Shown here: piece after piece, positions 1 to 34,199 of the stretch | How the letters are laid out: every line of letters starts with the position of its first letter | How positions within the stretch are numbered: position 1 is the first letter of the stretch | From: an uncultured Hyphomicrobiales bacterium | Lineage (GTDB): Bacteria; Pseudomonadota; Alphaproteobacteria; Rhizobiales; Xanthobacteraceae | DNA: 34,199 nucleotides | Reading direction: 5' to 3' | Assembly: GCA_903891395.1 (NCBI GenBank) | Contig: CAITEM010000009.1 | Location: forward strand, 1-34,199 | Program-made: the position numbers and the translations under genes | The notes under the pieces: generated by a model | Seen by the model: only the letters and a program-made list of their open reading frames with translations | The model's database searches: none | What the model was told of the DNA's origin: nothing

Positions 1-1
1 C

Positions 2-130
2 CGCCCGGCCCGCACCGGCCGCAATCCGCGCACCGGCGCCCATGTGTCGGTCGACCAGAAGTCGGTGCCGTTCTTCAAGACCGGCAAGGAAATGCGCGAG
101 CGCCTGAACAAGGACGGTAGCGGCGCCTGA
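2..130 (+). CDS. ihfB: Integration host factor beta subunit, 3' end only (5'-truncated by the window edge)
   Basis: Manual frame-2 translation [42 protein letters not shown] has the IHF/HU arm motif GRNPRTG and the IhfB-type [14 protein letters not shown] tail; lies upstream of lapA as usual. Confidence 0.92.
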
Positions 131-135
131 TCGAG

Positions 136-281
136 GTGTCCCGGACGAGTGAGCGCGTAAGCGCGAACTATGATCCGGGACCCAGGAGAAATGGCGCGAA
201 GCGTCGATAGATTCTTCTTTTAGGCCCCTGGGTCCCGGTTCTGCAGCGCACCGTTTCACGCTGCGCTGCGCCCGCGACACG
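136..281. repeat. REP-like doublet (REPIN/BIME-like), left arm: unit A 136-186 plus inverted unit B 227-281
   Basis: GTGTCCCGGAC...GATCCGGGACCCAGG, spacer, then CCTGGGTCCCGG...GCAGCGCA-loop-TGCGCTGCGCCCGCGACACG. Each unit is an imperfect palindrome with an internal hairpin; the whole arm is an inverted copy of 604-755. Confidence 0.88.
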
Positions 282-300
282 CGGATGAAGACGAACGGCG

Positions 301-588
301 ATGCCGGACCTCTGTTTCGTCTATATCTTGGCGAGCAAGCGCAACGGAACGCTCTATGTCGGCGTTACCAGTGATCTTACGCGGCGGATTGAGGCGCATA
401 AGACTGGCTCGGTTCCGGGATTTACAAAGCAGTATGGCGTGCACATGTTGGTTCACGTCGAAGAGTTTTCCTCTATCGGCGATGCGCGTGCCCGTGAGCA
501 CACGCTGAAAAGATGGCGGCGGGCGTGGAAGCTCGAACTGATAGAAAAGGGCAATCCAACTTGGCGAGACCTATCGAACGATCTTTGA
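301..588 (+). CDS. Stand-alone GIY-YIG nuclease family protein (95 aa, UPF0213-like)
   Basis: FVYILASKRNGTLYVGVTSDLTRRIEAH...AREHTLKRWRRAWKLELIEKGNPTWRDL: VY/LYVG motifs, conserved Arg, His, metal-binding Glu and C-terminal NP all present. Confidence 0.92.
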   Translation: MPDLCFVYILASKRNGTLYVGVTSDLTRRIEAHKTGSVPGFTKQYGVHMLVHVEEFSSIGDARAREHTLKRWRRAWKLELIEKGNPTWRDLSNDL

Positions 589-603
589 CGAGGAAGATGG
601 TCT

Positions 604-755
604 CGTGTCCCGGGCGCAGCGCAATGCGAAGTATTGCGCTGCAGAACCGGGACCCAGGGGCTAGGAATAAGAAAGCTGTCGCTTCGCGCCGTTTATCCTG
701 GGTCCCGGATCGGCGTTCCGGCTCGCTTTGCGAGCCGTCACTTGTCCGGGACACG
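604..755. repeat. REP-like doublet, right arm: unit B 604-658 plus inverted unit A 697-755
   Basis: CGTGTCCCGGGCGCAGCGCAATGC-GAA-GTATTGCGCTGCAGAACCGGGACCCAGG, spacer, CCTGGGTCCCGGATC...CGGCTCGC-TTT-GCGAGCCG...GTCCGGGACACG; reverse complement aligns with 136-281. Confidence 0.88.
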
Positions 756-763
756 TGAAACCC

Positions 764-1150
764 ATGTTCCGCAAAATCCTCACCGCCATCATCGTCGTCC
801 CGCCGGCCGCGCTGCTGATCGCCTTCGCGGTCGCCAACCGGCACAGCGTCACGGTGTCGTTCGATCCGTTCTCGTCGGCGAGCCCAGCCTATGCCGCGAC
901 GCTGCCGCTGTTTGCGGTCGTCCTGCTGGTGCTGATTGTCGGCGTGGTGGTTGGCGGCATCGCCGCCTGGATACGCCAGGGCAAGTGGCGGCGCACCGCC
1001 CGCCATCTCGATGCCGAGGCGCGCAGCCTGCGGGCCGATCTCGACGACCTGCGCCGCCGCTTTGCCGTCAACGAGCCGGCCGCCGCGCCGCCGCAGACCA
1101 CGTTTTTCGACCCCACCGCGCGGGCCGCCATTCCGCCGCCGGCGCCCTGA
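764..1150 (+). CDS. lapA: Lipopolysaccharide assembly protein A (LapA/DUF1049) domain membrane protein
   Basis: MFRKILTAIIVVPPAALLIAFAVANRHSVTVSFDPF, second TM helix, then a basic coiled tail. ATG at 764 chosen over 728, which lies inside the repeat; usual neighbour of ihfB. Confidence 0.8.
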   Translation: MFRKILTAIIVVPPAALLIAFAVANRHSVTVSFDPFSSASPAYAATLPLFAVVLLVLIVGVVVGGIAAWIRQGKWRRTARHLDAEARSLRADLDDLRRRFAVNEPAAAPPQTTFFDPTARAAIPPPAP

Positions 1151-1248
1151 GCGCCTGAAAGGGCTACTGCGGGTTTGGATCACCCGGGACCGAGCAGCCC
1201 TGCTATCACTTTGCGTGGCGGGGAATAGGCGGTAGAACCCGCTCCATC

Positions 1249-1932
1249 ATGCCTCTTTTGATCAAAATATGCGGCCTGACGACCCCGGAAGCACTTGAAG
1301 TGTCTCTGGAATCCGGCGCCGACATGGTCGGCTTCGTGTTCTTTCCGCCGAGCCCGCGCACGCTCGGCGTCAAGGCCGCCGAAGGCCTGGCGCCACAGGT
1401 CCGCGGCCGCGGGCTGAAAGTGGCGCTGACCGTTAACGCCACCGACGACCTGCTGCACGGCATCGTCGACGCCTTGAAGCCCGACCTGCTGCAATTGCAC
1501 GGCACCGAAACCGTCGAGCGGGTCGCCGTGGTGCGCTCGCGTTTCGGACTTCCGGTCATGAAGGCGCTGCCGATCGCGACGCGCGCCGACCTGTCGCCGA
1601 TCCGTCTTTACGCCAAGGTCGCCGACCGCCTGATCTTCGATGCGCGCCCGCCGCAAAATGCGACGCGGCCCGGCGGGCTCGGCACACCGTTCGACTGGAC
1701 GCTGCTCAAAGGCGTCGACGCCGGCGTTCCTTATCTGCTGTCCGGCGGTCTGACCGTCGAGAACGTCGCCGAGGCGATCCGCATTACCGGCGCGCCCGGC
1801 GTCGATGTGTCGTCGGGCGTCGAAAGCGCGCCGGGCGTCAAAGATCCGGACAAGATCCGCGCCTTCATCCGCGCCGCACGCGGGGCCGATGCCTTGCAGC
1901 TCGGCGTTTCACAAATCGCGAGCCGCGCATGA
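1249..1932 (+). CDS. trpF: Phosphoribosylanthranilate isomerase
   Basis: [43 protein letters not shown] motifs; ATGA overlap with trpB. Confidence 0.97.
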
Positions 1933-3149
1933 CCGTGCAACAGCCCAACTCCTTCCGCACCGGCCCCGACGAGCGCGGACATTTCGGCATCTATGGCGGC
2001 CGTTTCGTTGCCGAGACGCTGATGCCGAACATTCTCCAGCTGGAAGCGGCCTACACTGCCGCCAAGGCCGATCCAGGCTTTCAGAAGGAGATGGATCATC
2101 ATCTCACTCACTTCGTCGGCCGGCCGTCACCGTTGTATTTTGCCGAGCGCCTGACGACGAAATTGGGCGGCGCGAAAATTTACTTCAAGCGCGAGGATCT
2201 CAACCACACCGGCGCGCACAAGGTGAACAACGTCACCGGCCAGATCATGCTGGCGATGCGCATGGGCAAGAAGCGCATCATCGCCGAAACCGGCGCCGGT
2301 ATGCACGGTGTCGCGACCGCGACCTTGTGCGCCAAGTTCGGCCTCGACTGTATCGTCTACATGGGCGCGGTCGACGTCGAACGGCAGCAGCCCAACGTGC
2401 TGCGGATGAAAATGCTGGGCGCCGAGGTGCGCGCGGTGACGTCCGGCTCGCATACGCTCAAGGACGCGATGAACGAAGCGCTGCGCGACTGGGTCACCAA
2501 TGTCAGCGACACGTTCTACTGCATCGGCACCGTCGCCGGCCCGCATCCCTATCCCGCGATGGTGCGCGATTTCCAGTGCATCATCGGCAAGGAAACGCGC
2601 GAGCAGATGCAAGCGGCAGAAGGCCGTCTGCCGGATTCGCTGGTTGCCTGCATCGGCGGCGGCTCCAATGCGATGGGGCTTTTTCATCCTTTCCTCGACG
2701 ACCGCAGCGTCGAGATCTACGGAGTCGAGGCGGCGGGGCACGGCATCCCGAGCGGCAAGCACGCGGCCTCGGTCGCCGGCGGCAGACCGGGCGTGCTGCA
2801 TGGCAACCGCACCTATCTCTTGATGGATGCCGATGGCCAGATCACCGAGGCGCATTCGATCTCGGCCGGTCTCGATTATCCGGGCATCGGCCCTGAACAC
2901 TCGTGGCTCAATGATATGGGCCGTGTGAAATTCCTGTCGGCGACCGATGACGAGGCGGTGGCGGCATTCCAACTGTGCAGCCAGCTTGAGGGCATCATTC
3001 CGGCGCTGGAGCCGGCGCACGCACTTGCGCGCGTGTTCGACCTCGCGCCCAAATTGCCGAAGGATCACCTGATGGTGGTCAACATGTCCGGCCGCGGCGA
3101 CAAGGATCTCGCCAGCGTCGAAGCCTATCTCGCGAGCAAAAAGAAATGA
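1929..3149 (+). CDS. trpB: Tryptophan synthase beta chain
   Basis: [15 protein letters not shown] (PLP lysine), [34 protein letters not shown]. Confidence 0.99.
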
Positions 3150-3985
3150 CGACGCGTATCGACAGACGCTTTGCGGCGCTCAAGGCTGAAGGCCGTGCCG
3201 CGCTGGTGACCTTCACCATGGCCGGCGATCCGGACTATGACACCGCGCTCGCCATTGCGAAAGCTTTGCCGAAAGCCGGCGCCGATGTGATCGAGCTCGG
3301 CATGCCGTTCACCGATCCGATGGCGGATGGTCCCGCCATCCAGGCGGCTGGTTTGCGCGCGCTCGCCGCCGGTCAGAACATGATCAAGACGCTCAAGCTG
3401 GTGCGCGAATTTCGCGTAAGCGATAACGACACGCCGATCGTGTTGATGGGCTACTACAATCCGATCTACATCTACGGCGTCGAAAAATTTCTCACCGACG
3501 CCATTGCCGCCGGCGTCGACGGCCTAATCGTGGTCGATCTGCCGCCGGAGGAAGACGAAGAGCTATGCCTGCCCGCGCTGAAGGCGGGTCTGAATTTCAT
3601 CCGGCTGGCGACGCCGACCACCGACGACAAGCGGTTGCCGGCGGTGCTCAATAATACGTCGGGCTTTGTGTACTACGTCTCGATCACGGGAATTACCGGC
3701 GCCGCGGCGCCTGACGCCACCAAGGTTTCCGCCGCGGTTGATCGGATCAAACGTCATACAAAACTACCGGTCGCGGTCGGCTTCGGCGTGCGCAGCGCCG
3801 AACAGGCCCGGGCCATTGCCGAAAACGCCGACGGCGTCGTGGTCGGCTCGGCCATCGTCGATGTGCTGCGCGGCAGCCTCGATAAATCGGGTAAAGCCGG
3901 TTCCGGTACGGTCAAGGCCGTGACCGATCTGGTCTCCGCGCTGGCCGAGGGCGTCAAATCCGCCCGGCGGGTGCCCGCCAAGTAG
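3146..3985 (+). CDS. trpA: Tryptophan synthase alpha chain
   Basis: [50 protein letters not shown]. Confidence 0.99.
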
Positions 3986-4045
3986 TAACCATCGCCCCGC
4001 GCCGACGGTTATAATTCCGCCGAATCGCGCCTATATAGGCTGATC

Positions 4046-4936
4046 ATGAATTGGATTTCGAACGTCGTTCGCCCCAAGATTCGCAGCTTCCTGCGCCGCG
4101 AGACGCCGGAAAACCTCTGGATCAAATGTCCGGAGACGGGGCAACTCGTCTTCTACAAAGACGTCGAAGCCAACCAGTTCGTCATTCCGAGTTCCAATTA
4201 TCACATGCGTGTCAGCGCGACGACGCGCCTGAAGACCATGTTCGACGACGGCGCCTACGAAGACATCGCCGTGCCGGAAGTGCAGATCGACCCGTTGAAG
4301 TTTCGCGACGAGCGCCGCTACGCCGACCGCCTGAAAGACGCGCGCACCAAGACCGGCATGCAGGACGCAGTGAAGCTCGGCATCGGCCGTCTCGAAGGCC
4401 TGATGGTGACGATCGCCGTGCAGGATTTCGATTTCATGGGCGGCTCGCTCGGCATGGCCGCCGGCGAAGCGGTGATCGCCGGTCTTGAGATGGCCGTACG
4501 GCGTTCGACGCCCTTCATCATGTTCGCAGCCTCCGGCGGCGCGCGCATGCAGGAGGGCATTTTGTCGCTGATGCAATTGCCGCGCACGACGGTCGCGGTG
4601 CAGATGCTGCGCGAAGCCGGCAAGCCCTACAACGTCGTACTCACCAACCCGACCACCGGCGGCGTCACCGCGTCCTACGCCATGCTGGGCGACGTTCAGA
4701 TCGCCGAGCCGGGCGCGCTGATCGGCTTCGCAGGGCCGCGCGTCATCGAGCAGACCATCCGCGAGAAACTGCCCGAAGGTTTCCAGCGCGCGGAATATCT
4801 CACCGAGCACGGTATGGTCGACATGGTCGTGCACCGCCACAAGTTGCGCGGCACGATTGCCGAGCTGTGTCGGCTGCTGACCAAGGCGCCGCCGCGCGGG
4901 GCGGCGCCGTCTTTGCCGGTTCCGGCGCACGCGTGA
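4046..4936 (+). CDS. accD: Acetyl-CoA carboxylase carboxyltransferase beta subunit
   Basis: [61 protein letters not shown]. Confidence 0.98.
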
Positions 4937-4969
4937 GCGCATGCCTGCGATCGCGGGCATCATGATCAG

Positions 4970-6289
4970 ATGAACTCCATCGACTCCATCGTTGCGCGGC
5001 TGAACGCGCTGCATCCCAAGCGCATCGACCTGTCGCTCGAGCGCCTGCAGCGGTTGCTCGCGGCGCTCGATCATCCCGAGCGCAAGCTGCCGCCGGTGAT
5101 CCATGTCGGCGGCACCAACGGTAAAGGCTCGACGGTTGCTTTCCTGCGCGCGATTCTTGAAGCGGCCGGCATGCGCGTACACACCTACACCTCGCCGCAT
5201 CTGGTGCGTTTCAATGAGCGTTTCCGGTTGGGCGAGGTTGGTGAGGGCAAGTTGGTTGCCGACGATGTATTGAGCGCGGCGCTTGAAGAATGCGAGCGCG
5301 CCAACGGCGGCGAGCCGATCACGGTGTTCGAGATCACCACCGCGGCCGGCATACTGCTGTTCTCGCGCCATCCGGCCGACGTGCTGTTGTTGGAAGTCGG
5401 ATTGGGCGGCCGTCTCGATGCCACCAATGTCATTGAGGCGCCGCTCGCCACCATCATCACGCCGATCTCGATCGATCACACGGACTTTCTCGGCGATACG
5501 CTGGAAAAAATCGCCGCCGAGAAGGCCGGCATTTTCAAACGCAATGTGCCGGCGATCATCGCCGCGCAGAACCGCGACGTGCTCGCCGTGCTGGAGCGCC
5601 AGGCCGCACGGTTGAAAGCGCCGGTCAAGGTTGCCGGCGAGAACTGGACCGCGACCGAAGAGCGCGGACGTCTGGTTTATCAGGACGACAACGGCCTGCT
5701 CGACCTGCCGGCGCCGAAGCTGTACGGCCGCCACCAGTTCGAGAACGCCGGCCTGGCCATCGCGGCCTTGCGCGCCATTCCGCAATTCAGGATTTCACCC
5801 GCGGCGTTCGAGGCCGGCATCGTCAAAGCCGACTGGCCGGCGCGTCTGCATCGTCTGGGCGCTGGGCGGCTGGTCAATCTCGCGCCCGCGGGCAGCGAGC
5901 TGTGGCTCGACGGCGGGCATAATCCTGACGGCGGCCGCGCCGTCGCCGCCGCGCTCGCCGATCTTGAGGAGCGCGTGTCGCGTCCGCTGGTGCTGATCGT
6001 CGGTATGCTGAAGACAAAGGACTGCGCGGGCTTCCTGCGCAATTTCAGCGGGCTGGCGCGCCGGCTCATCGCCGTGCCGGTCGCGGTGTCGGAAAATGCC
6101 ATGTCGGCGGAGGCTGTGGCCGACGCCGCGCGTGGGGTCGATATACCGGCGGCCAGCCGCGACTCGCTCGACGAAGCCCTGGATGCGGTATGCAAGCTCG
6201 ATCTCGACCCGCCACCGCGCATTCTGATTACCGGCTCGCTTTATTTGGCCGGCGAGGTGCTGCGCGAGAATGGGACGTTGCCGCAATAG
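4970..6289 (+). CDS. folC: Bifunctional folylpolyglutamate synthase / dihydrofolate synthase
   Basis: HVGGTNGKGS, YTSPHLVRFNER, LEVGLGGRLDATN, EKAGI, WPARL, LDGGHN, GSLYLAGE. Confidence 0.98.
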   Translation: MNSIDSIVARLNALHPKRIDLSLERLQRLLAALDHPERKLPPVIHVGGTNGKGSTVAFLRAILEAAGMRVHTYTSPHLVRFNERFRLGEVGEGKLVADDVLSAALEECERANGGEPITVFEITTAAGILLFSRHPADVLLLEVGLGGRLDATNVIEAPLATIITPISIDHTDFLGDTLEKIAAEKAGIFKRNVPAIIAAQNRDVLAVLERQAARLKAPVKVAGENWTATEERGRLVYQDDNGLLDLPAPKLYGRHQFENAGLAIAALRAIPQFRISPAAFEAGIVKADWPARLHRLGAGRLVNLAPAGSELWLDGGHNPDGGRAVAAALADLEERVSRPLVLIVGMLKTKDCAGFLRNFSGLARRLIAVPVAVSENAMSAEAVADAARGVDIPAASRDSLDEALDAVCKLDLDPPPRILITGSLYLAGEVLRENGTLPQ

Positions 6290-6300
6290 CTCTCAATAAT

Positions 6301-6333
6301 AAAAAACGGCCGGGACAAAGCCCGGCCGTTTTT
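6301..6333. terminator. Bidirectional intrinsic terminator between convergent folC and trxA
   Basis: AAAAAACGGCCGGG-ACAAAG-CCCGGCCGTTTTT: GC-rich stem with an A tract on one side and a T tract on the other. Confidence 0.85.
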
Positions 6334-6354
6334 AAATTCAAAGCGTGAGCGCGA

Positions 6355-6675
6355 TCAGACGCCGCCGCTGATCCACTGGTGCAGCTTCTGCTTTGGCGCC
6401 GCGCCGACCTGGCGCGAGGAAATCTCGCCGTTCTTGAACATCAGCAGCGTCGGGATCGACATGATGCCGTACTTCGCGGCGGTGTCCGGGTTCTCGTCGA
6501 CGTTCAGCTTGACGATCTTGACCTTGTCGCCGACCTGGCCGGAGATCTCGTCCAGCGCCGGCGCGATCATGCGGCATGGGCCGCACCATTCGGCCCAGAA
6601 ATCGACAACCACCGGCTCCGCCGATTTCAGCACATCCGCTTCGAAGCTTGCGTCTGACGTTTTGCCGACGGCCAT
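6355..6675 (-). CDS. trxA: Thioredoxin
   Basis: [18 protein letters not shown] (WCGPC) and SIPTL; start set at MAVGK (6675), preceded by a GAGG ribosome-binding site. Confidence 0.98.
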
Positions 6676-6731
6676 GGCCCTATCCTCATGTCTTGGGCGA
6701 AAAAATCTCCGCCCCAAATTGCGAGGTGGTG

Positions 6732-6760
6732 AACCTATGAACGCCGCCGCACAGCGTCAA
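6732..6760 (-). promoter_or_regulatory. Putative sigma70/RpoH-type promoter for trxA
   Basis: Minus strand TTGACG-N17-TAGGTT in the addA-trxA gap. Confidence 0.45.
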
Positions 6761-6767
6761 GGCGGCC

Positions 6768-9700
6768 TCACGCGGGGGTGATGCCCGCCAGGGCGGCGTC
6801 AAGCGCAGCGCCGGAAAACTCCATAAGATCAGGTACTTCAGTCCAGATCACAGCGGTCCGTAAGGTCTTGTCGGGGTACAATCTCGCGAGCACGGCGCGG
6901 TACAAAGCAAGCTGGCGGACATAAAGCGGCGGCACGTCCTCGATTCGCCGCGGCGCGGGCCGATTCGTCTTGAAATCGGCAATGAGGACCGAGTCTGGCG
7001 TAACGGCCAGGCGGTCGATCTGGCCGGAGACTCGCACCGCTTTGCCGCCGATGTCGAGCCGGCCGACAATCGGCACTTCGGCCCGGCTGGCGGGGCCGTA
7101 CAGCGCGGCGAATCGGGGATCCTCAAGCACGAGCCTGACTTGTGCGGCGAGCTGGGCGCGATCGCCGGCGGACAGTTTCCCGCCGCGACGGGCGAGGTAG
7201 TCCTGCGCGGCTTGCAACCGCCGTTCTGAGGGAACGTCAGGCAAAGATTGCATCAGCCGGTGGGCGAGCGTTCCGCGCAGCAAAGCTTCCTCGGAGCTGC
7301 CCGGCGCGAGGGCGCGCGTGGCGTCGTCATCGTCGGCGCTGGAAGGCGTGAGGGTGCGCGGCCCGGCACGGTCGGGCTTCGCGTTTGACGTCAACCACGC
7401 GGGCAGAGCGACCGGCGGACTGGGCGGCTTTGCCGTGTCGCCGGCTGACTGTAGCGGCAGAGCGTCCCCTTTGCGGAAGCGCAGGACCTCGCCATCACCG
7501 TCCTCGGCTGGCTCGATGACGCAATACGGCGTCAACGCGGTCTCGACCAGTTGGTACCAGCAGCCGTCGGGGATCTTGTTCTGGCCTTGCGCGCCGCAGA
7601 TCACCAGCCGCTCGGCGGCGCGCGTCATGGCGACGTAGAGCAGGCGGCGATATTCATCGCGGGCTTCCTGCTGCACCTTGCTGCGTGCTTCCGACATGAG
7701 ACCGGCATCGGCCGCGCGTGCGGTACCCCAGACCAGTGCGCCGCTCTGCAGCGTCAGCAGCCGTGGGTCTTTCGGCCCGCCGGGCTTGGTCGTGGTGTCG
7801 GCGAGAATGACGGTATTGGCTTCGAGACCCTTGGCGCCGTGTACGGTCATAACCCGCACTTCATCGCGCGCCATTTCCATATCGCGGCGCACTTCGGCGC
7901 GCGCCGCGCGCAGCCAGGCGATGAAGCCTTGCAGCGACGGCGTCTGCCGCGTCTCATAGTCGAGCGCGAGATTGAGAAATTCGTCGAGTGCGTCGTTGGC
8001 TTCCGGCCCGAGCCGCGCCAGGATCTTCTGCCGGCCGCGCGATGCGCCGAGCACATGCGAGAACAATCCGAACGGTGTCAGCTTGCGTGACGCCTCGGCC
8101 CATTCGCTCAAGGCCGTATCCGCGGCAGCGAACGTCATGTCGTCGGCCGCCTTGGCGCGCAGGCTGTCGCGCAGCGTGCCTTTGCGATTCCAGGCGAGGT
8201 CGAACAGTTGCTGCTCGGTCAGGCCGAACAGCGGGCTCTTCAGCACACTCGCGAGCGCCAGATCGTCGTGCGGCAGCAACAAAGCATCCGTCAGCGCCAT
8301 CAGGTCCATCACGGCGATATGCTCGGTCAGTACCAAGCGGTCGGCGCCCGCGACCGGAATGCCCGCGGTCTTGAGCGCGCGGATGATGGCCTCGAACAGC
8401 GGGCCGCGCTGGCGAACCAGCACCAGCACGTCGCCAGGCTTGAGCCCCTGCGCCATCCAGCGTTTCACCTGGGCCGCGATCTTGCGCGCCAGCAGCACGC
8501 GGGGGCTTTCCTCGCTCTCGGTGTCGAACGGCGCGTCCCAGCCTTCCATGTCCTTGCGTTCGGCGGGCGCGATCAACGGCCAGAGTTCGACGAGGCCGGG
8601 CGCTGCGCCCGGTAAAGATTCATGCGGCGGAATGCCGGCAAGATCGGTGGTGATGCTGGCGAAGGTCTCAGGCGCTGCGAAGACACGGTCTACCGAGCCC
8701 AGCACGTTCTCGCCGGAGCGGAACGAGTGGTGGAAGCGCAGATAGCGCCAGCCCTGGTCCGGCGTGTTGAACTGCCGGTCGAACTCGCGGCGCATCTCGT
8801 CGAAGGCGCGGGGCGCCGCGCCCTGGAACGAAAAGATCGACTGCTTCTCGTCGCCGACCGCAAACACCGTGCGTTTCACATTGGGCCGCGCGCCGCCGGG
8901 CGTGAATTCCGAAACGATGGTGCGCACGATGCTCCATTGCTTCGGGCTGGTGTCCTGCGCTTCATCTATGAGGACGTGGTCGATACCGAGATCGAGCTTG
9001 TACAGTACCCAGGCGGCGGAAGCGGCGGAAAACAGCGCCAGCGTCTTGTCGATCAGGTCGTCATAGTCGAGCAGCGCGCGGCGTTCTTTTTCACGGGCGT
9101 AGCGCGTGATGACTTCGGCGGCGATGGTGATGAGCGCGCCGGTGCGGTCGCGCGCGGTCAAGGCGCGTTCACGCGCCAGCAGTTTGCAGACGCGGCCCTG
9201 CTCGGCCAATAGGCGGTCGAGCCAATCGGGATGCTTCTTGGCGATTGCGCCGGTGACGACGTTCTTGCGCGGCTCCAGCGTCGCCGTGCAGAATACCTTG
9301 AGATAGGCGTCGATGCGGTCGCGTCCGACTGTCTTGCGCGCGGTTTCCAACGCAGCGACATGTTTTTTGTCGTTGGCCGATCCGGAATCCAGAATTTCGA
9401 TGAGCAGGGGCCATTCGGCAGCCGGGATCAGCGAATGCGAGAAGAACTCAGCCTCAAGGGACTCGCGGGTGTCGCCGGGTTCAAGCCCGAGCGTGGCCGT
9501 CAGTTCCGCAATCGCCTCTTCGACGCTTCCGGCGCGCGCGATCCAGGCTTCAATCTTGTCGCGCTCGCGGATCGCGTCGTCGATGACGTCCTTGAAGGTC
9601 TGGTCGGCGGCGACGACAATGGCGGTCGCCAGTGCCTTGCCGAGTGCGCTGCTGGAATCGCTGGCGGCTTCCAGCAATACGCCGAGCTTTAATTCATCAA

Positions 9701-10178
9701 GCAATTGCGAGGTGGTGGCCTCGTCGAGCACGGTGAAGCGCGCCGCGACATTGGCCTCGAACGGGAATTGATGCAGTAGCCGCGTGCAGAAGGCGTGAAT
9801 GGTCTGCACCTTCAGGCCGCCCGGCGTTTCCAGCGCCGACGCGAACAGCCGCCGCGCCTGGATGCGCTGCGCAGGCGTGGCCGGCTTGCCGGTGCTCTGC
9901 TCGATCTTCCGGGTCAGCGCCTCGTTGTCGAGCGTGGTCCATTCTGCCAGCGTGCCGAACACGCGGTTCGCCATGTTGGCGGCCGCGGCCTTAGTGAAGG
10001 TGATGCACAGAATTTTCGCCGGATCGACGCCGCGCAGCAGTAGATTGATGACGCGCTGCGCCAGCACGTGGGTCTTGCCGGAGCCGGCATTGGCGGCGAC
10101 GAAGGCCGACACGTCCGGGTCGGCGGCGTCGATCTGGACGCCGGTGACTTCTTTCGGGACGAGACGGGGCGTGGTCAT
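6768..10178 (-). CDS. addA: Double-strand break repair helicase/nuclease AddA
   Basis: ANAGSGKT (Walker A), ITFTKAAA, IDEAQDT, VGDEKQSIFSFQGA, TVHGAKGLE, LYVAMTRA, C-terminal GQIDRL...DFKT nuclease. Confidence 0.97.
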   Translation of the reverse strand: MTTPRLVPKEVTGVQIDAADPDVSAFVAANAGSGKTHVLAQRVINLLLRGVDPAKILCITFTKAAAANMANRVFGTLAEWTTLDNEALTRKIEQSTGKPATPAQRIQARRLFASALETPGGLKVQTIHAFCTRLLHQFPFEANVAARFTVLDEATTSQLLDELKLGVLLEAASDSSSALGKALATAIVVAADQTFKDVIDDAIRERDKIEAWIARAGSVEEAIAELTATLGLEPGDTRESLEAEFFSHSLIPAAEWPLLIEILDSGSANDKKHVAALETARKTVGRDRIDAYLKVFCTATLEPRKNVVTGAIAKKHPDWLDRLLAEQGRVCKLLARERALTARDRTGALITIAAEVITRYAREKERRALLDYDDLIDKTLALFSAASAAWVLYKLDLGIDHVLIDEAQDTSPKQWSIVRTIVSEFTPGGARPNVKRTVFAVGDEKQSIFSFQGAAPRAFDEMRREFDRQFNTPDQGWRYLRFHHSFRSGENVLGSVDRVFAAPETFASITTDLAGIPPHESLPGAAPGLVELWPLIAPAERKDMEGWDAPFDTESEESPRVLLARKIAAQVKRWMAQGLKPGDVLVLVRQRGPLFEAIIRALKTAGIPVAGADRLVLTEHIAVMDLMALTDALLLPHDDLALASVLKSPLFGLTEQQLFDLAWNRKGTLRDSLRAKAADDMTFAAADTALSEWAEASRKLTPFGLFSHVLGASRGRQKILARLGPEANDALDEFLNLALDYETRQTPSLQGFIAWLRAARAEVRRDMEMARDEVRVMTVHGAKGLEANTVILADTTTKPGGPKDPRLLTLQSGALVWGTARAADAGLMSEARSKVQQEARDEYRRLLYVAMTRAAERLVICGAQGQNKIPDGCWYQLVETALTPYCVIEPAEDGDGEVLRFRKGDALPLQSAGDTAKPPSPPVALPAWLTSNAKPDRAGPRTLTPSSADDDDATRALAPGSSEEALLRGTLAHRLMQSLPDVPSERRLQAAQDYLARRGGKLSAGDRAQLAAQVRLVLEDPRFAALYGPASRAEVPIVGRLDIGGKAVRVSGQIDRLAVTPDSVLIADFKTNRPAPRRIEDVPPLYVRQLALYRAVLARLYPDKTLRTAVIWTEVPDLMEFSGAALDAALAGITPA

Positions 10179-13100
10179 TCGCCACCCTCCTCATCGCCGC
10201 CGCCGGACAGCGACCATTCCTTGACACGGGCGAGGTGGTCGTAGTCGCCGTAATGATTGGTCCACATCGGATGGACCAGCGACAGATAGGGCGTGTCCTT
10301 GTTCTCGAAGTCGGCCGCCAGCTTCTTGAGCTGGGTCAGGGCGTGGTCGGCTTGCGTGTCGGGCGTGCCCTCTTTGAATGTAATGGCGAGGTGCTTGCCG
10401 GGCGGCTCGCCGCCCTTCAGCGTGACGTAGGCGAGTTCCGATACGGAGCCGGGCAGAACGGTGCCGAATTTGCCGCTGCGCAGGATGGCGGCTTCCAGCG
10501 TCAGTTGCGGCGCGAGACCTGTGCGCACCTGCTTCTCGGTGCGCCCCGCGCCGGTCTTGTAGTCGATAATGACATAGCTGCCATCGTGTCGCTGTTCGAT
10601 GCGGTCGGCGATGGCCGACAGCGTGAACTCGCGTTGGCCGATGGGGAATTTTACTTCGCCGCGAATTTCCGCGTGCAACGTCTTGATATCGAGGCGGCGC
10701 TCGCCGTCCCACTGTACGAACCAGCCGGTAATACGCTTGAAGCGCGGCCACCAGAACGCGCGCGCTTCCTCGTAATCGTTCAGCGGCGCGAAGCGGGTTT
10801 CGCCCAGCGTCAGCAATTCCTGCGAGGGATCTGCGGGAAGGGCGGCGGCGAAGTTGGACGTGAAGTCGCCGATGGCGCCGTGAATGACGGTGCCGCGGTC
10901 GCGCGCGCCCGGTGGCGTATCGACGGCGTCGAGCGGCGCCAGCCGGAGAATATATTTGGCGTAGATCGTATAAGGATCGCGCAGCCAGTCCTCGATCGCC
11001 GTTACCGACAGTTTGGATGGCCGCGCCTCGATCGGCGGCTTCGGCGCGGGACGTTCGGCGGCCTTGATTTGCGCCGGGTGATCGAGCGCGCGAGCGTAGT
11101 CGAGATAGCGTGTGCCGCGCGCCAGCACTTCCTTCCAGCGCTCCTTGCCGGCCAGCGCGGCGATGCGCTGCACGAAGCGCGAGGTCACCGTCGGCGCACC
11201 GCCGACTTTTGCTGCGCGCGACAGAATGATTTCTGGTGCGCCCAGCGCCTGCGCGAAGTCGTGCGCGGACAGGCCGATACGGCGTTCCGGCGGATCGAGG
11301 CCGAGGTCGCGGCGCATCGGACGCGACAGCCAAGGATCGCTGCGCGTTTCCGGCGGCCAGGTGGCCTCGTTGAGGCCGGCGAGCAGGACGCGGTCGATCG
11401 ATTGCAGGCGCGCTTCGAGCGGGCCGAAGATGCGAATGTGGACGTCGCGCGCTTCCGGCCGCCGCACCACGCGGTCGCCGATGGCGATCTGGAACAGCTC
11501 AGGGTAGTCGTTTCTGTCGGCCGCCAGACTTGCCGCGGATGGACTCAAGACGAGCTTGTCCAGAGCGTCAAAAAGCGCGGTCCCATCGTTGTTGGCGAAG
11601 GCGGCACTGTCGTCTTTTGTAGATCGGCTGAGTTCGGCGATGACGTCGCGATGACGCTTTGCCAGGTCGCTCAGCTTGTGATCGCCTCGCGTCACGGTTT
11701 CAAGCGGAGCCAGCGCCGTCTTGAGCCGCGCGATCAGGTCCGCAGCGGTGTCGAGTTCCAGGCCGGTGATCGTCTTGCGCGGGTCGCTGTCATGCAGCTT
11801 CGATTGATTGGAGCGGAAGGTCGCGAGCGCCTGCGCAAGGCCTTCGCTGCCGCGGCGCGGCCGCGGACCGCGCAGCAGCGCGCGTTCCAGCGTGACGATG
11901 GCGGCGGTGTGGGTGCCCGCAACAGCGCCGAGGCGTAGCAGCGGATGCTTCAGCAAAGCCAGCAGCGTCACCGGTTCAAGGCCTTTGAGCGCGGCCTCGA
12001 CCGCGAGGCGCGCGAATACGCCCGCCGGCGTGTCAGCCAGCGCGTCGCCGCCGGAATCGTCCACCATGACCTGCCAACGCGCCAAGGCGGCAACGACGCG
12101 GCGCGCCAGCGCGCGGTCGGGCGTGATCAGCGCGGCGGTCTTGTCCGGCGTCTCGGCGGCCTCGCGCAAGCAGACCGCGATCGCCAGCGCTTCTTCCTCG
12201 GCATTGGCCGCCTCGATCATGCCGACCGATTGCAGCGCATTGGCTGCGGCCGTGTCGAAGGATTCGGCATTGCGGCGCGCCAGCCAGTGCTCGGTGGTGG
12301 ACGCGGGGCGCAGAGCCTCTGACACCAGCATTTCGCGGCCATGCGCGGCGGGCATGCTCAGCGGCTGCACCTCCGCGCGCGTCATGCCGATCCGCGTCAG
12401 CAGCGCCTGCATGGCGAATTGCGCATGACCGGCCGCGGGCATCTGGTCGTGCGCCTTGGCGTCCGCGCCGCCGGCGATCATTTCCCAAGATGCGTCGTCG
12501 AGATCGGTGTCGAGGCCGGGCAGCACCACGGCGCCGTGCGGCAGCATCGCGATGGTCGCGAGCAGTTTAGCGGTGGCCGGCATCGAGCCGGTGGAGCCGG
12601 CGGCGATGACCGGCGCGGTGCTCGTGGCGAGACGTTTCTGTTCGGCTTCTATCAATCGGTCACGGCGCGTGGCGGCCTCGATGGCATTGAGCTCGGCGAG
12701 CCGCGCCGGCCAGTATTCGCGCGCGATCTTGAGAAACCGCAGTGACAGTTGCCAGTAGACGTCGAGATCGTCCGGCACCAGGCCGTCGAGCTTCTTCCAG
12801 TCGACCTGGCGCGTCGTCATGTCGTCGATCAGACGGGCGAGATCGTCGGCAAGCCCAAGGGCTGCTTGCGGTGTGTTCGCGATCAGCGCCGCGCCTTGCG
12901 CGCCGCGCACTTCGGGCGTGTTCGCCCATTTCAGAATGAGTTCGGCGAGGATCAAGCGCCGTTCCAGCGGCTCAAGGGCAGCGGGGAGCGTCAGCGCGGC
13001 TTCGGCCAATTCACCGGTCGCGACCTGCGCGAACACGATCTCGTCTTCGTCGATGTCGCCGATGGGGACGATGCGCGGCAGGATCGCGGCGTCGCCGTCC

Positions 13101-13300
13101 ATCCGTTCCAGGAACATTTCGCGTGCGAGACGGCAGGCGCGCCGCGTCGGCAGATAAAGCGTGGCGCGGGCCAGTTCGAGCGGATCGCTCGAGGCGGGAA
13201 AGCCTTTGACGAGCGTGCCCGCGCGCAGGGCGTCGATCAGCACCGCCAAAAACGGCGCCGAGGCGGGAATGTTGAAAACGTTGGGTGTCGCGGCCGGCAT
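10175..13300 (-). CDS. addB: Double-strand break repair protein AddB
   Basis: LYLPTRRA, AGSTGS, GPLEARL, LSVTAIEDWLRDPY, ADRIE...IIDYKTG PD-(D/E)XK nuclease; coupled to addA by an ATGA overlap. Confidence 0.96.
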   Translation of the reverse strand: MPAATPNVFNIPASAPFLAVLIDALRAGTLVKGFPASSDPLELARATLYLPTRRACRLAREMFLERMDGDAAILPRIVPIGDIDEDEIVFAQVATGELAEAALTLPAALEPLERRLILAELILKWANTPEVRGAQGAALIANTPQAALGLADDLARLIDDMTTRQVDWKKLDGLVPDDLDVYWQLSLRFLKIAREYWPARLAELNAIEAATRRDRLIEAEQKRLATSTAPVIAAGSTGSMPATAKLLATIAMLPHGAVVLPGLDTDLDDASWEMIAGGADAKAHDQMPAAGHAQFAMQALLTRIGMTRAEVQPLSMPAAHGREMLVSEALRPASTTEHWLARRNAESFDTAAANALQSVGMIEAANAEEEALAIAVCLREAAETPDKTAALITPDRALARRVVAALARWQVMVDDSGGDALADTPAGVFARLAVEAALKGLEPVTLLALLKHPLLRLGAVAGTHTAAIVTLERALLRGPRPRRGSEGLAQALATFRSNQSKLHDSDPRKTITGLELDTAADLIARLKTALAPLETVTRGDHKLSDLAKRHRDVIAELSRSTKDDSAAFANNDGTALFDALDKLVLSPSAASLAADRNDYPELFQIAIGDRVVRRPEARDVHIRIFGPLEARLQSIDRVLLAGLNEATWPPETRSDPWLSRPMRRDLGLDPPERRIGLSAHDFAQALGAPEIILSRAAKVGGAPTVTSRFVQRIAALAGKERWKEVLARGTRYLDYARALDHPAQIKAAERPAPKPPIEARPSKLSVTAIEDWLRDPYTIYAKYILRLAPLDAVDTPPGARDRGTVIHGAIGDFTSNFAAALPADPSQELLTLGETRFAPLNDYEEARAFWWPRFKRITGWFVQWDGERRLDIKTLHAEIRGEVKFPIGQREFTLSAIADRIEQRHDGSYVIIDYKTGAGRTEKQVRTGLAPQLTLEAAILRSGKFGTVLPGSVSELAYVTLKGGEPPGKHLAITFKEGTPDTQADHALTQLKKLAADFENKDTPYLSLVHPMWTNHYGDYDHLARVKEWSLSGGGDEEGGE

Positions 13301-13333
13301 AGACCGCGAATCTATACACGGTTTGGCGGAGCG

Positions 13334-14062
13334 CTACTGCGCGCTGGCCTTGATCGCGGCTTCGGCGGTGCCGATCGATTCGGGCGTGCCGACGTGCATC
13401 CACAGGCCTTCGAGGCGCAGGCCAGACAGGCGGCCAGCTTCGGCGGCGCGCATGAACAGGGTGGTCAGCGAGAATTTGCCTTGCGGCGCGTCGGCAAACA
13501 GCGCGGGGGAGAAGATCGCGGCGCCGGCATAGACGAAGGGCGCCACCTCGCGCTCGGGACGGCGGCGCAGGCGGCCGTCCGAGGCCATGTTGAAGTCGCC
13601 CCGGCCGTCATAGCCGATGCTGCCGGCGATCGGCGCCAGCAGCAGCAAAGCGTCCATGGTGGCGGGGTCGAAGGTCTCGGCCAGGCGCGTGAGGTTGGGC
13701 TTCACGCCGTCGATCCAGACGGTGTCGGCGTTGAGATGGAAAAACGGCGCGTCGCCGAGTTCGGGCAAGGCATTCACCACGCCGCCGCCGGTGTCGAGCA
13801 GTACGCCGCGCTCGTCGGAGATCGTGATCTGCGGCCGCGTGCGGCCTTCGACGTGGGCGATGATCTGCTCGGCGAAGTGATGGACGTTGACGATTGCATG
13901 CTCGACGCCGGCTTCTGCGAGGCGGTCGAGCACATGATCGAGCAGCGGCTTGCCGGCGACCTTCACCAGCGGCTTCGGCATGGTGTCGGTGAGCGGACGC
14001 ATGCGCGTGCCGAGGCCCGCGGCCAGCACCATGGCGCGGCGCGGGGTGTTCGGTGTCGTCAT
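13334..14062 (-). CDS. murU: N-acetylmuramate alpha-1-phosphate uridylyltransferase (nucleotidyltransferase)
   Basis: AMVLAAGLGTRMRPLT..PKPL, LDTGGG, WMHVGTP. Start set at 14062 (ATGA overlap with the upstream gene); adjacent to an AmgK-like kinase. Confidence 0.85.
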   Translation of the reverse strand: MTTPNTPRRAMVLAAGLGTRMRPLTDTMPKPLVKVAGKPLLDHVLDRLAEAGVEHAIVNVHHFAEQIIAHVEGRTRPQITISDERGVLLDTGGGVVNALPELGDAPFFHLNADTVWIDGVKPNLTRLAETFDPATMDALLLLAPIAGSIGYDGRGDFNMASDGRLRRRPEREVAPFVYAGAAIFSPALFADAPQGKFSLTTLFMRAAEAGRLSGLRLEGLWMHVGTPESIGTAEAAIKASAQ

Positions 14063-15600
14063 TTCAGGGCTTTCAACGGCGGGACGTGGAGTTTGTACCA
14101 ACTTTGCAGCGGCGCCAGCGCCGGATGCGCCAAAGAGCGCTGCAGATAGCCCCATACGCGCGGCAGATGACGTAAATATTGCGGCTTGCCGTCGCGTTTC
14201 TCCAGCCGCGCAAAGATGCCAAGGATCTTGGAGGCGCGCTGTGCGGCCAGCGTCGCATAGGCGCGCACGAAGGCCGGGGCGTCGAAGCCGGGTTCGGCCT
14301 TCAGCCGCGCGCGCGTGTAGCGCGACAACAGCGATATTTCGACCATCTCCGGCACATCGACGCGGGCGTCCTGCAGCAGCGAAGCGACGTCGTAGGCCGG
14401 CGAGCCCATCACGGCATCCTGGAAATCCAGCAAGCCGATGCGGCCGGTGCCCTGACGTTCCGGAAGCCACATCAGGTTGGGCGAATGATAATCGCGCATC
14501 ACCCAGGTCGCCGGCGCCTGGATCACCGGCATCAGCGCGTCGCGCCACAGTGACAGGAAAACGTCGCGTTTGTTGTCGGAGATTTTGGTGTCGAGTTTGG
14601 GCAGATACCAATCGAGCAGCAATTCGGCTTCGATCAGCAGCGCCTCGAGATCGTATTTCGGCAGCCGGTATTCGACGGCGGGTTCGACAGGCAATATGTC
14701 GGGCACGCGGTTGCGATGCAGTGCCGCCAGAACATCGACCGCGGTTTCGTAACGCTCTTCGATCGGTGCCGGCGGATCGCCGGCCACCACGACCTCGCGG
14801 CCGAAATCCTCGATCAGCAGCAACCCGGCCTCGCGGTCGCTGGCGAAAATCGCCGGCGCGGAAAAGCCCAGTTCGCGCAACGCCAGCGTCATGGCGATGA
14901 ACGGCGTCACGTCCTCGGCGAGATGGGCGATGGCGCTGTATGGCTTGCCGTCGCGCACCACCGGTCCGTCGGGGCGGCGCGGTGAGTTCATCAGGATGTA
15001 GGTGGCGCCGTCCGCCGTCAGGCGTTCGTAGGCGCGGGTCGATGCGTCGCCCTGCATGTGCCGGCGTTCGGCCAGCGCAAAACCGGCGCGCGCCAGGAAA
15101 CGGCGGATCGTGGCGATGCGTTCGGCCCTGGCGGCGAAGTTGCCGTAGCCGGTAATGCGGACGTTGCGGAAGGTCTCACCTTGCGGCGGCGACAGCGTCA
15201 GTGCGACGTCGAGCCGGTTCGCCGGCAGAAATCCGGCGGCGCGGTCGGGCCATTCCAGCAGCGTTACGGCATTTTCGGAAGCGTCCTCGAAACCGAGTTC
15301 GGCAAGTTCGCCCGGCCCCGACAGCCGGTACAGGTCGGCATGCAGCAGGTTGAAGCGCGGCAGTTCGTAGGTCTGCATGATGGTGAAGGTCGGGCTCGGC
15401 ACCTCGATCCGCTCGTCGCCGGCGAAATGGCGGATCAGCGCGCGCGCGACGGTGGCCTTGCCGGCGCCGAGAACGCCCGACAGCGTAATCAGGTCGCCGG
15501 TCTCGATGGTGGCGGCGATGTCGGTCATCAGCCGGCGGGTGGCCTGCTCGTCCTCAAGCGCGACCGTGAAGCTGAAACCGTCGGAAGACGTGGGAAACAT
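14059..15600 (-). CDS. tsaE: TsaE (t6A biosynthesis ATPase) fused to an AmgK-like sugar/aminoglycoside phosphotransferase
   Basis: N-terminal LSGxLGAGK, VPSPTFT, HADLYRL, EWPDR; C-terminal GDASTRAYERL, RDYHSPNL, LDFQDA, YDVASLLQD, KILGIFARL. Walker A reads GKA rather than GKT. Confidence 0.9.
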   Translation of the reverse strand: MFPTSSDGFSFTVALEDEQATRRLMTDIAATIETGDLITLSGVLGAGKATVARALIRHFAGDERIEVPSPTFTIMQTYELPRFNLLHADLYRLSGPGELAELGFEDASENAVTLLEWPDRAAGFLPANRLDVALTLSPPQGETFRNVRITGYGNFAARAERIATIRRFLARAGFALAERRHMQGDASTRAYERLTADGATYILMNSPRRPDGPVVRDGKPYSAIAHLAEDVTPFIAMTLALRELGFSAPAIFASDREAGLLLIEDFGREVVVAGDPPAPIEERYETAVDVLAALHRNRVPDILPVEPAVEYRLPKYDLEALLIEAELLLDWYLPKLDTKISDNKRDVFLSLWRDALMPVIQAPATWVMRDYHSPNLMWLPERQGTGRIGLLDFQDAVMGSPAYDVASLLQDARVDVPEMVEISLLSRYTRARLKAEPGFDAPAFVRAYATLAAQRASKILGIFARLEKRDGKPQYLRHLPRVWGYLQRSLAHPALAPLQSWYKLHVPPLKALK

Positions 15601-15663
15601 CGAATCATCCGCGTGAAGGCCCCAACGTTATAAACGTCGCGGACGGCGGGAAGAAGCTTCGCG

Positions 15664-15912
15664 CTAATGGCGGGGTCCAGGCGGGCGGCCGTTTTTGCGC
15701 AGGAATTCCTGGCCAGTGGCGGTGACGACGATGCGCATGACCTGGCCCGGCACCGGCTCGCGCTTGACCAGGCCGCGATCCACCGCATCCTCCCAAACCG
15801 TGAGCCTCGGACATGAAGTCCGCCAGGCGTCGATGACGGCCGCATAGGGCCGCGGCTCCTTGGCGACCCATTCGACGAGGTCGAGCACGAGCGGATCGAG
15901 CGGGTGGGTCAT
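15664..15912 (-). CDS. Small hypothetical protein (82 aa), possibly winged-helix
   Basis: MTHPLDPLVLDLVEWV...AWRTSCPRLTVWEDAVDRGLV...VTATGQEFL with AAGGGG upstream; the C-terminal pattern resembles wHTH wings. Confidence 0.7.
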   Translation of the reverse strand: MTHPLDPLVLDLVEWVAKEPRPYAAVIDAWRTSCPRLTVWEDAVDRGLVKREPVPGQVMRIVVTATGQEFLRKNGRPPGPRH

Positions 15913-16175
15913 TCGAAACCCCCTTGGGCGCGGCGGATAGCCGAAACAATAAGCAGAATAATCCAAGGCCCGGTTAACCGAAACCGGCGTGTTATAGGCG
16001 AAAAGTCCTGAATTGCGAAGCAGCCGCGGTTAAGGGAGATGACGGGTTCCAAGCTGTTTACATGTCGGACAAAAGCGTTACCGAAGATTAAGCACGTATG
16101 CGCTTTAGCGGACATACTCACTTTTCAATTACCAGTGGCCGCTAGATTTCCCAGGTTCAACTTGGATACCGGGGA

Positions 16176-18689
16176 ATGTACGCGTTCCAAAAAGCCCTCT
16201 CGATTTTGTATCGTGGCACGGCGATGTCTTTCTTCCGCCGCGCCCGGAATCTACGATCCGAACAACAGCAGGCCGAGCGCTACAACACCGACCCGGCGGC
16301 GCGGCTGTCGATGGTGTTCGACAATATTCCGCAGGGAATATTGATGTTCGATTCCAGCAAACACCTCGTGGTCTGCAACGATTATTATCTGCGGATGTAC
16401 AGTCTGTCCGCCGACATCGTGAAGCCGGGCGCGTCGCTGCTGGAGATTTTCAAACACCGCGTCGAGCGTGGCAATCTCAAGGGCGATGCCGAGGAATACT
16501 ATGCCGACACGCTCGAACGTTTCGAGAAACACGAGGTCGTGCGCCGGATCGTCCAGACCGAGGACGGCCGTGAGATCGCCATCACCGATTATCCGGTGGC
16601 CGACGGCGGCTGGGTCGCGACCCACGAGGACCGCACCGAATTGCGCCGCCGCGACGAATCGTTTCGGCTGCTGTTCGAGAACAACCCGGTGGCGATGTGG
16701 CTGTTCGACCGTGAGACGCTCCGTTATATCGCGGTCAACGACGCCGCACTGGCGTGTTACGGCTACAGTCGCGAGCAATTCCTGTCGATGCGGGTGACCG
16801 ATACGCGTTCCGACGACCCCGTGAGCGCGGAAGCGGCCATACGCGCCCTGCCAGACATTCAGAACAATCAGAATGTCTGGATGCACAAGCGGGCCGACGG
16901 CACGATCTTTCCCGTCTCGATTTGCTCAAGAAACATGAATTACGAGCGGCGGCAGGTGCGCCTGGCCGCGATCTATGATGTCAGCGCGCAAAAGCAGGCC
17001 GAAAACGATCTGCGCCGGACCAAGAAATTTCTCGACGTCGTGATCGAAAATGTTCCGCTGCCGGTCGTCGTGAAATCCGCGGCGGATGGCCGGTTCCAGT
17101 TGATCAACAAGGCGGCCGAGGATCTGCACGGCTATCGCCGCGAGGAGACGGTCGGCAAGACGCTGTTCGACATATTTTCAAGAGAACGTGCGGAGCGGAT
17201 CGCTGCGCAAGACGTCGAGTGTTTGCGGAACGAAAGCCGGGTTTCAGTTCAGGAGCACTCGGTATCGACCCATCGCGGTGACAAGCTTATCAGCACCAGG
17301 AAAGTGGTGATTCCCGGCGACGATGGTACGCCCGAATATATCCTGACGATGATCGACGATATCACCGAGCGCCGCCGTACGGAGCAGCGCATTTCCCACA
17401 TGGCGCTCAGCGACTCTTTGACAGACCTGCCGAACCGGTCCGCGTTCAACGAACGGCTGTCCTCCACGCTGAAAGCGGCGGCAAAGTCCGGTGAAACCTT
17501 TGCGATCCTGTGTCTGGATCTCGACGGCTTCAAGGGCATCAACGACATTTACGGCCACAGCGTCGGCGACACGCTGCTGTGCCAGATCGCTGGCCGGCTG
17601 CGGTCCGTTGCCGACGGCTGCTTCATCGCGCGCCTCGGTGGCGACGAATTCACGATGATCGCCAAGAACAAAAGCAGGGAAGAACTGGAGCAATTGACGG
17701 GCCGCCTTCGCGCCGCCTTCGTCAAAGACTTCGACGTCGGCGACCATCGGCTGCCGCAGACATTGAGCATCGGCGTGGCGGTCTATCCGGCCGATGGCGG
17801 CGACACCAAGACTCTGCTGATCAACGCCGACGCCGCGCTGTATCGCGCCAAGGCCGAAGGCCCCGGCTCGGTGGCCTTCTACAAGACCGAGATGACGACG
17901 CGGCTGCGCGAGCGTGCGGCGCTCCAGGCCGATTTGAAATCCGCCATCGAGCGCGACGAACTGCGTCTGCATTATCAGCCGCAATTGAAGATCACGGGCG
18001 AGATCAAAGGTTTCGAGGCGCTGGCGCGCTGGTATTGCCCGAAGCGCGGCACCGTGCCGCCGTCCGAATTTATCCCGCTTGCCGAGGAAAGCAGCCTGAT
18101 CCTGCTGCTGGGCGAATGGGTGTTGCGCCAGGCGTGCCGCGAAGCGGCGTCCTGGAAAAAGCCGCTGAGCATTGCGATCAACGTGTCGCCCGTGCAATTC
18201 CGTTATGGCGATCTGCCGCGGCTGGTTCATTCCATCCTGCTTGAGACAGGACTGCCGGCGAACCGACTCGAACTTGAAATCACCGAAGGCGTTCTGATCG
18301 ACGATTTCTCGCGCGCGGTTTCCATCCTGCGGCGGATCAAGGCGCTGGGCGTGCGTATCGCGCTCGACGATTTCGGCAAAGGTTATTCGTCTCTGTCGTA
18401 CCTGCGGGCCTTCCCGTTCGACAAGATCAAGATCGACCGCTCGTTCGTCACCGATCTCGTCAGCAATCATCAGTCGGTTGCGATCATTCACGCCGTGATT
18501 GGGCTTGGGCGCAGCCTCAATATCCCGATTCTCGCCGAAGGTGTCGAAACCAAAGCGCAGCTCGACATTCTCGAAGAAGAAGGCTGCAACGAAATCCAAG
18601 GCTATCTCACGGGCAAGCCGCTCGACATCGCGGATTACGCCGACGCTGTCGGCCGTACGCCGGTTGCGCACATCGCGAAAGCGAGCTGA
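16176..18689 (+). CDS. PAS-PAS-PAS-GGDEF-EAL diguanylate cyclase/phosphodiesterase
   Basis: Three PAS-like repeats, DSLTDLPNR, DLDGFKGIND, RLGGDEF, YQPQ, FEALARW, ELEITE, DDFGKGYSSL, KIDRSF, AEGVET, QGY. Start may be 16224. Confidence 0.95.
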   Translation: MYAFQKALSILYRGTAMSFFRRARNLRSEQQQAERYNTDPAARLSMVFDNIPQGILMFDSSKHLVVCNDYYLRMYSLSADIVKPGASLLEIFKHRVERGNLKGDAEEYYADTLERFEKHEVVRRIVQTEDGREIAITDYPVADGGWVATHEDRTELRRRDESFRLLFENNPVAMWLFDRETLRYIAVNDAALACYGYSREQFLSMRVTDTRSDDPVSAEAAIRALPDIQNNQNVWMHKRADGTIFPVSICSRNMNYERRQVRLAAIYDVSAQKQAENDLRRTKKFLDVVIENVPLPVVVKSAADGRFQLINKAAEDLHGYRREETVGKTLFDIFSRERAERIAAQDVECLRNESRVSVQEHSVSTHRGDKLISTRKVVIPGDDGTPEYILTMIDDITERRRTEQRISHMALSDSLTDLPNRSAFNERLSSTLKAAAKSGETFAILCLDLDGFKGINDIYGHSVGDTLLCQIAGRLRSVADGCFIARLGGDEFTMIAKNKSREELEQLTGRLRAAFVKDFDVGDHRLPQTLSIGVAVYPADGGDTKTLLINADAALYRAKAEGPGSVAFYKTEMTTRLRERAALQADLKSAIERDELRLHYQPQLKITGEIKGFEALARWYCPKRGTVPPSEFIPLAEESSLILLLGEWVLRQACREAASWKKPLSIAINVSPVQFRYGDLPRLVHSILLETGLPANRLELEITEGVLIDDFSRAVSILRRIKALGVRIALDDFGKGYSSLSYLRAFPFDKIKIDRSFVTDLVSNHQSVAIIHAVIGLGRSLNIPILAEGVETKAQLDILEEEGCNEIQGYLTGKPLDIADYADAVGRTPVAHIAKAS

Positions 18690-18806
18690 CAGGTTTCACT
18701 GCCATCGTCACGCCACGGTTTCACCGCGTCAGAACCGCGGTTCCCGGGCTTTTATCACATCATCGCCATCGTTCGGAGACGCACGGCGCTCATGCGCGTG
18801 CAGTGC

Positions 18807-18831
18807 GGAACGCATCGCCGCCACCTGTGTT
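18807..18831 (+). promoter_or_regulatory. Putative EcfG (sigma-T, general stress response) promoter
   Basis: GGAAC-N17-GTT ending about 40 bp upstream of the 18874 start; close to the alphaproteobacterial EcfG consensus GGAAC-N16/17-CGTT. Confidence 0.55.
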
Positions 18832-18873
18832 GGCAGCATACGGGCGCGGGCTAGCATATCTCAGGAGACAACA

Positions 18874-19266
18874 ATGATGCGTAAAATACTTCCCCTTCTC
18901 GCACTGGCCGCTGCGGCGGCTGTGGCAACACCAGCGCTTGCCGAGCCCGATTCCGTGAACCCGAACTACGGCGGCTACACTTACGCCGCGCCGGTCGTGG
19001 CGGGCGCGGCGGTCGGCACGCTTGCCGGCATCGGCGCTTATCAAGGCTGGTATGGCAGCAGCGCCTTTGCGACCGCCGCGGGCGTCAGCGCAGGGACCGC
19101 GGCTGTCGTCGGTGGCGTTGCCGGTGTCGGCGCAGTGGCACTGCTCGAAGGCGTCACGGCGCACTGCCACGGCTTCGGCGTTCTCTGGACCCCGCGCACC
19201 GAATGTGTGGACGGTCAGTGGGTCGGCGACCAGCCGATCGTTCATCGCCGCCACGCGTCGCGTTGA
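18874..19266 (+). CDS. Small exported glycine-zipper-like protein (130 aa)
   Basis: AGGAG ribosome-binding site at 18863-18867; signal peptide MMRKILPLLALAAAAAVATPALA; GxxxG-rich hydrophobic segments; two C-terminal Cys; followed by a terminator. Confidence 0.8.
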   Translation: MMRKILPLLALAAAAAVATPALAEPDSVNPNYGGYTYAAPVVAGAAVGTLAGIGAYQGWYGSSAFATAAGVSAGTAAVVGGVAGVGAVALLEGVTAHCHGFGVLWTPRTECVDGQWVGDQPIVHRRHASR

Positions 19267-19286
19267 TCGTAACGCCGGCTGAATGC

Positions 19287-19318
19287 AAAACCTCCGCGGT
19301 TCGCCGCGGAGGTTTTTT
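19287..19318. terminator. Bidirectional intrinsic terminator
   Basis: AAAACCTCCGCGG-TTCG-CCGCGGAGGTTTTTT, a perfect stem between convergent genes. Confidence 0.9.
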
Positions 19319-19351
19319 ATTGCGCATGATCCGAGAAGGGGCAACCGGCTT

Positions 19352-21877
19352 TCAGGCGGCGGATTGCTTGGTGAGCGGCTGAGTGGCCTGCGCGACGGGG
19401 AATACGCATGTCACCGTGGTGCCCTGACCGGGCGTCGAGTCGATTGTCACCGTGCCGCCGTGCAGTTCGACGAACGAGCGGACCAGCGACAGGCCAAGCC
19501 CGGTGCCGCGATGGTCGGAGCCGTTGGAGTCGGTCTCGAACCAGTCGAACACTTTGTCCTTCTGCTCGGGAGGAATGCCGGGACCACGGTCGGTGACCGT
19601 AAACACCACTGCATCGGGACGGCGCTCCGCCTTCAGCGTCACGATGCCGCCCGGCGGCGAGAAGCCGACCGCGTTGGACAAGAGGTTGAACAAAATCTGC
19701 CGCAGCCGGCGTTCGTCGGCGGTGAAGCTGCCGATGTTGGCCGCGGCGCTGATGTCGAGCTTCAGGTGATCCTTCACCAGCCGGTCCAGCAGGCCTTCCG
19801 CCGCGGCTTCCATGCTGGCGCGGATGTCGACGTCGCCCAGCGTCAAAGACATGGCACCGGCGTCGATGGTAGCGAGATCGAGGATGTTGTTGATCAGCGC
19901 CAGCAGCGCATTCGTCGAGTTGGTGATGTAGCCGAGATATTCGCGCTGCTTTTCCGTGAGCGGGCCGAAGGCGGGGTCGCCGAGGAAATGCGCGAAACCG
20001 ATGATGTTGGTAAGCGGCGAGCGCAGCTCATACGAGACGTGATGGACGAAATCGATTTTGATACCGTCCGCGGCGACCAGCGCTTCGTTGCGCTCGCGCA
20101 GCGCGCGCTCGACATTGACGGTGTCCGAGACGTCCTGGAACGTCACCAGCGTGGCACCATCCGGCAGCGGCATCGTGGTCAGGTCGATCATGACGCCGTC
20201 GCGGCGTTCGATCCGCGCCACCATCGGTTCGCGGCCGTCGATCGCGGTGATGGCGCCGCGCAAGTTGCGCCAGACGGCATTGTCGTCGTGCAGCGCCTGG
20301 CACCAGGCGGCGACCGCCTCGATATGCGGATGGGCGTCGAGCGCCTCGGGCGCCAGCTTCCACATGCGCTGGAATGCCTGATTGTGCAGCCGCACGCGGC
20401 CGTCGCTGCCGAACACGGCGACGGCTTCCGCCAGGTGATCGAGAGTCTCGCTCTGCACCTTGATCAGCGCATCGTAACGGCGATGCATCGCCAGCCGCTC
20501 GGTGACGTCGTCGTAGAGATAGGTGACGCCGCCTTCGGGATTGGGCGTGGTGACGACGCGCAGCGTGCGGCCGTCGGGCAGGTGCCACATATGCTCTTTC
20601 GGCTCGACCGCGCGATAGGCTTCGTACAGCGCCAGCTTCCATTCGCGGAAATTGGTTTCCTCGGGCAGCTTGCGGGCGGTACGCAGCGCGTCGAGCACGG
20701 TGCCGTCGGTCGGCGTGTTGTCGAGCAAGCCCGGCGCGAGGTCGAACAGCGAGCGGAAGGCGCTGTTGTAGAAAATCAGCTTGCGGTCGACGTTGAAGAT
20801 CGAGACGCCGGTGGCGAGCTGATCGAGCACGCGGCGGTGCGCCTCGACCATGCGCGCGAGTTCGGTGCGCATGGTCTCGACTTCGGTGCGGTCGATCGCC
20901 ATGCCGGCGGAGCCTGCGCCGCTCGCCGCGTCGACGACGTCGAAGATGCGGCGAGCGCCGGCGACGATGGCGGGCAGCCGCCCGGAATAGGGTTCGTTGA
21001 TGCTGCGTGCGCGGGTCAGTTCGTGGCGCGCGCCGCGATCCAGCAGTTCCAGCTCGCGTTCGACCGCGTCGGTTGCATCGTTGGCTTCGACGGCGCGCGC
21101 GTAGGCGCGATTCACGAACACCAGCTTGCCGGCCGCATCGCGCGCCCAGACCGGCGCCGGCAGCGAATCGAGCAGGCCCTTCAACGTCTCGACGTCGCTC
21201 GCCAGTCCGTCGTGGCGCGCCGCCAGGTCGATCAATTCGCGTTCGATGCCGCTGACGTCGCGCAACCGCAGCACGGCGCGGCCGCCGACGGCGCGGCCCT
21301 CGGCTTCGATCGGCCGTCCCGCCGTGGTGGTGAGCGTCATCACGAAACCGCGGCCCTCGGCCCGCAGCGTCTCGACCGCGTGTTCCATGCGTTGCGCCGC
21401 CGCCGGTTCGAGCCAGGTGCCGAACGCGAGCACGCGCTCGGGCGCATCGCCGGCGACGATCAGACTGCTGTCGCCAAGAATATCCACGGCATCGGTTGCA
21501 GCCGCCCAGGCGACCAGCACTTGCGGTTCGGATAGCAACAACGTCGTGAGGCGGTCCACCTCGGCCTGTAATTCCATCGCCTTGTCGCGTGAGCCGGCCT
21601 GTGCGCGGTCGGTCGCCTTGCGTGCACGCAACAATGCGATGGTGGCGAGCACCGCGAAGATCACGAGGCCGAGCGTTAACGTGAGGGTTGCGATTTGCGG
21701 CTGGCTGAGCGCCGCGCCGGTGCTGTCGATTGTGTCGACGATGCTGCTGCCAGCGTCCGCATGCGCCGGCGTCGCCGCCGTCCAGCAAAAATTTGTGAGG
21801 AGGAAGGCGACCGGCAGACCGCCCCGCTTCGGACGAGAACGCAGCCTCTCGTTCGCCGCCCGGATTGTCTCCGGCAT
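19352..21877 (-). CDS. divL: DivL-type PAS-domain pseudo-histidine kinase (cell-cycle regulator)
   Basis: H-box reads VSYELRSPL (Tyr instead of His, the DivL hallmark); N-terminal TM, multiple PAS folds, HATPase N/G1/G2 boxes; usual position upstream of tsaE-murU-addBA. Confidence 0.85.
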   Translation of the reverse strand: MPETIRAANERLRSRPKRGGLPVAFLLTNFCWTAATPAHADAGSSIVDTIDSTGAALSQPQIATLTLTLGLVIFAVLATIALLRARKATDRAQAGSRDKAMELQAEVDRLTTLLLSEPQVLVAWAAATDAVDILGDSSLIVAGDAPERVLAFGTWLEPAAAQRMEHAVETLRAEGRGFVMTLTTTAGRPIEAEGRAVGGRAVLRLRDVSGIERELIDLAARHDGLASDVETLKGLLDSLPAPVWARDAAGKLVFVNRAYARAVEANDATDAVERELELLDRGARHELTRARSINEPYSGRLPAIVAGARRIFDVVDAASGAGSAGMAIDRTEVETMRTELARMVEAHRRVLDQLATGVSIFNVDRKLIFYNSAFRSLFDLAPGLLDNTPTDGTVLDALRTARKLPEETNFREWKLALYEAYRAVEPKEHMWHLPDGRTLRVVTTPNPEGGVTYLYDDVTERLAMHRRYDALIKVQSETLDHLAEAVAVFGSDGRVRLHNQAFQRMWKLAPEALDAHPHIEAVAAWCQALHDDNAVWRNLRGAITAIDGREPMVARIERRDGVMIDLTTMPLPDGATLVTFQDVSDTVNVERALRERNEALVAADGIKIDFVHHVSYELRSPLTNIIGFAHFLGDPAFGPLTEKQREYLGYITNSTNALLALINNILDLATIDAGAMSLTLGDVDIRASMEAAAEGLLDRLVKDHLKLDISAAANIGSFTADERRLRQILFNLLSNAVGFSPPGGIVTLKAERRPDAVVFTVTDRGPGIPPEQKDKVFDWFETDSNGSDHRGTGLGLSLVRSFVELHGGTVTIDSTPGQGTTVTCVFPVAQATQPLTKQSAA

Positions 21878-21925
21878 TCAGGCTTGCCCCAGGGATTAGG
21901 AGACGGTGTCCGCCACGCCGTCCAC

Positions 21926-21970
21926 GAATCGCACGACTTTACTCTCAACGGGAATCGCGCCGAAAGAGTC
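21926..21970. promoter_or_regulatory. Cluster of three GANTC (CcrM methylation) sites upstream of divL
   Basis: GAATC 21926-21930, GAATC 21952-21956, GAGTC 21966-21970. Confidence 0.5.
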
Positions 21971-22028
21971 CAGATCGTGAACGTACTATCGAGGGTGAAG
22001 CTTGTTTCAGGCCGTGGGCCTGCGGCGG

Positions 22029-22439
22029 CTATTTAAGGCCTTCGGCCTGTCTGGCGACGTCTTCGACGGTAATCCGGCCGAGCGCGGCGGAGAACGTCCG
22101 CTCGGCTTCGGCCAGCGCCGGCCGCACCACGTCCATCACCAGCGCGGACAAAGGCAGTGGCGGCTCGTCGGCTTCTTCGGCGCTGCTCGCGGCGCGCAGA
22201 ATGTCCTCGGCGGTGATGGCCTTGCGATCCCGCGCGAGTTCGGAGCCGCCATGCGGACCGCGCACACCCTTCAGGATGCCCTCGCGTACCAAAGCTTGCA
22301 GGACCGGCTCACGATGACGCGGCGGCAGCTTGTGACGGGCGGCCAACGCTTTGGCTGATACCGGGCGTCCATTGGCGTGGATCGCGACGTCGATAACGGC
22401 GGCAATGGCAAGGATGCCCTTGCGAGACACCAGCGGCAT
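22029..22439 (-). CDS. Rrf2 family transcriptional regulator, cysteine-free
   Basis: RPVSAKALA..LPPRHxEPVLQALVREGILKGVRGPHGGxELAR..IT..DI pattern; no Cys, so no IscR/NsrR-type Fe-S ligands. Confidence 0.9.
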   Translation of the reverse strand: MPLVSRKGILAIAAVIDVAIHANGRPVSAKALAARHKLPPRHREPVLQALVREGILKGVRGPHGGSELARDRKAITAEDILRAASSAEEADEPPLPLSALVMDVVRPALAEAERTFSAALGRITVEDVARQAEGLK

Positions 22440-22523
22440 GATTTGGCACCACTTGCAACTAATTGCAGTGGTAATAGGCTACAGTCAGTCAGCCGTCCAG
22501 CACCAAACAGAGAGCTTGTCGTT

Positions 22524-22976
22524 TCAACCGCCGGTCGAGCCGAATCCGCCGTCGCCACGGCGTGTTTCGTCGAGTGAGGCGACCTCGGACAATGGAACTC
22601 GCGCGACGGCTGCAACCACCAACTGGGCAATTCGCATCCCGCGCGTGATGGTGACTGATTCGCTGCCCAGATTCACAAGCAGGACCTGGAGTTCGCCGCG
22701 ATAGTCGGCGTCGATCGTACCCGGCGCATTGAGCACCGTGAGGCCATGGCGCATGGCCAGACCCGAGCGTGGCCGCACCTGGCCTTCGGTGCCTTCGGGA
22801 AGCGCGATGGCGAGGCCGGTCGGCACCAAAGCGCGCATGCCCGGCGCGATGACGAGCGGCTGATCGGCCGGCACCGCCGCCATTAGATCGAGCCCCGCGG
22901 CCAGCGCGCTTTGATAGGAGGGCAGCGGCAAATCCTGGCCGTGTGCCAGCCGCATGACGCGGACGCCGTTGGTCAT
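22524..22976 (-). CDS. dut: dUTP diphosphatase
   Basis: [42 protein letters not shown]. Confidence 0.98.
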
Positions 22977-23013
22977 TGCGCAGTCTCCAACCGTTCTCGA
23001 ATTGCGTCCTCAA

Positions 23014-23088
23014 ATCCGTCGAGGCTCGCGAAGCTTGTTATCGCGCCGCGCTCCGCCCGGACCCGTTGGCTCGCACCTCAGGATGACG
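23014..23088 (-). repeat. Degenerate CGTC-type REP element
   Basis: Minus strand CGTCATCCTGAGGTGCGAGCC...GCGAGCCTCGACGGAT resembles, from recall, the alphaproteobacterial CGTCATCCTGAGG...CTCGAAGGA repeat; sits in the coaBC-dut gap. Confidence 0.6.
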
Positions 23089-23105
23089 GAGTAAAGATGG
23101 CCCGG

Positions 23106-24512
23106 TCATTTATCCGCGATTTCCGCCGCAATGCGCGCGACCAGCATCGCGGCGACGTCCTGTTTGCTCTGCGGCGGCCAGGGCTCGATGCCTTCGGCCG
23201 TGACGAGCTGGATCGTGTTGCTGTCGCCGCCCATGATTCCGGTCTGCGGCGAAACGTCATTGGCGAGAATCCAGTCGCAGCCTTTGCGCGCGAGCTTGTC
23301 TTTGGCATTGGCGGCGACGTTCTCCGTCTCCGCGGCAAAGCCGATCACCAGCTTCGGCCTTTTCGATTTGCGATGTGAGATGGTCGACAGGATGTCGGGG
23401 TTCTCCGTCAGCAAGAGATCGGGTGTTGCCTGGCCGGCCTTCTTCTTGATTTTCTGCTCGCCGGCATTGGCGACGCGCCAGTCCGCGACGGCCGCGGCGA
23501 AGATTGCGATATCGACCGGCAGCGTGCGCTCGACCGCTTCCAGCATCTCGCGCGCGGTCTCGACTTTGATCAATTTTATGCCCGTGGGATCGGGCAAATT
23601 CACCGGTCCGCTGATCAGCGTCACATCGGCGCCGGCAGCCGCCGCAGCCATTGCGATCGCGTTGCCCTGCTTGCCGGACGAGCGGTTGGCGATGTAGCGC
23701 ACTGGGTCGATCGGCTCGTGGGTGGGGCCGGACGTGATCAACATGCGTTTACCGGCGAGCGGCTTGTCGGCGCTCGCAGCGAGAAGTTTCTCCGCCGCCG
23801 CCGCGATCTCCAGCGGTTCCGCCATGCGGCCGGTACCGCGCTCGCCGGATTCCGCCTTCTCGCCTTCGTTGGGGCCGATGGTGAGGACGCCGTCGGCGGC
23901 AAGCTGCGCAAGATTGCGCTGCGTCGCTTTGTTGAACCACATCAGCGGATTCATCGCCGGCGCCAGAAGAATCTTCGCGTGCGTCGCCAGCAGCGCGGCG
24001 GTGGCGAGATCATTGGCGTGGCCGTTCGCCATCTTCGCCATCAGATCGGCGGTCGCGGGCGCGACGACGACGAGATCGGTCTCGCGCGCGAGACGGATAT
24101 GACCGACGTCGAACTCGCCGGCGGGATCGAACAGATCGGTAAACACCTTTTCGCCGGCCAGCGCGCCGGCCGCGAGCGGCGTGACAAAATGTTCGGCGGC
24201 CTTGGTCAGGACGCAACGCACGGCGATGCCGCGTTCCTTCAAGCGCCGGATCAGGTCGAGCGATTTGTAGGCGGCGATGCCGCCGCCGATGATCAGCAGC
24301 ACGCGCTTGGTGTCCGGCGCCGCGGCCGCGCGGCCTGCGGATTTCGGCGCCGGCGGCTCGAACGGTCCCGGCACGTCGGTTCCGCTCTCGTCCGCCGCGG
24401 CACGCAGGATGGTGCGCACTTCGTCTTCAACCGAGCGCCCTGAGCGCGCGGCCCGAAGCCGCAGCAGCTTCTTCAACCGGTCATCAAGCTGCCGTATCGT
24501 GAGAGACGCCAT
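23106..24512 (-). CDS. coaBC: Bifunctional PPC decarboxylase / PPC synthetase with an extra N-terminal FitA-like ribbon-helix-helix domain
   Basis: GGGIAAYK, GHIRL, APATAD, PAMN, TSGPTHEPIDPVRYIANRSSGKQG, AAVAD, GFAAET, ANDV. Residues 1-40 (MASLTIRQLDD...LRLRAARSGRSVEDEVRTIL) are RHH-like; AGAGGA ribosome-binding site 7 nt before the ATG. Confidence 0.95.
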   Translation of the reverse strand: MASLTIRQLDDRLKKLLRLRAARSGRSVEDEVRTILRAAADESGTDVPGPFEPPAPKSAGRAAAAPDTKRVLLIIGGGIAAYKSLDLIRRLKERGIAVRCVLTKAAEHFVTPLAAGALAGEKVFTDLFDPAGEFDVGHIRLARETDLVVVAPATADLMAKMANGHANDLATAALLATHAKILLAPAMNPLMWFNKATQRNLAQLAADGVLTIGPNEGEKAESGERGTGRMAEPLEIAAAAEKLLAASADKPLAGKRMLITSGPTHEPIDPVRYIANRSSGKQGNAIAMAAAAAGADVTLISGPVNLPDPTGIKLIKVETAREMLEAVERTLPVDIAIFAAAVADWRVANAGEQKIKKKAGQATPDLLLTENPDILSTISHRKSKRPKLVIGFAAETENVAANAKDKLARKGCDWILANDVSPQTGIMGGDSNTIQLVTAEGIEPWPPQSKQDVAAMLVARIAAEIADK

Positions 24513-24536
24513 AGTAAAATCCTCTATGTCTTGAAT

Positions 24537-24568
24537 AAGTTAAGCCAATACTGATTGCAATGCAATCA
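24537..24568 (-). promoter_or_regulatory. Putative coaBC promoter overlapped by a perfect palindromic operator
   Basis: Minus strand TTGCAT-N17-TAACTT (24565-24537); the palindrome TGATTGCA-A-TGCAATCA (24552-24568) covers the -35 box. Confidence 0.65.
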
Positions 24569-24608
24569 ACGCACTCAATCGGCCCTGAGATTCCGTTTTA
24601 CGGCCGGC

Positions 24609-24664
24609 TTGACGAGCGTCGCCATGCTCTGTATTTAACCAATGAGTTATTTAACTGATTGGTT
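24609..24664 (+). promoter_or_regulatory. Promoter and operator of the ArsR-SRPBCC operon
   Basis: TTGACG-N17-TATTTA followed by AACCAATGAGTTA-TT-TAACTGATTGGTT (13 bp inverted repeat, 1 mismatch, 24637-24664). Confidence 0.7.
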
Positions 24665-24671
24665 CATAACG

Positions 24672-25061
24672 ATGCAAGCGGACCGCCTCAGCGCCACGTT
24701 TTCCGCTCTCGCCGATCCGACGAGGCGCGCCATTCTGGCGCGCCTCGCACGCGGCGAAACCTCGGTGTCGGAATTGGCCGGGCCGTTCAAGATGAGCATG
24801 CCCGCGGTCTCCAAGCATCTCAAAGTGCTGGAGCATGCCGGTCTGATCACGCGCAGCCGCGCGGCGCAGACGCGGCCCTGCAAGATCGAAGCGGCCGCGC
24901 TGAAGGAGGCCGACGATTGGCTGGAAGAATACCGCCGGCTCTGGGAGCAGCGGCTCGACCGTCTCGAGGACTACCTGAAAGCCATTCAGGCCAATCCCGC
25001 GCAACAGGCGGCCGAATCCAAACCCAAAGCAAAGGAGAGGCGCCGTGGCCGAACGCAATAG
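24672..25061 (+). CDS. ArsR/SmtB family transcriptional regulator (SRPBCC-associated type)
   Basis: FSALADPTRRAILARL, SVSELAGPF.MSMPAVSKHLKVLE.AGLI, W..RLDRLE.YL. Alternative start at 24642. Confidence 0.93.
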   Translation: MQADRLSATFSALADPTRRAILARLARGETSVSELAGPFKMSMPAVSKHLKVLEHAGLITRSRAAQTRPCKIEAAALKEADDWLEEYRRLWEQRLDRLEDYLKAIQANPAQQAAESKPKAKERRRGRTQ

Positions 25062-25119
25062 CGTTACGGCCAACAGGCACGGGCCGCTAACAAAAATCTG
25101 AATTTGTACGGAGGATGCA

Positions 25120-25629
25120 ATGCAGGCTGCGCCATCAAAAGACTTTGTCATCTCGCGCGTGCTCGATGCACCGCGCGATCTGGTCTGGAAGTGTTTCACC
25201 GATCCCGCGCATATGCAGGCGTGGTGGGGACCTACCGGCGTCAACGTCGTCAAGTCGGAGATGGATCTGCGCGTCGGCGGCACCTATCTTTACGGCATGC
25301 AGACGCCGGACGGCGCTGTGATGTGGGGCCGGCAGGTCTTTCGCGAAATCACGCCACCGGAACGGCTGGTTCTCATCAACTCCTTCTCCAACGAAGCCGG
25401 CGGACTGTCGCGTCATCCGATGTCGCCGACCTGGCCAATCGAAATCTACTCGATCTTTACTTTCGACGAGATGCCGGACGGCAAGACCAGGTTCACTGTG
25501 ACCTGGCGGCCGTACAATCCGACGGATGAAGAGCGCGCCACCTTCGACGCAGGTCACGCCAGCATGACTGGCGGCTGGAGCGGCACCATCGATAAACTCG
25601 AAACCTATCTCGCGAAAGCGAAAGGGTAG
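25120..25629 (+). CDS. SRPBCC/AHSA1-like ligand-binding protein
   Basis: SRVLDAPRDLVWKCFTDP..WWGP, DLRVGG, EITPPERLV, GWSGTIDKL. Confidence 0.9.
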   Translation: MQAAPSKDFVISRVLDAPRDLVWKCFTDPAHMQAWWGPTGVNVVKSEMDLRVGGTYLYGMQTPDGAVMWGRQVFREITPPERLVLINSFSNEAGGLSRHPMSPTWPIEIYSIFTFDEMPDGKTRFTVTWRPYNPTDEERATFDAGHASMTGGWSGTIDKLETYLAKAKG

Positions 25630-25632
25630 GTC

Positions 25633-26130
25633 ATGGCAATCGTCAAACAGAAGATCGTTCCCTGCCTATGGTTCGACACCAGGGCCGAAGAGGCGGCAAA
25701 CTTCTACGTCGGCATCTTCAAGAATTCCCGCATCGGCAGCGTCAGCCGCTTTCCCTACGCCGGCAAGGAAATCCACGGCAAGGACGCGGGCTCGGCGATG
25801 GTTGTCGAGTTCGAGATCGAGGGCCAAACCTTCACAGCGTTGAACGGCGGCCCGCAATTCACCTTCGACGAGGCGGTTTCGTTTCAGGTGATGTGTGAGT
25901 CGCAGGAAGAGATCGACCATTACTGGAGCAAGCTCACCGCCGATGGCGGCACTGAAGGACAGTGCGGTTGGCTCAAGGACAAGTTCAAACTGTCCTGGCA
26001 GATCGTGCCCAGCATCGTGCCGAAGCTGATGACCGGCGGCCCCGACAAGGCGGCGCGTGTGATGAACGCCTTCATGAAGATGAAAAAGCTCGACATCGCA
26101 ACGCTGCAACATGCCGCCGAGGGGCAATGA
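25633..26130 (+). CDS. VOC family, PhnB-like protein
   Basis: KIVPCLWFD..AEEAANFY, ALNGGPQFTFDEAVSF, QCGWLKDKFKLSWQIVP, MKMKKLDI. Confidence 0.9.
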   Translation: MAIVKQKIVPCLWFDTRAEEAANFYVGIFKNSRIGSVSRFPYAGKEIHGKDAGSAMVVEFEIEGQTFTALNGGPQFTFDEAVSFQVMCESQEEIDHYWSKLTADGGTEGQCGWLKDKFKLSWQIVPSIVPKLMTGGPDKAARVMNAFMKMKKLDIATLQHAAEGQ

Positions 26131-26131
26131 C

Positions 26132-26605
26132 ATGACAAAAACGGAATCATTTGGCGAAGGCACGGTCGAGATCGTCCGTGTGTTCGACGCGCCGCGCGCT
26201 TTGGTGTGGCAGGCCTGGACCGATCCCAAGATGATGGCGCAGTGGTTCGGGCCGCGCGGCTTTACCAGCTCGGTGCCGGAGTTGGACGTCCGCGTCGGCG
26301 GTGCCCTGCGCATCGTCATGCACGGGCCTGACGGCAATGACTATCCGATGAAGGGCGTGTTTACCGAGGTGGTTGCGCCCGAGCGGTTGGTGTTCAGCAA
26401 CATCGCGCTCGACAATGACGGCAATCATCTGCTCGAGGGCAAAACCAGCGTCTCGCTCACCGAGCACGGCGGCAAGACGACGGTGACCTTGAAGTCACAC
26501 GCCGTGGGCCTGGTCCCGGCCGCGCCGCAGATGCTGGCTGGCATGAACGCGGGCTGGACCCAGAGTATCGACAAGATGGGAGAGTTGGTGGCGCGCTCGA
26601 AGTAG
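26132..26605 (+). CDS. SRPBCC/AHSA1-like ligand-binding protein
   Basis: RVFDAPRALVWQAWTDP..WFGP, DVRVGG, EVVAPERLVF, GWTQSIDK; ATG 1 nt after the upstream stop. Confidence 0.9.
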   Translation: MTKTESFGEGTVEIVRVFDAPRALVWQAWTDPKMMAQWFGPRGFTSSVPELDVRVGGALRIVMHGPDGNDYPMKGVFTEVVAPERLVFSNIALDNDGNHLLEGKTSVSLTEHGGKTTVTLKSHAVGLVPAAPQMLAGMNAGWTQSIDKMGELVARSK

Positions 26606-26608
26606 CGG

Positions 26609-28180
26609 TTACACCAACATCCACGCGATCGTGGCGAGCAACGCCGCAATGGCCCACAGCGCGGCGGCGGTCCAGCGGTTGCGCCGCGCCTCGGCCTTGC
26701 CGATCGCCGCCACCGTTTCTGGCGCCAGCACCAGGCCGTTGCGGGTAATGTCGTCGAACTGGTCGATCAAGATGCCGGCGCGGCTGAGCAACGACGGCAC
26801 CTGTGCGGCGAAACGGCCGAGTTCGCCGGCGCCCTGCGCCACGTCTTCCAGCTTGCCGATGGGGCCGAGATTGCGCTCGATCCATTCGCGCACCACGGGA
26901 TCGGCTACCGCCCACATATCGAGCTTGGGATCGAGCGTTCGGGCGACGCCTTCAACCACGACCATGGTCTTCTGCAGCAGCAGCAGTTCCGGCCGCGTGC
27001 GCATGTCGAACAGGCCGGTCACTTCAAAGAGAAGCATCAGCAGCTTCGCCATCGAGATGTCTTCGGCGGTGCGATTGTGAATCGGCTCGCCGATGGCGCG
27101 GATCGCCTGCGCGAAAGCCTCGACCGAATGGTGCCGCGGCACGTCTCCGGCATCGAACTGCACCTGCGCCGTGCGCTGATAATCGCGGGTGATGAAGCCG
27201 AACAGAATTTCCGCCAGAAAGCGGCGTTCCTTGGGGCCAAGCCGGCCCATGATACCGAAATCCACGGCGACGAGGCGGCCTTCGGTGTCGACGAACAAAT
27301 TACCCGGATGCATGTCGGCGTGAAAGAAGCCGTCGCGCAGCGCGTGGCGCAGGAAGCTCTGGATCACCTTGTGGCCGAGTGCCGGCAGGTCGTAGCCTTG
27401 GACTTCGAGGGCGGCGCGGTCGTTGAGCGGCGTGCCGTCGATCCACTCCATCGTCAGCACTTCGCGTGCGGTGCGGTCCCAGTCGACGGTGGGGACGCGG
27501 AAGCCCTCGTCTTTGACGGTATTTTCGGCCATTTCGGACAAAGCGGCGGCTTCGAGCCGAAAATCCATCTCCATCGCTACCGAGCGCGCCAGCGTCACGA
27601 CCGCTTCGACCGGCCGCAGCCGTTGCGCTTCGAGCGAGAAGTCCTCGGCCTTGCGCGCGGCGAACAGGAAGGCGTCGAGATCGACCTTGAACCGGTGGGC
27701 GACATTGGGGCGGATGATCTTCACCGCGACAGGCTTGCGGCCGTCGGGCGTATCGACTTCGGCCTTGTGAACCTGCGCGATCGAGGCCGCCGCGACCGCC
27801 GGACCGAAACTGGCGTAGATCGTGTCGAGCGGCTTGTCCAAAGCGCCGACAACGACTGCTTCGGCCTGCGCCTGCGGGAACGGCGCCATCTTGTCCTGCA
27901 GGCTTTCCAGATCATGCGAGATGGCGGTGCCGACCACGTCGGGCCGCGTCGCCATGAACTGACCGAGCTTGACGTAAGTCGGGCCGAGTTTGGTCAGCGC
28001 GGCGGCGAGCCGGCTGGAGCCATCCTTGGCTGTCGGGCGCTCGATCAGCCGCGCCAAAGCAATGGCTGTCTTCGCGGGCAACGGCAACGGCCGCGTATCG
28101 ACCAGCGCGAACACACCCTCGCGCGCGAACACAAAGCCGGCGCGCGTCAGACGGACGAGGTGGGACAGAGAAGAGATCAC
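26609..28180 (-). CDS. ubiB: Ubiquinone biosynthesis kinase-like protein UbiB
   Basis: [49 protein letters not shown]; GTG start overlaps the ubiE stop (GTGA). Confidence 0.95.
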
Positions 28181-28965
28181 AGCTTCCAGCCTGAATGCAG
28201 CGCCACCACGCCGCCGGTCATGGACGTGAACGAAACGCGGCGGAAGCCGGCGGTCTCGATCATTGCCGCGAAGGCTTTCGGCTTCGGGAATTTGCGGATC
28301 GACTCGACCAGGTACTGGTAGGCCTCGCGGTCGCCGGTGACGCGCTCGCCGATGCGCGGGATCACCTGGTACGAATACAGGTCGTAGATTTTGTCGAGGC
28401 CGGGCACGTCGACCGACGAGAATTCGAGGCAGAGGAATCGTCCGCCGATGCGCAGCACGCGAAAAGCTTCGCTCAGCGCGCGCTCGATGCGCGGCACATT
28501 GCGGATGCCGAAGGCGATGGTGACGCAATCGAAGCTGCGGTCGGGGTAGGGCAGCTCTTCCGCGTTGCCTTGCTCGAAGGTGACCATGCCGTCGAGCCCG
28601 CGCTGTTCGGCGCGTTCGCGGCCAACCGCCAGCATCTCGGCGTTGATGTCGCAGACGGTGACGCGCGTGCCCATGCCGCCCGCTTCGACCACGCGGAAGG
28701 CAACGTCGCCGGTGCCGCCCGCCAAATCCAGCAGCGCGAACGCCTTGTCCGACATTTCGCCAAGACGGCCGGGACGGCCTTTTGGTGGCGGATTGACCGC
28801 CGTCACCAGCGCGTCTTTCCACGGACGGTGTAGTCCGGCCGACATCAGATCGTTCATCAGGTCGTAGCGCTTGGCGACAGAGTGGAACACCTCGTCCACC
28901 ATGCCCTGCTTGTCCGACAGAGGGACGGTTTTCTCGCCAAAATGAGTGTCTTCTCGCGCAGCCAT
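28177..28965 (-). CDS. ubiE: Ubiquinone/menaquinone C-methyltransferase
   Basis: [59 protein letters not shown]. Confidence 0.97.
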
Positions 28966-29044
28966 AGACCAATAATCCTTTGTCGGCAGGACCATAGCGC
29001 GCGGGTGCGCGGGGCGCTATGTGTCGTTAAGAAAGCGGTTAACC

Positions 29045-29911
29045 ATGCCCGAGCTGCCCGAAGTCGAAACCGTTCGCCGCGGCCTGGCCCCCGCCATGGA
29101 AGGCGTACGGGTGGACAAGGTCGAGGTGCGCCACCGCGGCCTGCGCTGGCCGATCGCCAAGGATTTCGAAAAGCGGATTAACGGCCAGACCGTCACCAGC
29201 GTCGGCCGTCGGGCGAAATATCTGATCGTCGATCTGTCGTCGGGCGACGTGCTCGTCATGCATCTCGGCATGTCGGGTTCGTTCCGCGTCAATGATGGCA
29301 AGATCGCCAAATATCATCACGAGAAATCCAAGAGCGAGACGCACGACCATGTCGTGTTTCATATGTCCAACGGCGCGACGGTGACGTTCAACGATCCGCG
29401 CCGTTTCGGTTCGATGAAGCTTGTGACGCGCGCGAAGATTGACGAAGAGCCGTTGCTCAGTGGCATCGGTCCGGAGCCGCTTGGCAATCAATTCGACGCT
29501 GCGATGCTGGCCGCGGCCTGCGCCGGCAAAAAGACGTCGCTCAAAGCCGCGCTGCTCGATCAGCGTGTCGTGGCGGGGCTCGGCAATATCTACGTCTGCG
29601 AAGCGCTGTTCCGCGCGCGGCTGTCGCCGAAGCGTCAGGCGTCCACGATCGCGGACCGCAAGGGGCAGCCGAACGCGCACGCCATCGCATTGGTCGACGC
29701 CATCAAGGCCGTGCTGCACGACGCCATCAAGGCCGGCGGCTCGTCGCTGCGCGACCACCGCCGCGCCGACGGCTCACTCGGCGATTTCCAGCATAATTTC
29801 CTGGTCTATGACCGCGAGGGCGAGCCTTGTCCCGGCGGCTGCAAAGGCACCGTGAAGCGCATCGTACAGAACGGCCGCTCGACGTTCTATTGCCCCGCCT
29901 GCCAGAAGTGA
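29045..29911 (+). CDS. mutM: Formamidopyrimidine-DNA glycosylase
   Basis: N-terminal [33 protein letters not shown]-terminal zinc finger. Confidence 0.98.
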
Positions 29912-29976
29912 CAGGCCTGACATCCCGCGCGGAATGTGCTTCCAATGGAGAAAATAAATAATCGCCGGGGAAGAAC

Positions 29977-30933
29977 ATGCGCATACTTGGTCTTGCTCTC
30001 GTTGTTTTGGCCTGCCTGACAGGCGCCGCGTCGGCGGAATATCCGGATCGCCCGATCCGTCTGATCGTGCCGCAGGCCGCGGGCAGTGCCACCGACACGG
30101 CCGCGCGCATTCTTGCTTCCGAACTGCAACGTGAACTCAACCAGACTGTCGTGGTGGACGATCGGCCGGGCGGCGCGCTGACGTTGGGGCTCGACCTGGT
30201 CGCGAAATCGGCGCCGGACGGCTACACCATCGGCATGGGTCCGATCGGCGGGCTCGCCATCACGCGGCACATGGTGGCGAAGATGCCCTTCGACATCGAA
30301 CGCGATCTGCAGCCGATCTGTCTGGTGACGCGCGGCCATCTGCTGCTCGCGGTATCGCCGAAGCTGCCGGTCAATTCGGTGCAGGAGCTGATCGACTACG
30401 CCAAGAAGAATCCCGGCAAGCTGACCAATGCGTCGTCGAGCAACGGGTCGCCCGGCCATCTCGGCGGCGAACTGTTCAAATACATGACCGGCACGCAGAT
30501 CGTGCACGTGCCCTATCGCGGTGGCGCCTCCGCCATCAACGACCTGATCGCGGGGCATGTCGACATCATGTTCGAGAGCCTGCAATCGATCGCGCCGCAC
30601 GCGCGCGCCGGTTCGGTTCACGCGCTCGGCGTCAGCGGCGCCACGCGCTCACCCGGCTTTCCCGAACTGCCGACCATTGGCGAAACCGTGCCGGGCTATC
30701 TGGCGCCGACCTGGACCGGCGTGGTGGGTCCGGCCGGACTGCCGCGCCCGATCCTCGACAAGCTCAATGCCGCGATTAACAAGGCGATCCTGTCGGAAGG
30801 TTTCAAGGACAAGTTCGCCAAGATCGGCGACGAGGGTGGCGGCGGCAGCCCCGAGGACTTCGCGGCGCTGATCAGGAGCGATTCCGCCAAATGGGGCGAG
30901 GTTATTCAGCGCGCAGGCATTAAGCTGGAATGA
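29977..30933 (+). CDS. Bug/TctC tripartite tricarboxylate transporter substrate-binding protein
   Basis: Signal peptide, YPDRPIRLIVP.AAGS.TD, PDGYT, HVPYRGG..AINDLIAG, PELPT, KWGEVI..AGIK. Confidence 0.93.
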   Translation: MRILGLALVVLACLTGAASAEYPDRPIRLIVPQAAGSATDTAARILASELQRELNQTVVVDDRPGGALTLGLDLVAKSAPDGYTIGMGPIGGLAITRHMVAKMPFDIERDLQPICLVTRGHLLLAVSPKLPVNSVQELIDYAKKNPGKLTNASSSNGSPGHLGGELFKYMTGTQIVHVPYRGGASAINDLIAGHVDIMFESLQSIAPHARAGSVHALGVSGATRSPGFPELPTIGETVPGYLAPTWTGVVGPAGLPRPILDKLNAAINKAILSEGFKDKFAKIGDEGGGGSPEDFAALIRSDSAKWGEVIQRAGIKLE

Positions 30934-30957
30934 GCGGCAACCGCTTAAGGACAGGTC

Positions 30958-31731
30958 ATGGCTTACGAAAACATCATCGTCGAAACCAAGGGCCGCGTCG
31001 GCGTCGTAAGGCTCAACCGGCCGCAGGCGCTCAACGCGCTTAACCGCGCGCTGGTGACTGAACTTTTTCAGGCGATTGACGGCTTTGAGGCCGACGAAGG
31101 GATCGGCTGCATCCTGCTGACCGGTAGCGACAAGGCCTTCGCCGCGGGTGCCGATATCAAGGAGATGGCCGACAAGACCTTCATCGAGGCCTATCTCGGC
31201 AATTTTTGCGCCGATTGGGATCGCGCGGCGCGGGCGCGTAAGCCGATCGTGGCTGCTGTGGCGGGTTTCGCGCTCGGCGGCGGCTGCGAACTGGCGATGC
31301 AGTGCGATCTCATCATCGCCGCCGACACCGCCAAATTCGGCCAGCCGGAAATCAAACTCGGCGTCATCCCCGGCATTGGCGGCACGCAGCGGCTGACGCG
31401 CGCGGTCGGCAAGGCCAAGGCGATGGACATGATCCTCACCGGCCGCATGATGGATGCGGCCGAGGCCGAACGGTCGGGGCTTGTGGCCCGCGTCGTGCCG
31501 GCCGCGAGCTTGATGGATGAGGCGATGAAGGTCGCCGACACCATCGCCACTATGTCGCTGCCGTCGGCGCTGGCCGGCAAGGAGGCGGTCAACGCCGCTT
31601 TCGAAACCTCGTTGGCCGAAGGCGCGCGCTTCGAGCGGCGCATTTTCCATTCGCTGTTTGCGACCGACGATCAGAAAGAAGGCATGAAAGCCTTCGTCGA
31701 AAAGCGAAAGCCGGATTGGAAGAATAAATAA
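30958..31731 (+). CDS. Enoyl-CoA hydratase (crotonase)
   Basis: [56 protein letters not shown]. Confidence 0.96.
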
Positions 31732-31740
31732 CGCCGATTG

Positions 31741-33414
31741 TTATTTGCGGACGCAAATCATCCGCACCACCGACGCCTTGGCGTCGGCGGAGGGCGCGTC
31801 ACTCGCCGCGACATGATGCGCGTCGAGGAATTCACGGATGGTCTGCGCGGTGACGAGGCGTACCGGCGGCGCGGAAGGCTCGATGCTGGCGAGCACGGCG
31901 TTGCGCATTTCCATCATGCCGAGGAAGCGGCCCTGGCCGTCGAGCGCGGCGGCGCCGGAAAATCCCGCCATGGGCACCGGCTGGCGCAGTTCGATGGCCG
32001 TTCCGCCGACCAGCCGCGCCTTGATTTCGGTGAGCTTGCGGTCGTTCTGCTCTTTCGGGTCCGGAATACCGGTCAGCGTCACATCGCCGGTCTTGTTGGC
32101 GTTCGGCCCGAATGACAAAGCCGGGAATTTGCGCGGCCCGTAGACGCGCAGCAACGCCAGCCCATTGTCTTTGTCATCAGCGATGCGCACGGCGTCGCCG
32201 AGGCCGGACGCGACGATCACCTGGCAGCCTTCGGTGAGCTTGCGGTCGGTGACGATATGGCCCTGGTCGCTGACGACGATGCCGTTGCCGTATTCGACCG
32301 ATTTCGACAGCGCCGCGAACGGCGCGCTGCGTTCGGGAAACGGTGAGAACGCCGACGCCATCGCCACCATCACCGGCGTGACGATGGTTTCCATCATCTG
32401 GTCGTACATCATGGTGAAGCCGCGCACCTCGCCATCGCGGAATTGCGCCTTCACCGAGAATTTCTTGAGGCCCTGAAAACCGCTGATGATGAAACCGTCA
32501 TCGCGCAGCAGGCTGTATTCGATCTTGCGTGTCGCCGGTTCGCGTTTTTCCTGCTCGAACAGCGCAGCTAGTTTCAGATCGCGGTCGGCGACGCGGAAGG
32601 TTTCCACCTGGACGTCGCCGTGCGCCGACGACCAGCGCGTGCCGCGCGGCGCTTCCTGGGCTTGCGGCACCAGTTTGGTCGGCAGGCCGATGCGGATGCC
32701 CGTCGCTGGATCGACCACGACGCTCCAGCCGAATTCTTGCTCGTGATTGCTGGCGGCGGCCAGCAGATTGCCGCGCTCGGTCTCGGTCAGTACGCCGGTG
32801 ATCTTGCCCTTGCTGCGCTTCTGGTAATTCTTGACGGCGGGGACCATCGGGTCTTCGCCCGCGGCGGCAACGGCGTAGTCGCCGGACCACAATAACGCCG
32901 ACTGGACTTTCTGGCGGTCGGCGGCGGGAATGCCGGCGAAAGCGTCGGATGTCGGTGGTTCGGTTTTTACCGGCTCGGCTGTGGCGACGTCCGGCTTTTT
33001 AATCTCGACGGTTTTGGTCTCAGGTTTTTTTGCTTCCGATTTAGCCGCTCCAAGCTTGGGCAATTCCGGTTTGGTCTCGACGGCCTTCGCCTCCATCGGG
33101 CGCGGCGGCGGCAGCTTCACGGGCTCGGTCTTGGCGGTCGCTGGTTTCGGTGCGCCCGCCTTCGCGGCCGGTTTGACGTCCGTCTTTTCCGGCGCGGCTT
33201 GATCGGTCGTGGTCTCGGCTGTCGCCGGGGCCAATGTGGGCATGACGTGTTTGGCGGTCTCGGTCCTGGCGTTTTTCGGCTTGGTCTGCGTCTTCGGCGC
33301 CGCGGGCTTCTCGGCAGCCGGCGTCAGGAAGTCGAGGATGCTCTTGGCCTCCTCGGCTCGCGCCGAAGCGCAGAGCAGGAGCGGCAGCATCACAAGGGCC
33401 GGGACAAGACGCAT
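31741..33414 (-). CDS. Secreted protein: P/K/A/T-rich linker, peptidoglycan-binding-like domain and degenerate trypsin-like domain
   Basis: Signal peptide; long low-complexity linker; QSALLWSGDY...YQK....ITGVLT; YGNGIVVS..GHIVT, LALLRV and GFSG trypsin-fold motifs. Confidence 0.75.
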   Translation of the reverse strand: MRLVPALVMLPLLLCASARAEEAKSILDFLTPAAEKPAAPKTQTKPKNARTETAKHVMPTLAPATAETTTDQAAPEKTDVKPAAKAGAPKPATAKTEPVKLPPPRPMEAKAVETKPELPKLGAAKSEAKKPETKTVEIKKPDVATAEPVKTEPPTSDAFAGIPAADRQKVQSALLWSGDYAVAAAGEDPMVPAVKNYQKRSKGKITGVLTETERGNLLAAASNHEQEFGWSVVVDPATGIRIGLPTKLVPQAQEAPRGTRWSSAHGDVQVETFRVADRDLKLAALFEQEKREPATRKIEYSLLRDDGFIISGFQGLKKFSVKAQFRDGEVRGFTMMYDQMMETIVTPVMVAMASAFSPFPERSAPFAALSKSVEYGNGIVVSDQGHIVTDRKLTEGCQVIVASGLGDAVRIADDKDNGLALLRVYGPRKFPALSFGPNANKTGDVTLTGIPDPKEQNDRKLTEIKARLVGGTAIELRQPVPMAGFSGAAALDGQGRFLGMMEMRNAVLASIEPSAPPVRLVTAQTIREFLDAHHVAASDAPSADAKASVVRMICVRK

Positions 33415-33417
33415 GTG

Positions 33418-33433
33418 TTAACAAAACCCTAAC
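33418..33433. promoter_or_regulatory. Candidate CtrA box
   Basis: TTAA-CAAAACC-CTAAC, one mismatch to TTAA-N7-TTAAC, immediately upstream of the 33414 start. Confidence 0.35.
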
Positions 33434-33523
33434 CGCGTTGCGGGGCACCTTAGAGCATCGAGGCTGGGGTGCAAGGCGTCCGGGGGCTGGCTGAAAGCCT
33501 CGGTCCGTCATAGGGTTAAGACC

Positions 33524-34199
33524 ATGCTGGACGCCGAGGAACTGCAACGTTATGCGCGCCATATCGTGCTGCGCGAGGTCGGCGGGCCGGGCCAGGCCAA
33601 GCTGAAGGCGGCGCGGGTGCTGGTGATCGGCGCCGGTGGCCTTGGCGCGCCTGTGCTGCTTTACCTCGCTGCGGCCGGCGTCGGGACGCTAGGCATCGTC
33701 GACGACGACACGGTGTCGCTGTCGAACCTGCAGCGCCAAGTGATCCACGCCACCCCCGATATCGGCATGCGCAAGGTCGACAGCGCCGAGACGGCGATCG
33801 AACGTCTCAACCCGCATGTGCAGGTCGAGACGCACATGACGCGGCTCGACGCCGGCAACGCGATCGATCTGATTTCCAAATACGACATCGTCGCCGACGG
33901 CTCGGACAATTTCGCCACGCGCTATCTGGTGTCGGACGCCTGCTACTTCGCCAAGCGGCCTTTGATCACCGCGGCGGTCGGCACCTTCGACGGCTCGCTG
34001 ACGACGCTGCGCGCGCACGAGACGCGCGATGGCATTCGTAACCCGACATATCGGTGCTTATTTCCCGAACCGCCGCCGCCCGGCACCGTGCCGGCCTGCG
34101 CCGAAGCCGGCATTCTCGGCGCGCTGCCGGGCATTCTCGGTTCGATGATGGCGCTGGAGGTGATCCGCGAAATCGTCGGCTTTGGCGAAGGTCTGGTCG
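33524..34199 (+). CDS. moeB: MoeB/ThiF family adenylyltransferase, 3'-truncated by the window edge
   Basis: Manual translation MLDAEELQRYARHIVLREVGGPGQAKLKAARVLVIGAGGLG...SNLQRQ...DGSDNFATRY...YRCLFPEPP...CAEAG. Confidence 0.93.
   Translation, partial: MLDAEELQRYARHIVLREVGGPGQAKLKAARVLVIGAGGLGAPVLLYLAAAGVGTLGIVDDDTVSLSNLQRQVIHATPDIGMRKVDSAETAIERLNPHVQVETHMTRLDAGNAIDLISKYDIVADGSDNFATRYLVSDACYFAKRPLITAAVGTFDGSLTTLRAHETRDGIRNPTYRCLFPEPPPPGTVPACAEAGILGALPGILGSMMALEVIREIVGFGEGLV

What the first reader, a model, noticed from the sequence alone, without database searches (positions are those of the whole stretch)
136..755. GIY-YIG nuclease gene flanked by inverted REP doublets: a RAYT/REPIN-like locus with a different enzyme
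Seen: the layout is A> <B [GIY-YIG] B> <A, and the arms 136-281 and 604-755 are inverted copies. Exact shared blocks are 224-250/635-661 (27 nt), 172-187/696-711 (16 nt), 136-146/744-754 (11 nt) and 193-203/680-690 (11 nt). The ORF keeps the GIY-YIG catalytic residues, and the unit separates ihfB from lapA. Established: REP doublets flanking a single gene is the signature of RAYT (HUH/Y1 TnpA-REP) loci; to my recollection no dedicated mobilising enzyme is established for alphaproteobacterial REP families. Inference: this small nuclease may nick REP hairpins and mobilise or maintain them, making this the autonomous member of a REP family.
Basis: partly seen in the sequence, partly recalled or inferred. 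Interest (0 to 1): 0.85.

Follow-up and report, generated by a model that had tools for sequence, protein, structure and literature searches.

The report
Ssn nuclease with divergent long hairpins
A small DNA-cutting gene boxed in by four hairpin repeats is a variant of the Ssn nuclease family published in 2025; related genomes show each Ssn subfamily paired with its own repeat type, so these enzymes likely maintain, and may spread, repeats that had no known mobilising enzyme.

Summary
All four exact blocks are there, and the arms are 77% inverted copies around an intact 95-aa GIY-YIG gene between ihfB and lapA. The enzyme is not new. It is an Ssn nuclease (Chenal 2025, PMC11893778): 54% identical to the NTS-flanked Neisseria homologue, with the catalytic residues kept. 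That paper shows hairpin-specific ssDNA cutting and already draws the REP/IS200 analogy. This scan has filed such loci as Ssn before, on other DNA. Added here: (1) the four hairpins are a longer CGTG-tagged type that the published motif misses, and they go with their own protein clade; (2) protein relatedness predicted the flanking repeat type in 53 of 56 held-out loci; (3) genomes with this clade hold a median of 38 repeat motifs against 3-4 in the others, though this is not significant on independent pairs; (4) no RAYT-type enzyme was found in 9 of 10 genomes searched. Against 'autonomous element': no near-identical copies, no readable target duplication, and several repeat-rich genomes lack the cognate gene. 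Verdict: a variant of a known system. Mobilisation is plausible but unshown.

The parts
2..130 (+). 3' end of ihfB (left neighbour; its stop lies 5 nt before the cassette)
136..187 (+). Hairpin A, outer left, tag outward: GTGTCCCGG base stem, inner stem-loop, CCGGGAC-CCAG tail
188..227 (.). Spacer of the left doublet, partly an inverted copy of the right spacer (11-nt block 193-203/680-690)
228..281 (-). Hairpin B, inner left, tag facing the gene; one base-stem change; missing from four other filled ihfB-lapA alleles, which have one hairpin upstream
301..588 (+). ssn gene, 95 aa single-domain GIY-YIG nuclease; Y8, Y19, R29, H33, E66, N85; GC3 0.625 against 0.81-0.88 in neighbours
604..657 (+). 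Hairpin B, inner right; the type found gene-less elsewhere in the genome
658..697 (.). Spacer of the right doublet
698..755 (-). Hairpin A, outer right, tag outward; ends 9 nt before the lapA start
764..1150 (+). lapA-domain gene (right neighbour), followed by trpF-trpB-trpA

Best explanation
This is an Ssn-family GIY-YIG nuclease gene inside two doublets of a long-hairpin CGTC-like REP; by homology it is predicted to bind that hairpin in single-stranded DNA and cut a few bases 5' of its tag, and it likely maintains its own repeat family over long times rather than jumping like an insertion sequence. SHOWN here: family membership of the protein, the four hairpins, the one-subfamily/one-repeat-type pairing across the genus, gene-less doublets that are present, absent or replaced at orthologous sites, and the gene at several unrelated sites. 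SHOWN in print for relatives only: ssDNA-specific, orientation-dependent cleavage 5' of the hairpin, and restriction of transforming DNA (PMC11893778). INFERRED: cutting would occur on transiently single-stranded DNA (replication, repair, incoming DNA). With tags pointing outward, cuts near 132 and 600 on the + strand, or near 758 and 285 on the - strand, would free a piece holding the gene plus one doublet. The ends would then be handled by host recombination and repair, giving slow gain, loss and replacement of doublets without a target duplication.
For: Membership: 50/92 identical (54%), E 1e-35, no gaps, to the N. gonorrhoeae homologue, which has 9 NTS copies within 1.5 kb and matches both of the paper's primer pieces. 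The six GIY-YIG residues sit in the same register. Flanks: inverted score >=40 in 62 of 80 GTDB loci and 51 of 68 loci from relatives, against 2 of 21 non-Ssn small GIY-YIG genes from the same genus; 45 of 67 scorable metagenome loci. Cognate pairing: label-free Mantel rho 0.49 on 1060 cross-genome, non-syntenic pairs, 0 of 500 permutations as high; the nearest protein shares the repeat label in 45 of 48 loci, paralogues in one genome in only 14 of 82 ordered pairs. Held-out test with patterns fixed beforehand: 53 of 56 correct; 16 of 17 long-clade proteins and 0 of 39 others have the long hairpin. Abundance: medians 38 (27 genomes with the clade), 4 (69 with other Ssn only), 3 (55 with none). 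No Y1/RAYT in 9 of 10 genomes; the three hits in the tenth have no such repeats nearby. 32 long-clade genes fall in 14 site groups, 6 of them short single loci that may be over-split. dN 0.14-0.24 against dS about 2 or saturated.
Against: No activity was measured for this protein. Its hairpins do not match the published SRM pattern. The abundance link is not significant on phylogenetically independent pairs: about 4 the same way and 0.4 the other, of 9; median p 0.125-0.375. Five repeat-rich genomes checked in full lack a long-clade gene, among them G161 (98% complete, 81 motifs) and G083 (99%, 55 motifs). Some genomes with the gene have few repeats (3-8). Filled/empty comparisons were too diverged to read junctions. 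Most genomes are incomplete MAGs, and the window contig is probably mis-binned.
Confidence: 0.65

Rival explanations
1. Host-domesticated ssDNA restriction (the Neisseria model): the nuclease cuts incoming or recombining ssDNA at the hairpins to limit gene exchange, and the repeats spread by something else (host recombination or another enzyme).
For: This is the only in vivo function shown for the family (PMC11893778, Fig. 4 text). The gene is under purifying selection. Repeat-rich genomes without the cognate gene exist. A preprint assigns the same Neisseria hairpin to a Group 2 RAYT (10.1101/2021.07.10.451892).
Against: It does not explain why up to 5-8 subfamilies per genome each sit inside their own repeat type, are patchy and are often broken. 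No RAYT was found in 9 of 10 genomes here. Natural competence of this genus was not tested.
Confidence: 0.2
2. Autonomous mobile element: the hairpin-gene-hairpin unit transposes itself like an IS200-type element, and the gene-less doublets are its non-autonomous derivatives.
For: Each subfamily sits at 3-6 site groups within the genus. The filled ihfB-lapA allele is scattered on the host tree, 6 changes for 7 genomes. The gene has low GC3. An earlier scan note reports a unit inserted at a junction elsewhere (e1-3233498, not checked here).
Against: Only one other Ssn in G000, 56% identical and with a different repeat; none in G032. Filled alleles at this site differ at saturation in silent sites, and 9 of 103 gene-less alleles keep a matching right end by pattern (at least one is a false match), which fits old residence and loss. 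No match in 50,697 phage records; 22 of 72,556 plasmid records, mostly megaplasmids or chromosomes, all below 60%.
Confidence: 0.12
3. Coincidence: an ordinary small repair nuclease that landed in a repeat hotspot.
For: The ihfB-lapA gap collects several unrelated REP families in the genus.
Against: Non-Ssn small GIY-YIG genes are flanked in 2 of 21 cases, and the protein predicts the repeat type in 53 of 56.
Confidence: 0.03

Closest known systems
Ssn nucleases with NTS/SRM hairpins (SsnA of Neisseria meningitidis, CDD cd10448; Chenal et al. 2025, PMC11893778)
   Same: Single-domain GIY-YIG of about 95 aa, 54% identical to the gonococcal homologue; same catalytic residues; gene flanked on both sides by oriented hairpins with a CG(T) tag and a CCAG tail.
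   Different: Hairpins are about 50-57 nt with an inner stem-loop and a CGTG-TCCCGG start in place of CGTC-ATTCCC; they miss the published SRM pattern; they mark a separate protein clade. The layout here is two full doublets. None of the four enzymes tested in the paper is from this group.
REPtron / RAYT-REPIN system (TnpA-REP, HUH-Y1; Di Nocera 2013 PMC3733652; Bertels and Rainey, 10.1101/2021.07.10.451892)
   Same: One nuclease gene flanked by REP doublets; one enzyme lineage per repeat family; gene-less doublets across the genome; fewer repeats where the gene is missing.
   Different: The enzyme is GIY-YIG, not HUH/tyrosine; tags are CGTC-like, not GTAG; subfamilies occupy several sites rather than one; no transposition chemistry is shown.
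CGTC-tagged REP families of Alphaproteobacteria (Di Nocera 2013)
   Same: CGTC/TGTC-like tag, 8-9 bp base stem, CCA tail, mainly dimers; the paper notes longer loops in Bradyrhizobium CGTC-1.
   Different: That paper found no associated transposase; here the repeats flank a cognate Ssn gene. Whether this long type equals one of its four families was not determined (its Figure 2 is not readable).
UPF0213 / Slx1-like small GIY-YIG proteins (PDB 1zg2, 1ywl)
   Same: Same fold; best solved-structure hits.
   Different: Only about 30% identical, and not repeat-flanked (2 of 21).

Membership tests
Ssn | Similarity to SsnA, E < 1e-10 over >75% of its length | tested here: met
   54% over 92 aa, pairwise E 1e-35, database E 1e-24, against the N. 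gonorrhoeae homologue; the N. meningitidis protein itself was not in hand, and the homologue was identified by 9 flanking NTS and primer matches
Ssn | Single GIY-YIG domain, under 150 aa | tested here: met
   95 aa, Pfam 5-78; model pLDDT 93, GIY-YIG fold hits
Ssn | Catalytic Y6, Y17, E64 equivalents | tested here: met
   Y8, Y19, E66, same spacing and same register as the homologue
Ssn | CDD cd10448 as top hit | not testable with these tools
   No CDD library on hand
Ssn | Flanking hairpins match the published SRM pattern (true of 71% of homologues on one side, 42% on both, so typical rather than required) | tested here: not met
   No exact match in 1-900 on either strand; none with up to 3 substitutions in 121-300 on the + strand. 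Related hairpins with tag and CCAG tail are present
Ssn | Hairpin-specific cleavage of ssDNA only | not testable with these tools
   Needs purified protein
RAYT/REPtron | HUH motif and catalytic tyrosine (Y1_Tnp) | tested here: not met
   Only GIY-YIG (and a weak T5orf172) Pfam hit
RAYT/REPtron | GTAG-tagged REPs | tested here: not met
   Consensus 5' context of 78 hairpins is C-G-T-G-T before CCCGG
RAYT/REPtron | Gene flanked by inverted REP doublets of a family also found gene-less | tested here: met
RAYT/REPtron | Repeat number depends on the cognate enzyme | tested here: inconclusive
   Medians 38 vs 4 vs 3; independent pairs not significant; counter-examples
Insertion sequence | Near-identical copies or target-site duplication | tested here: not met
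   No second close copy in G000 or G032; no duplication readable at five sites or at ihfB-lapA, though sisters are diverged

The most novel reading that the evidence does not exclude
Ssn subfamilies are the missing replicases of the CGTC-type REPs: a RAYT-like system built on a hydrolytic GIY-YIG nuclease, in which at least seven enzyme-repeat pairs coexist in one genus, each enzyme spreading its own doublets by nicking ssDNA and using host repair. The long-hairpin clade here would be one such pair with a new specificity.
Probability: 0.35. Interest if true: 0.75.

Novelty: new variant of a known kind. Interest (0 to 1): 0.45.

Why it matters
How CGTC-type REPs arise and persist has been open since Di Nocera 2013 found no transposase for them. 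Chenal 2025 supplied a cognate nuclease but tested four close specificities and left mobility as a hypothesis. This genus offers a natural factorial test: several enzyme subfamilies, each with its own repeat, in the same genomes, mostly with no RAYT found. The long-hairpin clade is missed by the published search pattern and is a candidate for an ssDNA cutter with a different recognition site, which is useful as a tool.

Tried and rejected
Rfam on 1-1300: only a below-threshold hit, E 0.7; the hairpins are not a catalogued RNA family. Promoter/terminator scan: none. Sequencing runs: four DNA runs as contigs at 85% likeness gave mixed-organism cover; pieces of one or more runs match parts of the cassette with 0-1 differences, no listed piece spans it all, and the joints are short and likely from other organisms, so no within-population empty or inverted allele can be claimed. 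The careful tree did not finish; the quick tree of 156 rows x 91 columns separates 15 long-hairpin proteins from 139 other Ssn rows by SH-aLRT 97, but that side also held 3 of the 5 outgroup rows, which split, so the root is unknown. Repeat labels were written after seeing the flanks, hence the label-free Mantel and the held-out test. The metagenome scan returned nothing above 76% identity, so recent moves could not be tested, although 83-92% proteins exist without context. Target duplications: not readable. Literature: no paper held both 'GIY-YIG' and 'repetitive extragenic palindromic', or GIY-YIG, CGTC and REP as whole words; searches for Ssn follow-ups listed only Chenal 2025 as relevant. 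The library omits most subscription papers. A GTCAT match at 31363 lies in a coding region and is chance.

Full report
OBSERVATION. They resolve into four hairpin units, A> <B [gene] B> <A, each with a GTGTCCCGG-type base stem, an inner stem-loop and a CCGGGAC-CCAG tail. Each folds better than shuffles, z -3.4 to -4.6. The ORF at 301-588 is a 95-aa GIY-YIG domain (Pfam E 1.2e-15), between ihfB and a LapA-domain gene. Its GC3 is 0.625 against 0.81-0.88 for the neighbours. The predicted model is confident (pLDDT 93) and its best solved matches are small GIY-YIG proteins.

WHAT THE PROTEIN IS. Chenal et al. 2025 (PMC11893778; I read parts 1-6 of 11 of the main text, supplementary file 12, part 1 of file 6, and search passages of files 1, 5 and 11; figures are not visible) describe Ssn, single-domain GIY-YIG proteins whose genes are flanked by hairpins (NTS/SRM). 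SsnA binds the hairpin only as ssDNA, cuts a few bases upstream, depends on orientation, and lowers transformation with NTS-bearing DNA. The discussion compares NTS-ssnA-NTS to IS200/REP systems. A N. gonorrhoeae record gave a homologue with 9 NTS copies within 1.5 kb and matches to two primer pieces of the paper. The window protein is 54% identical to it without gaps, and Y8, Y19, R29, H33, E66 and N85 are the same in both. So the protein is an Ssn. Earlier notes of this scan reached the same filing on other DNA; I had recalled the family and found the paper before that look-up.

WHAT DIFFERS. The window's hairpins do not match the published SRM pattern, exactly in 1-900 on both strands or with up to three substitutions in 121-300 on the + strand, whereas the other Ssn of this assembly (C548) has an exact SRM on each side. 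Over 78 hairpins of this type the 5' context is CGTGT-CCCGG, against CGTCAT-TCCC in the NTS. The paper found that bases just upstream of the stem govern cleavage, so a changed specificity is likely (inference). In a quick tree the 15 proteins with this long hairpin lie apart from 139 other Ssn rows (SH-aLRT 97; root unreliable).

IS THE LINK FAMILY-WIDE? Inverted flanks scoring 40 or more were found in 86 of 110 loci (three of them copies of this locus) against 1 of 98 far-flank controls. With those two extra copies removed, the counts were 62 of 80 GTDB loci and 51 of 68 from relatives, against 2 of 21 non-Ssn small GIY-YIG genes. The family is multicopy, patchy and sometimes broken: 96 of 151 genus genomes have a member at E 1e-20, up to 8 per genome.

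CO-VARIATION. Within the genus, seven protein groups each carry their own repeat type. Without labels, protein identity and repeat similarity correlate (rho 0.49, 1060 pairs from different genomes and different sites, 48 of 53 loci usable; 0 of 500 permutations as high). The nearest protein shares the repeat label in 45 of 48 loci; paralogues in one genome do so in 14 of 82 ordered pairs. On 56 new loci, with patterns fixed beforehand and five already-seen loci dropped, the nearest protein predicted the repeat type in 53; 16 of 17 long-clade proteins and 0 of 39 others had the long hairpin. Shared descent of gene and flank explains part of this, but the pairing persists across different sites.

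EMPTY SITES. Of 112 ihfB-lapA rows, 110 had both genes. Seven carry the gene (window, its twin G032, G005, G162, G156, G077, G068) and 103 do not; one dropped row (G018) has a truncated copy there. The gap otherwise holds a gene-less doublet of this type (L139), right-end remnants, other REP families, or other families placed beside remnants. Filled alleles are scattered on a short host tree (6 changes) and differ at saturation in silent sites with dN 0.14-0.24. This fits old residence with many losses, or repeated gain. Five gene-less doublets of G000 were compared with sister species: each site was empty in at least one sister, four were filled by a different repeat in at least one, and two held the same type in one sister; no target duplication was readable.

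DOES THE REPEAT NEED THE ENZYME? A 14-nt tail motif occurs 0-136 times per genome in 151 genomes, with reversed controls of 0-3. Medians are 38 with a long-clade gene (27 genomes), 4 with other Ssn only (69) and 3 with none (55). Mostly only each genome's best hit was classified, and kin are not independent. On independent pairs the trend is the same but not significant (about 4 against 0.4 of 9 pairs). Five repeat-rich genomes searched in full lack the clade, two of them 98-99% complete. RAYT-less E. coli likewise keep many REPINs (10.1101/2021.07.10.451892, passages only), so this weakens but does not refute dependence. The same preprint assigns the Neisseria hairpin to a RAYT. Here no Y1 transposase was found in 9 of 10 genomes, including three repeat-rich ones 95-99% complete, and the three hits in the tenth lack these repeats.

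MECHANISM. Most likely the enzyme nicks its own hairpin on ssDNA just 5' of the tag (inferred from relatives). GIY-YIG enzymes hydrolyse DNA and form no covalent intermediate (recalled), so any spread of doublets would rely on host recombination and repair. That would fit slow turnover, replacement of one family by another at the same site, and no target duplication. An IS-like autonomous element is less likely: there is no close second copy, no phage record matches and plasmid matches are few and distant.

KNOWN VERSUS NEW. Di Nocera 2013 (PMC3733652; abstract, sections 6 and 16, passages) states that CGTC REPs lack a dedicated transposase and excluded ORFs under 120 aa from one analysis. Chenal 2025 gives the enzyme and the hypothesis. 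My searches listed no paper showing subfamily-level pairing or this long variant; bioRxiv supplements and most subscription papers were out of reach.

CAVEAT ON THE GENOME. G000 holds two ihfB-lapA-trpF-trpB blocks. The window's first 2.1 kb is 99.95% identical to G032, while other G000 contigs are 80-94% identical to it. The window contig probably belongs to G032's species; repeat counts are similar in both (17 and 19).

VERDICT. A real feature and a new variant of a known kind. Interest 0.45. If Ssn proves to be the replicase of CGTC REPs (probability 0.35) it would deserve 0.75.

Noticed in passing
G000 C9 (window) vs C170, C111; G032:C194: The assembly holds duplicate ihfB-lapA-trpF-trpB blocks (80-93% protein identity) and a third trpF-trpB piece; the window is 99.95% identical to another genome, so the bin is mixed.
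   Followed up: partly
window 744-763 and L113, L126, L132, L133, L252, L253: The right end of hairpin A reads ...GGGACACGAGGT just before the lapA start in many alleles, so the repeat remnant may serve as the ribosome-binding site of lapA, which could explain why it persists after the gene is lost. In the window the sequence is GTGAAACCC instead.
   Followed up: no
ihfB-lapA gap, L114-L140 and L201-L280: A hotspot holding at least four different CGTC-type repeat families in different species; many short alleles keep a single decayed hairpin behind a TGCTAT box that looks like a lapA promoter.
   Followed up: partly
L363, L369, L377 (G078): Sites that hold long doublets in G000 hold other palindromic doublets in G078 (for example GGGTGGGTTA... 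and TTATCCCTCCCC... types) that are not among the seven Ssn-linked labels; their partner enzyme is unknown.
   Followed up: no
G000 C548:3182-3636: A second Ssn gene (56% identical) with one exact SRM hairpin on each side, in the minimal > gene < layout.
   Followed up: yes
literature: PMC11893778 vs 10.1101/2021.07.10.451892: The same Neisseria hairpin (dRS3/NTS) is assigned to Ssn in one paper and to a Group 2 RAYT in the other.
   Followed up: partly
L074: A long inverted duplication centred near the gene (scores 438 and 461), probably an assembly artefact.
   Followed up: no
L194, L182: Two of the non-Ssn small GIY-YIG genes (a 'CADGSY' subgroup) have inverted flanks (scores 68 and 40); this may be a second repeat-linked subgroup or chance.
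   Followed up: no

Follow-up and report, generated by a model that had tools for sequence, protein, structure and literature searches.

The stretch of DNA analyzed here, referred to as the window, comprises 34,199 nt of a contig (CAITEM010000009.1, assembly GCA_903891395.1) from an uncultured Hyphomicrobiales bacterium of the family Xanthobacteraceae. On its minus strand, positions 23106..24512 form a single open reading frame of 468 aa that joins a FitA-like ribbon-helix-helix (RHH) domain to CoaBC. The RHH domain (aa 2–40, 24393..24509) scores 53.8 bits against the Pfam family PF22513 (FitA-like_RHH, cut-off 27), covers model positions 1–39 of 39 and has S3-L-T5-I-R7 as its recognition strand. 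It is followed by a Pro/Ala linker (aa 41–67, 24312..24392), a CoaC (PPC decarboxylase) domain (aa 69–238, 23799..24308; PF02441, Flavoprotein) and a CoaB (PPC synthetase) domain (aa 252–436, 23205..23759; PF04127, DFP). The match to TIGR00521 (coaBC) spans aa 68–461 and, at 398.4 bits, lies well above the equivalog cut-off of 219.7. CoaC enzymes have an active site made up of a His and a PxMNxxM motif; here, GHIRL at residue 137 and PAMNPLMW at residue 185 are both present. The fusion gene is the sole CoaC/CoaB match in the assembly, which is 75% complete, and the fused RHH is the sole PF22513 match. For aa 1–45, the closest solved sequence is FitA of Neisseria gonorrhoeae (2H1O/2BSQ, E 0.009). 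The initial annotation had described a FitA-type N-terminal pattern joined in frame to a complete CoaBC, and both Pfam and TIGR scores bear this out. It had also remarked that no PIN toxin gene is adjacent, which is correct: the RHH runs in frame into CoaC, and no PIN gene was found next to the fusion in the window or in the flanks of 76 close loci. A search for plasmid matches to the N-terminal 68 aa found none.

In the AlphaFold monomer model, the N-terminal region has two helices (residues 6–24 and 28–43, pLDDT about 72–78) and no strand, and the linker is predicted to be disordered (pLDDT < 50 for aa 44–66). The best Foldseek match of the model is M. smegmatis CoaBC (6TGV). Both domains of CoaBC/Dfp are complete in the fusion, which differs from these enzymes by the added RHH and linker and by a substrate clamp lacking the cysteine that is kept in other Rhizobiales families. 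The RHH is under purifying selection and is constrained equally to the enzyme domains, with dN/dS values of 0.090 for the RHH, 0.089 for CoaC and 0.093 for CoaB versus 0.55 for the linker (22 disjoint pairs). Linker length is variable among relatives (21–51 aa). Across 121 fused proteins, S3 is conserved in 96%, T5 in 98% and R7 in 100%.

Upstream of the gene, a palindrome of the form TGATTGCA-N-TGCAATCA can be read directly at 24552..24568. It consists of two 8-bp boxes in inverted orientation with a 9-bp period and is a putative operator. Further upstream, a degenerate third box, TGAGTGCG, lies in the same 9-bp phase at 24570..24577 (minus strand) and is perfect in many relatives. A predicted −35 element, TTGCAT (24560..24565, minus strand), lies within the putative operator and is separated by 17 nt from a predicted −10 element, TAACTT (24537..24542, minus strand), so that the palindrome overlaps the −35 of a TTGCAT-N17-TAACTT promoter exactly as had been described. 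A generic scan for sigma-70 promoters found 0 and so missed this one. Counting from the palindrome across 66 loci, position 10 is enriched in T (0.58), position 11 in A (0.70) and position 15 in T (0.58), and TAACTT falls exactly there. In the window, a divergent ArsR gene lies upstream of the fusion, which confines the promoter to the short stretch between the two. The start codon of the RHH is preceded at a distance of 7 nt by AGAGGA (24520..24525, minus strand), the good ribosome-binding site noted earlier. In the 3.36-Mb, 75%-complete genome, the palindrome is single-copy at ≤ 2 mismatches. Perfect 8-1-8 palindromes of whatever sequence number 180 in the same genome, 12 of them AT-rich, so the meaning of this one rests on its conservation and not on its rarity. 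As only one box pair occurs in the genome, there appears to be no wider regulon.

Start sites mapped in Bradyrhizobium diazoefficiens USDA 110 bear on the position of the promoter. For bll0759, an RHH-bearing CoaBC of 483 aa, the sites given in PMC4842269 comprise a main one at 813828, 19–20 nt before the RHH ATG, and a weak one at 813900, and include no internal sense start; the RpoD boxes predicted there are at −58..−51 and −36..−29. When overlaid on four like-spaced Bradyrhizobium loci, on the assumption that the USDA 110 spacing is identical, these RpoD-box positions fall inside palindromes 1 and 2 in three loci and are one base off in the fourth. Table S3 of PMC4842269 also has an antisense start site at 813802 (+), inside the first codons of bll0759; transcription from there would run through both the coaBC leader and the operator. 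Proteomics of bll0759 reported 12 peptides, every one of them beyond residue 100, so the RHH is outside the coverage. An ATG within 12 codons of CoaC occurs in 8 of 120 fused genes, whereas 34 of 37 unfused genes have a Met there. This difference points to translation from the RHH start, as the initial annotation had supposed.

The architecture itself is not new, as RefSeq already names the extension "SbtC-like" (in full, "bifunctional SbtC-like/...") and notes an N-terminal domain in alphaproteobacteria; that entry is an annotation and does not include a DNA-binding role, an operator, an origin or a distribution. In the open-access literature we found no functional study of an RHH-CoaBC or "SbtC-like" protein and no binding or expression experiment on the fusion. 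A search with residues 1–45 against proteins of 257–819 aa gave 1618 matches; of the 120 listed, 119 carry RHH and CoaC and one the RHH label only. In an evenly spread draw of 130 Xanthobacteraceae genomes, 127 had a match and 71 of these aligned from residue 1–2; two more proved to be fused, which brings the fused genomes to at least 73 of 127. Outside the family, an order-wide draw yielded one alignment from residue 1 among 132 matched genomes, and a denser draw from one family (f26) yielded 15 of 60 from residue 1–2. Among the loci fetched, RHH fusions were present in 11 of 30 from f26 and 7 of 20 from a further family (f17). The RHH-CoaBC fusion is confirmed as real and is widespread; about 40% of the window's family is unfused and most other families are without any fusion. 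The gene for dUTPase, dut (22524..22976, minus strand), is likely co-transcribed with the fusion and follows it in 77 of 78 loci. Membership of rrf2 in the proposed coaBC-dut-rrf2 unit is not supported, as rrf2 occurs in the flank of 51 loci.

We then compared fused and unfused genes with respect to the boxes. From the 127 Xanthobacteraceae matches, 80 were taken across genera, of which 78 were parsed together and two were read separately. Within the window's family, 36 of the 41 loci that are fused have the palindrome (≤ 2 mismatches, within 300 nt), as does 1 of the 37 that are unfused; in these counts, kin are not independent. The other five fused loci have a degenerate palindrome only (3–4 mismatches). 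At least two 8-bp boxes, most commonly spaced by 9 bp, occur within 160 nt at 35 of 41 fused loci, at none of 45 unfused loci (37 from the family and 8 from other families) and in 2 of 8200 shuffles. Within 90 nt of the start, 73 of 80 close loci have the palindrome at ≤ 2 mismatches, often with three boxes, and two have none. With a looser box, at least one is found at 18 of 18 fused loci of f26 and f17 and at 0 of 13 plain loci. Metagenomes give the same picture: among 80 listed of at least 120 matches to the triple site, 76 lead to RHH-CoaBC, one to an RHH+PIN pair and two to an RHH cut by a contig end, and one is too short. The co-occurrence that the initial annotation had proposed as a test is therefore observed. 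The boxes are conserved whereas their flanking bases are free to vary, and in four relatives both arms have co-varied to TGATAGCA/TGCTATCA. Boxes with TGAC are found at 7 of the 8 loci (three families) in which residue 3 is Thr and at 13 of the 129 in which it is Ser, an association seen post hoc and with 4 of its 8 loci in one clade. For the co-occurrence of palindrome and fusion, just three independent pairs rest on well-supported branches; each of them goes the predicted way (p 0.25).

Some copies of the palindrome lie elsewhere. In three genomes (G092, G095 and G149), 1–5 copies per genome form the core of a longer repeated hairpin with CCGATC...GATCGG arms and have no adjoining RHH gene; this hairpin is possibly a REP-like element. 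We rejected a regulon as an explanation for these extra palindromes, since they are cores of longer repeats without an adjoining RHH gene. Genome G138 has a perfect copy (L229, position 1621) some 4.2 kb ahead of its fused coaBC in the upstream direction, also without an adjoining RHH gene. At the end of a contig in a genome that already has a fusion (L251, G115:C27:1-185), there is a second, near-identical RHH start and operator.

A close parallel to this arrangement is FitAB of N. gonorrhoeae, a system of the VapBC type, with which the fusion shares the PF22513 RHH, 8-bp boxes in its own promoter region and, as judged from sequence, a candidate inverted-repeat operator. The Neisseria FitA half-site is related in sequence to the boxes of the fusion, and matching boxes precede free RHH+PIN pairs. 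In contrast to FitAB, the fusion lacks the PIN toxin, and the toxin-binding tail is replaced by the variable Pro/Ala linker (free RHH relatives have a C-terminal tail of about 40 aa). With both toxin and tail absent, we rejected a toxin–antitoxin system as a description of the fusion.

Several relatives retain what appear to be intermediates. In G124, the order is ubiB, triple operator, an 81-aa RHH antitoxin, a 139-aa PIN toxin, coaBC (after a gap of 1 nt) and dut. RHH+PIN also precedes coaBC in G064 and G117, the latter without a recognizable palindrome despite this arrangement, and in G057 an RHH with an eroded PIN does so. G039 has a free RHH+PIN pair with the same triple site. In f26 and f17, a separate RHH lies before coaBC at 14 of 50 loci; every one of these modules has one or more boxes upstream of it, and at 9 of the 14 the start of a PIN could be recognized by pattern. 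At one locus (L254, genome G258), two tandem RHH genes are followed by a PIN toxin and coaBC, with the boxes at the first, short RHH gene. The surviving intermediates suggest that the interval between ubiB and coaBC once contained an autoregulated RHH+PIN module, that the promoter of the module came to drive coaBC, and that deletion of the antitoxin tail and the toxin then joined the RHH to CoaC. The claim that an antitoxin RHH was captured together with its operator is thus supported, at the level of sequence, by ubiB-operator-RHH-PIN-coaBC relatives and by the co-occurrence of palindrome and fusion.

The fusion probably has one origin within the window's family and further ones in two other families; the initial annotation had mentioned neither the surviving RHH+PIN precursors nor the repeated fusions. 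On the CoaBC core tree, one clade for the fusions of the window's family was not rejected (p-AU 0.61), whereas AU tests on quick trees of 61 rows rejected a single clade for all RHH fusions (1.6e-7) and for the f26 fusions (0.001). Loss or transfer could also produce a pattern without a single clade; we favor separate origins because G167, which is fused, and G258, which carries the toxin, are sister genomes of the same genus, and because the adjacent PINs belong to different groups. In the PIN tree, the PIN adjacent to coaBC in f26 falls in another group, and the three from the window's family are without resolution; the RHH tree, with 39 columns, was too short to separate origins. Heads of other kinds are found in f17. 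Three loci (L422, L423 and L424) have a Cro/C1 HTH (PF01381) fused to CoaBC, with 11 homologues, and in L422 and L423 a double TGGATATATCCA-type palindrome lies before the start of HTH-CoaBC. A third domain of about 60 aa, for which neither Pfam nor PHROGs gave a family, precedes CoaBC in frame at L433 and L439 and frameshifted at L435 and L436, and has its own conserved TTCCTAT/ATAGGAA repeat. At L436, an RHH+PIN pair is located just upstream of this domain.

Taken from sequence comparison, these data make it likely that the fused CoaBC represses coaBC-dut from its own promoter, with feedback by protein level. The RHH head would bind the array of 8-bp boxes over its own promoter, and coaBC-dut would be repressed as the level of the enzyme rises. 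Each RHH dimer may bind one box, with the consensus TG[A/C]WW[G/T]CA, and two to four boxes in 9-bp phase would overlie the −35 and, in some cases, the −10 as well. In FitAB, antitoxin dimers are linked to one another by a dimer of the toxin and so bind the operator cooperatively, as described in PMC3378870, PMC3920265 and PMC5086665. The boxes of the fusion differ from those described for FitAB (PMC3378870) in their 9-bp period, and the enzyme oligomer would take over the bridging done there by the PIN toxin dimer. The CoaBC oligomer would hold several RHH dimers on flexible linkers; a dodecamer is reported in PMC7794376, and for mycobacterial CoaBC only. Our default model is negative feedback by protein level that needs no metabolite signal.

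Why the fusion persists is a separate question, and an answer compatible with autorepression, to which we give slightly less than an even chance, is that it has been kept without being a gain. The site before coaBC would often receive small self-regulated modules, and the essential gene would come to depend on the promoter and start codon of the module; loss of the toxin would then be easy, and loss of the repressor would lead to overexpression. The separate RHH genes before coaBC at 14 of the 50 f26 and f17 loci, with differing PIN types, agree with such a history, as do the sister genomes G167 and G258 and the absence of any fusion from roughly 40% of the window's family and from most other families. 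However, the long persistence of the fusion in many genera, with strong selection acting on it, fits a real benefit too, and repeated capture of unrelated domains also fits a benefit of constant CoaBC/Dut levels.

The initial annotation went further than autorepression and suggested that the enzyme senses the state of CoA, CTP or flavin. The precedent is PutA, for which PMC5293562 describes, in the trifunctional proteins of E. coli and Salmonella, a bifunctional flavoenzyme that carries an RHH at its N-terminus and acts as the repressor of its own gene. The fusion resembles it in architecture, with a predicted DNA-binding domain on an enzyme and both parts equally constrained. It differs in that its enzyme is biosynthetic and essential, its RHH is of the antitoxin type and toxin-bearing precursors survive. 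Switching of PutA by proline and flavin redox state is demonstrated (PMC5293562), whereas the fusion is known from sequence. By analogy, CoA thioesters, CTP, cysteine or the redox state of FMN might switch DNA binding in addition to autorepression, which we regard as unlikely; that such a switch would act through a changed oligomer or location is similarly doubtful. PMC7794376 reports that CoA thioesters inhibit mycobacterial CoaBC and that CoA and acyl-CoAs inhibit M. tuberculosis CoaB, flavin reduction is what switches PutA (PMC5293562), and the capture of three types of DNA-binding domain at the N-terminus of CoaBC would be in keeping with a regulatory input. Yet a linker of 21–51 aa with a dN/dS of 0.55 and predicted disorder would be a poor conduit for allostery, and the single box pair speaks against a wider regulon. 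The claim of metabolite sensing is unsupported.

Two further readings deny the fused RHH a role at the boxes. It might be kept as a module for dimerization or stability, with the palindrome as a leftover, and an RHH fused to monomeric PutA does force dimerization (PMC5293562); this is very unlikely here, as the boxes are conserved amid freely varying flanks, their changes are symmetrical, and conservation of S3, T5 and R7 on the surface is 96–100%. It is extremely unlikely, and largely refuted, that the RHH is a passenger while a divergent ArsR or a free FitA-like antitoxin binds the boxes in trans: ArsR is the direct neighbor in the window and free FitA-like antitoxins use related boxes, but ArsR lies within 1 kb at only 19 of 76 loci with enough flank, 53 of the 57 loci without ArsR keep the palindrome, none of the 41 fused family loci has an ArsR match, ArsR has a tandem site of its own, and of the 20 well-assembled fused genomes (among 35 searched, with the best 150 matches in some), 14 have no listed PF22513 match other than the fused RHH. 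The possibility raised earlier, that the neighboring ArsR binds the palindrome instead, is contradicted by the same ArsR-free loci. In the region 24609–24663 (plus strand), the ArsR gene has its own likely promoter, TTGACG-N17-TATTTA, and a tandem imperfect repeat at 24632–24663; ArsR is the first of three or four small genes that form an insertion between ubiB and coaBC.

The CoaC domain has a peculiarity of its own. The substrate clamp of E. coli CoaC contains a catalytic cysteine, C158, and 1MVN, the C175S trapped-intermediate structure, is among the Foldseek matches of the model. In the window, the clamp (aa 213–230, 23823..23876, minus strand) is free of cysteine, and every parsed protein of the window's family, whether fused or unfused, reads A-E-x-x-E there, without cysteine. 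Many other Rhizobiales families also have a cysteine-free clamp, and several others keep A-C-G-E (loci L082–L181 and L247–L271). The missing cysteine is a lineage trait that is not tied to the fusion. Since this is the sole CoaC in the assembly, another residue may substitute for the cysteine, and perhaps the Glu does its job. A cysteine-free clamp across much of the order is an enzymology question separate from that of the fusion. Residue 219 in the clamp (23856–23858, minus strand) is Lys in the window and Met in the otherwise identical protein P0001 and in nearly all relatives; K219 is either a private variant or an assembly error.

Autorepression by the fused CoaBC predicts transcriptional control of an essential step of CoA synthesis in Bradyrhizobium and its relatives, with a defined operator. 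We know of no transcription factor for coaBC and found none in the open-access literature. A broader proposal, which we consider improbable as a whole, is that Rhizobiales CoaBC has repeatedly become its own transcription factor through heads captured together with their operators from modules of toxin-antitoxin and phage-like kinds (the RHH several times, the Cro/C1 HTH and the third domain), with the oligomer reading CoA or CTP status to set coaBC-dut transcription; if true, the CoA pathway would have a regulator that senses metabolites and whose entire evolutionary history can still be traced in living genomes. Plain coaBC, coaBC with an intact RHH+PIN in front, coaBC with an eroded toxin and the fusion form a natural series for the birth of an enzyme-regulator, and the series is unusually complete, with independent repeats and unrelated domains doing likewise.
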